From Enterobacteria phage ATK47, in the sequence record NC_055708.1: a stretch of DNA of 64,000 nucleotides; one strand, 5' to 3'. Shown here one piece after another: positions 1-64,000 of this stretch (its first letter is position 1; every line of letters starts with the position of its first letter). Position numbers and translations under genes: made by a program. The notes beneath the pieces are model-generated. The model did not search any database. It saw only the letters and a list, made by a program, of their open reading frames with translations, and was not told the origin of the DNA.

Positions 1-14
1 TGCTCTTCCGATCT
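1..14. other. Illumina TruSeq-type adapter remnant (ends GCTCTTCCGATCT)
   Basis: Bases 2-14 are an exact 13-mer match to the 3' end of the Illumina universal adapter; lies at the very start of the window. Confidence 0.6.
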
Positions 15-734
15 GTTTCTGTTGCCTTTTTAGCTGCTTTAGTGGCAGCAGAAAAGGCTGCAGAAACTAAAGCAGCTAAAAAGGCAACTAAAGCTAAGGT
101 TCATAAGCATATTAAAGCTAACCAATGTGGTAAAGATGCAGATACGACATTGTTCTTAACAGAAGGTGATTCGGCAATTGGATATCTCATTGATGTTCGT
201 GACCGTGAACTACATGGTGGATTCCCATTACGTGGTAAGGTAATGAATAGCTGGGGTATGTCATATGCCGATATGATGAAGAACAAAGAGCTCTTTGATA
301 TCTGTGCTATCACAGGTCTTATTCTTGGTGAAAAAGCAGAGAATACGAACTATCGTAATATTGCAATTATGACCGATGCCGATCATGACGGCCTTGGAAG
401 TATTTATCCTGCTTTGCTTGCTTTCTTTAGTAATTGGCCTGAATTGTTTGAACAAGGACGTATTCGCTTTGTTAAAACGCCTGTAATTATTGCACAAATT
501 GGTAAAACTCAAAAATGGTTTTATACTGTAGCTGAGTATGAAGAAGCTAAAGATACGCTGCCTAAGCATAGTATTCGATACATCAAGGGATTGGGCTCCC
601 TTGAAAAGTCAGAGTATCGTGAAATGATTCAGAACCCTGTGTACGACGTAGTTAAACTTCCTGAAAATTGGAAAGAACTCTTTGAAATGTTGTTGGGTGA
701 TGATTCAGAACTTCGTAAAGAATGGATGTCCTAA
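15..734 (+). CDS. 39: DNA topoisomerase II large subunit, C-terminal part (Toprim region; gene-60-equivalent segment fused in frame); 5' end outside window
   Basis: Frame is open to the window start; Toprim motif IMTDADHDG; C-terminus ...LRKEWMS matches recalled T4 gp60; no interruption of the frame. Confidence 0.9.
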   Translation, partial: VSVAFLAALVAAEKAAETKAAKKATKAKVHKHIKANQCGKDADTTLFLTEGDSAIGYLIDVRDRELHGGFPLRGKVMNSWGMSYADMMKNKELFDICAITGLILGEKAENTNYRNIAIMTDADHDGLGSIYPALLAFFSNWPELFEQGRIRFVKTPVIIAQIGKTQKWFYTVAEYEEAKDTLPKHSIRYIKGLGSLEKSEYREMIQNPVYDVVKLPENWKELFEMLLGDDSELRKEWMS

Positions 735-749
735 GCTCCTTCGGGAGCT
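734..749 (+). terminator. UUCG-type stem-loop (agctccTTCGggagct) downstream of gene 39
   Basis: Perfect short inverted repeat with TTCG loop followed by T-rich tract. Confidence 0.45.
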
Positions 750-776
750 TCATTTTAATTTTAATAAGGCTTAATT

Positions 777-1877
777 ATGAAAGTTATGTTTATCCCATCT
801 CGCGCAGTCCCATTTAACCCAGAACGTGTACAAGGTGGTCTTGAAGCAGTACATTTAAATGTGTTGAAATATCTTGTGTCCATCGGTGCTGATATTGATT
901 ATATCGGCTTTGATAATGACACGTTTGGTGACTGGAAGGTTAATCATCATCCTGTTGGTCATCTGACTAAATTCAGTCTAGGTATGAGTTATACTATGGC
1001 TCGTAAGATTGTTGAACTAGCCGGCATTAATGAGTACGATTTCGTTGTTACAATGGAACCGACTAAACTAACCGTTCAGGCAATTAAAGACGCAGGTCTC
1101 TCTAAAGTTCATAAGAATTTTATGGCAACACCATTTGAACCGGTATCTCGTGGCATTGTTCAAATTTGGGACCAGACTATTCAAATTCATAAGAATGGTG
1201 GTAAGAGCTATGCTCCTACTAAAGCCTTCCGTGAATTTGAACGTAAATATTGTTATATGACTTCAGGTCTGACTGACAAAATTGATTATGATTATTGGCG
1301 AGCAAATCCGTTGTTTGAAGCCGAAGATTATCCGGTTATTTGTTTGAATGAGAAACCTGAAGTTCTTCCGGCGACTGATCTGATTATTAGTGCACAACGT
1401 TATGACACTAAAATGCGTCGTACTGATGTTGCTCTTGAAGCGATTAAAGCACTAGGCGAAAATGGTGTAGGATACTGTCCTAGTAAATGGGCACCACCGG
1501 CTAAGTATCCTGTTATTATTGATGCTCCACACAGTGAAATCATGGAACGTCTTAAAACAGCTAAAGCACTTATCAATACGTGTCCTGACACGGGTACGGT
1601 AGAGAATAGTTCTATTGAAGCCATCTCTAAAGGTGTCCCTGTGATTCAGTTAGTTTTTAAGGATTATCCGCACGCGACATTCGAATATGACCCAGATACT
1701 GTGCGTGTAGAAATTGATTCCTCTACTCCTAAGAAAGAAGTAGTTGCGCTTTACACAAAAGCTGTATTAGAATTCACTGACACATACGAAGCTCGAGTTA
1801 AACGTGCTGAAGCAGTATGGAAGAAGTATAACCGAGATGCGGTTGTTGCGATGTGGGATAAAATCTTCACAGCGTAA
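777..1877 (+). CDS. Putative GT-B fold glycosyltransferase (candidate DNA sugar-modification enzyme)
   Basis: N-terminal MKVMFIPSRAVPFNPERVQGGLEAVHLNVLKYL resembles GT-B/GT4 N-terminal donor-domain signature; C-terminal ENSSIEAISKGVPVI resembles the E-x7-E-like GT1/GT4 motif; RBS taagg upstream. Assignment by motif only. Confidence 0.45.
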   Translation: MKVMFIPSRAVPFNPERVQGGLEAVHLNVLKYLVSIGADIDYIGFDNDTFGDWKVNHHPVGHLTKFSLGMSYTMARKIVELAGINEYDFVVTMEPTKLTVQAIKDAGLSKVHKNFMATPFEPVSRGIVQIWDQTIQIHKNGGKSYAPTKAFREFERKYCYMTSGLTDKIDYDYWRANPLFEAEDYPVICLNEKPEVLPATDLIISAQRYDTKMRRTDVALEAIKALGENGVGYCPSKWAPPAKYPVIIDAPHSEIMERLKTAKALINTCPDTGTVENSSIEAISKGVPVIQLVFKDYPHATFEYDPDTVRVEIDSSTPKKEVVALYTKAVLEFTDTYEARVKRAEAVWKKYNRDAVVAMWDKIFTA

Positions 1878-1969
1878 ATCCTGAATCGCCTGAGGCACTA
1901 TTACACATAAGATGATAGATTATATGGTCTTTAGTAATAGTGCCCTAGGAATCTACTGAAGAGAATATT

Positions 1970-2170
1970 ATGAGAACATATAACGTGGACTTGGAACTTT
2001 TTGATAAAGCAGTGCTCCGGGAATTCCGGCTTATCCAAAGATTTTTTGATATCGAATCAGCAGAGTCCTTTAAAGAACGCTTTAAAGAAATTCGATATAA
2101 AATACAAACCGATACAGCTACTAAAGAAGAACTTCTTGAAGTAGCAGAAATTTTTAAACGTAACTTGTGA
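1970..2170 (+). CDS. Hypothetical small protein (rIIA-upstream)
   Basis: 66-aa ORF, same strand as neighbours, AT-rich RBS region; no recognisable motif. Confidence 0.4.
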   Translation: MRTYNVDLELFDKAVLREFRLIQRFFDIESAESFKERFKEIRYKIQTDTATKEELLEVAEIFKRNL

Positions 2171-2182
2171 TGAGAGAAAAAT

Positions 2183-4396
2183 ATGATTATTGAAACGGCT
2201 AAAGAAACGATTATTGGTTCAGGCGGTAAGAGCACAGCATTCACTATTCAAGGCAATAGCAAAGTTTATAAGATTTTGTCTAATGACCTTTATACAAACA
2301 AAGAATTGGCTTGTGTACGTGAATTAATCACAAACTGTATTGATGGACAAATTCTTAATGGTTGCACTGATAAGTTTATTGTTCAGGCTCCAGGTCGTTT
2401 AGACCCACGTTTTGTAGTTCGAGACTTTGGTCCTGGTATGAGTGATTTCACCATTAGAGGTAATGACGAAGAGCCGGGAATCTATAACTCATATTTTGCT
2501 TCAACTAAAACATCGAGTAACGATTTCATTGGTGGATTCGGACTCGGCTCTAAAGCTCCGCTAGCATATACCGATACATTTAACCTTACGTCTTATCACA
2601 ACGGTGAAGTTCGTGGTTACGTAATCTACCAAGATGACACAGGTCCACAAATTAAGCCGACCTTTGTAGATAAGATGGGTCCTGATGACCGTACGGGTGT
2701 AGAAGTAGTCGTACCGGTTAACCCGGAAGATTTTGAAAAGTTCGCATCCGAAATTGCATATGTTATGCGTCCTCTAGGTGATATTGCAGAAGTTCGTGGT
2801 GTTAAAGATATTAAATACTTCCCTGAATTTGACGATGTATATTTGGCCAAGGAAGCTCCATGGGGTGAACGCGGTAATATCATGGCTGTTTACGGTGGTA
2901 TTGTATATCCAATCGGAAGTGTTATTAAAGAACAAACATGGATGATGACTCGATGCACCACAGCTTATATTAAATTCCCTATGGGTGAACTAGACGTAGC
3001 TCCGTCTCGTGAAGCATTGTCATTTGATAAACGTACAGTAGCAAATATCCATAAACGCGTTGCAGAAATCGATGCTAAATTGTTCGCTGAAGATTCTAAG
3101 AAATGGATTGATTGTAAATACCCACGTCATGTGTTCCGTGAAATTGATTCTCTTGGTTATACCGCTCGTAAATACATGGAAAAGGCCGGGTCTAATATTG
3201 AATCACTGAAATACTCTAAAGAACAACTAACTTATTCTGAGTTGTACAAACGTTTTAAAATGGGGCCCGGATGGTGTAATCTTGGCGTTGTATACGATAT
3301 CGTTGAATCCCCTCGTCTTCGTCGTATTCGTGAAAGTGGTAGCTCATCGGCAACTATTTCAATTAACAGTCTGATTGGCATTAACATTAAAAACGTTGAA
3401 ATTGTTATTGACGACGTTAAGGGACGCGTTCCATTAATGCGAGCTCTTAATTCAATTGAAATGTCTAAAGACGAGGTTAAATTAACTGGTAAAGTTCCAC
3501 GCGGTTTTGGTAAAAGCGTACTATTCGTTGACCCTACAGACGAAGATGCAATGAAACTTCTGGAACGCCTTAAAGTTATCTTTGATGGCGACAACATTAA
3601 CATGTACAAGACTTCAGAGCTTTTACAAATCGTTAAGCCATGGATTGAAGTCAGGAAACGAACTAATGAGCCTCGTCCTAAATCGCCAAGTGCTCATCGA
3701 TTCTTTAAGAATGAAAACGATGTTTGGGTATCAGAAGACCTCTTTATTCCGGCAAGTGAAGCAGATGAAATCCAAGGTTATGCTATAGTTCGTAATCGTT
3801 CTAATGCTGAATGTCTTGACGCAGATAAAGGTTGGTTGAACTATGACTCCAATTTCTTGACCCGTATTGCTGATTTGTCAGGTATTAAAGAGTTCACTGT
3901 AGTTCGTCCACAGATTGCTAAGAAAGTTCGTAAACTTGGTGAAGTAGAATGCTTGTTCGAAAAATCTATTAACGACTATATTACGCTAATCGATAAAGTG
4001 GATTATGATGAGTATGTATCACCAAGTCGTAGAGCACAACCTTATTTGAATCATATTACTCGTAATGAAGAGCTTAACTTCCTTAGTAAGTATTTTAGCT
4101 CTAAAAACAAAGAAATCAGTAAAGATTTTGCAAAACTCTCAACAGTAAATAATCGTTGGGGATGGAATCGATTCTCAGGTGCTACTAACAGAGAACTGAA
4201 TAAAAAGTTAGAATTGTGTGCTAAAATTTTCGATAAGCTTAAAGATAATGCTTACGATAATGATGATAAAATGGTTATTGAATTCGAAACCAATTATCAT
4301 ATTGTGTCAGACTACATGGGACGACGTGGTACTCTTTCTAAAGAACAAGTCGCTCAAATCGTTAAATTCATGAAGGCCGTGGAAGCGGCCAAATAA
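2183..4396 (+). CDS. rIIA: rIIA protein (GHKL-type ATPase-like N-terminus)
   Basis: 737 aa; N-terminal ...NKELACVRELITNCIDG... and GGFGLGSK glycine motifs typical of GHKL ATPase fold; size and position (after gene 39, before rIIB) as in T4. Confidence 0.85.
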   Translation: MIIETAKETIIGSGGKSTAFTIQGNSKVYKILSNDLYTNKELACVRELITNCIDGQILNGCTDKFIVQAPGRLDPRFVVRDFGPGMSDFTIRGNDEEPGIYNSYFASTKTSSNDFIGGFGLGSKAPLAYTDTFNLTSYHNGEVRGYVIYQDDTGPQIKPTFVDKMGPDDRTGVEVVVPVNPEDFEKFASEIAYVMRPLGDIAEVRGVKDIKYFPEFDDVYLAKEAPWGERGNIMAVYGGIVYPIGSVIKEQTWMMTRCTTAYIKFPMGELDVAPSREALSFDKRTVANIHKRVAEIDAKLFAEDSKKWIDCKYPRHVFREIDSLGYTARKYMEKAGSNIESLKYSKEQLTYSELYKRFKMGPGWCNLGVVYDIVESPRLRRIRESGSSSATISINSLIGINIKNVEIVIDDVKGRVPLMRALNSIEMSKDEVKLTGKVPRGFGKSVLFVDPTDEDAMKLLERLKVIFDGDNINMYKTSELLQIVKPWIEVRKRTNEPRPKSPSAHRFFKNENDVWVSEDLFIPASEADEIQGYAIVRNRSNAECLDADKGWLNYDSNFLTRIADLSGIKEFTVVRPQIAKKVRKLGEVECLFEKSINDYITLIDKVDYDEYVSPSRRAQPYLNHITRNEELNFLSKYFSSKNKEISKDFAKLSTVNNRWGWNRFSGATNRELNKKLELCAKIFDKLKDNAYDNDDKMVIEFETNYHIVSDYMGRRGTLSKEQVAQIVKFMKAVEAAK

Positions 4397-4405
4397 GGAA
4401 ACATT

Positions 4406-5353
4406 ATGTACAATATCAAATGCTTGTCCCAAGAAGAACAGTTAGAAGCTTACGGCCTGGTTGAATCAGGCAAATGGACTCGTAAAGAAATTGCCGATTA
4501 CTTCGACATTTCAACAGATACTCTTCGTAAGATTGTTAAGAATTTTAAAGCAGAAGGCGTTGTCCCTGAAGCAAACGATGCCTCTTATGTAATCGAAGAA
4601 GTTCCAGAAAATGATGAACCTATTATCGGCGGACATCGTCCTGAAATCGTATGGAACGCGTCATCTAAATTTATTTCAATTATTGAAGGACGCGTAGCAT
4701 ACAATGCGACTCCATCAAGTCATGCAAATTTTGAAGAAATTAAAGCTAATCTGGTCGCAGGAAACCTTAGTAAAGCTGTCGAACTTATTAACATCAAGAA
4801 AGCTATTAGTAAGTTTGTTGATGGTAATGTTACTATTGAAGGTGGTAGTTTATTTTATCAAGGTATAGAAATTCGTTCAGGACTGGTTAATCGTATTATT
4901 GATTCCATGGAAAAAGGCGAAGACTTTAAATTCTATCTGCCGTTCCTTGAAAACCTGTTAGAAAACCCAAGCGAAAAAGCTGTACAACGTTTATTCGACT
5001 TCTTGGTTGCAAATGATATTGAAATCACTGAAGATGGGTATTTCTATGCGTGGAAAGTAGTTCGTAAAGACTATTTAGATTGTTATAGCGGTACATTTGA
5101 TAACTCACCAGGTAAAGTTGTTTCAATGCCTCGTACTCGTGTTAACGATGATGATACACAAACCTGCTCCCGTGGTTTACATGTTTGTGCTAAATCATAT
5201 ATTCGTTACTTTGGTTCTAGCTCAGATAAAGTTGTTAAGGTTAAAGTTCATCCACGCGATGTTGTATCCATCCCGGTTGACTACGGTGATGCTAAGATGC
5301 GTACTTGTCGTTATGAAGTAATTTCAGACGTTACTGAATTATTTGCAGAATAA
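4406..5353 (+). CDS. rIIB: rIIB protein
   Basis: 315 aa immediately downstream of rIIA, same strand; size and synteny as T4 rIIB (approx 312 aa). Confidence 0.7.
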   Translation: MYNIKCLSQEEQLEAYGLVESGKWTRKEIADYFDISTDTLRKIVKNFKAEGVVPEANDASYVIEEVPENDEPIIGGHRPEIVWNASSKFISIIEGRVAYNATPSSHANFEEIKANLVAGNLSKAVELINIKKAISKFVDGNVTIEGGSLFYQGIEIRSGLVNRIIDSMEKGEDFKFYLPFLENLLENPSEKAVQRLFDFLVANDIEITEDGYFYAWKVVRKDYLDCYSGTFDNSPGKVVSMPRTRVNDDDTQTCSRGLHVCAKSYIRYFGSSSDKVVKVKVHPRDVVSIPVDYGDAKMRTCRYEVISDVTELFAE

Positions 5354-5358
5354 TAATT

Positions 5359-5380
5359 GGGGACTTCGGTCCCCTTTTTT
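5359..5380 (+). terminator. Intrinsic terminator ggggacTTCGgtcccc + T6
   Basis: Perfect 6-bp stem, UUCG tetraloop, followed by tttttt. Confidence 0.7.
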
Positions 5381-5394
5381 CTTTAGGGGTAATT

Positions 5395-5682
5395 ATGATT
5401 CATCCATTTGACGTATCAGAATCCAAAATTGCTAATCTTCGTGGTCATCATAAGTGTAAATCAGTTTATTGTGCTAAATTGGTAAAACATCCTGGTGATG
5501 CACACTACGGCTGGTTAGAATGCGACGAAGTTGTTAATGAAATTCCACCTGTAGATGCTAACTATCTTGAAGAAGGAGACCGCATTTATTTTGGCGAACT
5601 ACACATCAGAGGTATCTATGGTAAAGACGAACTTGGGATTGTTGAGACTGAAGAGTCTTCCGACATTTATCCTGTCGAATGA
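5395..5682 (+). CDS. Hypothetical protein
   Basis: 95-aa ORF with RBS aggggt 7 nt upstream of ATG. Confidence 0.45.
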   Translation: MIHPFDVSESKIANLRGHHKCKSVYCAKLVKHPGDAHYGWLECDEVVNEIPPVDANYLEEGDRIYFGELHIRGIYGKDELGIVETEESSDIYPVE

Positions 5683-5698
5683 GTTTTTGACTAGTGAA

Positions 5699-6175
5699 AT
5701 GAAGGTGAAGATTGCTGACACTGCTCGATATTCGTTGAGCCAAAATCCTGACCAAAACAAAGAAGATGTAGTTCGACGTTGTAAGGTTGCAGTCTTTGCA
5801 GAGTATGTAGTAGCAAATTGGCTAGACGGATATGTTAATAAAGGTAACGAAGATGTAGAAGACCCGTATACGTATGCATGGGACGTGTTAGCTCATCCCA
5901 AATATTGTGGAATTCGTGTAGAAGTCAAGACACATCAGATGGATTCTAAATGGATTTCTGTTACCACAGGATACAGCGGTGATTATCCGGGTGGCAACGG
6001 AATCAACATAGGGCCCTTCCTTAATCATCGAGTCGCTGACTGTATTATTATATTGAATGTCAAAGAAACCTCACCTGACGTCTTCTCTTATTTTATAAAG
6101 TTCGTGGGAGACCATGAAGACCTAAAGAAAATCGTCCGCAAGAGCAACTACAACGGCTGGTATCTTCATCTTTAA
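5699..6175 (+). CDS. Hypothetical protein (occupies the position of denB in T4; identity unverified)
   Basis: In-frame internal ATG at 5699 chosen just after stop of upstream ORF; the longer 5555 start would overlap the previous ORF out of frame. Confidence 0.4.
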   Translation: MKVKIADTARYSLSQNPDQNKEDVVRRCKVAVFAEYVVANWLDGYVNKGNEDVEDPYTYAWDVLAHPKYCGIRVEVKTHQMDSKWISVTTGYSGDYPGGNGINIGPFLNHRVADCIIILNVKETSPDVFSYFIKFVGDHEDLKKIVRKSNYNGWYLHL

Positions 6176-6187
6176 TTTCATAAAAGT

Positions 6188-6224
6188 GTTTACAACTAAG
6201 TAGGACTATGATATAGTAGTCCTA
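6188..6224 (+). promoter_or_regulatory. T4-type early promoter (GTTTAC -35, TATAGT -10) with inverted repeat taggacta/tagtccta bracketing the -10
   Basis: GTTTAC 6188-6193, 18-nt spacer, TATAGT 6212-6217; arms 6201-6208 and 6217-6224 are exact reverse complements. Confidence 0.55.
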
Positions 6225-6243
6225 TCTAAAAGAGGATAACATT

Positions 6244-6507
6244 ATGAAATTTAAATTTTTCTACGCAAAACATAAAGTAACAGGCGAATTTGTTTCAATG
6301 TACAACACCGCAGATGACGAAGGGATGATTTATACTCATTTAGGTCTATCTCATTGGGACTCGGACGTGCCTTATATGTCATCTGAAGCCGAAATAACTC
6401 GTCTGGTTAACGGGCATATGAACGACCATTTTAATGTTATTCTTTCTAAAGACCTTAAAGAGGTTATCAACAAAGGATATATGGAACTTGCGGAAGTTGA
6501 GATATGA
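6244..6507 (+). CDS. Hypothetical protein
   Basis: 87-aa ORF downstream of early promoter, RBS gagga. Confidence 0.5.
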   Translation: MKFKFFYAKHKVTGEFVSMYNTADDEGMIYTHLGLSHWDSDVPYMSSEAEITRLVNGHMNDHFNVILSKDLKEVINKGYMELAEVEI

Positions 6508-6699
6508 GCTCTAAAATGTGGATAGGAATATGGTTGCTTAGTATCCCAATGATTTGTATAATATTTTCAATTGTGTTGAGGTACTTATGAAAAATGCACT
6601 TCTTATTGTACTAAGAACAATTTGTGATACGGGTTTTTACATTGCATGTTCGTTCACTGGAACATGGTTGGCTTTAACATATTTTAATGTAATTTAATT

Positions 6700-6736
6700 G
6701 TTTACAACATAGTAGGATTATGGTATAGTAGTCCTA
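6700..6736 (+). promoter_or_regulatory. T4-type early promoter with near-palindrome around -10
   Basis: GTTTAC 6700-6705, TATAGT 6724-6729, flanking taggatta/tagtccta. Confidence 0.55.
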
Positions 6737-6757
6737 TCAAAACATGAGGAACACAAA

Positions 6758-6958
6758 ATGGCTAAGCTTTTTAAAGATGTTGAAATTGGTGAAAAATTTG
6801 TTCTGAATAATGGTCAGCAGCTTATTCGTGTAGCTTCTATCGCCGGACAAACTCATAACTGTATCGCCCCAACGTGTTGGACTCGATTCTTTATTGAGGA
6901 TGACACTGAATGTTTAACTGTTGAAGAGCTTTTTGAACGTTCTGATATAGCCGAATAA
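6758..6958 (+). CDS. Hypothetical protein
   Basis: 66-aa ORF preceded by catgaggaac RBS. Confidence 0.5.
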   Translation: MAKLFKDVEIGEKFVLNNGQQLIRVASIAGQTHNCIAPTCWTRFFIEDDTECLTVEELFERSDIAE

Positions 6959-6960
6959 AA

Positions 6961-6997
6961 TTGTACAAACTCTTGAGAGCAGAGTATAATGCTCTCA
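6961..6997 (+). promoter_or_regulatory. Early-type promoter (TTGTAC -35 variant, TATAAT -10) with 8-bp inverted repeat tgagagca/tgctctca
   Basis: TATAAT 6985-6990 flanked by exact inverted repeat. Confidence 0.5.
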
Positions 6998-7034
6998 TGG
7001 ATTACAAAAACATTAATCAATTGAGGAAATTAGC

Positions 7035-7481
7035 ATGTCCAAATATTTAACTCGTAAAGACCTTCTGGCAGTTGGCGGTGAAGTTGTTGCAGTAGTTCGT
7101 AATGGCGAATACGGTTCTGAAGTTTCTAAAGAGTTTCGTTCTCGTGAAGGTTTTTACTTCTTTGTTAAAGGTTCATCTGATTGGCGACAAGTAGCAGCAC
7201 GATTCTTTGTAGGACGTCAACGTTCTAAACAAGGGTTGGATGCAATTCTTTCTCACATTCGTCAAGGCCGCTCACAACTCGCCCGTACCATGGGCACTAA
7301 TAATATTGAATATGATGTAATCTTTGTTTCAGCTAAGAACATGAAACCCCTAACTACCGGTTATGGTAAAGGACAATTGGCTCTAGCGTTCACTCGCAAC
7401 CATACATCAGAATATCAAACACTCACTGAAATGAACCGTCTTCTGGCCGATAATTTCAAATTTATTCTGCAGAGTTACTAA
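7035..7481 (+). CDS. ndd: Nucleoid disruption protein Ndd
   Basis: 148 aa; position between rIIB and gene 52; sequence resembles my recollection of T4 Ndd (approx 151 aa). Confidence 0.55.
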
Positions 7482-7533
7482 TTTATACAGGCCTATTAAG
7501 TTAGGCCTTTAATTTATTTTTGAGGTAATTAAA

Positions 7534-7680
7534 ATGGTAGCATGGATTATTGCATTGCTGTGTTGGTCGTTTTTATTCGTTAACACTTTAGTTACAGGCG
7601 AAACAACAGTATTTCAACAGGCTGTATCACAAGGTACCTTAGCGGTCTTAGCTCTTCTTAACGTATTAAAAGGCGAGTAA
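7534..7680 (+). CDS. Small hydrophobic (membrane) protein, 48 aa
   Basis: ATG 7534 after RBS tgaggtaa; translation MVAWIIALLCWSFLFVNTLVTG... is predicted TM; below ORF-track size cutoff. Confidence 0.35.
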   Translation: MVAWIIALLCWSFLFVNTLVTGETTVFQQAVSQGTLAVLALLNVLKGE

Positions 7681-7820
7681 TGATTAAGAAAATCTTAGCA
7701 GGAGCCTTCGGGCTCTTGTTGTTGCTTACGGTTCTGTACTATGGTGTGATGTTTGGACTAATCCAAGTAGTGCTTTTCATTTCAGATGTTATAATGGTTA
7801 TTCGTTCATTAATATGGTGA
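7680..7820 (+). CDS. Small hydrophobic (membrane) protein, 46 aa
   Basis: TAATG stop-start overlap with previous ORF; translation MIKKILAGAFGLLLLLTVLYYGVMFGLIQ...; ends 4 nt before gene 52 start. Confidence 0.35.
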   Translation: MIKKILAGAFGLLLLLTVLYYGVMFGLIQVVLFISDVIMVIRSLIW

Positions 7821-7824
7821 AAAT

Positions 7825-9150
7825 ATGCAATTGAATTCTCGTAATCTAAAAAGTATTATTGATAACGAAGCCTTAGCATATGCTATGTACACCGTTGAAA
7901 ACCGTGCAATCCCAAACATGATTGATGGATTTAAGCCGGTTCAACGTTTTGTGGTTCATCGTGCATTAGATTTGGCTCGTGGTAATAAAGAAAAATTTCA
8001 TAAACTTGCGTCAATTGCAGGCGGTGTTGCAGATTTAGGTTATCACCATGGTGAATCTTCTGCACAAGATGCAGGTGCATTGATGGCTAACACATGGAAT
8101 AACAACTATCCACTATTAGATGGTCAAGGCAACTTTGGTTCTCGAACAGTCCAAAAAGCTGCAGCATCTCGTTATATTTTTGCTCGTGTAAGCAAAAATT
8201 TCTATAACGTATATAAAGATACTGAATATGCTCCAGCTCATGAAGATAAAGAACACGTTCCACCAAAATTCTATCTTCCTATTATTCCGACAGTTCTTTT
8301 GAATGGCGTCTCTGGTATTGCAACCGGTTACGCAACAAATATTCTGCCTCATAGTTTTAAATCGGTCAAAAAGGCTGTATTACAAGCTCTTCAAGGTAAA
8401 AATGTCACTAAGCCAAAAGTTGAATTCCCGGAATTCCGTGGTGAAGTACATGAAGTTGATGGGCGTTATGAGATTCACGGAACATATAAGTTCACATCTC
8501 GCACTCAAATGCAAATAACTGAAATCCCATATAAATTCGACCGTGAAACGTATGTGAGTAAGGTTCTTGACCCGTTGGAAGACAAAGGTCTAATCTCATG
8601 GGAAGATGATTGCGGTGAACACGGCTTTGGGTTTAAGGTGAAGTTCCGTAAAGAGTACTCGCTTCCTGATGATGAAGAGCTACGTCATGAAAAAATCATG
8701 AAAGATTTTAGTCTCATCGAACGTCGTTCACAAAACATCACAGTGATTAATGAAAAGGGTAAATTAGCAGTCTACGATAACGTAGTGGACTTAATCAAAG
8801 ATTTTGTTGAAGTCCGTAAGACTTACGTTCAGAAACGTATTGACAACAAAATCCTTGAATCTGAAAAAGCATTTAAACTTGCTTTTGCTAAGGCTCACTT
8901 CATCAAAAAAGTTATCAACGGTGAAATTGTGATTCAGGGCAAGACTCGTAAAGCTTTGACTGAAGAGCTAGCACAAATCGAAATGTATAAAGAACATGTC
9001 GATAAACTGGTAGGTCTTAACATCTTCCATATCACTTCCGACGAAGCACGTAAACTAGCAGAAGAAGCTAAAGCTAAGAAAGAAGAAAATGAGTATTGGA
9101 AGTCTACTGATGTTGTGACAGAGTACACTAAAGACTTGGAGGCACTTTGA
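7825..9150 (+). CDS. 52: DNA topoisomerase II medium subunit (GyrA-like)
   Basis: 441 aa; N-terminal AMYTVENRAIPNMIDGFKPVQR matches GyrA/ParC DNA-breakage-reunion domain signature; size as T4 gp52. Confidence 0.9.
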   Translation: MQLNSRNLKSIIDNEALAYAMYTVENRAIPNMIDGFKPVQRFVVHRALDLARGNKEKFHKLASIAGGVADLGYHHGESSAQDAGALMANTWNNNYPLLDGQGNFGSRTVQKAAASRYIFARVSKNFYNVYKDTEYAPAHEDKEHVPPKFYLPIIPTVLLNGVSGIATGYATNILPHSFKSVKKAVLQALQGKNVTKPKVEFPEFRGEVHEVDGRYEIHGTYKFTSRTQMQITEIPYKFDRETYVSKVLDPLEDKGLISWEDDCGEHGFGFKVKFRKEYSLPDDEELRHEKIMKDFSLIERRSQNITVINEKGKLAVYDNVVDLIKDFVEVRKTYVQKRIDNKILESEKAFKLAFAKAHFIKKVINGEIVIQGKTRKALTEELAQIEMYKEHVDKLVGLNIFHITSDEARKLAEEAKAKKEENEYWKSTDVVTEYTKDLEAL

Positions 9151-9226
9151 GTGCCCTAGCCTTAGGATTTCTCGGTGCAATAGCTGTACTAGTGATTTGG
9201 CTGTATTGGTTGGACAAACATGATTA

Positions 9227-9247
9227 GGGAGCTTCGGCTCCCTTTTG
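9227..9247 (+). terminator. Intrinsic terminator gggagcTTCGgctccc + TTTTG
   Basis: Perfect stem with UUCG loop and T-run. Confidence 0.7.
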
Positions 9248-9269
9248 TGCATTTTTTTCTCACAAAACA

Positions 9270-9298
9270 GTTTACACGTGCTTCAAACGTGATATTAT
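9270..9298 (+). promoter_or_regulatory. T4-type early promoter
   Basis: GTTTAC 9270-9275, 17-nt spacer, TATTAT 9293-9298, followed by conserved atagacctatcaaaacaaa box. Confidence 0.55.
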
Positions 9299-9337
9299 AG
9301 ACCTATCAAAACAAAACAACCAAATTGGAGAAATAAA

Positions 9338-9553
9338 ATGTCTAAAATGAAATTAACCCAAAACACAACTACTCGTTTCGGTAAAGTTAAACCTGGTATG
9401 AATGCTCCCCGTAAAGCACTTGTTGAAGAATTAAATTTCTTAGAAGTTGAAATCAATTCTTTAGTGGTTCGCGGTTCAAATGGACGTCATTTAGAAAAGC
9501 TTCGTTCTAAAAAGGCAAAACTTATTGGCCTTATTAAAGAAATGAGTTTGTAA
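9338..9553 (+). CDS. Hypothetical protein
   Basis: 71-aa ORF with ggag RBS between two early promoters. Confidence 0.5.
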   Translation: MSKMKLTQNTTTRFGKVKPGMNAPRKALVEELNFLEVEINSLVVRGSNGRHLEKLRSKKAKLIGLIKEMSL

Positions 9554-9590
9554 ATTTTACCAGGGCTTTTGAAAAAGAGCCCAAAATAAA

Positions 9591-9619
9591 GTTTACTTTT
9601 GCTTCAAACATGATATTAT
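9591..9619 (+). promoter_or_regulatory. T4-type early promoter
   Basis: GTTTAC 9591-9596, TATTAT 9614-9619, same downstream box as promoter at 9270. Confidence 0.55.
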
Positions 9620-9656
9620 AGACCTATCAAAACAAATACTAATTTGGAGAAATAAA

Positions 9657-10289
9657 ATGTCTAAAGTTACTTACATCATCAAAGCTTCTGAAAACGCTCT
9701 GAATGAAAAAACTGCTGCAATAATGGTTTATATCATTAAGAACAACTTCACCACTGCTGCCAATGTCCGTGAAGCTCTGGAATCGGAATACAATGCATCG
9801 GTTGTTAACTCTAACATTGGTGTATTGATTAAGAAAGGTTTAGTCGAAAAATCTGGCGATGGGCTTGTGGCAACAGGCGAAGCAATGGATATTATCCAAA
9901 AAGCTGCAGACCTATTTGCCCAAGAAAATGCTCCAGAACTTCTTCAGAAACGTAACACTAGAAAAGCACGTGGAGTTACTCCTGAAATGCATGAATTAGC
10001 AAACTTTGTTTTTGAAAATATTAAAGATAAAGTTGAAGTTAAAGAAATTGGTGAAAACCGTAGTAACTTAGAAGTTCGATTTGCAAAACGAGTTCTAGGC
10101 ATTCGCCAAATTGAAATTCGTCGAGATGGCGCTCTTAGAATCTTTGCATACAACATGTCAGAAACTGAATCAAAGCTGTTTACTTCTCTTGAAAATGATG
10201 TTAAGATTAAGATCGGTGGTAAATATACTTACATTGACTTCCCTAATGTGTCTAAAGAAATCATTACCCTTGTAACTAACGTACTGTGA
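9657..10289 (+). CDS. motA: Middle transcription activator MotA
   Basis: 210 aa (T4 MotA approx 211 aa); position downstream of gene 52 as in T4. Confidence 0.6.
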   Translation: MSKVTYIIKASENALNEKTAAIMVYIIKNNFTTAANVREALESEYNASVVNSNIGVLIKKGLVEKSGDGLVATGEAMDIIQKAADLFAQENAPELLQKRNTRKARGVTPEMHELANFVFENIKDKVEVKEIGENRSNLEVRFAKRVLGIRQIEIRRDGALRIFAYNMSETESKLFTSLENDVKIKIGGKYTYIDFPNVSKEIITLVTNVL

Positions 10290-10299
10290 GGAATACATA

Positions 10300-10629
10300 A
10301 TGAATAAGCTGAATATTATTAACGAACTTCGTAAATGTGCAGAACCTACTCAGGAAGGATGGGATATTTGGTACCACGGGGCTTATTTAGGGACAATTGT
10401 AAAGATTAAAGCAGGCCAATATACGGTTATTCGTGAAAATAATGACGCGCCATTTGGCCTTCGTAAAAACTACATGGCAGCGATCAGTTCATTTGTTGAT
10501 GCAGCTTACGAAATCTATAAAGAAGATTATAAAGAATATCAGCAGTCACAACCAGTTATTCGTTCGATTGGTGTAAATAAACAAGCACAAAAATCTATTT
10601 GGCAACGTATTAAGGAATGGTTTAAATGA
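10300..10629 (+). CDS. Hypothetical protein
   Basis: 109-aa ORF, RBS gagga. Confidence 0.5.
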
Positions 10630-11087
10630 AATCATTTAAAGAACGTTTAGAGCTATTAGATTTGGCCTTGTCTCGTGAGACTCCTGAAAGTCTAGCAGAA
10701 AAATTCCAGTCCTACGGTTATAATTATTCTGCTGATGATATAATGAATGAAGTTCCTGAAATCTGTTGGCAAACATGCTATTGGAATAATGACCAAAAAG
10801 TTCAACGTGTTATAGTATGTGCAGCTAATAGGTTTAAATTGAAGAGCGGTGGAACTCTGGTTATTCCTGGAGTTCGTCATTACTCTAAAGATATGGCTGA
10901 AGTACTTGATATAGTTGGTCCTCAATTAGTCTCGCAACAAGTTTGTGGTGACGACCAAGGCTTTATTGACCAATACTCTAATTACTGGACACGTGAAGAA
11001 GCAATGATTATTGCAACGTATGCTGGACAGGTACGTATTGAACGTGGCGGAAGTGAGAAAGAACTTTATTCAGAGGACCTGTATTAA
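10626..11087 (+). CDS. Hypothetical protein
   Basis: 153-aa ORF, ATGA overlap with upstream gene (translational coupling). Confidence 0.5.
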
Positions 11088-11368
11088 TGAATATTAAACA
11101 ACTCCAGAAAGATGCTATTGAATCACGTATCCAAGATATCAAACGTCTTAATCATATGATGGAAGAAAACTATGGTATGTATGCTAATCAGCCTGGTTGG
11201 GATGCTTTAGACCATCCTTATTTGGTTAATTTATGTAAAGGTGATACGTTAGCAATTATTCGTGATGGGTTAAAACCTTTCTTGCGTGACATGTATATTA
11301 AAATGAACGAAGAAATTATTAGCTCGTTGCAATATCAATTAAGGAAATTAGATGATGAGAATAATTGA
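11087..11368 (+). CDS. Hypothetical protein (size and position compatible with T4 Arn; unverified)
   Basis: 93-aa ORF, stop-start overlap with upstream ORF. Confidence 0.45.
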   Translation: MNIKQLQKDAIESRIQDIKRLNHMMEENYGMYANQPGWDALDHPYLVNLCKGDTLAIIRDGLKPFLRDMYIKMNEEIISSLQYQLRKLDDENN

Positions 11369-11570
11369 TTCTAAAGCGGATTATTTTAATTCTGTTAATG
11401 ATAAGAATAAAGCTTTAATTCGCCACTTTATTACTGAGATGGGATATACCGACTCTAAAGATTTGAAAGAGCACATTATCGAATGTTCTGTGGCTAAAAA
11501 GTTTTCTTTCACAGACAAATGTTTAAACGAGGTTATAAATCATTATGAACAATCTTGTAGCAAAACATGA
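11352..11570 (+). CDS. Hypothetical protein
   Basis: 72-aa ORF overlapping neighbours by a few codons. Confidence 0.4.
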   Translation: MMRIIDSKADYFNSVNDKNKALIRHFITEMGYTDSKDLKEHIIECSVAKKFSFTDKCLNEVINHYEQSCSKT

Positions 11571-11653
11571 TTTCAATAAGGCTTCTGTCCATAAGGACAA
11601 GAAGAAATCAGAACTTCAATCTAAACGCAAACAAAAACATAAGGGTAAAGACT

Positions 11654-11953
11654 ATGCTTACTAAAATCAAAGAAAATCCTGCCACTGAACTTGTTATTCG
11701 ATGTGAAGAACTTGCAGAGCTTTATCAGGTTAACCGAGAAGTGTGTCGTAGTGTTATCGTAGATATGGAAGATGAAGTATGTTCTCGTATTCCTTTTAGT
11801 GTCGATTTCAATCATATGAAGCCTGGTGAAATCACTATCGTCTTTGGTTCTGACTATACTGAAGAACGGGCTCTTAATGCCCTAGAATATGAAATGTCAT
11901 TCTTCGACATACAGGACTACATTGATAGTTATAAGGAACAATATGAGTCATAA
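11654..11953 (+). CDS. Hypothetical protein
   Basis: Internal ATG 11654 preceded by aagggtaaag RBS preferred over the 11567 start. Confidence 0.45.
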   Translation: MLTKIKENPATELVIRCEELAELYQVNREVCRSVIVDMEDEVCSRIPFSVDFNHMKPGEITIVFGSDYTEERALNALEYEMSFFDIQDYIDSYKEQYES

Positions 11954-12104
11954 TCTTCAGAACGTAGTAGAGGCCGAACGTGAGCGTGAGGCTTTAGTCT
12001 ATAATGAACTATTGGCCTCGTTCTTAGCCTTAAACTCGTACGAACAGGAAGACTACATTGATTACGTTAAAAGCGTAGAAAAAGCCGTTTACAATCAACA
12101 CTGA
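11942..12104 (+). CDS. Hypothetical small protein
   Basis: ATG 11942 overlapping stop of previous ORF; 53 aa. Confidence 0.35.
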
Positions 12105-12150
12105 TAATGGTACTATATCCATATCAACTAAGTGGAATGAATAAAACGTT

Positions 12151-12423
12151 ATGAATAAAGACATTGAAATCGTACGTGAAATTATTACTATTGCTTCTAT
12201 TTTGATTAAATTCTCTAGGGAAGATATTGTTGAAGACCGAGCAAGTTTCATCGGATTCTTGAATGAGATTGGAATTAAAAAAGATGGTCGGCAGCTAAAT
12301 CAGAATTCGTTCAGAAAACTAATTACAAATTTAACTGCCGAAGAAAAGAAAACACTGATTAGTGAATTCAATGAAGGTTTTGAAAATATTTATCGTCATT
12401 TAGCGATGTATTCTAACAACTAA
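12151..12423 (+). CDS. asiA: Anti-sigma70 factor AsiA
   Basis: 90 aa; MNKDIEIVREIITIASILIKFSREDIVE... closely matches recalled T4 AsiA. Confidence 0.85.
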   Translation: MNKDIEIVREIITIASILIKFSREDIVEDRASFIGFLNEIGIKKDGRQLNQNSFRKLITNLTAEEKKTLISEFNEGFENIYRHLAMYSNN

Positions 12424-13083
12424 TTATTTAGCCCTTCCTAGTATTCGGACCGCTTGGTTGCATATAGCTGCTAAGCGATCTTCCTCAAGTATATTACTCC
12501 CCTTATACCAATACATCGTCACAGTTCCAGCGTAGATGTTATCCAAATTAAAGTATGGACAACTATACATATAAGAAAGTTCGGCAGTCTTAGATTTTGT
12601 AGGCAAAAATGCAAATTCTGATTTAGATGAGAAATGACGGCCACTTAAATGAATTATATATTCATTGGCCGTTTTATCCACCGGGAATCCGCCAAGGGAC
12701 TTTTCAGAAATTGTGCTAGGTAGTTTGCCTTCATAAGCTATAAGGTCGACGAAATAATTTAAGTTTTTAGGTCTGAAAGAATACACAGCACTAAAATCTG
12801 CACCAGACGAGATATGAACTATTTGCAGTTGTTCTAGAGCCGCAGATTCAAAACGTAAAGCTCGTTCTTTTTGGATTATTTCAGTATAAGTATCATACTT
12901 AGCTCTTACATAATAATCCAGCAAAATACTTCCTTTGTACCATATTAGTGCCATTAGGAACAAAAGAATAATTACCGCTACTCGGGACATTAAAACCTTT
13001 CCAGTAGCGTTATCTTTGAAAATACGATCTAGCAACCCAAATAGAATATCACTAAGCGAAAATGATACTTTTGGTGTTGCCAT
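12424..13083 (-). CDS. t: Holin (lysis inhibition protein T)
   Basis: 219 aa; single N-terminal TM segment then large periplasmic domain; near-identical to recalled T4 holin T. Confidence 0.85.
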   Translation of the reverse strand: MATPKVSFSLSDILFGLLDRIFKDNATGKVLMSRVAVIILLFLMALIWYKGSILLDYYVRAKYDTYTEIIQKERALRFESAALEQLQIVHISSGADFSAVYSFRPKNLNYFVDLIAYEGKLPSTISEKSLGGFPVDKTANEYIIHLSGRHFSSKSEFAFLPTKSKTAELSYMYSCPYFNLDNIYAGTVTMYWYKGSNILEEDRLAAICNQAVRILGRAK

Positions 13084-13092
13084 AACACCTCC

Positions 13093-13644
13093 TTACTTAA
13101 AGATATTTATAATCGCTTTGATAATAGATTTGTTTTCAAGGTCAGGGAATTTAGGGAATTCGCCGCCAAGATGTTCATGTTTTTCTAAAAGGGCAAAGAA
13201 TTTTTTGAGCTCTTTAAATTTTCGTTTTTCTTCTCTATTAGCAACCTCTGCGTCAATAAGAGAACTTAAAACACTGAATAATTTATAGAGTTCATGAATT
13301 TTCTTATCACGTTGAACTACGCGTTTATATGCTTCATCTTCCTTCCACCCGTCGTCGGTCCAAAGGTCAAATTCACCAGGTTCTTCTGTAGTAACATTTT
13401 GAAGAGCACCTGGAGTGTCAATAACAATTTTTTGCTTATCATATGTCCATACTGTTTTTCCTCGATGGTCTTCAACATATACCCATTCTTGCTCGCGTTC
13501 GTCAAATATAACAGCATAGCCTTCTTTAGGGTCTAAAGGTTTTTTTGGTGTTGAATGAGCCGGAAATCCTACGCCTTTTAATGGTTTATAATTTTCTTCT
13601 TTGTAAAATTCTTTAGTGTCAAAATAATAGTGATAGAGTTTCAT
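13093..13644 (-). CDS. 38: Long tail fiber assembly protein gp38
   Basis: 183 aa; MKLYHYYFDTKEFYKEENYKP... matches recalled T4 gp38 N-terminus; located 3' of gene 37. Confidence 0.8.
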   Translation of the reverse strand: MKLYHYYFDTKEFYKEENYKPLKGVGFPAHSTPKKPLDPKEGYAVIFDEREQEWVYVEDHRGKTVWTYDKQKIVIDTPGALQNVTTEEPGEFDLWTDDGWKEDEAYKRVVQRDKKIHELYKLFSVLSSLIDAEVANREEKRKFKELKKFFALLEKHEHLGGEFPKFPDLENKSIIKAIINIFK

Positions 13645-13674
13645 ATTATAAAAAGGGACCGAAGCCCCTTCTCC

Positions 13675-16600
13675 TTATGCTAAACGAACGATATAGTTAA
13701 AAGCAACGTTTTTAACTGTGTTTTCTGTATTTCCTGTGGCATTTACAGTTATTGTATGTCCATGGGAACCAATTGCAACAGTATGAGAATGAGCACCAAT
13801 ACCTACCGAATGGGTATGAGCACCAATACCTACCGTATGAGCATGGTTACCCGTAGAGCTAGTAGTTCCTGACCAACTATGGGTGTGGGCACCGTCATTT
13901 GATGTTTTACCGACCTTAGTTGCTAAAGTCGAACCAGTGATACCTGAGTTAATTTTAGCATATGAGTTTGCACCTATCGTAGTAACCCCGTCTCTAAACA
14001 AATCGTCTGCCCATGCAGCAGTGACCTGAGGACCTGAACGCGCGTGTTGGTGCGCACCAGCGGAACTAGTATTACCACTCACTGTATGGTTATGGTTACC
14101 AGTGGTATTACTGGTCTTAGTACCATAATCAAAGCTTGAAGTCGTTTTGCTTCCGTAATCAAAACTAGAAGTGGTCTTAGTACCCAAATCTGTGCTTGAT
14201 GCACTTGCACTATGGCTATGTGACTTAACACCATCTGCTTCTGTACTTAATACAGCACGCCCAGATGGTTTACCTTTAATCGTCTGACCACGCATATCAG
14301 GCAGAGCGCCGGAAGGATACACTGCAGCTAACTTAGGATACAAGTCAGCATCAAATGTTTGACCTTCCATTATGGCATAGCCTTCAGGAGGTGTATCAGT
14401 AGGCCAAGGAATCGGAGCACCAATTGGATAACTTGAGACAATATCAGTTTTAAGTGATTCAATTGTACTATTTAAGTTGGCAAAATTACCAGAACCACCA
14501 GTAATGTTACCGTCTGTACCTAAATAAACTGAACCCCCAGCAGAAATGCGCTTAGGAGATATAAAATCACCAGAACGTGTAAATTCCCAGCCTAAATCTT
14601 TTATAGTTGCGCCTGTTGAACTTCCGTCTCCACCTTCATGATAATGAACTCTGAAGTTACCGCCATTTATTAAAGTACCTAAAGAATAACAGCTATTTCC
14701 TTGAACATAACGTTGTTTTAAAATAGGAACGTAAGTACTTGTATCTGTGCGATTAATATTCATATAGAACGGAGCACGAACGTTTTCATTATTTTGTGAA
14801 GCAAAAGACCCTGCACCAGCCGGGCGAACGGTGTCAGTACATTCAGCATCAATATAAGCTGCTTGTCCTACCTGCATACGGTAATTAGGAGAAATACGAC
14901 TATGACTAGTAACAACAACAAGTTTGTTATCATTGTCCACAGTAATCATATTACCGCCAGCGCCATCATCGCCTAACGTGACAGAATGGCGCATTTGTAC
15001 CATACCATTATTAAGACTAATACTTAATGGACGGAGATTGCTTATTCCACCTGATTCTCCAGCATCTTTAGGAGTCGGGATAATATGCAATGCCGCTTCA
15101 GAACGACGGAAAATAGCACCGTATTCGGCATTCCAAATTCTTAATGCATCAGCTGTTCCACCGAATTTAGCTTGGCCGTTTACAGATAATCCATTATTTG
15201 CAACTAAACTTGATTCGCTAACAATAGAACCAGCCGATATAATACCACCACCCACACGTAAAGCGCCGGAAATTCTGAATTGAAGAGCACCGACAGTTTC
15301 AGAACCCGTCGGTGCTAAACGTTGAGAATAAAAATGATAGCCCTGGCCATCATACAATTCAAATACGGTTTCACGATTACCGGCGGTGGAGTCGAATGCA
15401 TTACCCCAGGCTTTCATAGTCAGATAACTTTTATTTTGTCCTGAACGGGTCCCTGCGTTCCACTGGATAGTTCTCGAGCCATCAACTTTGCTAGGGGCGC
15501 CAAATTTAAGGCCTTCGGTATTATTAGAACTATTTAAAAATAATTCGTTGTCTAATTTAATAGGTTGGATAGAAGAAATAGTGCCGTCAGCATAAAACTG
15601 TACGTTATTAGAGCCAGTTACCAATTTCAATACACCTGGGTTAACTTCCATGCCTTCTTGGGTATTAATATTAGTTTTGCCTTTACCACGGAAGTAGTGG
15701 TTCATTTTTCCGCCTGAGTTATAGCCAATATGTGTCTGGCCGTCTCCAGCAGTGTTTTCATCAGCCTGTGTTTGAACAGACAAGAGAGCAGCGTTCGTTC
15801 CAGGCATTGTCCAGGTTCCGCCTTGGTCTTCTGAACGTCCAAATAATGCTTTACGAGTACTACGGAAACTGTCAGGAGTAATAGAAGCAACAGAATTCCA
15901 ATTACCTACTAAATCATAAACACCCTGCTTAATGTATTTTAAACCTGTGGCAGCATCACCCAAAGCAATATATCTTTCTCCCATTGGAGTAGGAGAGCCG
16001 TAGTTATTGGTATTTTCATCAGTGGTAATTGTGCCAATAGCAAGTGAACGACGTAATACCATTGCGCCATCATTACGAAGACCCATTAATTTAGTAGTAA
16101 GTGTATTTCCGGACCACCAAGAAATTTCATCATTCTTACCAGTTTGAGCTGAAGCGATTTCATGGTAAATAGTTCCGCCTGATTTAGCTCGAACTTTACG
16201 AAGATAGTTTATACCATTTTCTTCACCTGTTCCAGGATAAACATAGTTAACCAAAGATTGTGAATCGTATTGTCCGAATGCCTTTGTATCTAAAATAATA
16301 TTTTTAGTATTAATCTGAGGCGAAGTAATATTTCCGAGAGCTGCAATATTTCCAGATGTAGTTATACTACCTCCTGATACTGCTAAACCTCCACCATCAA
16401 CAGTAAATCCACCGTCACGTCGAAACGTCCAATATTTCGAATCGCCCGATTCATTGATATAATGAATCTTCAACGAACCTTCAGAAACTAAAGTACCTAA
16501 TGAAAAAGTTCCATCTTTAAAGCGTTGTTTAATTATAGGATTATATTCCGAAGTAGCGGTTGATGCGGAAATATCCATGAAAATAGGGGCTTTTGCCGTG

Positions 16601-16911
16601 TGTTGACCTGCCCAAGAACCAACTCCGGTGGCCTTATAAGCAAATTCGATATATCCACCAGATGCAACATTTTGTGAGCCTATTAAATTAAATGTACCTG
16701 TCTGAGTATAGTTACCTACGTGAGTTACATTACCGTTAATATCCCCGCCCTTAGCAAAGCCTAGGCTAATAATATTACCGAGGTCATCTTTAGTAAAAAG
16801 AGTTCGATCTTTTAAGTTTATCGCTAATTCGCCTTCGGCTAATTGTGCTGCAGTAGGATTAACTCCTGCTACTTTGCTTCTTTTAAATTGTATCTGTTTT
16901 AATGTAGCCAT
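13675..16911 (-). CDS. 37: Long tail fiber distal subunit gp37 (receptor-binding tip with His-rich HxH repeats)
   Basis: 1078 aa; C-terminal GAHTHS/GNHAHT/GAHSHT/GSHGHT repeats typical of T4 gp37 iron-binding needle domain; synteny 34-35-36-37-38. Confidence 0.85.
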
Positions 16912-16919
16912 AAGTCCTC

Positions 16920-17582
16920 TTAATAATAGCCGAAATCTTGAACAGAATCTTTAATTACAATCTGGTCGAAACGAGGAACATGATTAGCCTCAGACGCCGG
17001 ATTCTGTGAGAAAAAGTTTGGTGCTGTTAAAGTACCAGTCATGGTATCGCCAGAACGCAATACACGGGAATTTGCGTTATCCATAACAGTATTTATTCGT
17101 CCATCAACATAATCTTTTCTTGTGAGATCATTAACTGCAACTGGAGCAACTGCATTACTTCTTATTTGACCTACTGCTGTCACAACGCCTTTTGTACTAA
17201 TATCACCATTACGTGCATTAATTACAACAGTTCGGTCTGCCGAACCTTGTGATGATTTAAAACCAATACCATTCCACGAAACGATGTCAATATTTGCCAT
17301 AGCAAAAGTAGCTGCATCACCGTTACCTGGATAAACACCGCACTGTTGACTACTACCTACAGTAGGAACATGTACGCCTCCATTAAATCGAACAGTTGCA
17401 GCGTAAGTACCACCATTTGCTTTAGAAACGAAATCGTTATCAGCAGCTTGTGGTTTATTATATTCTGAATAGAGTTTAAACGTTTTATACAGGACGTCAT
17501 CACCTGCTGGCATTAAAGGGAAATTACCTTGGTGCCATATAACGGCACCGCCAGTTGTACTACCAGCTTTTAAATCGGCCAT
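16920..17582 (-). CDS. 36: Long tail fiber proximal-distal connector gp36
   Basis: 220 aa, between 35 and 37 as in T4. Confidence 0.65.
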
Positions 17583-17606
17583 AGTTGTCTCCTTATATGT
17601 ATACCA

Positions 17607-17614
17607 TATTTATA
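17607..17614 (-). promoter_or_regulatory. Late promoter TATAAATA (minus strand) upstream of gene 36
   Basis: Plus strand reads TATTTATA, i.e. TATAAATA on the coding strand, about 25 nt upstream of the gene 36 start. Confidence 0.5.
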
Positions 17615-17621
17615 CAAAAAT

Positions 17622-17639
17622 GGGAGACCGAAGTCTCCC
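17622..17639 (-). terminator. Stem-loop gggagacTTCGgtctccc (minus-strand sense) after gene 35
   Basis: Perfect 7-bp stem with UUCG loop, followed by T-run on the minus strand. Confidence 0.6.
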
Positions 17640-17644
17640 TAAAT

Positions 17645-18772
17645 TTATTCTGATGCTTCTTTAAATTCTTGTCCAAATACCTTACCAGTATCAGTTGAAG
17701 ATTGAGTAGGTAATGTCATTATGTCTGGAGCACTTAAAGATTCTGAAACATAATTTACACGAATACCATTTATACCAAACTCAGCAGGTTTTGAAACGCT
17801 TCCATTACATGATACTTCAGTGAATATAACGTTTCTTAATCCACCTTGCCCGGCTGGAGCTGTACGATAACAATAAATTGTGAACCCGTCAGCACCAGTA
17901 GGAATTTCTACGTAGTCTTCATATATCTTCCATTCACCTGCAGCCCCATCAAAGTTTGTATCCTTAAATGAAATAGGTGAAGTAGAAGGAGATTTAAAGA
18001 AACGAATAGAAAGTCGTGTCGTCCCTTGTGCTAACAAATCGGCATCAGCCATTAGTTGGAATTTCATATAAAGGAAATCTCCAGGCTTCAATTTATACCC
18101 AGCGAGAGGTGTAATAATGGACGTTGTAGGCATCCTTTTAATTTCGTTATTAGTACCTCCAACAGCAGATAAAAATGTGTCTGACGATTCATACGTACGT
18201 CTAGGGAAGCCGGTCGCACCAATATCATCGATCGTGTCGTACACAACATCAAGTGGTGTACTATAGTCGGTTGAAGTTTTCTTATTACTATACTTAATAT
18301 GTTCTAGCGCTATAGCATTCTTACCAGAAATATAAAATGCCGAATAAGAAATGTCCACTATATTTAAAACTTGTTGAGCTAATGGAATAGCAGAACTTCC
18401 GGCTTTATTAAACCATGCAAGAACTTCTGGTGGAAAGTTTGTTTTAGCGTTAGTAACAAGAGCAAATATAAAATTTGAAGCATACGTGTCCATGAAAGTA
18501 ACAAATGCACTTGACGTGGCGTCGTTTTCAGTAGAGAAATTATATGACTTAGATTCAATTACTGCACCTGTTGTAGGATTTATTACACGAACGTTTAATC
18601 CAACAGAAAAAACCTGGGACCCAAGTGGATTATCTTGGAACTTAATATAAGCAGGAGATGTTGATAGCGGACAAGAGCCCGCTATGCTTAATTTAAATCG
18701 TACTGAATTGCTTTCCGATAAAAATGGCGTTTGGACGTATCCTTGTCCAAACTTAGCCATAAATTTTTCCAT
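17645..18772 (-). CDS. 35: Long tail fiber hinge protein gp35
   Basis: 375 aa, between 34 and 36 as in T4. Confidence 0.65.
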   Translation of the reverse strand: MEKFMAKFGQGYVQTPFLSESNSVRFKLSIAGSCPLSTSPAYIKFQDNPLGSQVFSVGLNVRVINPTTGAVIESKSYNFSTENDATSSAFVTFMDTYASNFIFALVTNAKTNFPPEVLAWFNKAGSSAIPLAQQVLNIVDISYSAFYISGKNAIALEHIKYSNKKTSTDYSTPLDVVYDTIDDIGATGFPRRTYESSDTFLSAVGGTNNEIKRMPTTSIITPLAGYKLKPGDFLYMKFQLMADADLLAQGTTRLSIRFFKSPSTSPISFKDTNFDGAAGEWKIYEDYVEIPTGADGFTIYCYRTAPAGQGGLRNVIFTEVSCNGSVSKPAEFGINGIRVNYVSESLSAPDIMTLPTQSSTDTGKVFGQEFKEASE

Positions 18773-18780
18773 AATACCTC

Positions 18781-21700
18781 TTATTCAATCCACTCGAATT
18801 TAACAGATTTATTCACAGGGTCTGGAATAATGCGGACATTACCAATCCTTAAGAAATCCCTTATTGTCAAGTTTCCGATTGTTGCATTATCAGAAGGTAA
18901 AGCACCAATATCAGATGGCTGAGGAGGGTTTCCACCATCAAATACTTGAACAAAACTTGACCAAGAATTTTTAGTTTTCTGCCATGTACGAGTCCAACGG
19001 GTTGTACGTGCTTCTGGGGTTGTTGGATAAGTAATCCAATCTTGGTAAAGTGAATCAAGTGTGTTACCAAACTGAGTCAGTGTACCAGGAGATTTAACTT
19101 CTTCGCCACGTTCTAAGTATGGAAGCCCAGTCACTTCATTAGTTTTTTCAACCATTTTAAAATAACCTGGGAACTGGTTATAAGTGGCTGAATCGTTAAT
19201 ATCAATTGACCAGAATCCTACATTATCAGATGTTGGCGCACGGGTATATAAATCGGATGTTTTAGTACCTTGAGAACGAATTCTCGAGTTAACAGTTAAA
19301 CCACCTGAATTTATAGTAGCACCTTTGGCAATGATTAAGCCTTCACCAATCGTTACTTGGCCAGATGCATTATTAATAGCCAAAGGACGTAATCCATTAA
19401 ATCCACCGGTCTGATCACCGGATGCAGTGAGCATAAAATAGGTATTAGCAGCATCATTACGAATAAAGAATCCGTAATCACCACTAATTGCTCTGAAAGC
19501 ATTTGCTGACTTGCTGATGAATTCACCATTAGCAGTAACTGAACTACCAAATGTTGCAACGCCGTTCGCGTTCAAAGAACCCGAAGCGTTAACATTTATC
19601 GGCATCACAGTACCGTTAATGCTAAACGTTATATTCCCGGCTTTATTACGTTGAGAATAAAAGTGATTAGATGTTTCATCACCAACTTCAAATACAGTAG
19701 AACGTGTTGTATCTGAACCACCACCAAATTCATTTCCACAAACTCTGATAGTCATCGTCTGTGCTGGGTTAGTTCCAGTTTGAGGTCCTTTCTCAAAAAT
19801 AAGACGAGTTGCCGTTCCAGTATTAGAAATAGTTAATGTACTATTTGCCGAAACTGAACCACCAAACGTAGCAGTACTAGATGATACAAGAGGGGCACTC
19901 AGATTCGTTTGTTGGGTTAAGGTTAGTGAACCATTAACCGTCTGTGCAATGTCCCTACGAATGAACTGAGATGAATCTAGACCATCTAATAAATTTGCGT
20001 CAGCAGCTTTTGCTTTTAATGGCAAGTAATTTGCTAATACACGGTTTAATTCATACGGTGATACTGCATAGCTATTTTTCTCGTATAGCTCTAAGTTTTG
20101 TGTTGAACCAACTGTATCATTACCAACGAATGTAATAGAACCGGATGAAGTTTTAACGAATCCACGAATTGCTGTAGTAGCAGCCCATGTTGGTTCATTC
20201 TGGACAATCCATTTTAAATTCTTAGGAGATACAGCAGTATTAGCAGAAGTTCCTGTTATAGTTTCAGCCTGAGTAGCAACCTTAATTACGCCTTCAGACG
20301 TTTCAGTGGACTTAGTCCCTAAAAGCTTTTTAGGAGTAATAAGAACATCATCTAAAGTTCCTGCATTAGATTCTGCCTGAGTCGCTACGCGAAGTGTACC
20401 ACGTTGTGTTTCATTTGCTTTAGAAATATCAAGAGTATAATGGTTCCACAAGGTTCCTTCTTCAATAAGTCCGGAATCAGAATTAACACTGGTACGGTCA
20501 GAAGAATCAAAATGAGTTTTAATTTTCAGTGGAGTCGAGATACGAGTATCATCAGTTCCAGTATCAAATTCAACTTGCGTAGCAATTTCGGCTATGCCGG
20601 ATAATCCTTCCGTAGCTTTCCTATCATTTAATGTCTTAGGCGTTACTGCTCTAGTATAATCAGTCCCAGCATTAGTTTCTGCTTGCGTAGCAATTTCAAT
20701 TAAGCCAATACGTCCATCAGTAGAAGTTTTCTTATGTAGTGTTTCAGGAGTTACTACAGCATGAGAATAACCTGCTTGAGATTGACCAGCAATTACTTCA
20801 CTATCAACAGCTAAAATTACTGCACCTTGTTGAGCATAAGTTGCTTTATATTGGTCAAGGGCTTTAGGAGAAATAGTTAAATTATTTACGGTTTTATTAT
20901 AAACGTTAGTGCCTGCGGCCCCACGAGTTTCAGCAGGAGTAGCAGAAGTAGTTGATACATATTTAACTATACCAGATAGTGTTTCAGAACCCTGACGTGC
21001 CTGCAATTTCTTAGGTGTAATAATCGTTGTGTCATCAAGACCGGCGTCAGTTTCAGCCTGAGTAGCAATTTCAGCAAGACCACGACGAGTTTCAGTTGCT
21101 GTACGCTCATTTAATTTTTTAGGCGTAACAATAGTATCGTCCACAAATGTTGCTGTGGAATTCTGGTTAACTTGTGCTGTTGTAGCAATTTTAGCGATAC
21201 CACGTCGAGCTTCAGTTGCTGTACGATTTGCCAACGTTTCAGGAGTAATAGCCACTTCTTTAGCTGGAGTATTCTCTAAATCAACATTTGCTTGCGCTTG
21301 AGTAGCAAGAGCAATAACACCTAAACGAGCTCGTGTAGCATCAGTTCCAGCATCGACACGTTCTACAGTTGGGACGTTTTGTTGAACAACCCAATAACGT
21401 GTACCAGCAACGGTGTCTTCGATATACGCTAATTCTAATACAGGAACATATGAAGTAGTGCCATTGAATTCTAGTTCAGTAACAGAGACCCATTGAGCAT
21501 CAGGTGGATATTCAGAACGTTTAGGGAACTGAAGCAATGCAACAGTGGAAGCAATTGTATCACCTTCGGCAGCTTTAATTTTTACTGTTTGGCCTTTACG
21601 CATGTAGTTCATTGAAATTTTAACAGTGTCACCACTCAAAATTCCGGTAGGCAGCGTAAGATTAATAGTTCCGGTTGTAGCGTTATTTGTGCCAAAGATA

Positions 21701-22656
21701 AGAACTTCTTCATTTGGACGAATATTTGAATCCGCACGGATAATACGAAGACGCGATTTCTGGTCGCCTTCCCATATACGCCATAAACTATTTGCAGCAT
21801 CAAAAACAAAAAACGCGTCAGAGTCATTTCTGCCTTCGGCAATATGAGTCCCGACTTCACCAATAGACGTTGTATCATCAAATGTTTTAACAATTGTATG
21901 ATACAGTGGGTTTAATTTATCTAAATCGACTAGGCTGATTATATCACCATTGTTAGCATTACGTGGAAGTGTAATGTTGATTGGTGCTGCACTAGTAAAA
22001 CGACGAACGATAAAATCATTTGCTTGTGCTTGATATGGTGTCGCAGGTGTAACAGTGATTGATTCTTTACCATAATCGGTAATATACATCTGCCACAAAC
22101 GATTACTAAACACAAACAATAGTTGTGAACGTGGGCGCGTCATTAAAACTGTACGAACTTGTTCACCTCTAAAGTTTAAAATACTCTGCACAGACGCGTT
22201 AATCTGTACTTTAACTGTCCCAGTTCTTCCACCAATATCAGCCAAAACAACAGTATCACCATCAACCGGCGCATTTGGCAACGTGAAAACCATATCATTA
22301 CCGGCACCAGTGTTAACCGAAATCGATTCACCTGAAGAAAGTTGATAAGTCCCAGAAGCGACAGTTATCCATTGTGCGTCAGTACGAACTGCACGCCATT
22401 GTAAAAGGTTAAATGCCCCGGAAGGAGACACGATATCATTTATTGCTTGATATAAACGATTGTCATAAAGAACAACAAATCCTTTGTTATATCCACGCGT
22501 AGAATCATATACTTGAACGGTGTTTTCTTGTACCAGGAAGTCAACGTTTACGCCATCAGTACCTACTGTACGGTCGGCTAATGCTACGTTAACAATCTTG
22601 TCGCCACCGGCGTCCAGACCGTCTTCGGCTCTGAACTTACGTTTGATGTCGGCCAT
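18781..22656 (-). CDS. 34: Long tail fiber proximal subunit gp34
   Basis: 1291 aa; repeated ...RRGLAEIATQAET... fibre-repeat motifs; size as T4 gp34. Confidence 0.85.
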   Translation of the reverse strand: MADIKRKFRAEDGLDAGGDKIVNVALADRTVGTDGVNVDFLVQENTVQVYDSTRGYNKGFVVLYDNRLYQAINDIVSPSGAFNLLQWRAVRTDAQWITVASGTYQLSSGESISVNTGAGNDMVFTLPNAPVDGDTVVLADIGGRTGTVKVQINASVQSILNFRGEQVRTVLMTRPRSQLLFVFSNRLWQMYITDYGKESITVTPATPYQAQANDFIVRRFTSAAPINITLPRNANNGDIISLVDLDKLNPLYHTIVKTFDDTTSIGEVGTHIAEGRNDSDAFFVFDAANSLWRIWEGDQKSRLRIIRADSNIRPNEEVLIFGTNNATTGTINLTLPTGILSGDTVKISMNYMRKGQTVKIKAAEGDTIASTVALLQFPKRSEYPPDAQWVSVTELEFNGTTSYVPVLELAYIEDTVAGTRYWVVQQNVPTVERVDAGTDATRARLGVIALATQAQANVDLENTPAKEVAITPETLANRTATEARRGIAKIATTAQVNQNSTATFVDDTIVTPKKLNERTATETRRGLAEIATQAETDAGLDDTTIITPKKLQARQGSETLSGIVKYVSTTSATPAETRGAAGTNVYNKTVNNLTISPKALDQYKATYAQQGAVILAVDSEVIAGQSQAGYSHAVVTPETLHKKTSTDGRIGLIEIATQAETNAGTDYTRAVTPKTLNDRKATEGLSGIAEIATQVEFDTGTDDTRISTPLKIKTHFDSSDRTSVNSDSGLIEEGTLWNHYTLDISKANETQRGTLRVATQAESNAGTLDDVLITPKKLLGTKSTETSEGVIKVATQAETITGTSANTAVSPKNLKWIVQNEPTWAATTAIRGFVKTSSGSITFVGNDTVGSTQNLELYEKNSYAVSPYELNRVLANYLPLKAKAADANLLDGLDSSQFIRRDIAQTVNGSLTLTQQTNLSAPLVSSSTATFGGSVSANSTLTISNTGTATRLIFEKGPQTGTNPAQTMTIRVCGNEFGGGSDTTRSTVFEVGDETSNHFYSQRNKAGNITFSINGTVMPINVNASGSLNANGVATFGSSVTANGEFISKSANAFRAISGDYGFFIRNDAANTYFMLTASGDQTGGFNGLRPLAINNASGQVTIGEGLIIAKGATINSGGLTVNSRIRSQGTKTSDLYTRAPTSDNVGFWSIDINDSATYNQFPGYFKMVEKTNEVTGLPYLERGEEVKSPGTLTQFGNTLDSLYQDWITYPTTPEARTTRWTRTWQKTKNSWSSFVQVFDGGNPPQPSDIGALPSDNATIGNLTIRDFLRIGNVRIIPDPVNKSVKFEWIE

Positions 22657-22686
22657 TCGTTTTTCCTTTATTGTTTCAATAATACT

Positions 22687-22694
22687 TATTTATA
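22687..22694 (-). promoter_or_regulatory. Late promoter TATAAATA (minus strand) upstream of gene 34
   Basis: TATTTATA on plus strand about 30 nt upstream of the gene 34 start. Confidence 0.5.
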
Positions 22695-22697
22695 CCA

Positions 22698-22727
22698 GTT
22701 TACGCTTTCAAATGAGTGTGTTACTAT
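22698..22727 (+). promoter_or_regulatory. T4-type early promoter for rnh
   Basis: GTTTAC 22698-22703, TACTAT 22722-22727. Confidence 0.5.
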
Positions 22728-22759
22728 AGTCAAGTTGACTAACTGAACAAGAGGTTCAT

Positions 22760-23677
22760 ATGGATTTAGAAATGATGTTGGATGAAGATTACAAAGAAGG
22801 TATTGCACTTGCTGACTTTAGTAACATTGCATTGGCAGCCGCACTAAACAACTTTGAAGACGGCGATAAAATTACTGTTCCGATGGTTCGCCATGTAATC
22901 TTGAATTCAATTCGTAAAAACGTAGTGATGTTCCGTAAGCAAGGCTATACAAAATTTGTATTGTGTATGGATAATGCTACTTCAGGTTATTGGCGACGTG
23001 ATTTTGCTTACTATTACAAGAAAAATCGTAAAACCGATCGTGAAGCTTCAAAGTGGGATTGGGAAGGATATTTTACTGCACTCCATCAAGTTGTTTATGA
23101 GATTAAGAAATACATGCCATACGTTGTAATGGATATTGACAAGTATGAAGCGGATGACCATATCGGTGTATTAACTAAATATTTGTCATTAGCTGGACAT
23201 AAAGTATGTATTGTTGCATCAGATGGTGACTTTACACAATTACACAAATATCCTAACGTTAAACAGTGGTCGCCACCACAGAAAAAATGGGTTAAAATTA
23301 AGAACGGTTCTGCTGAAATTGATTGCATGACTAAAATTCTTAAAGGTGACCGTAAAGACGGCGTTGCATCTGTTCGAGTTCGTGGCGACTTCTGGTTTAC
23401 CAGAGTTGATGGTGAACGAACTCCAAGCATGAAAACATCAATTATTGAAGCAATTGCTAATGACCGTTCTCAAGCTGAAGTATTATTAAGTGCAGAAGAA
23501 TATAAACGGTATCAAGAAAATTTGGTTCTCATTGATTTTGATTATATCCCTGATAATATTGCTTCAACCATTATAGAGTATTATAACTCATATAAACAAC
23601 AACCTAAAGGCAAGATTTATTCATACTTTGTAAAATCTGGTCTTTCTAAATTAACAAGTGTAATTAATGAATTCTGA
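22760..23677 (+). CDS. rnh: RNase H (5'-3' exonuclease, FEN family)
   Basis: 305 aa; MDLEMMLDEDYKEG... and internal segments match recalled T4 RNase H almost residue-for-residue. Confidence 0.9.
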   Translation: MDLEMMLDEDYKEGIALADFSNIALAAALNNFEDGDKITVPMVRHVILNSIRKNVVMFRKQGYTKFVLCMDNATSGYWRRDFAYYYKKNRKTDREASKWDWEGYFTALHQVVYEIKKYMPYVVMDIDKYEADDHIGVLTKYLSLAGHKVCIVASDGDFTQLHKYPNVKQWSPPQKKWVKIKNGSAEIDCMTKILKGDRKDGVASVRVRGDFWFTRVDGERTPSMKTSIIEAIANDRSQAEVLLSAEEYKRYQENLVLIDFDYIPDNIASTIIEYYNSYKQQPKGKIYSYFVKSGLSKLTSVINEF

Positions 23678-23954
23678 GGTAAACATGGCTAAGAAAGAAG
23701 CAGTTGAATTTAATCAAGATGTGCATGGTGAAGAACTGGCTAAACTAGTCAAGGAAGCTTCCGATAACAAACTTAAAATTTCTGGTTATAATGAACTGAT
23801 TAAAGACATTCGTACTCGTGCTAAAGAAGAGCTTGGCGTCGATGGAAAAATGTTTAATCGTTTGTTAGCTCTTTATCATAAAGACGCTCGTGACCAATTT
23901 GAAGCTGAAAACGAAGAGGTAGTCGAGCTTTATGACACAGTTTTCACTAAGTGA
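23667..23954 (+). CDS. dsbA: dsDNA-binding protein DsbA (late transcription enhancer)
   Basis: 95 aa between rnh and 33 as in T4. Confidence 0.55.
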   Translation: MNSEVNMAKKEAVEFNQDVHGEELAKLVKEASDNKLKISGYNELIKDIRTRAKEELGVDGKMFNRLLALYHKDARDQFEAENEEVVELYDTVFTK

Positions 23955-24270
23955 TATTAAACCGGTTGATGAGGCCGGTTTATCTGAACAAGAATTAGCA
24001 GTAAAACATGATAAAGATGATATCGCTAAATTGCTTGACCGCCAAGAAAACGGATTCATTATCGAATCTATGGTTGAACAATTTGGTATGTCTTATTTAG
24101 AAGCAACAACTGCTTTCTTAGAAGAAAATTCTATTCCAGAAACACAATTTGCTAAATTTATTCCTACAGGAATTGTTGAAAAAATTACAAGCGAAGCAAT
24201 TGACGAAAACATGCTTCGCCCATCAGTTGCTCGTGGTGAAAAAACTAATACGTTAGATTTCTTATTATGA
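23932..24270 (+). CDS. 33: Late transcription accessory protein gp33
   Basis: 112 aa (T4 gp33 112 aa), synteny. Confidence 0.65.
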   Translation: MTQFSLSDIKPVDEAGLSEQELAVKHDKDDIAKLLDRQENGFIIESMVEQFGMSYLEATTAFLEENSIPETQFAKFIPTGIVEKITSEAIDENMLRPSVARGEKTNTLDFLL

Positions 24271-24920
24271 TTAAAATACGCATGCCTCCTGATGGAGAAC
24301 GTTATATTAACGGAAAATCGGTATACAAACTATACTTGATGTGCAAACAACATTTTAATGGTCGGTATGACGTAATCAAATATAACTGGTGCATGCGTGT
24401 TTCGGATAATGCGTATCAAAAACGCCGAGATAAATATTTCTTTGAGAAACTAGCAGAGAAATATAAGTTAAAGGAACTCACCTTGATATTCATCAGTAAC
24501 TTAGTTGCTAACCAAGATGCGTGGATTGGTGAGATATCAGACGCTGATGCATTAGTTTTCTATAGGGAATATATTGGACGTCTCAAACAAGCCAAGGAGA
24601 CGTTTGCTGAAGATGTACGTAACATCTACTATTTCAGCAAGAAAGTGGAAGTTAGTGCGCTTCAAGAGATATTTGATTATAATAATAAAGTTCAGTCGAG
24701 CTACATATTTAAATTGCTACAAAGCAATATAATTTCATTTGAAACCTTCTTGTTGTTGGATTCATTCTTGAATATTATAGATAAGCATGACGAACTTACC
24801 GACAATTTAGTCTGGCAAAATTATTCTACCAAATTAAAGGCATATCGAAAAATACTTCAAATCGATGGAAATGCTGCTAAGAAATTGTTCATAGAAACAA
24901 TCAAATCATGTAAGTATTAA
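24267..24920 (+). CDS. 59: Helicase loader gp59
   Basis: 217 aa (T4 gp59 217 aa), immediately upstream of gene 32. Confidence 0.7.
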   Translation: MIKIRMPPDGERYINGKSVYKLYLMCKQHFNGRYDVIKYNWCMRVSDNAYQKRRDKYFFEKLAEKYKLKELTLIFISNLVANQDAWIGEISDADALVFYREYIGRLKQAKETFAEDVRNIYYFSKKVEVSALQEIFDYNNKVQSSYIFKLLQSNIISFETFLLLDSFLNIIDKHDELTDNLVWQNYSTKLKAYRKILQIDGNAAKKLFIETIKSCKY

Positions 24921-24949
24921 GCTTTATTTCTTGTGTGTTAAAATTACTT

Positions 24950-25036
24950 TATAAATAAATCATACCAGCTACGAGGTATAAGTGTCGTAGCAACCAACTG
25001 TAAATAAATTAAATAATCTAAATAAAGGTAAATATA
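24950..25036 (+). promoter_or_regulatory. Gene 32 late promoter (TATAAATA 24950-24957) and A/U-rich translational operator
   Basis: TATAAATA followed by structured segment and repeated UAAAUAA tract immediately 5' of the gene 32 ATG, as in T4 gene 32 autoregulation. Confidence 0.6.
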
Positions 25037-25936
25037 ATGTTTAAACGTAAATCTACTGCTGACCTCGCTGCTCAAATGGCTAAACTGAATGGTAACAAAG
25101 GTTTCTCTTCAGAAGATAAAGGCGAATGGAAGCTGAAGCTAGATGCATCAGGTAATGGTCAAGCGGTAATTCGTTTCTTGCCAGCAAAAACTGATGATGC
25201 ACTACCATTTGCAATTCTTGTTAACCACGGTTTCAAGAAAAATGGTAAATGGTATATTGAAAATTGCTCTTCTACACACGGTGATTATGACTCTTGTCCT
25301 GTATGTCAGTACATTATTAAAAATGACCTGTACAATACCAACAAAACTGAATATTCTCAACTGAAACGTAAAACTTCTTATTGGGCTAATATTCTGGTTG
25401 TTAAAGACCCTCAAGCTCCAGATAACGAAGGTAAAGTATTTAAATATCGTTTCGGTAAAAAGATTTGGGACAAAATCAATGCAATGATTGCTGTTGATAC
25501 CGAAATGGGTGAAACTCCAGTTGATGTTACTTGTCCGTTTGAAGGTGCTAACTTCGTTCTGAAAGCTAAGCAGGTTTCCGGTTTTAGCAACTATGACGAA
25601 TCTAAATTCTTGGGTCAATCTGAAATTCCTCGTATTAATGACGAAGCATTCCAGAAAGAACTATATGACCAGATGGTAGACCTTACTACTTTGACGGCTA
25701 AAGACCAGTTCAAATCCTTTGAAAAATTAAATGAATCTTTCGCTAAGGTTCTTGGTACTGCCGCTCTGGGTGGTGCAGCAGCTGCCGCAGCTTCTGTTGC
25801 AGATAAAGTTGCTTCTGACCTCGACGATTTTGATAAAGACATGGAAGCCTTTAGTTCTGCAAAAACTGAAGATGACTTCATGAGTTCCTCGTCTTCTGAC
25901 GATGGCGACCTCGATGACCTGTTAGCTGGCCTATAA
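25037..25936 (+). CDS. 32: ssDNA-binding protein gp32
   Basis: 299 aa; zinc site C-x-H...C-x2-C ([14 protein letters not shown]); acidic C-terminus [16 protein letters not shown]. Confidence 0.9.
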
Positions 25937-25942
25937 TAAATT

Positions 25943-25964
25943 GGGAGACTTCGGTCTCCCTTTT
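25943..25964 (+). terminator. Intrinsic terminator gggagacTTCGgtctccc + TTTT
   Basis: Perfect 7-bp stem, UUCG loop, T-run. Confidence 0.7.
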
Positions 25965-25991
25965 GAGTATCTGTAAATTGCCGAAAAAGTT

Positions 25992-26020
25992 GTTTACTTC
26001 TTCCCTGGATGTGTTAGTAT
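25992..26020 (+). promoter_or_regulatory. T4-type early promoter
   Basis: GTTTAC 25992-25997, TAGTAT 26015-26020, downstream atagacctatcaaaacaaa box then ATGAGGAAAT RBS. Confidence 0.55.
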
Positions 26021-26050
26021 AGACCTATCAAAACAAATGAGGAAATCATA

Positions 26051-26413
26051 ATGGAAATCGGAAAATCTTATATCATTAACCCTGCATTTAAAGCTACCTT
26101 CGCTAACGAATGCCCACAAAATGCTGAAATGCTGTCTTTGATTGAGCTTCATGGCCCTAGTTTTGTTGTAAAAGACATGAACACAGAGTACGACGATGAT
26201 AAATGTGTAACACGTGTAACTATGCGAGACGGCACTGAATTGGGTTTTGACGGTAAGCCGGGTTCATATTTTGAGCTTTATGACGATGAGTTCAAATACT
26301 TCATCGAGGTATCCCCAGAGTCTATTTCTAAACAGTCACTCATCTTTGAAGTCACTGAAGATAACGCCCGTGATGTGATTGCAGAAATTAAAGAAATTTT
26401 TGGAATAAAATAA
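26051..26413 (+). CDS. Hypothetical protein, paralog A of tandem pair
   Basis: 120 aa; shares MEIGKSYIINP...LIELHGPSFVV...DEFKYF with the downstream ORF. Confidence 0.55.
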   Translation: MEIGKSYIINPAFKATFANECPQNAEMLSLIELHGPSFVVKDMNTEYDDDKCVTRVTMRDGTELGFDGKPGSYFELYDDEFKYFIEVSPESISKQSLIFEVTEDNARDVIAEIKEIFGIK

Positions 26414-26438
26414 GTACAGCACAAATGAGGAAATCAAA

Positions 26439-26831
26439 ATGGAAATCGGAAAATCTTATATCATTAACCCTTTATTTAAAGATGACTTTGTTCAAGAAGC
26501 ACCACACAATAATGCTAAGATGTTAAAATTGATTGAACTCCACGGGCCTAGTTTTGTTGTAAACGGAATGGAACCTGATTATGATAGCGATACGTCAAAC
26601 GTAGTAAGTGTAACTATGGAAGATGGTACGGTATGTTCTGCCGGTGGTGAAATTGAAACTTATTTTGAGATTTATCCTGACGAGTTCAAATACTTTACTG
26701 AGGTAGATTTAGTAAAGCCTCAACCTACTAACGAAGGTATAACTTTAGGTGTAACAAAAATCCATTGTATCGTAGATGAAACCAACGTCGACGAAATCAT
26801 CAAACTTTTGCAAAAAACTTTTAAAAAGTAG
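26439..26831 (+). CDS. Hypothetical protein, paralog B of tandem pair
   Basis: 130 aa; 5' approx 50 nt including the RBS nearly identical to paralog A. Confidence 0.55.
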   Translation: MEIGKSYIINPLFKDDFVQEAPHNNAKMLKLIELHGPSFVVNGMEPDYDSDTSNVVSVTMEDGTVCSAGGEIETYFEIYPDEFKYFTEVDLVKPQPTNEGITLGVTKIHCIVDETNVDEIIKLLQKTFKK

Positions 26832-26862
26832 TTTATAACAAGATAGGGCTATGTTATAGTAG
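26831..26862 (+). promoter_or_regulatory. Early-type promoter with near-palindrome around -10
   Basis: GTTTAT 26831-26836, TATAGT 26855-26860, flanking tagggcta/tagtccta. Confidence 0.5.
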
Positions 26863-26894
26863 TCCTATCAAATAAAAGTGAAGAGGAGAATAAA

Positions 26895-27137
26895 ATGAGA
26901 TTGCAACGTCAGAGCATCAAAGATTCAGAAGTTAGAGGTAAATGGTACTTCAACATCGTTGGTAAAGATGCTGAACTCCTTGAACAAGCTGAAGAAGCTT
27001 TACGTGAAATGGGTTGGAACGAAGAATGTGATGGATGTCCACTCTACGAAGATGGTATATCATCCGGATTCTGGATTTATCACTCGGATGTCGACCAATT
27101 TAAAGCTGATTGGAAAATTGTGAAAAAGTCTGTTTGA
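26895..27137 (+). CDS. Hypothetical protein
   Basis: 80-aa ORF with ggag RBS. Confidence 0.5.
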   Translation: MRLQRQSIKDSEVRGKWYFNIVGKDAELLEQAEEALREMGWNEECDGCPLYEDGISSGFWIYHSDVDQFKADWKIVKKSV

Positions 27138-27146
27138 GGAAATACA

Positions 27147-27398
27147 ATGAAAACACTAAATTTACTTAAGGTTGGGGAAGACATAGATATTGCTGATATC
27201 TACAAAAATCTAACTTATTATGATAATTTATTTGTCGTTCAAACCTTAAATGGCGATTATTACACGGTTTCTTTAGTGCGAAATAAATTTAAAAACAAAT
27301 TTTACTTTTGTATTTATAATTATCATGGCCAACGCTCTAGCAATTATATTGAACCGTCTGACATATTTTATATTGAGGAATTAAAATGCTTAAATTAG
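27147..27398 (+). CDS. Hypothetical protein
   Basis: 83-aa ORF, RBS gagga. Confidence 0.45.
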   Translation: MKTLNLLKVGEDIDIADIYKNLTYYDNLFVVQTLNGDYYTVSLVRNKFKNKFYFCIYNYHGQRSSNYIEPSDIFYIEELKCLN

Positions 27399-27973
27399 TA
27401 TTCGCATGCGCACCATCTAAAACAGTTGATGATAAACTGGAATATGCTTTTGGATTAGGTGATGGACTTCCATGGAAGCATATCAAACAAGATATGAGTA
27501 ACTTTGTTGCTCGCACTAAAAACACTGTAATGGTTATGGGTGCTAAGACTTTTGCATCATTACCTCGTCTACTCCCAGATCGTACTCATGTAGTTGTCAC
27601 CGATATGTCTAGAAAACTGCCTAGGACTAAAAGCGACGAACTTGCACGGTTCTATATCACCCAAGCAGAATTTATTACCCTGGTGACTGGTAGTGAAATT
27701 AACTTGTTCGGCCCTTCAACAGACGTACCATTTAAACTTTCTACTGAACATGTTGATGTATCTGTTATCGGTGGCCCGGCTCTATTAAAACAAGCACTGC
27801 CTTATGCTGATGAAATTGTGATGACTAAAATCATTAAGAAATGTCGTGTTAATTCAGACGTTCAACTTGATAAAGATTTCATCCAAGATATTATGCTTCA
27901 ACGTTCTATGGTAGAATCTCATTACTACAGAATCGATGAACTCACCGAAATTACTGAGAGCGTATATAAATGA
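27386..27973 (+). CDS. frd: Dihydrofolate reductase
   Basis: 195 aa; immediately upstream of td with ATGA overlap; GLGDGLPW region consistent with DHFR. Confidence 0.75.
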   Translation: MLKLVFACAPSKTVDDKLEYAFGLGDGLPWKHIKQDMSNFVARTKNTVMVMGAKTFASLPRLLPDRTHVVVTDMSRKLPRTKSDELARFYITQAEFITLVTGSEINLFGPSTDVPFKLSTEHVDVSVIGGPALLKQALPYADEIVMTKIIKKCRVNSDVQLDKDFIQDIMLQRSMVESHYYRIDELTEITESVYK

Positions 27974-28830
27974 AACAATACCAATACCTGATTAATGATA
28001 TCCTAGAAAATGGCTACGAAACAGACGACCGTACAGGCACAGGAACAATTGCCCTGTTCGGAACTAAATTACGTTGGGACCTGACTAAAGGATTCCCTGC
28101 AGTAACAACTAAGAAATTAGCATGGAAAGCTTGTATTGCCGAGTTACTGTGGTTCATGTCTGGTTCTACCAATGTTAATGATTTACGTATTCGTACTCAC
28201 GGTAGTCTTATTCAAGGTAAAACTATTTGGGACGACAACTATGAAAATCAGGCAAAAGACCTTGGATATCATAGCGGCGAACTTGGTCCTATTTATGGTA
28301 AGCAATGGCGTGATTTTGGCGGTGTAGACCAATTGGTCAAAACTATCGACCGCATTAAAGCTCTTCCTAATGATCGTCGTCAAATAGTTTCTGCATGGAA
28401 TCCGGCCGAAATAAATCAAATGGCTCTTCCTCCTTGCCATATGTTCTATCAGTTCAATGTGCGTAATGGTCATCTTGATTTACAATGGTACCAGAGAAGT
28501 GTTGATGTTTTCTTGGGTTTGCCATTCAACATTGCCTCGTACGCTGCCTTGACTCATATTGTAGCTAAGATGTGTAATCTTATCCCGGGTGATTTAGTGT
28601 TCTCAGGCGGCAACACGCATATCTACAGCAATCATGTAGAACAATGCAAAGAAGTTCTTCGTCGTGAGCCTAAAGAACTGTGTGAACTTAAAATTGATTG
28701 GCCTGAAGGATTCTCTGATTGGAGCACGACATTACAGCTTCATTGGGTAACAGAGCATATGAATCCGAGTGATTTCATTCTTAAAAATTACGAATCACAT
28801 CCAGCTATCAAAGCTAAAATGGCGGTATAA
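27970..28830 (+). CDS. td: Thymidylate synthase (uninterrupted, no intron)
   Basis: 286 aa; TDDRTGTGT...FG, catalytic Cys in LPPCH, DLQWYQRS motifs of ThyA family. Confidence 0.9.
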   Translation: MKQYQYLINDILENGYETDDRTGTGTIALFGTKLRWDLTKGFPAVTTKKLAWKACIAELLWFMSGSTNVNDLRIRTHGSLIQGKTIWDDNYENQAKDLGYHSGELGPIYGKQWRDFGGVDQLVKTIDRIKALPNDRRQIVSAWNPAEINQMALPPCHMFYQFNVRNGHLDLQWYQRSVDVFLGLPFNIASYAALTHIVAKMCNLIPGDLVFSGGNTHIYSNHVEQCKEVLRREPKELCELKIDWPEGFSDWSTTLQLHWVTEHMNPSDFILKNYESHPAIKAKMAV

Positions 28831-28831
28831 A

Positions 28832-29086
28832 ATGATTTTACGTTTTATTAATTCATATGGCACCACAATTTTTGAAATGAAAAATCCAAGTGAACTGGAT
28901 ATCCCTTCACCGAATAGTGAAATCACAGTTAAAGGTGAACGATTCATTTGCCATTCACATGAACGAATTTATGAATATCGTGAATTCTGTGGTGGATTCG
29001 GTATGGAAAAAGAGCCTCTGGTTTATTTCGATATTACAGTCTTGACTCCTAAAGAATATGAAGAAATTATTGCTGAGGATAATTAA
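28832..29086 (+). CDS. Hypothetical protein
   Basis: ATG 28832 overlapping td stop (TAAAATG) preferred over upstream in-gene start. Confidence 0.45.
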   Translation: MILRFINSYGTTIFEMKNPSELDIPSPNSEITVKGERFICHSHERIYEYREFCGGFGMEKEPLVYFDITVLTPKEYEEIIAEDN

Positions 29087-29173
29087 CGCTTCAGTTTAAA
29101 AGTGTATAATAAATTAACGGGATAAATACTATCCCGTTTGGAGTAATGTCTATCAACCTATACTGAGGAATAT

Positions 29174-31429
29174 ATGCAAGTAACTAAGAGCAGTGGTGTA
29201 TCCCAAAATTTTGATGCACAGAAAATTATTCAAGTCTTAACTTGGCAGTGTGAAGGAACACAAATCGACCCATACGAATTGTATGAAGAAATTAAGACTC
29301 ATCTGGTTGATGGGATGAGTACCAAAGATATCCAGAAGATTTGTATTAAAGTTGCAGCTAACTTGATTTCTGTCGAAGAACCTGACTATCAATATGTTGC
29401 CGCTAAAGGATTAATGTTTGCACTTCGTAAAGATGTATATGGGCAGTTTGAACCGCCTGCTTTTATCGACCATATTTCTTATTGTGTTAATGAAGGCAAA
29501 TACGACCCTGAGCTGTTGTCTCAATATTCAGCAGAAGAAATCATTTATCTCGATTCACAGATTAAACATGAACGAGACTTTGACCTGACTTATGCTGGTG
29601 CTATGCAGCTTAAAGAAAAATATCTAGTTAAAGATAAAACAACTGGGAAGATTTATGAAACTCCACAGTTTGCTATCATGGCTATTGGCATGGCCTTACA
29701 TCAAGACGAAACTCATGACCGTTTGAAACATATTATTCGTTTTTATGATGCCGTTTCTACTCATCAAGTTTCATTGCCAACCCCAATTATGGCAGGTGCT
29801 CGTACTCCAACTCGCCAGTTCTCTAGTTGTGTAGTTATTGAAGCCGGTGATTCGTTAAAATCTATTAACAAAACTTCAGCATCAATTATTGAATATATTT
29901 CTAAACGAGCTGGTATTGGTATCAACGTTGGTATGCTTCGTGCAGAAGGTTCTAAGATTGGTATGGGTGAAGTTCGACATACAGGTGTTATTCCATTCTG
30001 GAAACATTTCCAAACTGCAGTAAAATCTTGTTCTCAAGGTGGTATTCGTGGTGGTGCTGCTACAGCGTATTATCCGATGTGGCACTTAGAAGTAGAGAAC
30101 CTATTAGTTCTGAAAAATAACAAAGGTGTGGATGAAAACCGTATTCGACATATGGACTACGGAATTCAGATTAATGACCTTATGATGGAACGCCTTGGTA
30201 AAAATGATTATATTACTTTATTTAGCCCTCACGAAATGTCAGGCGAACTATACTACTCGTTCTTTGAAGATCAAGATAAATTCCGTGAGCTTTATGAGAA
30301 AGCTGAAAAAGACCCAACAATCAGAAAGAAAAGAATCAAAGCACTAGAACTCTTTGAATTGTTCATGACTGAACGTTCTGGCACTGCTCGAATTTATCCA
30401 CAGTTTGTTGATAACACGAATAACTACACCCCGTTTATTCGTGAAAAAGCTCCTATTCGTCAGAGCAATCTATGTTGTGAAATAGCTATTCCAACTAATG
30501 ATGTTAATAGTCCTGATGCTGAAATTGGTTTATGTACGTTATCTGCTTTTGTATTAGATAAATTTGATTGGCAAGACCAAGATAAAATTAATGAACTGGC
30601 CGAAGTACAAGTACGTGCACTTGATAACTTGTTAGACTATCAAGATTATCCGGTTCCAGAAGCTTTAAAAGCTAAAAAGCGTCGAAATCTCGGTGTTGGT
30701 GTGACGAACTATGCCGCATGGTTAGCTTCTAACTTTGCTTCATATGAAGACGCTAACGATTTGACTCATGAATTGTTTGAGAGATTGCAATATGGCCTTA
30801 TCAAAGCTTCAATCAAACTCGCCAAAGAAAAAGGACCTTGTGAGTATTATTCAGACACTAAATGGTCTAGAGGCGAATTACCTATCGACTGGTACAATAA
30901 AAAGATTGACCAAATCGCAGCCCCGAACTACGTCTGTGACTGGGAAGAACTTCGAGCTGAACTCAAAGAACATGGAATTCGTAACAGCACACTTAGTGCT
31001 CTCATGCCATGCGAATCAAGCAGTCAAGTCTCAAATAGCACAAACGGTATAGAGCCACCTCGTGGACCTGTAAGTATTAAAGAATCTAAAGAAGGCAACT
31101 TCCGACAGGTTGTTCCTAATATTGAACACAACATGGGTCTTTATGACTATGCGTGGAAACTCGCTAAGAAAGGTAATAAGCCTTATCTGACACAAGTTGT
31201 TATCATGTTAAAATGGGTGTGCCAATCTGCTTCTGCTAATACATACTACGACCCTTCAGTCTTTGAGAAAGGCAAAGTGCCAATGTCTGTAATGCTTGAT
31301 GACTTGCTTTACTTCTGGTACTTTGGTGGTAAGAACCTTTACTATCATAACACTCGAGATGGTTCTGGTACAGATGACTATGAGTTAGAAACGCCTAAAG
31401 CTGAAGATTGCTCCGCTTGTAAGCTTTAA
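29174..31429 (+). CDS. nrdA: Ribonucleoside-diphosphate reductase alpha subunit
   Basis: 751 aa; class Ia RNR large-subunit architecture (ATP-cone N-terminus, active-site NLCCEI, C-terminal CSAC). Confidence 0.9.
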   Translation: MQVTKSSGVSQNFDAQKIIQVLTWQCEGTQIDPYELYEEIKTHLVDGMSTKDIQKICIKVAANLISVEEPDYQYVAAKGLMFALRKDVYGQFEPPAFIDHISYCVNEGKYDPELLSQYSAEEIIYLDSQIKHERDFDLTYAGAMQLKEKYLVKDKTTGKIYETPQFAIMAIGMALHQDETHDRLKHIIRFYDAVSTHQVSLPTPIMAGARTPTRQFSSCVVIEAGDSLKSINKTSASIIEYISKRAGIGINVGMLRAEGSKIGMGEVRHTGVIPFWKHFQTAVKSCSQGGIRGGAATAYYPMWHLEVENLLVLKNNKGVDENRIRHMDYGIQINDLMMERLGKNDYITLFSPHEMSGELYYSFFEDQDKFRELYEKAEKDPTIRKKRIKALELFELFMTERSGTARIYPQFVDNTNNYTPFIREKAPIRQSNLCCEIAIPTNDVNSPDAEIGLCTLSAFVLDKFDWQDQDKINELAEVQVRALDNLLDYQDYPVPEALKAKKRRNLGVGVTNYAAWLASNFASYEDANDLTHELFERLQYGLIKASIKLAKEKGPCEYYSDTKWSRGELPIDWYNKKIDQIAAPNYVCDWEELRAELKEHGIRNSTLSALMPCESSSQVSNSTNGIEPPRGPVSIKESKEGNFRQVVPNIEHNMGLYDYAWKLAKKGNKPYLTQVVIMLKWVCQSASANTYYDPSVFEKGKVPMSVMLDDLLYFWYFGGKNLYYHNTRDGSGTDDYELETPKAEDCSACKL

Positions 31430-31479
31430 GAATTTTGTTTATAATTGACTCATGGATGAGTCACTATTGAGAGAATATA

Positions 31480-32658
31480 ATGAGTACAGTTTTTAATACC
31501 CAAAAAGTTGATGTTTTGAATGAACCAATGTTCTTTGGTTCCGGTCTTGGCCTTGCGCGTTACGATATTCAACGCCATAAAGTTTTTGAAGAGCTTATTG
31601 AAAAGCAATTGTCGTTTTTTTGGCGCCCTGAAGAGGTAAACTTGATGTTGGACTCTGCGCAGTTCAATAAGCTTCCACAGTTCCAACAGAACATCTTTAC
31701 GAACAACCTTAAGTATCAATCATTATTGGATTCTATCCAAGGCAGGGCACCATCTGCGGTACTTATGGCATTGCTTTCCGACCCTTCATTAGATACATGG
31801 GTTGCTACATGGACATTCAGTGAAACCATTCACTCTCGTTCATATACTCATATCATGCGAAATCTTTATACTGATCCATCGAAGGTATTTGATGAGATTG
31901 TATTAGATGAAGCAATTATGAAACGTGCGGAATCAATCGGCAAATATTATGATGATGTTCTAGTTAAAACACGTGAATGGGAAAATGCTAAAGAAATTTT
32001 TAAATGTTTTTCCGAAAATGAATATGATTTGGATGCATATTCAAATAGTCTTATGCATGTGGAAGAATGTAAACGTGCATTAATGAAGTCTCTTTATCTC
32101 TGCTTACACGTTATTAACGCCTTAGAAGCTATTCGTTTTTACGTATCATTTGCATGTACTTTCAACTTCCATAAGAACATGGAAATTATGGAAGGTAATG
32201 CAAAGATTATGAAGTTCATTGCTCGTGACGAACAACTCCACCTCAAGGGTACTCAGTACATTATCCGTCAACTTCAATCTGGTACTGATGGTGATGAGTG
32301 GGTTCAAATTGCTAAAGAATGCGAACAAGAAGCAGTTGATATTTTTATGGAAGTAAATAGACAAGAGAAGGAATGGGCTGCACACCTCTTTAAAGACGGT
32401 ACATGTCCAGGTATCAATACGCAGAGTATGTGTGCTTTTGTCGATTACTTGACTGTGTCTCGTATGAAACAGTGTGGTTTGCCATGCCCAATCACTGATG
32501 CTCCGACCAAGCATCCGTATCCTTGGATTCGTGAATATCTGAACTCTGATTTAGTTCAAGCAGCTCCTCAGGAAGTTGAAATCAGTTCTTATCTTGTCGC
32601 ACAAATTGATAATGATGTAGACCAAAATGTAATCAATTCATACAAAAAATATTTCTAA
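31480..32658 (+). CDS. nrdB: Ribonucleoside-diphosphate reductase beta subunit (uninterrupted)
   Basis: 392 aa directly downstream of nrdA; di-iron/tyrosyl radical family features; continuous ORF. Confidence 0.85.
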   Translation: MSTVFNTQKVDVLNEPMFFGSGLGLARYDIQRHKVFEELIEKQLSFFWRPEEVNLMLDSAQFNKLPQFQQNIFTNNLKYQSLLDSIQGRAPSAVLMALLSDPSLDTWVATWTFSETIHSRSYTHIMRNLYTDPSKVFDEIVLDEAIMKRAESIGKYYDDVLVKTREWENAKEIFKCFSENEYDLDAYSNSLMHVEECKRALMKSLYLCLHVINALEAIRFYVSFACTFNFHKNMEIMEGNAKIMKFIARDEQLHLKGTQYIIRQLQSGTDGDEWVQIAKECEQEAVDIFMEVNRQEKEWAAHLFKDGTCPGINTQSMCAFVDYLTVSRMKQCGLPCPITDAPTKHPYPWIREYLNSDLVQAAPQEVEISSYLVAQIDNDVDQNVINSYKKYF

Positions 32659-32662
32659 GGAC

Positions 32663-32676
32663 GGGACTTCGGTCCC
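32663..32676 (+). terminator. Stem-loop gggacTTCGgtccc
   Basis: Perfect 5-bp stem with UUCG loop after nrdB. Confidence 0.5.
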
Positions 32677-32684
32677 ACTTTATT

Positions 32685-33095
32685 ATGAAAGATATTGCCG
32701 CCGAATATTCCTTTATTAAATATACAGAATTGGAGCTATTAGAAGATGCAACAATTAAAACAGTTGATGTCCCTAATAAGAAAAATGTCATATACGCTAT
32801 TGCTATAGATGACGAACTTGTGTATATTGGTAAAACCAAGAATTTAAAGAAACGCATTAACTATTATCGAACAGCCATAAATCGAAAAGACCAGACTTCA
32901 GATTCAAGAAAATCACTTATGATTTTGGATGCCTTAATGCAAGGCAAAAAGGTTGAATTCTGGGCCCGCCAATGTTTTGACCTTTCAGTCACCAACGAAC
33001 TTGGTTCAATGACCATCGCAACAATGGACCTTGAAGAACCGCTTTTTATCAAAAAGTTCAACCCGCCTTGGAATATCCAACATAAGAAAAAGTAG
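32685..33095 (+). CDS. denA: Endonuclease II (GIY-YIG family)
   Basis: 136 aa; GIY-YIG-like motif IYAIAIDDELVYIGKTKNLKKRINYYR; size and position (between nrdB and rnlA) as T4 denA. Confidence 0.6.
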   Translation: MKDIAAEYSFIKYTELELLEDATIKTVDVPNKKNVIYAIAIDDELVYIGKTKNLKKRINYYRTAINRKDQTSDSRKSLMILDALMQGKKVEFWARQCFDLSVTNELGSMTIATMDLEEPLFIKKFNPPWNIQHKKK

Positions 33096-33124
33096 TTTAC
33101 ACACCACAAGGATTGTGGTACAAT
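33095..33124 (+). promoter_or_regulatory. T4-type early promoter with spacer palindrome ccacaa/ttgtgg
   Basis: GTTTAC 33095-33100, TACAAT 33119-33124. Confidence 0.5.
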
Positions 33125-33142
33125 TTAAAAAAAACTAACTGA

Positions 33143-34276
<1,134 letters not shown>

Positions 34277-34278
34277 TG

Positions 34279-34308
34279 GTTTACAAACACCAAGGAAGGT
34301 GTTACTAT
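34279..34308 (+). promoter_or_regulatory. T4-type early promoter with spacer palindrome aacacc/ggtgtt
   Basis: GTTTAC 34279-34284, TACTAT 34303-34308. Confidence 0.5.
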
Positions 34309-34338
34309 GGCTTTTATCAATAACACGAGGAGAAAATT

Positions 34339-34839
34339 ATGAATATGCAATTGATTACTAATGATATGGTCGTAACCGCTTTTGGAGACACAACTGACGG
34401 AATCCGAGTCTTTAAGAAAGGACGTCCAGTTGGTTATCTTACCGACCTACGTGTTACACTGGCCAAAAATCTTAAAAAGAAAGTAAAACAAAAAGAGTAT
34501 TCCACCCGATACGCTGAAGAGAAACGCGAAGCGATGCCGGAAGCAGTTAATGCCATGGTAGAATTTCTTCAAAACAATTTGACTAAATATGACGCTAATG
34601 TTTTCGTTAATATTAGTCAACCAAACGTACATATCGCAGGTATAAAATTCTACATTATTTGCGACCCTCTTACCGACAAATTCAACCGCCTCGGAATTTC
34701 AAGTCCGTATCATACAGCAGAAGAGTTGTGTGTATTGTTTGAATCATACAAAATCCAGTGTGATGGTTTGAAAACCGTTCTTATCAATGGATTATCCCGA
34801 GATGAAATCATTGAGATTATTAAAACATGCTTAAAGTAA
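34339..34839 (+). CDS. alc: Alc (transcription terminator of C-containing DNA) candidate
   Basis: 166 aa (T4 Alc approx 167 aa), position after rnlA as in T4. Confidence 0.5.
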   Translation: MNMQLITNDMVVTAFGDTTDGIRVFKKGRPVGYLTDLRVTLAKNLKKKVKQKEYSTRYAEEKREAMPEAVNAMVEFLQNNLTKYDANVFVNISQPNVHIAGIKFYIICDPLTDKFNRLGISSPYHTAEELCVLFESYKIQCDGLKTVLINGLSRDEIIEIIKTCLK

Positions 34840-35183
34840 ATCCGATTTATGCTATAGTAGCAGCTTTTGCTCTAGTTTCTACGGTAACAATAGTTGTCTT
34901 AAACAACAAAGTTGATTCGTTGAATACTGAATTAGCTTCTGTTAAAAAGACCGCTAAAAACAATGCTAAAGTATTAGACGACTTCAAAGCTCAATATCAG
35001 TCAATCGAAGAAATGACTTATAAGAATCGTGTTTTAGTTGACCAACTTAAGGCCGAAAATGAAAAGCTCCGTCAGGATTCGAAGAAGAAGAACGTGGTGG
35101 CAAGTAAGCCAGGATTGGTCGAAAAACAAATCAACAAGTCCTTCGATTCCTTTGCAGAAGACCTCAGGAAGCTCTCAGAATGA
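34827..35183 (+). CDS. Inner-membrane spanin (i-spanin)
   Basis: 118 aa; N-terminal TM helix followed by long charged coiled-coil-like region; overlaps downstream lipoprotein gene. Confidence 0.6.
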   Translation: MLKVNPIYAIVAAFALVSTVTIVVLNNKVDSLNTELASVKKTAKNNAKVLDDFKAQYQSIEEMTYKNRVLVDQLKAENEKLRQDSKKKNVVASKPGLVEKQINKSFDSFAEDLRKLSE

Positions 35184-35470
35184 TTAAATTAACCGCAGTT
35201 GTATTATCTATTGGTATTTTGGCTGGATGTGCCCAGGATGTGCCCTTAAGCCCTAAAGAAACTTTACATCCGCCATGGCCTGAATCTATTGTTGAATATA
35301 ACCAGAAATGGCAAGTAAAGGTTATTGATGGTAATCCGTGGGTTGGAATGCCGTTTGAAGACTCTCAAGAATTTCGTATCTGGTTAAACGACGTAAAAAG
35401 ATATGTACATGACCAGAAGACTATGATATGTTATTATCGTAGTGGTTTAAAAGAGGAAAAATGCCAATGA
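35180..35470 (+). CDS. Outer-membrane spanin (o-spanin lipoprotein)
   Basis: 96 aa; signal peptide with lipobox LAGC; ATGA overlap with i-spanin. Confidence 0.65.
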   Translation: MIKLTAVVLSIGILAGCAQDVPLSPKETLHPPWPESIVEYNQKWQVKVIDGNPWVGMPFEDSQEFRIWLNDVKRYVHDQKTMICYYRSGLKEEKCQ

Positions 35471-35685
35471 CTAAAGAACAGCATGAATACATTAAAGGGC
35501 TTATCTATGAATCTGAAATGGCGGCTATGATTTATGGGCGCCAGATTCAACGATTAGAATCTTTGCCTCCGACTAATGACCGATTGTTAGTTCAGTCTCG
35601 TGCTAATCTGAAAAATGAATATCAGAATAAGTGGGCAGTAGCGACTAAAGCTCTTCACGAGTATATTGAATCTTTAGTAAAATAG
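35461..35685 (+). CDS. Hypothetical protein
   Basis: 74-aa ORF overlapping o-spanin end. Confidence 0.45.
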   Translation: MPMTKEQHEYIKGLIYESEMAAMIYGRQIQRLESLPPTNDRLLVQSRANLKNEYQNKWAVATKALHEYIESLVK

Positions 35686-35719
35686 TTTACAAACTCTCAG
35701 GAGCAGAGTATAATGCTCC
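35685..35719 (+). promoter_or_regulatory. T4-type early promoter with inverted repeat ggagca/tgctcc bracketing TATAAT
   Basis: GTTTAC 35685-35690, TATAAT 35709-35714, arms 35700-35705 and 35714-35719. Confidence 0.55.
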
Positions 35720-35742
35720 TATGGATAATTGAGGAAATCTAA

Positions 35743-36041
35743 ATGAAAACATTACTAGAGAATTACATCAAACGGTCTGATGAGTATATTGATATCTGTC
35801 GTGGAATGTCACTTGGCAATTATGACAAAGATGCAGCAAAGGCACTAGATGAAGCAGGTAAAGCTCTTCGTAAAGCTGCTAAAGAAAAAGGGTTGGATTT
35901 GCAACAACTCAAAAGTCATATGATTAAATTTATTTCTTCAAACGTTAGAAGTACGTCAATTAATAAAAACGTTGCTGAAATTAATAAAGACCGGCGCGAG
36001 CATAACATTCGTATTCTTGAAATTTTCTTAGGAATAAAATA

Positions 36042-36042
<1 letters not shown>
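35743..36042 (+). CDS. Hypothetical protein
   Basis: 99-aa ORF, RBS ttgaggaaat. Confidence 0.5.
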
Positions 36043-37128
<1,086 letters not shown>

Positions 37129-37129
<1 letters not shown>

Positions 37130-37320
37130 TGAAACGATTATATGAAGTGATTGAGGCCATCGAACAGCATAAAGAATATTTGTTTGTAGCCTGGCCTTTA
37201 GTAAATGGACAGTTCGGTATTGATGTGCTGGACTATGAGCATGAAGAACGTTTGGACGGCGGTATATTTGATAACGTCGACCAGGCAATTGAATGGTTAA
37301 ATGAAAACTATGTACGATAA
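37129..37320 (+). CDS. Hypothetical protein
   Basis: 63-aa ORF. Confidence 0.4.
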
Positions 37321-37525
37321 ACATCATGAAATCGAAGATGAAGCATACAAAATGCTTCGTAAACTAGTGGGACTTAGTATGAGTCCTACATTAATCAACA
37401 AACTCGCCGGAATTCGTAATGACCTGAATACTCGATACAAAGGCGAATATCATGTAGAGTTTGTTCCTGTAGGTGAACCAACCGAGCGATTTGTTGTTCG
37501 AGTTAAAGTAAATACTGTGCACTGA
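37301..37525 (+). CDS. Hypothetical protein
   Basis: 74-aa ORF. Confidence 0.4.
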   Translation: MKTMYDKHHEIEDEAYKMLRKLVGLSMSPTLINKLAGIRNDLNTRYKGEYHVEFVPVGEPTERFVVRVKVNTVH

Positions 37526-37532
37526 GGTAATT

Positions 37533-37808
37533 ATGTTCCCTAAATATTCTGAAATTGTAAAGGTAGTCTTCAGTCAGATTATTGCTAATAATATGTTTGA
37601 AGTGCTTGATAATGCAGCCGAACTCAGAGTTCATGCTCAACTAACTCATGTACTCAATGCTTTGCTCCCAGACCAAGTAGATTCTATTGCTATTACTCTT
37701 CTCCCTGGGTCTGCGCACGTCATAGTGGTATTTGATCTTGATGGTGATTTAGTTATCCAGTGTGATATCAATTTCGGTACACAAAAAATTGAATGCAAAG
37801 CAATTTAA
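37533..37808 (+). CDS. Hypothetical protein
   Basis: 91-aa ORF. Confidence 0.45.
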   Translation: MFPKYSEIVKVVFSQIIANNMFEVLDNAAELRVHAQLTHVLNALLPDQVDSIAITLLPGSAHVIVVFDLDGDLVIQCDINFGTQKIECKAI

Positions 37809-37810
37809 TG

Positions 37811-37840
37811 GTTTACAACATGGCGGAGTTGTGATACTAT
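37811..37840 (+). promoter_or_regulatory. T4-type early promoter
   Basis: GTTTAC 37811-37816, TACTAT 37835-37840, then ATGAGGAAAT RBS. Confidence 0.5.
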
Positions 37841-37868
37841 AACTCTACCAACAAATGAGGAAATAGAA

Positions 37869-38105
37869 ATGCTAAGTGAAAACCCAATTACAGTACACGA
37901 ATTTCAGATTAAAGTAAAAGAATTTGCTCAAGCACTCATCAATAAAGTGTCTGAACGTTTCCAGGATGCAACATTACGAGTTATTCAAGAATCTCCACGT
38001 TCTTTTCTCATAATCGTTAATCCTAAAGATGGTGACCAAATTACTAATCTTAAATTAGGCAGTGATGGTCTTGTTGAAGCAACTCGAGTATATGGAACAC
38101 TATAA
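37869..38105 (+). CDS. Hypothetical protein
   Basis: 78-aa ORF. Confidence 0.45.
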   Translation: MLSENPITVHEFQIKVKEFAQALINKVSERFQDATLRVIQESPRSFLIIVNPKDGDQITNLKLGSDGLVEATRVYGTL

Positions 38106-38225
38106 TGAGAGCTATCTCATTACTATCGAGAATGGTCATAAATCTGAGCACTACCAACTTAGCCTGTCTAATCCGGTTAAAGGTATTGTTGAATCAGAAT
38201 CTGTTTATATCTCCTAAGGATTGTT

Positions 38226-39218
38226 ATGTTACCTGTCGTCGGAAAACTTATTTCTCCAAAAGAACTGGCTGAGATTATTCCTTTGTCGGAAGCTTACGCA
38301 TCACAAGTGGCTTCTCATCGCGAACAAGTTAATTCGATTATGAACGGTGAAGACCCACGCAAACTTATTGTTGTAGGTCCTTGTTCAATTCATGACCCTA
38401 TTGCTGCTGTTGAATACGGCAAACGTCTGGCTGAACTTCAAACTCGTCTTCCTAATGTTCTGTTAGTGATGCGCGTTTATTTTGAAAAGCCTCGAACTAC
38501 CGTAGGTTGGAAAGGTCTTGTAAATGATCCATATCTTGACGGAAGTTTTGATATGAACCACGGTCTTATAGTTGCACGAACATTGTGTCGTAAACTTCTA
38601 CGTATGGGACTTCCATTAGCAACTGAAGTATTAGACCCATTCACGATTAAGTATCTTTCTGGTATTTTCTCATGGGTTGCTATTGGCGCACGTACGACTG
38701 AAAGTCAGACACATCGTGAAATTGCTTCAGGTCTACCGATGTGCGTAGGCTTCAAGAACGCAACCAATGGTTCTATTAAAGTAGCTACAGACGCGATGTA
38801 TAGTGCCGCCTGGCCTCATCGGTATATGGGTATGGACGTCGATGGTACTGTAGGCATTGTTGAAGCTGAAGGTAATCAGAATACGCATATCGTATTGCGT
38901 GGCGGGACCAACGGCCCGAACTATCATTCTTCTGATATTCAAGAAGCTTCTAACAAAGCAAGGGCAGTAGGTCTGAATCATTATGTAATGGTTGACTGTA
39001 GCCATGCAAACGCTGATGGGCATTATAGCAATCAAATTGGTATTGGTAAAAAATTAGCAGCTAATGATTTGGTCAAAGGAATTATGATAGAATCGTTCCT
39101 ACATGAAGGAAATCAAAAAATTTCTGATAATATGTCCTATGGCGTTTCCGTTACCGATGCGTGCATCAGTTGGGAACAAACTAAAGAGCTGTTAACTTAT
39201 ATTAATAAGGTTCAATAA
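38226..39218 (+). CDS. 3-deoxy-D-arabino-heptulosonate-7-phosphate (DAHP) synthase, class I (AroG-like)
   Basis: 330 aa; LIVVGPCSIHDP, VMRVYFEKPRTTVGWKGLVNDP, GARTTESQTHREIASGL, GFKN, ILRGG, CSHAN, IESFLHEGNQ, VTDACISW align with recalled E. coli AroG including metal ligands (Cys, His, Glu, Asp) and PEP-binding residues. Confidence 0.85.
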   Translation: MLPVVGKLISPKELAEIIPLSEAYASQVASHREQVNSIMNGEDPRKLIVVGPCSIHDPIAAVEYGKRLAELQTRLPNVLLVMRVYFEKPRTTVGWKGLVNDPYLDGSFDMNHGLIVARTLCRKLLRMGLPLATEVLDPFTIKYLSGIFSWVAIGARTTESQTHREIASGLPMCVGFKNATNGSIKVATDAMYSAAWPHRYMGMDVDGTVGIVEAEGNQNTHIVLRGGTNGPNYHSSDIQEASNKARAVGLNHYVMVDCSHANADGHYSNQIGIGKKLAANDLVKGIMIESFLHEGNQKISDNMSYGVSVTDACISWEQTKELLTYINKVQ

Positions 39219-39799
39219 TGAAAGCTAGCACATACCTTCAGATTGCATATCTGATTTCTCAAGAATCAAAATGTTGTTCATGGAAAGTTGGTGCCGTCAT
39301 TGAAAAAGATGGACGCATTATCTCTACTGGATATAACGGTTCACCTGCAGGTGGCGTTAACTGTTGCGAACATGCATCTGAAAATGGTTGGTTGAAGAAT
39401 AAACCAATCCCAGTCATCGTTGCTGGACATAAAGAAGGCACTACAGCATTTGGACGGGTAGATAATTTTGTTTTAGCCAAAGAACATCGAGCTGCTCATA
39501 GTGCATGGTCTGCTAATAATGAAATCCATGCAGAATTGAATGCAATTTTGTTTGCCGCTCGTAAAGGTAATTCTATTGAAGGTGCTACGTTATATACGAC
39601 GCTTTCTCCATGTCCTGATTGTACTAAAGCTATTACGCAGTCAGGTATTAAAAAGGTTGTATATGCAGAATTATATGACCGATCTCCTGAAAACTGGGCA
39701 GACATTCTTAAACAAGCTGGTATTGAAGTAATTCAGTACTCTCGTAATAATCTTCGTTCTCTGAATTGGGAACAAATCCGAAACTTTTGTGGTGAATAA
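39218..39799 (+). CDS. cd: dCMP deaminase
   Basis: 193 aa; cytidine/deoxycytidylate deaminase zinc motifs HAELNA and SPCPDC. Confidence 0.85.
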   Translation: MKASTYLQIAYLISQESKCCSWKVGAVIEKDGRIISTGYNGSPAGGVNCCEHASENGWLKNKPIPVIVAGHKEGTTAFGRVDNFVLAKEHRAAHSAWSANNEIHAELNAILFAARKGNSIEGATLYTTLSPCPDCTKAITQSGIKKVVYAELYDRSPENWADILKQAGIEVIQYSRNNLRSLNWEQIRNFCGE

Positions 39800-40097
39800 T
39801 ATGATTTTAACTGAACGAGAAACTATGGTTCTTCGTGAACGTATTAAAACTATTCTGTCTGTAGGCGTTCATTGTGTTGTATTTGAAAAGGCTAACGGTG
39901 ATGTACGCACTATGTTTGCTTCGCGCGATGAACTTGAAGTCAAATATGAAAATAACAATCCGGCAACAGAAGTTCGTTATGAACCTCGTGAATCAGTTCG
40001 AGCATTCGATACCAAGTTAGGCCAGTGGCGTTCTTTCCGCCTTGATAAAGTAATTTCGGTTGATGGTACTCCGGTAGAACGTTTGCTTCTTATGTAA
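39789..40097 (+). CDS. Hypothetical protein
   Basis: About 100-aa ORF between cd and 31. Confidence 0.45.
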   Translation: MVNNMILTERETMVLRERIKTILSVGVHCVVFEKANGDVRTMFASRDELEVKYENNNPATEVRYEPRESVRAFDTKLGQWRSFRLDKVISVDGTPVERLLLM

Positions 40098-40154
40098 TAT
40101 GCTTTACGAATAGTATGGTATTATTAATCTATCGTCAAACAACAAGGAAATAAG

Positions 40155-40487
40155 ATGTCTGAAGTACAACTCCCAATTCGTGCTGTTGGTGAATATGTCA
40201 TTCTGGTTTCTGAACCCGCTCAAGCAGGTGATGAAGAAGTTACCGAATCAGGACTTGTGATTGGTAAACGTGTTCAAGGTGAAGTTCCTGAACTATGCGT
40301 AGTTCATTCTGTAGGTCCTGATGTTCCTGAAGGTTTTGTTGAAGTCGGTGATTTGACTCCACTACCAGTTGGACAAATTCGAAATGTTCCACATCCATTT
40401 GTGGCTTTGGGACTTAAACAACCTAAAGAAATTAAACAGAAATTCGTAACATGCCACTATAAAGCTATTCCGTGTCTTTATAAGTGA
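40155..40487 (+). CDS. 31: Head assembly co-chaperonin gp31 (GroES-like)
   Basis: 110 aa (T4 gp31 111 aa), position after cd. Confidence 0.7.
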
Positions 40488-40611
40488 TATAAATAACTAT
40501 ATGAAGAGAACACTCTTCTAAGCGGTAGCCTACAACTGAGAGACTTGTCGAAAGAAGGTGAAATTCAGACGAACGTGGCTACTAAATATTATCTCGAATT
40601 GAGAATTTAAA

Positions 40612-40860
40612 ATGATTAAACAATTACAACACGCTCTTGAACTGCAACGCAACGCATGGAATAACGGTCACGAAAACTACGGCGCTTCAATTGATGTTGA
40701 AGCCGAAGCACTGGAAATCCTGCGATATTTCAAACATCTGAATCCTGCTCAGGCTACTCTGGCTTCTGAACTGGAAGCTAAAGATGAATTGAAATATGCT
40801 AAGCCTCTGGCTTCTGCAGCACGCAAAGCAGTTCGTCATTTTGTTATTACCCTTAAATAA
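40612..40860 (+). CDS. Hypothetical protein (82 aa; size and position compatible with rIII, unverified)
   Basis: 82-aa ORF with RBS ttgagaa; T4 rIII is 82 aa and lies between 31 and 30. Confidence 0.4.
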   Translation: MIKQLQHALELQRNAWNNGHENYGASIDVEAEALEILRYFKHLNPAQATLASELEAKDELKYAKPLASAARKAVRHFVITLK

Positions 40861-41154
40861 GTTTTAGGTGATTCGCTACCTTAGTGCGGCTAGAAAATCG
40901 AGGAGCCGTCGAACTGTCTGATTAATGATTTGCGAATCATTATAGTTTTAAGACCCCGGCAGTTTTACGGTGTACCTCTTGAATGTATTTTATACTATCA
41001 CGCGTCAGAAAAAGGTTATCTGTCTAAGTCGTGGTTGGTATGATGACGGGTTTATGGTTATCCTGTCGTTAAATATCCAAAACCTATGTTCCCCTTGAGG
41101 GCTTGCGCAGGCAATGTCAATAAGTCCTGCATTTTCATTTAAAGAGAATTTATA

Positions 41155-41334
41155 ATGGCAAAACAAGCTAAAGCAAAGAAAGCAGTTGAAAAGAAAGTTG
41201 ATGGTACCTCTAAACGCGCTGGATACAAGCGTGGGTCGAACTCTCGTATTAATCAAACAGTTGAGAAGATCATGCGCAGAGCACGTGCAGTTCTTCGAGA
41301 TGATGCTTCTCGTTTTGGAAAGGTTGTTGCATAA
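41155..41334 (+). CDS. Small highly basic protein (59 aa)
   Basis: ATG 41155 after aaagagaa; Lys/Arg-rich translation MAKQAKAKKAVEKKVDGTSKRAGYKRGS...; followed directly by a UUCG terminator; below ORF-track cutoff. Confidence 0.4.
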   Translation: MAKQAKAKKAVEKKVDGTSKRAGYKRGSNSRINQTVEKIMRRARAVLRDDASRFGKVVA

Positions 41335-41339
41335 TTTTA

Positions 41340-41361
41340 GGGAGACTTCGGTCTCCCTTTT
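41340..41361 (+). terminator. Intrinsic terminator gggagacTTCGgtctccc + TTTTG
   Basis: Perfect 7-bp stem, UUCG loop, T-run. Confidence 0.7.
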
Positions 41362-41393
41362 GTGCGTTTAGGGCAGAAAAAGTTTAAAAAGAT

Positions 41394-41422
41394 GTTTACT
41401 CTCCTGTAGGATGTGTTACTAT
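41394..41422 (+). promoter_or_regulatory. T4-type early promoter
   Basis: GTTTAC 41394-41399, 17-nt spacer, TACTAT 41417-41422. Confidence 0.5.
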
Positions 41423-41464
41423 AGACTTGTACCATCTAATCAATAAAACAACCTGGAGAACAAA

Positions 41465-41833
41465 ATGAAAATCAATCTGAACTCATACATCAAATGTAAA
41501 GACCATGACGGTTATAAAGCTATCGAAATTAAAGAATTCCAGTGGATGTTATACAAAGAGCAATTTGAGTTCGTAGGTTGTATGACCCCTGAAGGTCCTT
41601 CTGATGATTTCTCTTGGAAAATTGTGTTAGCAAACTTTTTCACAGGTGACACATACGAATTAAAAACTATTATTACCGGTAAAATTCGTTCAGAAACATA
41701 TGTTGACGAAGAAACTGGTTACTCTGAAGATGTTACATGGTATCAAAATGGACGCATTACAGCAGATAACCTGATCGAAAAAATGAAAGCCAAAGGTGTT
41801 TTAAATTTAGACAATTGGATTAAAGTTGCATAA
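41465..41833 (+). CDS. Hypothetical protein
   Basis: 122-aa ORF with ggag RBS downstream of early promoter. Confidence 0.5.
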   Translation: MKINLNSYIKCKDHDGYKAIEIKEFQWMLYKEQFEFVGCMTPEGPSDDFSWKIVLANFFTGDTYELKTIITGKIRSETYVDEETGYSEDVTWYQNGRITADNLIEKMKAKGVLNLDNWIKVA

Positions 41834-41837
41834 AACA

Positions 41838-41877
41838 GTTTACTTTGGTACAGGTTATGTTATTATAGACCTGTACC
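41838..41877 (+). promoter_or_regulatory. T4-type early promoter with 8-bp inverted repeat ggtacagg/cctgtacc bracketing TATTAT
   Basis: GTTTAC 41838-41843, TATTAT 41861-41866. Confidence 0.55.
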
Positions 41878-41907
41878 AACAAACAACTTAAACATCCGGA
41901 GAATAAA

Positions 41908-42273
41908 ATGAACTACACCAACTTCGAACGCAAATATGTTTCTAACGGTATCGCTGGTTCTTCTGAAGTTATTTGCTTATGGAAACACGAAAACGGTACA
42001 GTTTGTGAAATCGAACAGTGCATGACTCCTAATTATGTTTATATGCGATTTGAAAATGGCATCACGGTTTCAATCACGATGGAAGGTTCAAATTTTAAAA
42101 TTGCATTAGATGATGATTTCCGTCAGCGCGATTTAGGTACTCATCCTTGCTGGAATGGTGTTAATCGTAAACTTCTGGTTAAAACCTGGATTCGTCATAT
42201 CCTGAGTAACCGAGCTAAACCTGAACATCTCGAAGCAATCTTTGATGTAGTTCTTAACGAATTTGATATCTAA
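41908..42273 (+). CDS. Hypothetical protein
   Basis: 121-aa ORF with ggag RBS. Confidence 0.5.
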   Translation: MNYTNFERKYVSNGIAGSSEVICLWKHENGTVCEIEQCMTPNYVYMRFENGITVSITMEGSNFKIALDDDFRQRDLGTHPCWNGVNRKLLVKTWIRHILSNRAKPEHLEAIFDVVLNEFDI

Positions 42274-42280
42274 TTTAACT

Positions 42281-42296
42281 GGGAGCTTCGGCTCCC
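42281..42296 (+). terminator. Stem-loop gggagcTTCGgctccc
   Basis: Perfect stem with UUCG loop; weak T-run. Confidence 0.5.
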
Positions 42297-42308
42297 ACTG
42301 AGGAAATT

Positions 42309-42923
42309 ATGTTTAAAGTTAATACTTTTTATAAAATGAATTTTAAAAATGGGGATATTACTCCACGCCTTAAAAACATGTTCTCATATGACCTTATCGA
42401 GCCTTTTGAAGTTTTAGAAGTTACTGATGCCGGCTCAGTTTGTGAAATTAGAACTTCTGAAGGTAAAATTTATCAGGCAGGTGTTGGTAAATTCAGTAAT
42501 TGTTTTACTTTAATATTCTCGACCGATTTAGATGAGCATTTTATTGAATGTCCTAACCCTAAGGTCCATGAAGTTCCATGGAAAGAAACTAAGAAAAATG
42601 GACCGCATGAATACACGAAGGTTGAAACTCCTCACGGCGATATGTGGCGTCATAACTCTCCTTTTGGAAGTAAAGGAACATTTGCTCAACTGCCTAAACC
42701 GTATGACGATGAAAAATACATCGTCGCCTTTTTATCTGAACAGGGTACTCAAGACCGTGGATGCCAAAGAAGTGGTTTACTAAGTGAACTTGAAGCTCAT
42801 AACCAAGCACGTGAATTCGTTGAGAAAAATCCTGGTTCTGAAGCTCTAGTCATGAAAGCAGTTACTCAATATATCACTGCTCAACCTATTGTTCATCCGG
42901 TAGAAATTAATTTCATTAAGTAG
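42309..42923 (+). CDS. Hypothetical protein
   Basis: 204-aa ORF, RBS gagga. Confidence 0.5.
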   Translation: MFKVNTFYKMNFKNGDITPRLKNMFSYDLIEPFEVLEVTDAGSVCEIRTSEGKIYQAGVGKFSNCFTLIFSTDLDEHFIECPNPKVHEVPWKETKKNGPHEYTKVETPHGDMWRHNSPFGSKGTFAQLPKPYDDEKYIVAFLSEQGTQDRGCQRSGLLSELEAHNQAREFVEKNPGSEALVMKAVTQYITAQPIVHPVEINFIK

Positions 42924-42953
42924 TTTACATCCAAGGACGGATTAGAGTATAAT
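42923..42953 (+). promoter_or_regulatory. T4-type early promoter
   Basis: GTTTAC 42923-42928, TATAAT 42948-42953 (spacer about 19). Confidence 0.45.
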
Positions 42954-42977
42954 GATTTCTTTAGTAAGTGGAAAAAT

Positions 42978-43175
42978 ATGAAATTTTTAATAGCACAAAC
43001 AGTCCAATTAAAAGGTGTTGGAATTCCTGGGGTGATTTTTAAAGTTCTCCCTGAATTTAAAACCGCCGCTGGAATTATCAATGAAGCGTATGCTGTTCAA
43101 TGGGTTGATTGGACTTCTGACATACGTATGGGTAAAGAGTTATCTCCTATTAAAGGGTTGAAACATGTTGAATAA
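42978..43175 (+). CDS. Hypothetical protein
   Basis: 65-aa ORF. Confidence 0.4.
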   Translation: MKFLIAQTVQLKGVGIPGVIFKVLPEFKTAAGIINEAYAVQWVDWTSDIRMGKELSPIKGLKHVE

Positions 43176-43377
43176 ATTAATCCAGAAATTGTTAGGTACA
43201 GAAATGATCGAAGTTACTTATCGTGTAACTGACTGCTCGCCTATTCATCCACAGGATGAACCATTTATCAAGACAATTAAAATGCTTAAAAATGACGGTG
43301 GTTTATCTATTGAAGACCGTCTGCCTAGTTACGGCCATTGGGCTGATGTTGAAATTATAAGTGTTAAAGATGTCTGA
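43165..43377 (+). CDS. Hypothetical protein
   Basis: 70-aa ORF. Confidence 0.4.
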   Translation: MLNKLIQKLLGTEMIEVTYRVTDCSPIHPQDEPFIKTIKMLKNDGGLSIEDRLPSYGHWADVEIISVKDV

Positions 43378-43828
43378 ATTAGAAATAAGAAGTAATTTCA
43401 AGTGGCCGTCATGTGCATTAAGTAACTTTGCTCAATGGCCTTTTGTTATGGATGGTATTCAATTCGGAGGTCTTGAAGGATTTCTCCAAGGATGTAAGGT
43501 GAAAAATGTTGAACAACAAAGACGTATATTTGGGTTGTCTGGATTGGCTGCACAGCAAGCTGGAAGGTCTTATGCAAGAGCTCAGGACCGTGGAACTCTC
43601 TTCTGGTTAGGAGTTCCGTTTTCAAGATACTCCGAAGCGTGGAAAGAATTATACACAAATGCATATTTTGAAGCCGCGATCCAAAATAAGGGGTTTCGTG
43701 ATGCCTTACAAGCCTCTAAAGGAAAAATTTTGAAGCACAGCATGGCTAGCCACCTAACAAAAGATGATACAATACTAACTGAAGCTGAATTTATTGATGT
43801 GTTAAACCTATTAAGAGACTCTTTATGA
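43361..43828 (+). CDS. NADAR-like (YbiA/DUF1768 family) protein
   Basis: 155 aa; ALSNFAQWPFVMDG closely matches the SNFAAWP...DG core of E. coli YbiA / NADAR domain (recalled). Confidence 0.5.
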   Translation: MLKMSELEIRSNFKWPSCALSNFAQWPFVMDGIQFGGLEGFLQGCKVKNVEQQRRIFGLSGLAAQQAGRSYARAQDRGTLFWLGVPFSRYSEAWKELYTNAYFEAAIQNKGFRDALQASKGKILKHSMASHLTKDDTILTEAEFIDVLNLLRDSL

Positions 43829-44640
43829 AGCCTACTATTTTGACTGATATTGATGGTGTATGTTTAAGTTGGCAATCTGGACTTCCTTATTTTGCCCAAA
43901 AATATAATCTTCCATTAGAACATATTTTAAAAATGATTCAGGACGAAAAATTTATTTCTCCTGGTAAACTATTCAATACCGACGATAACCTTGGTAAACA
44001 ATTAATAGAAAAATATAATAGCTCTGATTTTATTCGTTACTTAGCGCCTTATTCAGATGCTCTTCGAGTTATCAATAAACTAAAAGAAGACTATAATTTT
44101 GTAGCCGTGACGGCGCTAGGTGATTCAATTGATGCTCGATTGAATAGACAATTTAATTTGAATGCTTTGTTCCCAGGCGCTTTCTCTGAAGTAATGATGT
44201 GTGGTCATGATTCTTCAAAGGAACAATTATTCGAACTAGCTAAAACAAAATATAACGTGATTTGTTACGTTGACGATTTAGCTCATCACTGTGACCATGC
44301 GGCAGAAATTCTTAATGTACCGATTTATTGGTTGGCTCGTGGTGAACGTGATGATATTCCTCGCACTGCACAACGTGTACACACGTGGGATGATATTGAA
44401 TCTCGATTGGTTCCGCCAGAGCATAATTCAAATTCAGATCGTGAAGACCTTTTAAAACGATTGGCCGATTTGCTTAAAGAATCTGGTGCAACAAGTCCAG
44501 GTGCATGGCCTAATCAAATTGGCGCTCCGTCGAATCCGTATACCTGGCGAACCCCAGGACCAACTGATATGCGGCCATGGTGGACGATTCAAAACTTTCC
44601 TTTAGATTCGTCTAAATGGACTTGGTCTATAAATTGTTAA
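43825..44640 (+). CDS. HAD-superfamily hydrolase-like protein
   Basis: 271 aa; N-terminal HAD motif I ILTDIDGV; ATGA overlap with upstream NADAR-like gene. Confidence 0.5.
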   Translation: MKPTILTDIDGVCLSWQSGLPYFAQKYNLPLEHILKMIQDEKFISPGKLFNTDDNLGKQLIEKYNSSDFIRYLAPYSDALRVINKLKEDYNFVAVTALGDSIDARLNRQFNLNALFPGAFSEVMMCGHDSSKEQLFELAKTKYNVICYVDDLAHHCDHAAEILNVPIYWLARGERDDIPRTAQRVHTWDDIESRLVPPEHNSNSDREDLLKRLADLLKESGATSPGAWPNQIGAPSNPYTWRTPGPTDMRPWWTIQNFPLDSSKWTWSINC

Positions 44641-44649
44641 GGGATACTT

Positions 44650-44919
44650 ATGTTTGTAGTTCATGATATTACAGATGGCAAAAACACCACACGTGACTAC
44701 GGTCACGTTAACATGTTCTTTCGAGACTGGCCATTGTTTCGTTCAGTAAAAGACGCAGAAATATTTAAAGAGTGTGTTGAACAAGGGTTCATCTACATTT
44801 CAGAATACTATGTTGAAGGACTCGGTAAATGGATTACCACTTATCAGAAAACGCTGAAATCGCTTCTAGATGAAGTGGCTTATAATAGAACCGTAACCAA
44901 AATCGAGGACATCAAATGA
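44650..44919 (+). CDS. Hypothetical protein
   Basis: 89-aa ORF coupled to ligase gene. Confidence 0.45.
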   Translation: MFVVHDITDGKNTTRDYGHVNMFFRDWPLFRSVKDAEIFKECVEQGFIYISEYYVEGLGKWITTYQKTLKSLLDEVAYNRTVTKIEDIK

Positions 44920-46409
44920 TTTTAGATATTTTAAACCAAATAGCTGCGATCGGTTCTACTAAAACAAAACAAGAAATCCTTAAGAAAAATAAGGACAACA
45001 AATTACTTGAACGTGTGTATCGTTTAACATATGCACGTGGTATCCAGTATTATATTAAGAAATGGCCAGGACCAGGTGAAAGGTCTCAAGCGTATGGTCT
45101 TCTTGAATTAGATGACATGTTGGATTTTATTGAGTTCACATTAGCCACTCGTAAACTCACTGGTAATGCTGCAATTAAAGAGCTCATGGGTTATATCGCT
45201 GACGGTAAACCTGATGATGTAGAAGTCCTTCGTCGTGTAATGATGCGAGACCTTGAAGTAGGTGCTTCAGTGTCTATCGCGAATAAGGTGTGGCCTGGAC
45301 TTATTCAATTGCAGCCACAGATGTTAGCATCTGCATATGATGAGAAATTGATTACTAAAAATATTAAATGGCCTGCATTTGTCCAATTAAAGGCAGATGG
45401 TGCTCGTTGTTTCGCTGAAGTTCGCGATGATGGCGTTCAATTCTTTTCTCGTGCCGGTAACGAATACCATGGTCTTACTCTATTAGCAGATGAACTAATG
45501 GAAATGACTAAAGAAGCTCGTGAAAGACACCCTAATGGGGTTTTAATCGACGGTGAATTAGTTTATCATTCATTTGATATTAAAAAGGCTGTGAGCTCAG
45601 GAAATGACCTGTCGTTCTTATTTGGCGATAATGAAGAATCCGAAGAAGTACAAGTTGCAGACCGTAGCACTTCAAATGGTTTAGCAAATAAATCTCTTCA
45701 AGGGACTATTTCTCCTAAAGAAGCGGAAGGTATGGTTCTTCAAGCCTGGGACTATGTTCCTTTAGATGAAGTCTACTCTGATGGCAAAATTAAAGGCCAG
45801 AAATACGATGTTCGTTTTGCTGCTCTTGAAAATATGGCTGAAGGCTTTAAGCGAATTGAGCCAATTGAAAATCAGTTAGTTCGTAATCTTGACGAAGCTA
45901 AAGTGGTTTATAAAAAATATGTTGACCAAGGTCTTGAAGGTATTATCCTTAAAAACCGTGATTCATATTGGGAAAACAAACGCTCTAAGAATCTAATTAA
46001 ATTTAAAGAAGTTATTGATATCGCTTTAGAAGTTGTAGGATACTACGAACACTCTAAAGACCCTAACAAATTAGGTGGTGTCGAACTCGTATCACGTTGT
46101 CGTCGTATTACAACCGATTGTGGTTCAGGTTTTAAAGATACAACTCATAAAACAGTTGACGGTGTAAAGGTTCTTATTCCTTTAGATGAGCGTCATGATT
46201 TAGACCGTGAACGATTAATGGCTGAAGCTCGTGAAGGTAAATTGATTGGACGTATTGCTGATTGCGAATGTAATGGTTGGGTTCATTCTAAAGGCCGTGA
46301 AGGTACTGTAGGTATTTTCCTTCCAATTATTAAAGGGTTCCGTTTTGATAAAACAGAAGCGGATTCGTTTGAAGACGTATTTGGACCGTGGTCCCAGACA
46401 GGTTTATAA
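44916..46409 (+). CDS. 30: ATP-dependent DNA ligase
   Basis: 497 aa; adenylation motif I KADGAR (active-site Lys); position before alt as in T4. Confidence 0.85.
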   Translation: MILDILNQIAAIGSTKTKQEILKKNKDNKLLERVYRLTYARGIQYYIKKWPGPGERSQAYGLLELDDMLDFIEFTLATRKLTGNAAIKELMGYIADGKPDDVEVLRRVMMRDLEVGASVSIANKVWPGLIQLQPQMLASAYDEKLITKNIKWPAFVQLKADGARCFAEVRDDGVQFFSRAGNEYHGLTLLADELMEMTKEARERHPNGVLIDGELVYHSFDIKKAVSSGNDLSFLFGDNEESEEVQVADRSTSNGLANKSLQGTISPKEAEGMVLQAWDYVPLDEVYSDGKIKGQKYDVRFAALENMAEGFKRIEPIENQLVRNLDEAKVVYKKYVDQGLEGIILKNRDSYWENKRSKNLIKFKEVIDIALEVVGYYEHSKDPNKLGGVELVSRCRRITTDCGSGFKDTTHKTVDGVKVLIPLDERHDLDRERLMAEAREGKLIGRIADCECNGWVHSKGREGTVGIFLPIIKGFRFDKTEADSFEDVFGPWSQTGL

Positions 46410-46597
46410 TGAAAGCTTATTTAGAAACAGTTATTGTAGCTAAGAAGGATGGTGGAGATGTTTCCACCTCTTGCTCTCAGATTATATTAGATTTTCCTAA
46501 TGAAAATTCGTATCGGGTTTTCGTAGATAACGTTAATGGGTACGAAAAAGGCCCTAATTTTGAAGTTTATCGTACTTTGCTCCCGATTGTGGATTAA
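46388..46597 (+). CDS. Hypothetical protein
   Basis: 69-aa ORF overlapping ligase 3' end. Confidence 0.4.
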   Translation: MVPDRFIMKAYLETVIVAKKDGGDVSTSCSQIILDFPNENSYRVFVDNVNGYEKGPNFEVYRTLLPIVD

Positions 46598-46617
46598 GAG
46601 CCTTCGGGCTCTTTTTG
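46597..46617 (+). terminator. Intrinsic terminator agagccTTCGggctct + TTTTT
   Basis: Perfect stem, UUCG loop, T-run. Confidence 0.65.
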
Positions 46618-46652
46618 GCATAAATATAAATTATTACTAAAAGGAAAACACT

Positions 46653-48740
46653 ATGTCTGAACAAATAAACGAAGTGTTTGAATCTGAAGGCAGTCTTCCT
46701 GTCGTCAATTTGAACCCTAAAGCTAAAGTTCCACAAGTCTGGAAAATTGGTGATATCGATACAAACATCGTAGTTCGCTTATTCTCTTATCTTTCTGAAG
46801 GCGATGCCGTAAAACAAGTTAAACTTGGCGACAAATACGCTCATGTTGTTATTATGAGTCTATCTGAAAAGGGTAATCTCGCTGAATTGAAAAATGGCCT
46901 TGGTCCTGCTCCTATTGATGCAATCAACACTATTTTCAATACAGTATATGAACAGGTTAAAGCTCTTCGTATGGATGCAGTTCTGTTCCGATTCCCTACC
47001 AAGAAATTGAAAGGACGTGGACAACAGCTTCAAACTCTTCTTGCTCGTTTAGTTTCTACTAAAACCGGTGGTCGTTTTAAAGTATTGTCGGCAATGTATC
47101 AATTCACAGGTAAACACACCTATGTGATGATGGTTCGTAAAAATGCCAACATTGAAGATATTAAAGGCATCCCTAACATTAACACAGAGTTGTATACGAA
47201 AGTAGATTCTGATGTTGGCGAAGTTTATGTGAGTAAAAAGACCGGCGAAAAGGTCACCAAAGAAACGGCTATCGCTGGTTCTATTGCTGCTGTAGAAGAA
47301 AAACGTAAAGATAAGCCTGTTATTGCTCGTACTAAAATTTCTCGTCGTGCTATTGCAGCAAGTCAATCTTTAGAAGCTGACCGACAAGAAGGTGAGTTAT
47401 TCCAGAAATACGAAAATTCTGCTAAAGAAGTTAGTGGCCCAGCTACGGCCGAATTACTTCCTGAAGCATATGAAATCGTACTAGCCCAAGCATCGTCCAC
47501 AGCAAAAGGCACTTTAGTTGCTGATATCGAAAATAAGATTTATAATCGTATTGATGAATCCTTTAAATTTGCCGATGAAGTTTCTTATGGTAGTGTTATT
47601 AAGCCGACTTTAGAAAAGTTTGCTAAGAAAATTAAAACTGAAAAAACAACATCTGTTAAAGCATTAGCTGCTTTTGTTGAAGCTGCAAATGAAATTGCAG
47701 ACTCTATTAAAGACGAATGGTTTGAAGATTTTAGACGTGATAATTTCCAACTGCCTGACGACGTTTTAGCTGAAGTATCTGAAAGAACTTGGAAACAACG
47801 TAAATCAGCGTTCTTGTCTAATGTGATGTATACTTATGCCCGAGAATCGGCTAGAGGCACCTTTAATATAACAATGAATCGGGACCCTAAACAATACTCT
47901 GTTGCTGAAAAACGAGCTATTCGTGAATATGCCTCTTCTGCGTATACCGATATCAATAATATGTTGTTAGGTCGTTATAAACCGGATTTTTATGATGTTG
48001 CAGATGAAGATGAAGTTAAACGCGCTATTGATGGTCTTGATTCGGCGTTTTTAAATGGAGACCGTTTACCTGAAGGACTAACGTTATATAGAGCTCAGTC
48101 TATCAGAATGCCTATTTACGAAGCAATGGTTAAAAATAAGGTATTCTACTTCAGAAACTATGTTTCCACTTCACTAGCTCCTATTATTTTCGGTGGGTTT
48201 AAAGAGAACGTTGCCCTTGGACTTGCTCCTGAAGAAGTTCGCAAAGAGCTTAACATTGACAATAATGACGAAGGTGTTACTATTTCTCCTAGTCAAGTAA
48301 GAACAGCTATGCATGCACCAGAACAAATCCGTGTTAACGTTGGATGGGCTATCGATGGCGCCCATAAAGTTAACGTGATTTATCCAGGACAGTTGAGTAA
48401 CCACCCTAATGAGCAAGAAATTATTTTGCCTAGAGGCATTCTCTTGCAGATAAATAAAATTACAGATGCGTCATCTGACACCGGTGCAGGTTTAGAATCC
48501 AACCTTAAATTTATTCAAGCTGAAGTCATGTCCTCAGACCAGTTGGATGAAGCCGTCATTTATGATGGTGATGTTCTCATGGAAACAGGCGAGGTGGTTG
48601 CTATGACGGGTGAAATCGAATCGGATGAGCCGGTATCGTTCTCCTCATTTGTAGAAAAAACTAGTGCACCTAAAGGTTTGAAATTGTTAGCATCTTTAAT
48701 GGATTTAGAATCAGTTCCGTTTAAATTTGTCCAAGGATAG
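46653..48740 (+). CDS. alt: ADP-ribosyltransferase Alt (virion-packaged)
   Basis: 695 aa; R-S-E type ART signature elements YRAQS (Arg), YVSTSL (STS), EQEIILPRG (catalytic Glu) in C-terminal half; position between 30 and 54. Confidence 0.7.
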   Translation: MSEQINEVFESEGSLPVVNLNPKAKVPQVWKIGDIDTNIVVRLFSYLSEGDAVKQVKLGDKYAHVVIMSLSEKGNLAELKNGLGPAPIDAINTIFNTVYEQVKALRMDAVLFRFPTKKLKGRGQQLQTLLARLVSTKTGGRFKVLSAMYQFTGKHTYVMMVRKNANIEDIKGIPNINTELYTKVDSDVGEVYVSKKTGEKVTKETAIAGSIAAVEEKRKDKPVIARTKISRRAIAASQSLEADRQEGELFQKYENSAKEVSGPATAELLPEAYEIVLAQASSTAKGTLVADIENKIYNRIDESFKFADEVSYGSVIKPTLEKFAKKIKTEKTTSVKALAAFVEAANEIADSIKDEWFEDFRRDNFQLPDDVLAEVSERTWKQRKSAFLSNVMYTYARESARGTFNITMNRDPKQYSVAEKRAIREYASSAYTDINNMLLGRYKPDFYDVADEDEVKRAIDGLDSAFLNGDRLPEGLTLYRAQSIRMPIYEAMVKNKVFYFRNYVSTSLAPIIFGGFKENVALGLAPEEVRKELNIDNNDEGVTISPSQVRTAMHAPEQIRVNVGWAIDGAHKVNVIYPGQLSNHPNEQEIILPRGILLQINKITDASSDTGAGLESNLKFIQAEVMSSDQLDEAVIYDGDVLMETGEVVAMTGEIESDEPVSFSSFVEKTSAPKGLKLLASLMDLESVPFKFVQG

Positions 48741-48769
48741 TTTACAAACACATGGATGTGTGATACTAT
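48740..48769 (+). promoter_or_regulatory. T4-type early promoter
   Basis: GTTTAC 48740-48745, TACTAT 48764-48769, followed by ATGAGGAAAA RBS. Confidence 0.5.
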
Positions 48770-48798
48770 CATCCCATCAACAACATGAGGAAAACGTT

Positions 48799-49092
48799 AT
48801 GAAATCTATGCTTCGCTTTAATGGTCAAGAACTAGTAGTTGAAGATGTTATCCCGGCAGATGATGTTTTTAACGAAGCTGTGATTGACGAATTGAATCGA
48901 GTATTCCCAGGTGCATTCCATATTGCTATGGAACCTCTTAAAAACTTTCGTGACCCTGAGCACACTGATCAAATTTTTGTCGGTGTAGTGACAGGTCATT
49001 TAGAAACAGAGGTACCAATGGTCGTATTAGTTAAATACTCTAAAGATGATACTCCATTCCGAGCACCAGCATTCCTTTCATTCCGTAAATAA
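48799..49092 (+). CDS. Hypothetical protein
   Basis: ATG 48799 downstream of the promoter and RBS preferred over in-frame upstream start at 48727. Confidence 0.5.
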   Translation: MKSMLRFNGQELVVEDVIPADDVFNEAVIDELNRVFPGAFHIAMEPLKNFRDPEHTDQIFVGVVTGHLETEVPMVVLVKYSKDDTPFRAPAFLSFRK

Positions 49093-49100
49093 ACCCCTAA

Positions 49101-49123
49101 AGGGAGACGTTGTCTCCCTTTTT
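49101..49123. terminator. Bidirectional stem-loop agggagacgttgtctccct between convergent genes
   Basis: Perfect 8-bp stem flanked by A-run and T-run, between + ORF end (49092) and gene 54 end (49125). Confidence 0.6.
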
Positions 49124-49124
49124 C

Positions 49125-50087
49125 TTATAGTCCTAAAACTCTTGACGCAGAATTCACCACACCTGTCAATGTGTTTATATTAGACACACCTCCAGCAGTC
49201 CCACCTAATCTAGAAAGTCTTGATACTGCACTTCCTAGACCAGAATCATTCTGATTATTTCCAAACATTCCTGAAACACTACTAATAAGTCCTGATTCTA
49301 ACCATTCTAAAGCAGCCTGTCTATTTACAGCACCTGATTGCATAACGCGATAAGCAAATGTTACGTCAAAAACTGTTATTTGATTATCACCATCATATGT
49401 TAACTCAGGAGAAGAGACACTAACAGGAATACATCCAGTGAACATGACAGCGGTATGTGGTAAACCATTTCGTGCATGTAAATTAACCTGAATATCTGCT
49501 TCGACGTCTTGTGGTAAAGCACGAAGACCTGTTACAGGGTCTTGGACCGAGTTTACCCAGTCTTGCATTGCTCTAAAGTTAGATGCTTCGGAATCCATTC
49601 TAAAGCTTATTACTAATGGGTCCATTTCTCGGCCGGTAATTCGGATGTTCGGTGAGTTATAATTGAAATCCGTTTCATAAGATAATCGGTTCTCAGGCAT
49701 TTTTACAGAATAAATCATTAAACCTGTATTATTATATGCCATATTGAAGAAGTCTATCAGATAAGCTCCTACTGTGAACTCACCTAACAAGCTTTGCACC
49801 GTACGTTGACTCATTGCTCCAATCAGATATTTACTTATACCTGATTTTCGAATTAATTTCTGTGTTCCTGCTGTAATCAGGGTTGTTACGCCCTGATTGA
49901 TATCACCTTGAGTTAATCCTAGCCAATCGGAATCCAACCCTAAGTTATTATAAGCAAAACTACCAATTGACGAAATTAGTGAAGATGATTTGGTCGATGG
50001 TGTAGTAGCAAATACACAACTAAACATATTGTTTCGTTGGAAATCTGCATTTATAGCTTGGTTATTAAATTCTTCTAAAGAGTACAT
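49125..50087 (-). CDS. 54: Baseplate tail-tube initiator gp54
   Basis: 320 aa (T4 gp54 320 aa), synteny with 48-29-28-27-51. Confidence 0.7.
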   Translation of the reverse strand: MYSLEEFNNQAINADFQRNNMFSCVFATTPSTKSSSLISSIGSFAYNNLGLDSDWLGLTQGDINQGVTTLITAGTQKLIRKSGISKYLIGAMSQRTVQSLLGEFTVGAYLIDFFNMAYNNTGLMIYSVKMPENRLSYETDFNYNSPNIRITGREMDPLVISFRMDSEASNFRAMQDWVNSVQDPVTGLRALPQDVEADIQVNLHARNGLPHTAVMFTGCIPVSVSSPELTYDGDNQITVFDVTFAYRVMQSGAVNRQAALEWLESGLISSVSGMFGNNQNDSGLGSAVSRLSRLGGTAGGVSNINTLTGVVNSASRVLGL

Positions 50088-51196
50088 TAGAAAGTCCCCG
50101 CATAAAGTGAAGAACGGTTTAATGTAATAATTTCTCGCATTGTTATCTCTAACGTAAATGTTGATGGTAAGTTAGGAGCAACAGCGAGACCATTAAATTG
50201 TCCATTTGGAGTTTTATCAAAACGTACGCTTTGAATTTGACATGGGCCAAATACGTCAGTTAACCCGTCAAATTTAGACGTGTATCCAAAGTTTTTAACC
50301 ATCCAAATTGTAGGGTTACTTACAACTAATACATTTGTTAATGACGCAGTAATCTTTTCAAACAATGTCTTATTTTTTACTGCATCATCTGGCGTCATAG
50401 GCTCAATAAACGTTGAACGGTACCATTCGTCTAAATAACTTTTAATCTCTTGGGCGTACTGTGATTTACCGGTCTCACCATATGAGAAATAGTTAAAATA
50501 CTGGTAAATGTTTATAATAGCCATAAGGTCTTCAGTTGAACGTGGAGTTAAATCCCATGTAAAGACTTTAGTACGGTTCTCAGCACCACCATACATACTA
50601 CGAGAAGTCGTATAAATCTGTTCGTTATTATCAGCCATAAGCCCTTGAGTAATAGAATCTAATGCACCAAAAACTGCAGTAGAAGCAATGTTACTTAAAA
50701 CACCTGTAGCAGTACCTCCACCTTTAGTAATAAGACTATCACCGATATCATTAAAACGATGTGAAGTTGTATCAACGTCAGATTTGGAACGTGGCAAAAG
50801 TATATTAGCAACAGGAGTTTTATTTATAGTAGATTTATTAGCTCCGGCAGGAAGCAACCCATTAGAGAATTTAGTCACTGCATCTTTCACATTATCAGTT
50901 AAATCTGATATGATACCATTAGATGAAGTCCCGGCGTACGCCGGACGTAAATTCCTGAGGGATCCTGAATCGCGTGCAGACATATTGTACGCGGTAAATA
51001 ATAATCCATTCTTATAAAGGTCTGTTACCTGGAAGTCTCCTGTGGAGTCATTTCCGGCTGCTCTTCCTGTAGGAAATTGAGCAACATAAGTTTTAGTAGT
51101 TGTTTCGGTTTTAGTGCTTTGCCCAGCACTTTCTGAGACTGGGATTGCTTTATTTAAATCCTTTGCATCTACTACTATTTCTTTTACACTAATCAT
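50087..51196 (-). CDS. 48: Baseplate tail-tube cap gp48
   Basis: 369 aa, synteny. Confidence 0.7.
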   Translation of the reverse strand: MISVKEIVVDAKDLNKAIPVSESAGQSTKTETTTKTYVAQFPTGRAAGNDSTGDFQVTDLYKNGLLFTAYNMSARDSGSLRNLRPAYAGTSSNGIISDLTDNVKDAVTKFSNGLLPAGANKSTINKTPVANILLPRSKSDVDTTSHRFNDIGDSLITKGGGTATGVLSNIASTAVFGALDSITQGLMADNNEQIYTTSRSMYGGAENRTKVFTWDLTPRSTEDLMAIINIYQYFNYFSYGETGKSQYAQEIKSYLDEWYRSTFIEPMTPDDAVKNKTLFEKITASLTNVLVVSNPTIWMVKNFGYTSKFDGLTDVFGPCQIQSVRFDKTPNGQFNGLAVAPNLPSTFTLEITMREIITLNRSSLYAGTF

Positions 51197-51204
51197 AATA
51201 ATCC

Positions 51205-52977
51205 TTAATTAACACCGGTGGCATGGAAAATTCCAGGAGCCGTTGTACTTGTTACAGGGGTCATATTCTGGACTACGGTATTCTTTTTGACGACATTATT
51301 TGTGTTACTAATCGACGCTACCGGTTGCTGTTGTTTAGATTCAGAAGCACGCCCTTTCTCTATTGACTGAACTTGTTTTGCTTCTGGAGATTTAGACGAA
51401 GATTCAGGCTTAACTGTTGTCTGAGCCTTTTTGGCTTCAGCCATTTTATTATTTAGCTTTTCAAATCTAGCATCTATTTCCTTTTTAACAACAGGAGTTT
51501 TATTAAGTTCAGGGTCTTTAATAAGTTTACTTAAATCAGCATAAGACTTCTCGACGTTTTTAGCATTTTCCGGATTAGTCATATCGATTTTATCGATATA
51601 ATCCTCAAATCTAACCAGTGCCGCACGAGTTTCATTAGCTTTTATATATGCCTCTTTACGCTCCTCTTCAGGTAGCTCTTTTAATTTTGCTGATTCCGCT
51701 GCACGCTCATCGCTTGTACTAAACTCTTCTTTATTGTCATTACCACGAACCCAGTTAGTAACGAATGTTTTGCCGCGTTGTAACATATCAAGACCTTTAG
51801 AAACGGTTCCTAATTCCCCATCGTCACGCTTCATTTGATATTTAGCGACTTTCTCTTGGTCTTCTTTCTTTAATTTGTTCCCGGTAGTTTCTTGGAATCC
51901 TTCTAAAGCACGTCCTTCTATTTCGTCCGCGGTATCACCAAAACCTATAGCACGCAATATAGACGCGGAGAGTTTAGCCATTCCTAATTGAATTAGTTCA
52001 CCTAAGTTCATTAATGCTGTTCCTACACCTTTGACAATAGCAACGGTTAAACCACCCCAGTCTCCAGCTTCCCACAATTGTTTTATCGAGTCAATAGAAG
52101 TGAATATATCACTTAAGAATTTACCCCACTCTTTAGCTTCGTCGGAGAATTTAGTAAAGTTTTCATCAAATAAATCCCAGGCAGAAGTGAACTTGTCTGT
52201 CCAATATTTGAAATGGACTATCAATAAATCAATACCGATAACAATACCAAGAATAAGTGCGGCCATTTTTGCTGCTTCAATAGCAGCCGTTATAGTGTAT
52301 TTGAAAAGCATTCCAGCAATTCTGTCTGAAATTGATATTGATTTATTAAACCCGGCTTGAACTGTTTTGGTGAGCATTGCAATTTTATCGCTCAATTTAA
52401 AGCTAATCCCGCCTTTAGAATCGGAAGTAGAATTAGCACTTTCTTGAACCGGTGCTGGGAAGAAATCTTCATCTGGCTTATTATCAATCTTTTCAGGTGT
52501 AGGTAATGCTTTAAACAACTCATCAGAAGTTTCGTTCTCAACCACTTTAACAGGTATTGCGTTCTCAATTACTTCAAGAGAGGTGCCTCCTGTATTTTGA
52601 ATAGCGGTAGATGTTTGTAATTTTTGCTCTAATAATGTAGCTAATCGGTCTAACTTAGAGCTTATTGCACTAGAAACTTCGTTTATACTTTTAGTGACTT
52701 CAGTTTGTTTTTCAATAACTTCTGCGATAAGCTCTGTGCCTTCAGCAGTATTATCTGTCGAATTCTTTAAGTCTCCAATTGATTCAATAATTCCATTGCC
52801 TTTATCTTCTACACTTTGCGATGTGAGTTCAGACGCGGCTTGGACATCGTCTAGTTTTGATGAAATGTTATTCAATGCTTCTAATGAATCGGTAGCTGCG
52901 GTTGCAGCTACTTTTTGTGGTTTATTATCGGCAATGACCTTATTTCTACGCATGGATTTCATTTCTTCAGGTTTCAT
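51205..52977 (-). CDS. 29: Baseplate hub / tail length determinator gp29
   Basis: 590 aa (T4 gp29 590 aa), synteny. Confidence 0.7.
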   Translation of the reverse strand: MKPEEMKSMRRNKVIADNKPQKVAATAATDSLEALNNISSKLDDVQAASELTSQSVEDKGNGIIESIGDLKNSTDNTAEGTELIAEVIEKQTEVTKSINEVSSAISSKLDRLATLLEQKLQTSTAIQNTGGTSLEVIENAIPVKVVENETSDELFKALPTPEKIDNKPDEDFFPAPVQESANSTSDSKGGISFKLSDKIAMLTKTVQAGFNKSISISDRIAGMLFKYTITAAIEAAKMAALILGIVIGIDLLIVHFKYWTDKFTSAWDLFDENFTKFSDEAKEWGKFLSDIFTSIDSIKQLWEAGDWGGLTVAIVKGVGTALMNLGELIQLGMAKLSASILRAIGFGDTADEIEGRALEGFQETTGNKLKKEDQEKVAKYQMKRDDGELGTVSKGLDMLQRGKTFVTNWVRGNDNKEEFSTSDERAAESAKLKELPEEERKEAYIKANETRAALVRFEDYIDKIDMTNPENAKNVEKSYADLSKLIKDPELNKTPVVKKEIDARFEKLNNKMAEAKKAQTTVKPESSSKSPEAKQVQSIEKGRASESKQQQPVASISNTNNVVKKNTVVQNMTPVTSTTAPGIFHATGVN

Positions 52978-53507
52978 TCAAGCAATCCAATAATTTCTGC
53001 TATACCCTTAATAGGGCCATTAGGGCCTGGAATAGCAATAGTTGTCGAAAGGTCTTCTGCCCATTTGATTACAAAAGCAGGCATCTCAAGGAAAGAAATT
53101 TCTTTCTCTTCGTCATTAACTTTTATTAAGCAATTTGATAGCATTTCACTGATTGTAGCGAATTGTTCAAATTTGCCTGGGGGTCTAAAATAAAAAGTAT
53201 TACCTTGAAATTGGAATTCTGTTCGTTGGCATACATAGACGTCATCTAGTTTATAAGTGAATCCATCTTTTTCAACTTCAGACTTAAGTTTGTTATTAAA
53301 TTCCAATATGTGTAGACATGCAAAATCAAAATCTGCGGGACTCATATTTTTACAAATAGAATCAGCTAAGATTTTCATGTTTTCGTCAGGGCCTTTAACG
53401 TCCTTTAAAAGATTATAATGTTTGAGCCCTAATTTGGGAATCATTACCTTTTTATTAGACTGTGGTAGAATTATTTTCTTTAGAGGTAGAATCAGATTTA
53501 AGTTCAT
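52974..53507 (-). CDS. 28: Baseplate hub distal subunit gp28
   Basis: 177 aa (T4 gp28 177 aa), synteny. Confidence 0.65.
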
Positions 53508-54627
53508 TTTTAACCTTAACTGGGTTAACAGGTTCTAACACCATTGAGTTGGTAAACATGTACAGATGAGTTTGTGAGTTGTTATTTGATAACTCATGAA
53601 TAACTTCATCCACGTAAAATTCGGATTTGAATTGGTTCTTTTGGTCAACAAATATAATTTTAGTAGCAGGCGTTATGTTAAAATTACCTGTAGTAGTGCA
53701 TTTAGCATAACCGTCGTATTGAGCCATTGTCTGAAGACGACTTGCTTCTTCAAATCCATTACGATAGGTCATTTCGGAATATCCGCCGGATCTTGACACA
53801 AGAATAGCATTATCACCATCACCTGTAACAATAACCGGAATAGATGTATCTAAAAATGAATGGGCGAATATTGTGGCGTTTTTAATAGGGTCTCTTGTAA
53901 ATTGGTTGGCTTTAGTCATCCAGGTAAAATCCCATACTAATGGATACTCAAGCTCTTGAATATACTGACCTACAGTATTTGGCTCGCCTACAATCATCTT
54001 AATGCCTTCCTGACCAATAAGAGTATCGTAGTCAATCATGTTTACGCCTAAAATATCTTGCCATACGAATACGAACTTATCACTCGCTGTAGCAAGTCCT
54101 AATTCTCTGACATATGCCAAATAATCATCAAATGTGCTTGTCCAAGGAATATCAGGAACATAAGCATTAATAGTGTTTATTGGCGGAGTAATTAACGTAC
54201 GGTCTTTGTATATGACACCTAACATTTCACGTATAGATTCTCCTGCGTCTGGAAAGAACGGTCGCCCAAATTTAAGGTTCTCTATAGAATGTATTGTTCC
54301 AAGCTCAATTGCAATAATATTGTCACCTTTTGAGTCCACAGACACAGAATAATGTCTACATCCGTAAATTCGAGTTCTAACTTGGAGAGGTGTGTTTGAA
54401 TTTGAAACAGAGATTTGGACTATCTGTCTACCATCCATTTTAGTGTGGATGTTTTTAGTGTCATAAAATTGAAGAATCCCTTCATTTCTTCCATATAGCG
54501 AATCTCGCATGGTTAAAGTTGTTATTGTTGCTGCGAGTTCAACGTATCTATTTTCTTGCCAAGCCGAATAATCTTGGTATAATTTAACGCTTAAGTTAGG
54601 ATATCCTGGACGTTGGAATACTGTCAT
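53455..54627 (-). CDS. 27: Baseplate hub subunit gp27
   Basis: 390 aa (T4 gp27 391 aa), synteny. Confidence 0.7.
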
Positions 54628-55376
54628 TTTTTATGGTCCTTTTCTACTAATGTTAAAGCAATACCACGTTCAACAGGAATCATTTGCATAATAGAATCCA
54701 ATGTGTATTGACTCTTTACTAGTGAATGGTTTATCTGATAGAATGTAAAAATCTCATCAGGGTTAACTAACAATTTAAAAACCTCTAAGATATCAGTATA
54801 TGTTTTAACATGATGTTCACAACAACCTAATCTAAGGGTCAAATTAATAGGGTTCATAGAAGCAATAACCTTCTCGAGCGAGTCAATGTCTATTGCTTCT
54901 ATTACTTGGATTTGGTTCTCTTCAGTCAAATCATTCCATGGGTACCATTCATCGTTATAATATATTTCTTTTATGTTTTCACTTATCATTAATGCTTTGT
55001 TGTCATAAAACTTTTCAGGGAAAGAAAAACGTATTTTTATACCAGCAACATCAAGTTCAGGTTCGACTAGTTCTTTTTGATATATCTCAAATGGTGCAGT
55101 TTTTTCTTTAGAGCATTTAGGGCAAGTGAAAATAACGGGAACTTTTGTTTTGCCTATAGAGCCTGCGAAAACTTGCAGGAATATAAATGGTTGCCATGTT
55201 TTAGGGTACTCGCCAAAATAATCATCAATCAGATCGGCAATTATTTCTTTTTGTTCTTGTGGCGAACGATGTTCGATATCATTTCTAACTAGTAAAAAGT
55301 CTCTATAATCCGCCACAGTGAACGGCTTAAAACGATGAACACCATCCGGTAATTTACAACGAATTATATTAGCCAT
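54624..55376 (-). CDS. 51: Baseplate hub assembly catalyst gp51
   Basis: 250 aa (T4 gp51 249 aa), divergent from gene 26. Confidence 0.6.
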
Positions 55377-55423
55377 AATTACTCCTTTTCTATTATTTAT
55401 AAATACACAATAAAGGAGTTAAC

Positions 55424-56050
55424 ATGTACAAATATACGTTTACCGTACGTTTAGGCGATAAAGAAGTGAATTGTAGAGCCTTTACTTTAAAAGAATATTT
55501 AGGACTCATAGGTGCTCGGGCTACCGGTACTATTGAATCAGCAGTAAACAATATTATCACTAATTGCTCTAACGCTAAAAACTTGACTAAACAAGAAGCC
55601 GAGTTATTGTTGGTAAATCTGTGGGCACATTCATTAGGTGAAGTGAATCAAGAACACACCTGGAATTGTTCCTGTGGGCATTCATTTCAAGTCTATATGA
55701 ATTTATTGCACACTCAATTAGATGAACAGGCCGATCCCTGGTATTCGTTCAGCGGTATTAAAATTAAGTTCCGTCAACCTAAATTATTTGATGATAAAAA
55801 TATCGCATTAATGATTGCTTCATGTATTGAGGCTGTTTTTGTCAATGGAGAGTCCATCCCTGTTGAAGATTTAACTGAAGCAGAAATAAACGACCTTTAC
55901 GGCCTTATAACAGAAGATGACATGATCAATATTAAAAATCTTTTGGTGTCGCCATCAATTTATCTGGCAACCCCTATTAAATGTCCCAAATGTGGGGCGT
56001 CACACGTTCACACAATACGAGGCCTCAAAGAATTCTTTGAGTTACTATAA
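55424..56050 (+). CDS. 26: Baseplate hub subunit gp26
   Basis: 208 aa (T4 gp26 208 aa), synteny. Confidence 0.6.
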   Translation: MYKYTFTVRLGDKEVNCRAFTLKEYLGLIGARATGTIESAVNNIITNCSNAKNLTKQEAELLLVNLWAHSLGEVNQEHTWNCSCGHSFQVYMNLLHTQLDEQADPWYSFSGIKIKFRQPKLFDDKNIALMIASCIEAVFVNGESIPVEDLTEAEINDLYGLITEDDMINIKNLLVSPSIYLATPIKCPKCGASHVHTIRGLKEFFELL

Positions 56051-56051
56051 T

Positions 56052-56450
56052 ATGTCTAATATCAATAAACTTTATTCAGATATCGACCCAGAAATGCGTA
56101 TGGATTGGAACAAGGACGTTGCTCGTTCTGTAGGACTTCGTTCTATTAAAAATAGTCTTCTTGGCATAGTGACAACTAGAAAAGGCTCACGCCCCTTCGA
56201 CCCTGAATTTGGATGCGATTTGGTTGATGAACTTTTCGAGAACATGACACCACTTACAGCCGATACGATTGAGCGTAATATCCAGGCAGCTGTTCGTAAC
56301 TATGAGCCACGCATCGACAAACTTTCTGTAAGTGTAACACCAGTATATGATGACTATACGGTTATAGTAGAGATTAGATTTTCGGTTGTAGACAACCCTG
56401 ACGATATTGAACAAATTAAACTTCAGTTAGCGTCAAGCAATAGAGTGTAA
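56052..56450 (+). CDS. 25: Baseplate wedge protein gp25
   Basis: In-frame ATG 56052 just after gene 26 stop gives 132 aa (T4 gp25 132 aa). Confidence 0.6.
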   Translation: MSNINKLYSDIDPEMRMDWNKDVARSVGLRSIKNSLLGIVTTRKGSRPFDPEFGCDLVDELFENMTPLTADTIERNIQAAVRNYEPRIDKLSVSVTPVYDDYTVIVEIRFSVVDNPDDIEQIKLQLASSNRV

Positions 56451-56530
56451 TGCTTCAAGGCAACCTATGTATAATGGTTTTAGGTCCTTCCGATACAGCC
56501 GGGAGATTATTAGTTAAAAGAGAGAATATT

Positions 56531-56944
56531 ATGAAGCTGGAAGATTTACAGGAAGAGTTAGACGCAGACTTAGCTATTGATACGACAAAGTTGCAATACG
56601 AGACGGCGAATAATGTTAAGTTATACAGCAAATGGCTACGTAAGCACTCATTTATTCGTAAAGAAATGTTGCGTATAGAGACTCAGAAGAAAACTGCTCT
56701 AAAAGCAAGATTAGACTACTACTCGGGACGAGGTGATGGTGATGAATTCAGTATGGACCGATACGAGAAATCTGAAATGAAAACTGTCTTGGCCGCAGAT
56801 AAAGATGTGCTTAAAATAGAGACTACTTTACAATACTGGGGAATTTTACTTGAGTTCTGTAGTGGGGCACTTGACGCAGTTAAGTCTCGTAGTTTTGCAC
56901 TTAAACATATTCAAGATATGCGAGAATTTGAAGCGGGGCAATAA
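56531..56944 (+). CDS. uvsY: Recombination mediator UvsY
   Basis: ATG 56531 gives 137 aa; MKLEDLQEEL...LQYETANNV...YYSGRGDGDEFSMDRYEKSEMKTV matches recalled T4 UvsY. Confidence 0.85.
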   Translation: MKLEDLQEELDADLAIDTTKLQYETANNVKLYSKWLRKHSFIRKEMLRIETQKKTALKARLDYYSGRGDGDEFSMDRYEKSEMKTVLAADKDVLKIETTLQYWGILLEFCSGALDAVKSRSFALKHIQDMREFEAGQ

Positions 56945-57168
56945 TGCGTTATTCAATTGAAGATGCCTTTAATAATGATGAAGAATTTGAAACCGAAATT
57001 AAATTCTTAATGGAAAAGTATCGTCTACGACGTCAGGATATTCGTATCCTGGCAGACCATCCTTGCGGCGAAGACGTCCTTTATATTAAAGGGAAGTTTG
57101 CCGGGTACATCGACGAGTATTTTTATACAAAAGATATGGGTATTGATATGTGCATGCGAGTAGTATAA
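56944..57168 (+). CDS. Hypothetical protein
   Basis: 74-aa ORF, ATAATG overlap with uvsY stop. Confidence 0.45.
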   Translation: MRYSIEDAFNNDEEFETEIKFLMEKYRLRRQDIRILADHPCGEDVLYIKGKFAGYIDEYFYTKDMGIDMCMRVV

Positions 57169-57200
57169 ATAGATATGTAATTTCAACTTAGGAGGCAATC

Positions 57201-57368
57201 ATGTCAGATAAGATTTGTGTTGTCTGTAAAACTCCAATCGATTCTGCATTGGTTGTTGAAACAGACAAAGGTCCAGCACATCCTGGTCCTTGTTATAATT
57301 ATGTACAACAATTGCCGGTTTCAGAAAGTTCAGAAGAGCAATTGAACGAAACCCAACTTTTACTATAG
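57201..57368 (+). CDS. Small Cys-containing protein (55 aa)
   Basis: Strong RBS aggagg 7 nt upstream of ATG; CVVCKT...GPCYNY; below ORF-track cutoff. Confidence 0.4.
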   Translation: MSDKICVVCKTPIDSALVVETDKGPAHPGPCYNYVQQLPVSESSEEQLNETQLLL

Positions 57369-57425
57369 TGTTACCTTTTTGCCTATGGTTTTTGGCCCTT
57401 CCAAAAAGGTCGGGCCTTTTTTTAA
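57369..57425. terminator. Bidirectional terminator region between convergent genes
   Basis: Overlapping hairpins (tttttgg...ccaaaaa; aaaaagg tcggg ccttttt) with flanking T-runs. Confidence 0.5.
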
Positions 57426-57659
57426 TTAGAAGTCTTCTTCCTCATCCTCATCATCGTCGCCTTCAAGTTCGGCACGCTTACCTGCTAAGGCATCCCTGAC
57501 AGAAATATCATCTGTATCTTTTAATTCCGTTTCTTTTATACGTTTCTTATAATAAGCTTCCAATTCTTCAAGCCCTTCTAAGGTATGACAACTAGCAATT
57601 TTACCCATGAATTCGTCAATAGATGCTTCGTATAAAAATTGTTTAAATTCAAGTACCAT
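57426..57659 (-). CDS. Hypothetical acidic protein
   Basis: 77 aa, C-terminal DDDEDEEEDF; immediately downstream of uvsW on the same strand. Confidence 0.5.
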   Translation of the reverse strand: MVLEFKQFLYEASIDEFMGKIASCHTLEGLEELEAYYKKRIKETELKDTDDISVRDALAGKRAELEGDDDEDEEEDF

Positions 57660-57684
57660 TTTTATCTCCTAAGGGCCGAAGCCC

Positions 57685-59199
57685 TTATAAATTAATTGTT
57701 TTCATTACATAGTTAAATTTCTCATCAGCGTAACGTTGGATACGATCAATACCGTGTTTTAACAAGTAATTAAGATGAGTATACTTCTTTTTAGTATTTA
57801 ATGATTTAGGTTTTACACCTGCGTCATCGATGAGATCCCAAACTGTAGCAACAGCTTTAGAACCATGCTTACGAAGCACACGACCTACTGTTTGAAGTAC
57901 GATAATTTTTGATTTAACACCATGGGCAAAAATAACATGATGAAGATTCTTGACTGAAATACCAGTAGAGAATACTCCATATGATGCGACAATAATAATG
58001 CCTTTACCATTTTCTGCCATGACTTTAAGCGCGTTACGTGTTTCAGTATCAACTTCACCTGATACGTAATAAACTTTTTCGTATCCAAGCTCTTTAATAG
58101 CTTCAAATATTTCTTTACCATGTGTAACGTGTTTAAACATTACAAAGGCGTTCTCGTCTTTCTTAGCCAATTTGACTGAAAGTTGAGCAATCCACTTTGT
58201 ACGTCGTTTTAGTCCGGTAATAATTTTAACTTCTTCTTGGTATGTTTTACCTTTTAATTTAATGGCGAATTCGTCCGGATAACGAAGGAAAATACTATTA
58301 ATCTTAAGCTCAGTTACCTGTCCGTCTTCCATTAATTTAGACGTGCTAACAGGACGGAAGATTTCACCGAACATTCCTACGTACTGCATTACATTGGCTT
58401 TTCCGTCTCTTAATGAGCCGGATAAACCGAATTTAAACATGCAATTATTTAATCCTGAGATGATTGAAGAAATACTTTTGCCTGTTGCTAAGTGGCATTC
58501 ATCGTTCATCATCATACCGAACTGAGAGAACCATTCTTTAGGCTGCTTAACTACCGTTTGCCATGTGCCAACAATAATTGGAGCGTCGTTTTTAGATTTG
58601 TCTGCTTTATCAGCACCACCGCCAATTTTCTTAATCATCGAATGACTAAACAAGCGATAATCAACAAAATCATTAGCCATTTGGGTTGTCAATGCTGTTG
58701 TAGGGACGATAATGAGAATTTTACCTTCATAGTTCTCTAGATAATATCGAGCTAAAAGTGCTTGGATTAGTGATTTACCTGCTGATGTCGGAAGGTTTAA
58801 AATTCGACGACGATTAACTAGTCCTTCATATACTGCATCTTTTTGATACCAATGTGGTTCGATTTTGGTGTTGCCCGAATAAATTTCTTGTTTAGAAAGC
58901 CATGCGTCAAAATCTTCCCTAGTAAGGTCTTCGGTCTCAAAGATTTTAGGGTCAATCCATACAGAATAACTCATATTGTTACAGAACTTTTTTATTTGTC
59001 CTACAAGTCCATATGGTAACAAACGATTGTAATCTAAAAGTCGAATTCTACCATCCCATTGCCCATAGCGATATTTTGGGTTAAATTTATACCCGTCAGC
59101 TTCAAAGCTAAAAAAGTCACGAAGTTCGTAAAACGTACTTTCGTCGCATTCAATGCGCACGTGACTAAAATCATAAAAATGTACTTTAATGTCAGTCAT
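57685..59199 (-). CDS. uvsW: DNA helicase UvsW (SF2)
   Basis: 504 aa; Walker A PTSAGKS, DEAH-like box MMNDECH. Confidence 0.85.
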   Translation of the reverse strand: MTDIKVHFYDFSHVRIECDESTFYELRDFFSFEADGYKFNPKYRYGQWDGRIRLLDYNRLLPYGLVGQIKKFCNNMSYSVWIDPKIFETEDLTREDFDAWLSKQEIYSGNTKIEPHWYQKDAVYEGLVNRRRILNLPTSAGKSLIQALLARYYLENYEGKILIIVPTTALTTQMANDFVDYRLFSHSMIKKIGGGADKADKSKNDAPIIVGTWQTVVKQPKEWFSQFGMMMNDECHLATGKSISSIISGLNNCMFKFGLSGSLRDGKANVMQYVGMFGEIFRPVSTSKLMEDGQVTELKINSIFLRYPDEFAIKLKGKTYQEEVKIITGLKRRTKWIAQLSVKLAKKDENAFVMFKHVTHGKEIFEAIKELGYEKVYYVSGEVDTETRNALKVMAENGKGIIIVASYGVFSTGISVKNLHHVIFAHGVKSKIIVLQTVGRVLRKHGSKAVATVWDLIDDAGVKPKSLNTKKKYTHLNYLLKHGIDRIQRYADEKFNYVMKTINL

Positions 59200-59249
59200 G
59201 TCAAATTACCATGTAATAAATATAGTTATATTTATAATGAGGAAATATC

Positions 59250-59918
59250 ATGATCGATAAAGACTATATTGAAGAGTTACGTGCTCTTTCTGATAAAAAG
59301 GAAGCCAAAGCTAAACTGTTTGAATATGCGGAACAATTTGGTATTAGTGTTAAGAAAACAAAATCATTCGATAATATTGTTATTGATATCGAAGAAGCTC
59401 TTAACGCGCTGGCTGATGAACCATTACCTGAAACTGATGGATTATCTATCACTGATTTAATTACTGCCGCAGATGATGTAGACGGTGTTAATTTCACCAA
59501 CGAAGAAGTTAAAGAAGAAGCTATTCTGTTGTTTGATTCTCCAACAGAACAAGTTGAAGTATTAGAAGTTGTCGAACAAGAAATAGAATTCGACCATGAT
59601 AAATTTGAAGAAGCAATTACTCAGGTTGTTGAATCTGAAAAAGAGCCTGAGCCAGAAGTAAATAAAGAAGTAAAATTTGTTCTGCCTGAAAATTTTAGTC
59701 CTACACTCATTAAATTAGGCAAAGGCCCAGGATATGTTACTGTTCCTTGGTGGATTTATCAATGGATAGCCGAAACACCTGATTGGAAATCTCGCCCAAC
59801 CAGTTTTGTGCACGCTTCTGCTCACCAAACATTATTTAGCTTAATTTATTATATTAATCGCGATGGATCAGTTCTAATTCGCGAAACTCGTAATTCTTCT
59901 TTCGTAACATTAAAATAA
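59250..59918 (+). CDS. inh: Prohead protease inhibitor Inh candidate
   Basis: 222 aa (T4 Inh approx 226 aa), acidic, adjacent to hoc. Confidence 0.5.
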   Translation: MIDKDYIEELRALSDKKEAKAKLFEYAEQFGISVKKTKSFDNIVIDIEEALNALADEPLPETDGLSITDLITAADDVDGVNFTNEEVKEEAILLFDSPTEQVEVLEVVEQEIEFDHDKFEEAITQVVESEKEPEPEVNKEVKFVLPENFSPTLIKLGKGPGYVTVPWWIYQWIAETPDWKSRPTSFVHASAHQTLFSLIYYINRDGSVLIRETRNSSFVTLK

Positions 59919-59927
59919 GGATAACTT

Positions 59928-61058
59928 ATGGCTTTTACAGTTGATATAACTCCTAAAACGCCTACTGGAGTTATAGATGAGACTAAGCAGTTTACTGCTA
60001 CTCCCAGTGGTGAAACTGGAGGTGGAACTATTACCTATGCATGGAGTGTAGACGATGCTCCTCAAGTAGGATCGGCAGAAACTTTTGATTATGTGTTAAA
60101 GGGTCCTGCTGGAACAAAAACAATTAAAGTTGTTGCAACAAACACAGTCCCAGATACTGATGCTGAAACAGCAGAAGCTACTACAACTATTACAGTCAAA
60201 AACAAAACTCAGACGACTACCTTAGCCGTATCTCCCAATAGTCCTCCAGCAGGAGTAATTGGAACAGCTGTTAAATTTACCGCTGCTTTGGCTTCACAGC
60301 CATCAGGTGCATCTGCTACATATCAATGGCATGTTGACGGTTCTCCTGTAAGCGAAGCGACTAGCGCTACATTCAATTACACTCCTACCACAAGCGGAGT
60401 TAAAAAAATCAAGTGTGTAGCTCAAGTAACTGCGGCAAATTATGATGCAAAAACCGTTACTTCTAATGAAGTATCACTGACTGTTAATAAGAAGACAATG
60501 AATCCACAGGTTACATTGACTCCTCCTTCTATTAATGTCCAGCAAGATGCTTCGGCTACATTTACTGCTAATGTGACTGGTGCTCCAGAAGAAGCACAAA
60601 TTACCTATTCATGGAAGAAAGATTCTTCTCCTGTAGAAGGATCGACTAATGTGTATACAGTTGATACTTCTACTGTTGGAAGTCAAACTATTGAAGTGAC
60701 TGCAACTGTTACTGCAACTGATTATGATAGCAAAACTGTTACATCAGAAGGTCAAGTTCAGGTAACTGATAAAGTTGCTCCAGAACCAGAAGGTGAACTA
60801 CCTTATGTTCATCCTCTTCCACATCGTACTTCAGCTTACATCTGGTGCGGATGGTGGGTTATGGATGAAATCCAAAAAATGACTGAAGAAGGTAAAGATT
60901 GGAAAACTGAAGATCCAGATAGTAAATACTACCTGCATCGTTACACTCTTCAGAAGATGATGAAAGACTACCCAGAAGTTGATGTTCAAGAATCACGTAA
61001 TGGATACATCATCCATAAAACTGCTTTGGAAACTGGTATCATCTATACATATCCATAA
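59928..61058 (+). CDS. hoc: Outer capsid protein Hoc (Ig-like repeats)
   Basis: 376 aa (T4 Hoc 376 aa); three or more Thr/Val-rich Ig-like repeats (TYAWSVD..., TYQWHVD..., TYSWKKD...). Confidence 0.7.
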   Translation: MAFTVDITPKTPTGVIDETKQFTATPSGETGGGTITYAWSVDDAPQVGSAETFDYVLKGPAGTKTIKVVATNTVPDTDAETAEATTTITVKNKTQTTTLAVSPNSPPAGVIGTAVKFTAALASQPSGASATYQWHVDGSPVSEATSATFNYTPTTSGVKKIKCVAQVTAANYDAKTVTSNEVSLTVNKKTMNPQVTLTPPSINVQQDASATFTANVTGAPEEAQITYSWKKDSSPVEGSTNVYTVDTSTVGSQTIEVTATVTATDYDSKTVTSEGQVQVTDKVAPEPEGELPYVHPLPHRTSAYIWCGWWVMDEIQKMTEEGKDWKTEDPDSKYYLHRYTLQKMMKDYPEVDVQESRNGYIIHKTALETGIIYTYP

Positions 61059-61062
61059 TCGT

Positions 61063-61080
61063 AAGGGGCTTCGGCCCCTT
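61063..61080 (+). terminator. Stem-loop aaggggcTTCGgcccctt
   Basis: Perfect stem with UUCG loop followed by T-rich tract. Confidence 0.6.
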
Positions 61081-61146
61081 TCTTCGTTTTTAAAGCATAA
61101 AAACACAACTTGAGATTGATGTATATAATGGCACCAACTCGATAAC

Positions 61147-61353
61147 ATGAGATTGATTATGAGAACTGAGGTTGAAGTTTATACATTACATGAGGCGGGA
61201 TTTTCATTCGTAGAAATTGCTCAAAAAATCGGTTTACAACCTAAAGAAGTTGGATTACTATGGACTAAAGCCGAGACAGCTCGGTCAAAGTTTAAAGCAA
61301 AAGAAAAAGTTGTATACCGTAAACGTCTGATTAATAAAAAGGTGAAGAAATGA
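61147..61353 (+). CDS. Hypothetical protein
   Basis: 68-aa ORF. Confidence 0.45.
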   Translation: MRLIMRTEVEVYTLHEAGFSFVEIAQKIGLQPKEVGLLWTKAETARSKFKAKEKVVYRKRLINKKVKK

Positions 61354-61601
61354 GTTTTGCACAGGAATTAAGAGAAAGGGCTCTGGCCACTAAAGCTAAT
61401 TTGTTGAGTGATTTTATTGCTAACTTCTCTGTGATGGCAGAGAAAGCTGCTGACAAAGGTCAGACACAATTCACGTACTATCCATCAAAGAATGATTTAA
61501 CTATCACTGAGCAAGTTGGGCAGTGGTTACGTGATAATGGCTTTCAGTATAAAATTAATCACGACCAACGTGATGGACATTGGATAGAAATCAAGTTCTA
61601 A
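61350..61601 (+). CDS. Hypothetical protein
   Basis: 83-aa ORF, ATGA overlap. Confidence 0.45.
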   Translation: MSFAQELRERALATKANLLSDFIANFSVMAEKAADKGQTQFTYYPSKNDLTITEQVGQWLRDNGFQYKINHDQRDGHWIEIKF

Positions 61602-61720
61602 TATGCTTTACATTTTTTGATGGTATAATGAATCTAGGTTCTATCCATTCAAATTAAACATCCGGCCAGAGACAGAGTCTCTGCTAATTATTTTGATATT
61701 ATTATTTATAATGGTGATTT

Positions 61721-62719
61721 ATGTTTAAGAAATACAGCAGTCTTGAAAACCACTACAACTCTAAGTTTATTGAAAAACTCTACACTAATGGTTTGACTAC
61801 TGGTGTTTGGGTAGCACGTGAGAAAATCCATGGGACTAACTTCTCGTTAATAATTGAACGTGACAACGTCACATGCGCCAAGCGCACAGGCCCTATTCTT
61901 CCAGCAGAAGATTTTTATGGTTATGAAATCGTACTCAAGAAGTATGATAAGGCTATTAAAGCCGTTCAAGATGTCATGTACACAGCTCGAGCCGTATCAT
62001 ATCAAGTATTCGGTGAATTCGCTGGTGGTGGAATCCAGAAAGGTGTTGACTACGGTGAAAAAGATTTTTATGTGTTCGATATCATTATCAATACAGAAAG
62101 TGGTGATAATACGTATTTGACCGATTACGAAATGCAAGATTTCTGTAATGAATTCGGTTTTAAAATGGCACCAATGCTTGGTCGTGGAACATTTGATGCT
62201 CTTATCACGATTCCAAATGACCTTGATTCCGTCTTAGCCGCTTATAATGCTACTGCGTCAGAAGACCTTGTAGAAGCAAATAATTGTGTATTTGATGCTA
62301 ATGTTATTGGCGATAATACGGCAGAAGGTTATGTTCTGAAGCCTTGTTTCCCTAAATGGCTGCCAAACGGTGCTCGTGTAGCGATTAAGTGCAAGAACTC
62401 TAAATTCAGTGAAAAGAAAAAGTCTGATAAGCCTATTAAAACTCAGGTTCCATTAACCGAAATTGACAAAAACTTGCTTGATGTTCTAGCTTGTTATGTT
62501 ACATTAAATCGTGTTAATAATGTTATTTCTAAGATTGGGACTGTAACGCCAAAAGATTTTGGCAAAGTGATGGGATTGACTGTTCAAGATATTCTGGAAG
62601 AAACTTCTCGCGAAGGTATTGTATTAACATCATCTGATAATCCAAATCTTGTTAAGAAAGAATTAGTCCGAATGGTGCAAGATGTTCTGCGTCCTGCATG
62701 GATTGAATTAGTATCATAA
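61721..62719 (+). CDS. rnlB: RNA ligase 2
   Basis: 332 aa (T4 Rnl2 334 aa); motif [10 protein letters not shown] (active-site Lys). Confidence 0.75.
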
Positions 62720-62727
62720 TGAAAAAA

Positions 62728-62750
62728 GGGACCGTAAGGTCCCTTTTTTT
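62728..62750. terminator. Bidirectional stem-loop gggaccGTAAggtccc + T8 between rnlB and gene 24
   Basis: Perfect 6-bp stem with GNRA-type loop flanked by A-run and T-run. Confidence 0.65.
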
Positions 62751-64000
62751 TATTCATCAATGATAATTTTTGGTAGCTTAACACCGAGTAAAACAGACAA
62801 GTCTGAACGTCCTGCCATTTTATCCATGTCCCCGCCATCAATTATTCTCGCTTCTTTTTCATCTTTTGCTACTGTGTAAGGATTTGCTGATAAAGCATAT
62901 CTAACCAATAATCCGATAGACGGTTGCAAGCTTTCTGGATCAACTACAACTTTAAATGCACCAACATGTTCTGGGTCATCTAAATCTACTCCTTCAGTGT
63001 ATGGAGCATAAAAGATGGACCCTACAATTTCTTTTTCACCGAGATTTTCTACAACACCCACAATAACATAATCTAGCGGGCTGTTGGTATCGCAGTAAAG
63101 AGGTAATCCATTTGCCAAGAATCCATAAGCATTTTGTGAAAGATACTTGTCATCTTCTGGCTTATGTTTTAACCAACCAGAAGCAGCAAGAATAGCAGCT
63201 GCACGAGCTGAGGCTACACAAAACGTTGCAGTATAAGTTGTCTCTTTTTGAATGTGTGATACCATTTCACACACCATTCGATATAATGAACGACCTGCTT
63301 CTGGAGCGGATGTATAGCTCAAGTCAATAAATCCGGTGTCAGTAATTCCAGTAACTTTATAACGTTTCGATACAGTAATTAAAGACTGAAGAATATCTTT
63401 ATTAATTTCATCTGCCATTTCAGTAGCAAGCAAATCTTCTAAGAAGTTAGGGGCATCAAATCCATTCGCTTCCAAATCTTGCGCTAATTCGACCGTGAGG
63501 CCAGTTTTAAGTTTACGAGATTTGACTGCAGTTTGCCATTTATTAATCTGGAATCTTGCATCAGAAATTTCGCTATCAGAGCTTTCAAATTTGCTTGTTA
63601 CCGCTGCATCTGAAAATAACCGTACCTTTAAATGAACGACTGCAATCTGAAGAGCTAATTCTAGATCACTTTCTTGAATATCTGCAAATGGTGTATCTTC
63701 TAACACCTTATAGACAATATTATTATATTTGAAAAAATCACCTTTATTTAGTGTGACTTTTGATTCTTCTGTGAGCTCGGTAATTTTTTCTCGGTCTACA
63801 TATCCAACTTCGCCTGCATAAGTAGCACCAGTTTTAAATGTGAATTCGTTATCTGGGTTAAGATATTTGATACCATAAAAAGCAGCAACAGGTTGATTAG
63901 TTCTTTGTGTTGCTACAATGTCAGAATATATTAATTTAGTCGTAGCGCGAGTCAAAGCAACGAGATTTGGGCGACCAATTGAGTTGCTAGTAGACGTTGT
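62750..64000 (-). CDS. 24: Head vertex protein gp24 (N-terminus extends beyond window end)
   Basis: Reverse-strand frame is open to position 64000 (reads ...TTSTSNSIGRPNLVALTRATTKLIYSDIV...), matching recalled T4 gp24 nearly exactly. Confidence 0.9.
   Translation of the reverse strand, partial: TTSTSNSIGRPNLVALTRATTKLIYSDIVATQRTNQPVAAFYGIKYLNPDNEFTFKTGATYAGEVGYVDREKITELTEESKVTLNKGDFFKYNNIVYKVLEDTPFADIQESDLELALQIAVVHLKVRLFSDAAVTSKFESSDSEISDARFQINKWQTAVKSRKLKTGLTVELAQDLEANGFDAPNFLEDLLATEMADEINKDILQSLITVSKRYKVTGITDTGFIDLSYTSAPEAGRSLYRMVCEMVSHIQKETTYTATFCVASARAAAILAASGWLKHKPEDDKYLSQNAYGFLANGLPLYCDTNSPLDYVIVGVVENLGEKEIVGSIFYAPYTEGVDLDDPEHVGAFKVVVDPESLQPSIGLLVRYALSANPYTVAKDEKEARIIDGGDMDKMAGRSDLSVLLGVKLPKIIIDE

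Follow-up and report, generated by a model that had tools for sequence, protein, structure and literature searches.

Genes and features of the rIII-30.9 locus

The window, that is, the whole 64-kb stretch of DNA analysed here, comes from an RB69-like phage of the T-even group, genus Mosigvirus, and is 100% identical to phage ATK48 over positions 40488-41464. On the + strand its genes run in the order cd, 31.1, gene 31, rIII, a gap, a 59-aa ORF, 30.8 and 30.7, and the same gene arrangement is found in T4. The features that concern the present study are the following:

39218-39799, + strand: gene cd
40155-40487, + strand: gene 31
40525-40582, + strand: module G, a three-tier hairpin in the gene 31-rIII gap (GUAGCC...UGUCGAAAGAAG...GGCUAC)
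40612-40860, + strand: rIII, lysis-inhibition accessory protein of 82 aa (phrog_1457, E 2.6e-43; stop codon 40858-40860), the upstream boundary of the island
40861-41154: rIII-30.9 gap, 294 nt
40866-40899, + strand: module F, a small hairpin (CGC-U-AC / CUUA / GU-GCG)
40895-40986, + strand: module E ('block 1'), a long irregular stem-loop
40996-41036, + strand: module D, a cassette in the variable middle
41037-41093, + strand: module A, a predicted H-type pseudoknot of ~57 nt
41088-41130, + strand: modules B and Bx
41131-41154, + strand: U-rich spacer and ribosome-binding region of 30.9 (GAGA at 41144-41147), read from the sequence
41155-41334, + strand: gene 30.9 homologue (phrog_1427)
41340-41369, + strand: terminator-like hairpin GGGAGAC-UUCG-GUCUCCC (41340-41361 with UUUU), then UUUUGUGCGUUU

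A preliminary description of this DNA had pointed to a long non-coding stretch at 40861-41154, and this is indeed the longest real ORF-free stretch of the window, its 294 nt comparing with a median inter-ORF gap of 56 nt in a crude ORF tiling. A longer ORF-free stretch at 52978-53454 was discarded as an artefact, since a 177-aa ORF on the minus strand covers it. The basic ORF described next to the gap is equally real: it begins with ATG, encodes 59 aa with 10 Lys and 8 Arg (pI 11.35), and is a homologue of T4 gp30.9 (E 2.4e-31 to phrog_1427 over residues 1-57; 95% identity to the T4 protein). Among 35 distinct 30.9 genes the amino acids are conserved and synonymous variation is present, from which it is clear that 30.9 is a genuine gene. 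Pfam, NCBIfam and PDB yielded no relative of its product, none of known function was detected, and the C-terminal half of gp30.9 diverges among its relatives. Codons 20-36 of the gene show little synonymous variation, which may reflect either preferred codons or an overlapping RNA constraint.

The UUCG hairpin said to follow this ORF was located where it had been described. It consists of a 7-bp GC-rich stem and a UUCG loop followed by UUUUGUGCGUUU, and the records of ATK48 and G53 carry it as an ARNold-annotated terminator; our local terminator consensus scan, with its minimum of 5 U, passed it over. Downstream of the island, early promoters, each placed after a terminator hairpin, flank 30.8 and 30.7 (41375-41430 and 41836-41870).

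Coding potential and conservation of the gap

A protein-coding function of the gap was rejected. The ORFs that can be drawn in it (of 37, 42 and 83 aa for the window and of 62 aa for R5505) match no Pfam or PHROG family, and every reading frame is broken among near-identical relatives by 1-nt indels, by a 44-nt deletion in T4 or by a 150-nt insertion in G3F10. No gap ORF is conserved among related phages, and the T4 interval, which the preliminary description had proposed for comparison, is likewise a non-coding, unannotated rIII-30.9 gap, there of 244 nt (AF158101, 130541-130784). Some phage records annotate ORFs of 37-62 aa in the gap, the frames of which are not conserved, and the ATK48 record carries an 'ori type 2 repeat' at 41135-41144.

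Two blocks of the gap, 40895-40986 (98.9% identity with T4) and 41040-41154 (99.1%), are more conserved than the flanking genes, for which the identity with T4 is 87.1% in rIII (71% at third codon positions), 92% in 30.9, 86% in 30.7 and 53% in 30.8. Recent recombination between T-even genera could be a partial cause of this 99% identity, rather than selection alone. Of 50,697 phage records, 772 contain a match to the gap stretch; their hosts are nearly all enterobacteria, and none of these records has an RNA annotated at the gap. The folding stability of the whole gap is not distinct from that of shuffled sequences (z = -0.18 and -1.16 for the two strands), and folding of a single sequence alone would therefore have missed the element described below.

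The promoter GTTTTAC...TATACT proposed in the preliminary description is not supported, since TTTTAC and TATACT are separated by a wrong spacing of 22 nt and the motif is not conserved. The best alternative with a 16-17-nt spacing (TTTACG-16-TATTTT, with TATTTT as -10) scores under the threshold of the consensus scan, which called no promoter within 40861-41154. The -35 element of this match falls within the stem of module E, and in T4 the -10 region of the proposed promoter is deleted with both conserved blocks retained; direct reading of the sequences of some relatives reveals a better -10 (TACTAT) at 18-nt spacing.

A chain of RNA modules

Comparison among relatives showed that the gap is tiled by five self-contained RNA modules on the sense strand (F, E, D, A and B/Bx), with compensatory changes in each. 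Module G lies outside the gap, yet it is part of the same RNA island.

The five pairs of module F (40874-40888, 40875-40887, 40876-40886, 40878-40885 and 40879-40884) include three with compensatory changes and none that is broken among 11 distinct sequences, and the position of this module is shuffled in relatives. In module E, GAGG (40900-40903) pairs with CCUC (40975-40978); compensatory changes were seen at 5 of its 25 predicted pairs, one of them showing the series G-C to G.U to A-U, and a 20-nt internal loop on the 3' side is conserved. The tip of module E is the perfect 8-bp hairpin with a UGCG tetraloop that had been noticed before (uaaugauu 40923-40930, ugcg 40931-40934, aaucauua 40935-40942). 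By chance, 294 nt should contain ~0.005 exact hairpins of 8 bp around a 4-nt loop (our own arithmetic), and the hairpin is conserved, with a compensatory version, UAUCGAUU-UACG-AAUCGGUA, in relative L035. It is real, but a peripheral and dispensable tip, being absent in L049, which retains only the outer stems; the probable functional core is the pseudoknot 100 nt downstream, which had escaped the preliminary description.

Modules D, B, Bx and G share one behaviour, namely that their stems change and their loops stay constant. Module D pairs CAGA (41006-41009) with UCUG (41019-41022) around the loop AAAAGGUUA, and CAGA/UCUG becomes CAGC/GCUG in relatives. T4 lacks it, other phages carry the 140-nt module C in its place, and the cassette turns up elsewhere as well, for instance nested inside module I in L039. 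Module B comprises CCC-UUGA-GGG and CUUG (41092-41105), with a stem that covaries between ACCC..GGGC and AGCC..GGCC. The Bx hairpin is formed by GCAGG (41107-41111) and CCUGC (41126-41130) around the 14-nt loop CAAUGUCAAUAAGU; its stem covaries between GCAGG/CCUGC and GAACUGG/CCAGUUC with the loop constant. For module G, the outer stem reads GUAGCC/GGCUAC in the window, GUAGUC/GACUAC in T4 and GGGAGC/GCUCCC in Karamvirus-type phages, and the inner stem covaries between CUGA/UCAG and CCGA/UCGG. It occupies the gene 31-rIII gap in the window and T4, and sits upstream of 30.9 in many other phages.

Module C contains 44 nested pairs, 22 of them with compensatory changes, together with a covarying loop-loop contact recognized by eye; some of the module alignments behind such counts are small. 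It is present as a single copy per genome in 403 phage records, mostly at 90-99% identity, from phages of Klebsiella, Enterobacter, Edwardsiella, Serratia and Erwinia. A covariance model of module C (R2) gave no match in the window or in environmental contigs, and C and A are thus not an obligate unit.

The module A pseudoknot

Judged from strong covariation in both helices, module A is a predicted H-type pseudoknot. Its first helix, S1, pairs AUGACGGG (41043-41050) with CCUGUCGU (41062-41069) around an 11-nt loop, UUUAUGGUUAU (41051-41061). Within this loop the segment UAUGGUU (41053-41059) pairs with AACCUA (41081-41086) to give the second helix, S2, and the conserved, A-rich linker L3, UAAAUAUCCAA (41070-41080, with the segment CGUUAAAUAUCC), lies between the helices. 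The S2 of the window lineage is the weakest version, with 4 bp, a bulge and 2 bp. The T4 counterpart of module A lies on the minus strand of AF158101 at 130604-130661.

Across 30 distinct sequences, 80.3% of the cells at the predicted pairs can pair, a share that drops to 30-47% on shifting the 3' partners by 1-3 columns. For covariation the score is 0.337, shuffled alignments giving 0.138 ± 0.016 (none of 500 shuffles scored as high), although such statistics over related sequences overstate independence. Each helix has four pairs with double changes, and S2 occurs in the variants UGUGAG/CUCACA, GAAAG/CUUUC, GUUGG/CCAAC, CAAGG/UCUUG and CUAUG/CAUAG. Since the length of the tail varies, loops were also matched both to the tail of the same sequence and to the tails of other sequences. 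The median length of the longest helix was 7 bp for own and 4 bp for foreign tails, and helices of at least 7 bp were formed in 10 of 18 own loop-tail pairs as compared with 17 of 298 foreign ones. The large excess of G.U over A.C cells (41 versus 10) indicates that the folded strand is the gene strand.

Three elements of the loop and linker, GUU, AU and CGUUAAAUAUCCAAAAC, are near-invariant from coliphages to marine contigs. A covariance model of module A (R1) found a single copy in the window with 71 bits, the next best match having 12 bits, and neither BLAST nor the model detected additional copies of the modules there.

Shuffled architectures in T-even phages

We have compared 60-odd rIII-30.9 intervals from GenBank phages, IMG/VR contigs (retrieved through gp30.9 and RIII) and metagenomes. 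In every enterobacterial T-even phage examined, the interval is a non-coding stretch of 120-416 nt built from a limited set of modules. A is present in all of the 27 architectures and B in nearly all, and the order and combination vary, as the following examples illustrate:

window: F-E-D-A-B-Bx
T4: F-E-A-B-Bx
G3F10: F-E-C-A-B-Bx
Karamvirus KMB19: B-A-F-I-sd
Klebsiella-phage types: H-A-F-C-B-G-sd

D and C are alternative cassettes at one junction. In other lineages the U-rich spacer at 41131-41154 is replaced by a CUCC...GGAAGA hairpin that contains the Shine-Dalgarno (SD) sequence. The distance from module A to the start codon, measured on the sequences of the relatives, ranges from ~35 to 260 nt.

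More distant T4-like phages that have no 30.9 downstream of rIII are also missing the modules; two loci (L057 and L019) have a 30.9-like gene preceded by a spacer of 9-13 nt and no island; and one T-even phage (L044) has kept the modules, the conserved core of its 30.9 being gone.

Module A in tRNA arrays outside the T-even phages

The search beyond the T-even phages used exact-match pattern scans followed by model R1, and the true distribution is probably wider than the one found. Module A was detected in at least five non-T-even contexts, two of which directly abut a tRNA. In one contig (L071), it exactly fills the spacer between tRNA-Asp (6855-6929) and tRNA-Pro (6720-6796), on their strand, within an array of 12 tRNAs; the similarity of this contig to isolated phages is confined to the tRNA and HNH level. 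In L091/L102 the module begins at the last bases of tRNA-Met, and in L084 it lies 220 nt past tRNA-Ile. A metagenomic group (L107/L117/L122/L123/L130) has ~200 nt of conserved sequence before module A and an 88-nt tRNA-like fold ending in GGGGUGCCA after it, with tRNA matches further downstream of this fold in L130 and L123. Among isolates, Vibrio phage 424E50-1 gave a partial match of 32 bits. Here the module lies downstream of three tRNAs, in 1.1 kb of sequence with no more than five short hypothetical ORFs (29-110 aa), all on the opposite strand. In these distant phages the structure is kept despite low sequence identity.

No complete module A was found in 185,579 bacterial and archaeal genomes, where 11 pattern matches were obtained, about the chance level; the best of them, in Lentilactobacillus, has no tail, no second helix and no tRNA nearby.

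These copies bear on the earlier suggestion that the region encodes a small RNA or a structured leader. A strongly constrained structured RNA of the sense strand is well borne out, whereas the idea of a leader dedicated to 30.9 is weakened by the copies in tRNA arrays.

Comparison with known RNA families and systems

The covariance search advised in the preliminary description matched no family. With Rfam 15 there were no matches in the whole window at the gathering threshold, and over 40400-41500 at E up to 10 only chance-level matches of snoRNA or terminator type, with no preQ1 families listed. Related loci gave tRNAs, one group I intron and otherwise only matches to other families below the gathering score. 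Searches with ARAGORN and the Rfam tRNA clan were negative for tRNA and tmRNA, both for the window and for ten T-even loci, that of T4 among them.

In layout, module A is reminiscent of the preQ1-I aptamer, a compact hairpin the loop of which pairs with sequence past an A-rich 3' tail. The likeness is limited to this hairpin and A-rich-tail pseudoknot arrangement: the linker of module A is longer and differently conserved, and no queuosine genes are nearby. The siting differs as well, the gene downstream in the T-even phages being 30.9 and other copies lying between tRNAs, some without any downstream gene.

The closest T4 precedent is the gene 32 pseudoknot, the only T4 pseudoknot named in a 2010 review of post-transcriptional control, which does not mention the rIII-30.9 interval (PMC3014915). 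The gene 32 operator of T4, T2 and RB69 and module A are alike in being H-type pseudoknots (a predicted one for A) in a T-even mRNA, upstream of the gene of a nucleic-acid-type protein, putatively so for gp30.9, with A/U-rich sequence after the fold. They differ in locus and sequence. Furthermore, module A is followed by conserved hairpins before the start codon (B and Bx; G, I and T in relatives), whereas gene 32 has an unstructured UUAAA tract, and module A, unlike the gene 32 operator, is also found away from ORFs in tRNA arrays.

The stable RNAs C and D of T4 (species 1 and 2) are small, co-transcribed, embedded in a tRNA array and of unexplained function, and module A has tRNA-array sites in other phages. 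No relation in sequence was detected between module A and rnaC/rnaD (BLAST E at least 0.13), and R1 had no match in T4 69500-74500; the T-even module A differs from these RNAs in having protein genes on both sides and in being 60 kb away from the tRNA cluster. A further comparison is with PeSL, reportedly described by Arbiol et al. in 2010 as mobile cassettes of T4-type phages that consist of an early promoter and a stem-loop. Like PeSL, the island modules are short non-coding units shuffled among T4-type genomes. In contrast to PeSL, they have no promoter, are single-copy per genome, keep to one syntenic slot and form pseudoknots and multi-helix folds. The best match by eye to the PeSL early promoter (GTTTAC-17-TAnnAT) in the gap agrees at 8 of 12 positions, and none was called.

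The papers searched contained nothing relevant on the rIII-30.9 interval, on T4 small RNAs or on pseudoknots in tRNA arrays. The interval is not treated in a 2022 paper on the T4 transcriptome, and the text of a catalogue of 10,006 viral RNA motifs (PMC10690425) names nothing here, the modules possibly being included unnamed. As far as the literature was searched, the RNA island is undescribed.

Interpretation

The explanation that we consider best, at about an even chance of being right, sees in the rIII-30.9 gap an island of self-contained + strand RNA modules that is transcribed, with A as an autonomous domain. Of this locus, a 2022 RIII paper says only that early, middle and late promoters serve rIII (PMC9409239). 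Since neither a promoter nor a terminator separates the island from rIII, the two are expected to be co-transcribed, with transcripts from the rIII/gene 31 promoters reading through the island and ending at the 30.9 terminator. The modules would fold independently, and module A would be recognised by a conserved host or phage factor, acting either inside the mRNA or as a small stable RNA after endonucleolytic release; in tRNA arrays, the release could be carried out by the tRNA-processing nucleases. In a tRNA array there is neither a reading frame to be regulated nor an mRNA to be stabilised, from which module A would be either a released product or the target of a factor that recognises it wherever it is transcribed. 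From the near-invariance of loop and linker, we take a passive barrier to be less likely than a conserved partner, most plausibly part of the host machinery, that recognises the RNA specifically. From such comparative evidence, the pseudoknot probably binds a conserved factor or is released as a small RNA, rather than serving as a dedicated leader of 30.9. As a secondary effect, the Bx hairpin and the U-rich spacer close to the start codon may modulate the translation of 30.9 or the stability of the mRNA. That the partner of module A is linked to tRNA processing, translation or a tRNA-targeting defence is speculation.

Among the alternatives, a dedicated cis-acting leader of 30.9 is judged unlikely. 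Modelled on the T4 gene 32 pseudoknot or on ribosomal-protein operators, it would be a translational operator, bound for example by gp30.9, that sets gp30.9 synthesis and mRNA half-life. Such a leader would fit the location of the island directly upstream of 30.9 in every T-even phage examined, the placing of the 30.9 SD in or beside a small hairpin in all lineages, the small and very basic nature of gp30.9, the joint lack of island and downstream 30.9 in some phages, and the gene 32 precedent in T4 itself (PMC3014915). It does not account for module A in tRNA arrays without an adjacent ORF, and a start-codon distance that varies from ~35 to 260 nt, with the order relative to other modules permuted, speaks against it. 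Modules persist in L044 without the 30.9 core, and the 30.9-like genes of L057 and L019 manage with spacers of 9-13 nt. A cross-genus identity of 99% is also hard to square with a co-evolving protein whose C-terminal half diverges.

Passive punctuation, which we regard as decidedly improbable, would make the modules nuclease-resistant folds or sites for RNase E/G/III/P that have no specific partner. Their part would be to divide the 31-rIII-30.9 transcript, to guard the rIII mRNA at its 3' end and the 30.9 mRNA at its 5' end, or to keep Rho off a long untranslated sequence. The intercistronic position, the compact folds that tile a gap with no internal promoter or terminator, and the placing of module A where the processing of tRNA arrays must occur all agree with this, as does module E, with its apparent likeness to the irregular hairpins known from RNase III sites of phages. 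Barriers, however, need stable helices and not near-invariant loops and linkers (GUU, AU and CGUUAAAUAUCCAAAAC), and the stability of the whole gap is ordinary (z = -0.18).

There is very little chance that the gap holds a small-RNA gene driven by the promoter GTTTTAC...TATACT, or a riboswitch of the preQ1-I type controlling 30.9. The match TTTACG-16-TATTTT, the TACTAT -10 at 18 nt in some relatives and the preQ1-I-like pseudoknot layout would speak for one or the other. Against them stand the sub-threshold promoter score, a -35 element buried in the module E stem, the retention of both blocks in T4 without the -10, the lack of any Rfam riboswitch match at E up to 10, and the tRNA-array copies with no gene to regulate. 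Finally, a DNA element (a replication origin or a recombination/homing hotspot) or a decaying gene conserved through recent horizontal transfer is hardly credible: the 'ori type 2 repeat' of ATK48 at 41135-41144, the annotated ORFs of 37-62 aa and the mosaic nature of T-even genomes (the adjacent 30.8 is only 53% identical to that of T4) are outweighed by compensatory changes that retain RNA-type pairs, among them many G.U pairs, which read from the opposite strand would give A.C, by a pseudoknot covariation that no DNA function explains, by ORFs with neither a conserved frame nor a family, and by a structure that persists in distant phages at low sequence identity.

Returning to the autonomous domain that we favour, a bolder form of it can be put forward only tentatively, and we lean somewhat against it. 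Module A may represent an unrecognised, phage-specific class of small pseudoknot RNA that is embedded either in tRNA arrays or in the spacers of mRNAs, is released by processing and acts in trans on conserved host machinery, the gap then being a multi-gene non-coding RNA locus; the machinery acted upon could be that of translation, of tRNA processing or of a defence that targets RNA. The proposal is directly testable in T4 by standard genetics. T4 is the reference phage, and the interval is unannotated in its GenBank record, in Rfam 15 and in the reviews searched. If the small-RNA reading is true, a non-coding RNA locus (A, C, E, G and others) would have been overlooked in the most studied phage. 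The 99% identity across genera and the occurrence of the pseudoknot in tRNA arrays of marine and uncultivated phages suggest an RNA that contacts something highly conserved. Should this partner belong to translation, to tRNA processing or to a defence system, the island would add an RNA-based layer to host takeover and may provide a handle on the unexplained small stable RNAs of phage tRNA clusters. The shuffled, self-closing modules are in any case a clear natural example of the cassette-like evolution of RNA domains.

Extent of the RNA island around rIII

The non-coding island of RNA modules between rIII and 30.9 is not confined to that gap. Module G, a three-tier hairpin whose stems covary, lies in the gene 31-rIII gap of the window, whereas in other phages it is found upstream of 30.9, and the island therefore extends to both sides of rIII. 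Beyond 30.9, two early promoters typical of T4 precede 30.8 and 30.7, a layout similar to that of the PeSL cassettes (early promoter plus stem-loop) of T4-type phages; the first promoter directly follows the terminator-like hairpin of 30.9. The 30.8 gene between the two promoters is only 53% identical to that of T4.

Features in the window
40525-40582, module G, gene 31-rIII gap
41375-41430, early promoter GTTTAC-17-TACTAT, upstream of 30.8
41836-41870, early promoter GTTTAC-17-TATTAT, upstream of 30.7

Elsewhere in the window, a crude tiling that counted stretches without an ATG ORF of at least 45 aa gave five other ORF-free stretches of 187-254 nt each (5354-5554, 6508-6757, 9151-9337, 11954-12150 and 23678-23931). 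A full-length AroG-type DAHP synthase of 330 aa, an enzyme of the aromatic amino-acid pathway, is encoded at 38226-39218, adjoining cd; it is annotated likewise in ATK48, and G53 carries only a misc_feature at this position.

Module C in the rIII-30.9 gap of other phages

Module C, a self-closing RNA roughly 140 nt long, is absent from the window and occupies the rIII-30.9 gap of other phage loci (L004 925-1070; also L026, L030, L036-L038, L040, L042-L048, L050-L054 and L056). Of its 44 nested pairs, 22 are compensatory; a GNRA-type loop is present, and a loop-loop contact, CGAUGG/CCAUCG, covaries as judged by eye. It is present in 403 phage records, with one copy in each genome and 90-99% identity in most cases; these span T4-like phages of Klebsiella, Enterobacter, Edwardsiella, Serratia and Erwinia. 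An Rfam search with module C matched no family; in size and complexity it is comparable to a riboswitch or ribozyme.

Surroundings of module A outside the T-even phages

In the metagenomic loci L130, L107 and L123, the module A pseudoknot is followed by an 88-nt tRNA-like fold, which neither ARAGORN nor Rfam called; conserved sequence of about 200 nt precedes the pseudoknot. The acceptor-type stem of the fold has 7-8 bp and ends in GGGGUGCCA, its T-loop reads UUCGAUU, and its anticodon-like loop of 7 nt is CUUAUAA, CUUCUAA or AUUCUAA.

Features in the collected loci (own coordinates)
L130 1703-1790, L107 120-207, also L123: tRNA-like fold
L144 2027-3174 (OX241437.1, about 130170-131317): 1.1-kb stretch after three tRNAs, Vibrio phage 424E50-1
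L071 3462-3704: group I intron
L071 10670-10747: Y RNA-like match

The Vibrio phage stretch contains a module A-like pseudoknot and only five ORFs, all hypothetical, of 29-110 aa and on the opposite strand, and may hold further non-coding RNAs. In L071, where module A lies within a tRNA array, the intron match (59 bits) exceeds the gathering score and the Y RNA-like match is weak (33 bits, below it).

The 30.9 leader and coding sequence

Among 35 distinct 30.9 genes, the SKRAGYKRGSNSRIN segment (codons 20-36, window 41212-41262) shows almost no synonymous variation, unlike codons 42-51, which vary freely; either a preference for certain codons or an RNA constraint overlapping the gene could account for this. 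In the T-even contig L044 (1549-1800), modules B-A-F-I are retained together with the SD hairpin, and the 30.9 frame runs into unrelated sequence from after codon 13 onward. In this phage, the leader has survived loss of the 30.9 gene core.

Follow-up and report, generated by a model that had tools for sequence, protein, structure and literature searches.

T4 gp30.3 (AdfN), a DNA ADP-ribosylglycohydrolase specific for guanine, is required for DarTG1 resistance and also sufficient for it (Johannesman et al. 2025, PMC11825919; PMC11125620). Deletion of adfN renders T4 and T2 sensitive to DarTG1, the purified T4 protein strips ADP-ribose from DNA, and AdfN is weakened by the substitutions E36A and K43A as well as by an RB69-like truncation (PMC11825919). 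In an independent transposon screen of T4 on DarTG1 hosts, 30.3 scored a log2FC of -7.25 with a padj of 0 (HIDEN-SEQ Data S6). RB69 itself is sensitive to DarTG1 and can be rescued by ectopic AdfN, and resistance tracks with full-length adfN alleles, among them the ones carried by Bas46 and Bas47, two relatives of RB69 (PMC11825919). AdfN-T4 requires a further T-even factor for full activity (PMC11825919), and presence of the gene alone is therefore no guarantee of protection.

AdfN has its NADAR core fold in common with the NADARs associated with DarG1/DarT1 (G. lovleyi, 8bat) and with E. coli YbiA (2b3w), and the Glu and Lys in contact with ADP-ribose are the same. Phage, DarG1-type, and YbiA NADARs all de-ADP-ribosylate guanine in vitro, where the specificity of AdfN for guanine was also observed (PMC11125620, PMC12945103). 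AdfN differs from both groups in that it has no N-terminal extension, in the residue of the last strand (His in AdfN, Asp in DarG1, Glu in YbiA), and in the failure of T4 AdfN to rescue uninfected cells from DarT1 (PMC11825919). Unlike the DarG1 NADARs, it is encoded by an orphan gene without a toxin partner.

Here, we analyse a locus in which an adfN gene directly precedes a gene for a HAD-type protein, 30.2. We consider it highly probable that this adfN encodes a functional anti-DarTG1 NADAR and that 30.2 encodes a separate HAD enzyme, which is its neighbor only by virtue of its position in the gene string.

The gene string upstream of DNA ligase

The window, i.e., the whole stretch of 64,000 nucleotides that was analysed, matches Enterobacteria phage ATK48 (KT184310.1), an RB69-like T-even phage (Mosigvirus), with 100% identity. 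The following features are relevant.

42924..42953, plus strand: sigma-70-type promoter-like site, TTTACA-18-TATAAT, 11/12 matches, from a consensus scan alone
43165..43377, plus strand: gene 30.4, 70 aa, phrog_2042 match (E 5e-34), directly upstream of adfN
43370..43828, plus strand: adfN (gene 30.3), predicted 152-aa stand-alone NADAR-fold DNA ADP-ribosylglycohydrolase, intact allele
43825..43828, plus strand: ATGA junction of adfN and 30.2, in which the adfN TGA (43826-43828) overlaps the 30.2 ATG (43825-43827)
43825..44640, plus strand: gene 30.2, 271-aa HAD-superfamily phosphatase-like protein
44650..44919, plus strand: gene 30.1 (DUF3045), 89 aa, located between 30.2 and gene 30, Pfam PF11243 match of 92.8 bits, included in the ATK48 annotation
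44916..46409, plus strand: gene 30, ATP-dependent DNA ligase, likewise included in the ATK48 annotation
46653-48740: Alt, by annotation an ADP-ribosyltransferase acting on host RNA polymerase

Both 30.3 and 30.2 are unannotated in the ATK48 GenBank record KT184310.1. Nevertheless, they are real genes and not chance ORFs, since they match PF08010 and phrog_420, respectively, and since relatives of 30.2 occur in 1437 phage records. NCBIfam and PADLOC scans of 30.4, 30.3, 30.2, and 30.1 gave no meaningful match, and the internal ORF 30.3' of T4 is not conserved in the window, where a stop interrupts the frame after 34 codons.

The original prediction, made from the sequence, placed a NADAR-like ORF with a SNFAQWP-type core at 43361-43828. 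This ORF is present and carries LSNFAQWPFVMDG, as read from the sequence, but its GTG at 43361 is most likely not the start. Both T4 and RB69 annotate a protein that begins with MSELEIR, which argues for initiation at the ATG at 43370 and a product of 152 aa. This ATG overlaps the stop of 30.4 by 8 nt (ATGTCTGA), likewise in T4, and the position of 30.4 before adfN is identical in T4 and RB69. The overlap of the NADAR gene with a 271-aa ORF bearing HAD motif I (DIDGV) was confirmed from the sequence, as was the location of the pair upstream of DNA ligase, which follows after 30.1. The ATGA junction is preceded, at a distance of 6 nt, by a Shine-Dalgarno-like AAGAGA, and translational coupling of adfN and 30.2 is possible. 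The promoter-like site may provide the transcript start for 30.4-30.3-30.2-30.1-30; from this site to the end of the ligase gene, the plus strand is devoid of terminator-like sites.

AdfN of ATK48

By sequence, the window gene is the orthologue of T4 gp30.3. Identity between the two proteins is 97% across the full 152 residues, and the Pfam model PF08010 (Phage_30_3) is matched over its full length (1-138 of 138) with 232.4 bits (E 1.8e-69), against a gathering cut-off of 36 bits. The catalytic codons and the C-terminal helix map as follows.

43475-43477, plus strand: catalytic codon E36
43496-43498, plus strand: catalytic codon K43
43736-43738, plus strand: codon of the phage-type H123
about 43781-43825, plus strand: C-terminal helix, residues 138-151, the part missing from RB69

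A single-sequence search of PDB sequences with AdfN gave no match, whereas the AdfN profile matched E. coli YbiA across the SNF...E..Q..K motif (E 0.0015). The AF2 model (pLDDT 93.3) retrieved three NADARs as the top Foldseek matches in the PDB, YbiA (2b3w), PnNADAR (8bau), and the G. lovleyi NADAR (8bat), each with a probability of at least 0.98; the match after these has an E of 3.7, and the remainder is noise. The assignment to the NADAR family, and with it the NADAR fold, is thus borne out by profile and structure comparison. The catalytic residues of the family are present as well: E36, K43, and H123 are invariant (34 and 47 homologues). In the AF2 model, H123 is part of L-K-H-S and falls right after the last predicted strand (residues 120-122), while the literature places the phage-type histidine in this strand.

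The locus resembles that of T4 in its place in the gene string (30.4-30.3-30.2-30.1-30), in the same start/stop overlaps, in E36, K43, and H123, and in a full-length C-terminal helix. It differs in residing in a Mosigvirus instead of a Tequatrovirus and in five substitutions in AdfN (K11, E88, I119, M124, and H127 in ATK48), none of which affects a conserved position. RB69 provides the closest genomic background, and its gp30.3 is 97% identical over the shared 137 residues. In RB69, however, an extra T at position 411 of the gene shifts the frame, and the last 15 residues are lost. In the DNA alignment, this T is absent from the window, and AdfN accordingly terminates in ...EAEFIDVLNLLRDSL, the same as in T4. 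Since the catalytic residues and the C-terminal helix are kept, unlike in the frameshifted RB69 copy, the ATK48 allele is predicted to be functional, like that of T4. With the frame intact, ATK48 is therefore predicted to be DarTG1 resistant, unlike its relative RB69, and a single-base indel would decide DarTG1 sensitivity within one genus.

The proposed role against guanine ADP-ribosylation by DarT is exactly what the T4 orthologue fulfils (PMC11825919, PMC11125620). The ATK48 gene thus represents an already characterised and published enzyme, with no new mechanism. In this mechanism, host DarT1 would ADP-ribosylate guanines in the phage DNA and thereby block replication. AdfN, as a minimal NADAR-fold N-glycosidase, would cut the ribose-guanine bond, releasing ADP-ribose and restoring the base, and this repair, limited to guanine, would allow the phage to replicate in DarTG1 hosts. 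For ATK48, identities, fold, residues, and intactness rest on computation, and the enzymatic activity and anti-DarTG1 role rest on the T4 and T2 orthologues.

gp30.2, a divergent HAD protein

The 30.2 product matches phrog_420 (E 2e-78). Our literature search for gp30.2 found no paper. Its predicted organization is given below.

43825-44409, plus strand: C1-capped HAD core, residues 1-195
43846-43860, plus strand: motif I, D8xD10GV (D8-I-D10-G-V12)
44110-44112, plus strand: motif II, T96
44218-44220, plus strand: motif III, K132
44272-44277, plus strand: motif IV, D150-D151
residues 202-219: helix
44506-44637, plus strand: disordered Trp/Pro-rich tail, residues 228-271

In the AF2 model, the protein has a Rossmann-like HAD core (pLDDT above 90) with a C1 cap, made of helices and placed between motifs I and II (about residues 13-90), and a tail of pLDDT below 50. 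Among 49 homologues, D8, D10, and K132 are invariant, and T96 and D150/D151 are conserved in at least 90%. The sequence itself is poorly recognised: gp30.2 scores 16 bits against HAD_2, below the Pfam threshold of 23.8, and weak Pfam HAD matches occur in only 10-11 of the 49 family members. Judged by sequence, the family is a divergent HAD branch for which Pfam has no dedicated model. No extra domains that might have indicated informative fusions were recognised in a Pfam scan of longer relatives.

The best-fitting known enzymes are the 5'(3')-deoxyribonucleotidases cdN and mdN and the bacterial NT5C family (PF06941; 2jao, 1mh9, 3bwv), which share the C1-capped HAD fold with a core of about 195 residues. 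Foldseek matches cdN and mdN at a TM of 0.62-0.65. Moreover, in gp30.2 the DxDGV motif is followed by an aromatic residue (W16, which aligns with a Phe of cdN) and then by S-G-L, and motif IV is likewise a DD. On the other hand, gp30.2 is just 15-19% identical to these enzymes and additionally has a helix and a disordered tail of 45 residues rich in Trp and Pro. Its best PDB match in a single-sequence search is weak (cdN 2jao, E 0.18), and its profile has no significant match among PDB sequences. The window protein does not match PF06941, NT5C matches are sub-threshold in 7 of the 49 close homologues (best E 0.0029), and 2 of 10 distant relatives, with 26.7 and 32.1 bits, exceed the cut-off of 24.8. 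Membership of the NT5C family is therefore transitive at best. Taken as a whole, these features suggest that gp30.2 is a separate enzyme, namely a C1-capped HAD phosphomonoesterase that depends on Mg and is probably active. From the same similarities we infer a nucleotide substrate, and the protein most likely works as a 5'(3')-deoxyribonucleotidase-type phosphatase on nucleoside monophosphates.

The position of the gene raises the alternative that gp30.2 is a DNA-end 3'-phosphatase which prepares nicks for the adjacent DNA ligase, the two forming an end-healing and sealing pair. An analogy exists in T4 Pnkp, whose HAD phosphatase domain works with RNA ligases. This phosphatase-like protein is widespread (about 1400 phage records) and nearly always encoded just upstream of DNA ligase; a ligase gene follows 30.2, on its strand, in 72 of the 78 loci seeded with it, an arrangement for which vertical synteny may suffice. 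HAD C1 caps usually close the site to macromolecules, and Pnkp-type phosphatases are capless, whereas gp30.2 bears a helical C1 cap. In addition, its structure and sequence link it better to small-molecule phosphatases and NT5C, and the ligase is essential in T4 while 30.2 is not. We therefore regard an end-healing role as unlikely.

Adjacency of adfN and 30.2

Could the two neighboring genes nonetheless work together? The original prediction considered the NADAR and HAD proteins an anti-defense or nucleotide-salvage pair. In such a two-enzyme module, gp30.2 might process a phosphorylated product of the release by AdfN or might itself be the T-even factor that AdfN-T4 is reported to require. 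The 4-nt ATGA overlap is real and found at the 30.3/30.2 junction of T4, RB69, and every close T-even locus, the consensus promoter scan is compatible with co-transcription, and 38 of the 78 loci seeded with 30.2 have 30.3 no more than 1.3 kb upstream. Seen from 30.3, however, the association is loose. Among the 80 loci seeded with 30.3, the two genes abut in only 14, and 59 lack a copy of 30.2 within 5 kb. In several genomes the genes are about 55-60 kb apart, adjacency being limited to close T-even relatives. The overlap is not specific for 30.2 either, as the ATGA at the end of 30.3 is kept even where another gene comes next. As to the chemistry, cleavage of the pyrophosphate in ADP-ribose is not a known activity of HAD phosphatases, according to the established enzymology of the family. 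Finally, insertions in 30.2 were neutral on DarTG1 hosts in the T4 transposon screen (log2FC -0.12, p 0.61, 71 sites; HIDEN-SEQ Data S6), a measure of dispensability that pertains to T4, one DarTG1 system, and one growth condition.

The transposon data and the synteny led us to reject gp30.2 as the T-even cofactor of AdfN, and for DarTG1 the concept of a module is largely refuted; we consider it very improbable. Our comparison thus does not support adfN and 30.2 as a module. In a weaker variant, any help that gp30.2 gives to AdfN may be restricted to ADP-ribosyltransferases distinct from the DarT1 tested. We favor the reading of two separate enzymes, in which the adjacency would simply reflect that both genes are part of the dense early string 30.4-30.3-30.2-30.1-30 of T-even phages, without joint action.

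A further candidate for the T-even factor is gp30.4. In the T4 screen on DarTG1 hosts, 30.4 is the only other significant gene (log2FC -1.79, padj 0.014; HIDEN-SEQ Data S6). Confident relatives of 30.4 are confined to the T-even clade, RB69 included (161 loci searched), and AdfN-T4 works fully in RB69. Yet the gene upstream of adfM shows a similar partial depletion on DarTG2, so that polarity on the translationally coupled downstream gene is a simpler explanation for the depletion of 30.4. That 30.4, instead of 30.2, encodes the factor for full AdfN activity therefore seems doubtful.

Another reading, that the NADAR protein is a housekeeping YbiA-like N-glycosidase acting on riboflavin intermediates and not a counter-defense enzyme, draws on YbiA being the best single structural and profile match. 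It is most improbable and already contradicted by T4 genetics. The AdfN family has the phage-type His where YbiA has Glu, ADP-ribosyl-guanine is hydrolysed by the T4 orthologue, which becomes essential only on DarTG1 hosts, and in the published phylogeny the closest relatives of gp30.3 proteins are DarG1 NADARs and not YbiA (PMC11825919).

Alt had also been noted at 46653-48740, where it is indeed found, as a sign that ADP-ribose chemistry is a theme of the region. This latter notion does not hold, as the arrangement is T4-type synteny. NADARs act on guanine in nucleic acids, and Alt, by its annotation as a host RNA polymerase modifier, has a protein target. We rejected Alt as a functional partner of AdfN on this basis and also because 30.3 is located elsewhere in many T4-like genomes.

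With regard to annotation, the first gene of the pair can be named adfN with confidence in the ATK48 record. Most T-even records label both 30.3 and 30.2 as "hypothetical."

The NADAR gene and its surroundings

The window shares 100% identity with Enterobacteria phage ATK48 (KT184310.1), a Mosigvirus, i.e., an RB69-like T-even phage. Read off the T4 and RB69 annotations, its gene order is 30.4-30.3-30.2-30.1-30, and an intact orthologue of a characterized counter-defense enzyme (30.3, adfN) adjoins an ordinary-looking HAD phosphatase without characterization (30.2).

Genes of the region, in window coordinates
43165-43377, + strand: gene 30.4, 70 aa, function unassigned (order from T4/RB69 annotations)
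43370-43828, + strand: adfN (30.3), 152 aa (Pfam PF08010; T4 gp30.3 identity)
43825-44640, + strand: 30.2, 271 aa, HAD (ORF; phrog_420)
44650-44919: 30.1 (DUF3045), after 30.2
44916-46409, + strand: gene 30, ATP-dependent DNA ligase
46653-48740: Alt, after DNA ligase

In the ATK48 GenBank record, 30.3 and 30.2 are unannotated. No gene is annotated there between 30.7 and 30.1 (window about 42300-44640, KT184310.1 140531-142883), so that adfN, 30.2, 30.4, and their neighbors are absent from the deposited annotation. Direct reading of the sequence recovered both ORFs of the original prediction, including the 271-aa one and the stop/start overlap, in which the adfN TGA (ORF end 43828) overlaps the 30.2 ATG at 43825. 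The first ORF had been placed at 43361-43828; its end stands, whereas its start is most likely the ATG at 43370 (protein beginning MSELEIR), the GTG at 43361 being less favored. With this start, adfN overlaps the end of 30.4 by 8 nt, as it does in T4. T4 also carries an annotated 75-aa internal ORF, 30.3', in the +1 frame inside adfN (window 43506-43610, + strand). In the window, this frame reaches a stop after 34 codons; hence, the ORF is not conserved, and 30.3' probably does not represent a genuine gene.

The NADAR assignment is well supported. The adfN product matches Pfam PF08010 (Phage_30_3) over the entire model (232 bits) and is 97% identical to T4 gp30.3, while a 34-homologue profile matched E. 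coli YbiA in the PDB (E 0.0015) over the SNF...E-x-x-x-Q-x-x-K segment. An AlphaFold2 model from 47 input sequences (pLDDT 93.3) gave exactly three credible Foldseek PDB matches, namely, YbiA 2b3w, Phytophthora NADAR 8bau, and Geobacter lovleyi NADAR 8bat, the fourth-best having an E value of 3.7. E36, K43, and H123 are invariant throughout the gp30.3 family; in the window protein, both the fold and the catalytic residues are present. A histidine in place of the usual Glu/Asp in phage NADARs has been described in three papers.

Counter-defense by AdfN and the allele in ATK48

The anti-DarT role proposed for this gene is correct but had previously been demonstrated for the T4 orthologue, which was renamed adfN by Johannesman et al. 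2025 (PMC11825919). In that study, adfN deletion prevented T4 and T2 from plaquing on hosts carrying the DarTG1 defense system, RB69 was rescued by adfN expression, E36A and K43A weakened AdfN, and the purified protein stripped ADP-ribose off DarT1-modified DNA; AdfN was ineffective against DarTG2. The T4 protein hydrolyzes guanine-ADPr but not thymine-ADPr and is not named among the enzymes that remove cytidine-ADPr (PMC11125620, PMC12945103). Likewise, an independent T4 transposon screen found 30.3 insertions strongly depleted on DarTG1 (log2FC -7.25; HIDEN-SEQ preprint, 10.1101/2025.11.20.689424).

RB69, the type Mosigvirus, is sensitive to DarTG1 because its adfN has one additional T, at gene position 411, which shortens the protein by 15 residues and removes the last helix, whereas its relatives Bas46 and Bas47, with full-length alleles, are resistant (PMC11825919). 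In a three-way DNA alignment, the T insertion is absent from the window and the 3' end of adfN is T4-like. The window protein differs from T4 AdfN at five positions (K11, E88, I119, M124, and H127), all of them variable. Given an intact end and differences confined to such positions, ATK48 is predicted to resist DarTG1. The value of the analysis lies in the annotation and in this testable prediction, with gp30.2 and gp30.4 flagged as questions for further study.

AdfN-T4 is reported to be fully active only during T-even infection, from which a further T-even factor was inferred (PMC11825919). Exactly two genes were significant in the DarTG1 transposon table, 30.3 and the upstream 30.4 (log2FC -1.79, padj 0.014). 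The simpler reading of the 30.4 depletion is polarity on a translationally coupled downstream gene, since on DarTG2 a comparable depletion (-1.73, short of significance because of low counts) is seen for vs, which lies upstream of tk.4/adfM with a 4-nt overlap; the downstream gene tk.3 is unaffected. That 30.4 is itself the factor required by AdfN-T4 would fit its being the sole significant gene besides 30.3 and the confinement of its confident relatives to the close T-even clade (local jackhmmer, 161 loci, with marginal matches at E about 5e-4 in two loci outside that clade), but the vs result makes this improbable.

Relationship between adfN and gene 30.2

The original prediction that the two genes could form a functional module does not hold: transposon genetics, co-occurrence, the junction, and the ligase as the stable neighbor of 30.2 all argue against it. 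On DarTG1, T4 insertions in 30.2 are neutral (log2FC -0.12, p 0.61, 71 sites) while those in 30.3 vanish, and 30.2 is non-essential in T4 on K-12. The 30.3 profile retrieved 80 viral loci: 30.2 abuts in 14, lies elsewhere in the flank in 7, and is missing within 5 kb in 59. Conversely, in the 78 loci that the 30.2 profile retrieved, 30.3 abuts in 20, lies within about 1.3 kb in 18, and is missing in 40. Contig ranges place the two genes ~55-60 kb apart in at least nine genomes.

More distant T4-like phages (loci L018, L039, L044, L083, and L119-L125) have one or two unrelated small genes between 30.3 and 30.2. There, the 30.3 stop still forms ATGA with the next start. As the overlap is kept where the downstream gene is unrelated to 30.2, it reflects T4-style gene packing rather than a specific partnership. 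The linkage of 30.2 to DNA ligase is much tighter than that to adfN: in 72 of 78 viral loci (L084-L161), a same-strand ligase gene follows 30.2 either immediately or after one small gene. Synteny alone could explain this, as could a functional link to ligation or to nucleotide metabolism. Nor is the nearness of Alt evidence for the suggested ADP-ribose theme; the T4 and ATK48 records list Alt as an ADP-ribosyltransferase with host RNA polymerase as its target, and its position is conserved T-even synteny.

The HAD protein gp30.2

The protein matches phrog_420, whereas a Pfam scan gave no model above threshold, and a literature search on gp30.2 found no paper. The HAD motif I noted originally is sound: D8 and D10 are invariant in 49 homologues, as is K132, and T96 and D150/D151 are nearly so, by which gp30.2 looks catalytically competent. 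In the structural model, residues 1-195 form a core of high confidence, into which a helical cap is inserted between motifs I and II; beyond the core lie a helix (202-219) and then a tail (228-271) that is disordered and rich in Trp and Pro.

Several lines, weak but consistent, favor the 5'(3')-deoxyribonucleotidases. Mouse cdN is the best PDB sequence match (DIDGVCLSWQSGL aligned with NMDGVLADFESGL); cdN and mdN give Foldseek TM values of 0.62-0.65 and the lowest rmsd values; and the match to 3bwv, a putative deoxyribonucleotidase, spans 165 of its 168 residues. Sub-threshold NT5C matches occur in 7 of the 49 homologues, and two of ten distant relatives, drawn from an exhaustive profile search (1042 representatives, E up to 0.001), pass the NT5C gathering score. 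That gp30.2 is a nucleotidase-like HAD phosphatase has, in our estimate, about an even chance.

The tail C-terminal to the HAD core (window 44506-44637, + strand) is hypervariable. Short forms of ~200 aa lack it entirely. A motif found in many other homologues, G-I-E-Y-[LW]-x-x-Q-P-T, does not occur in the window protein. TWRTPG is the sole tail motif common to the T4 and RB69-like proteins.
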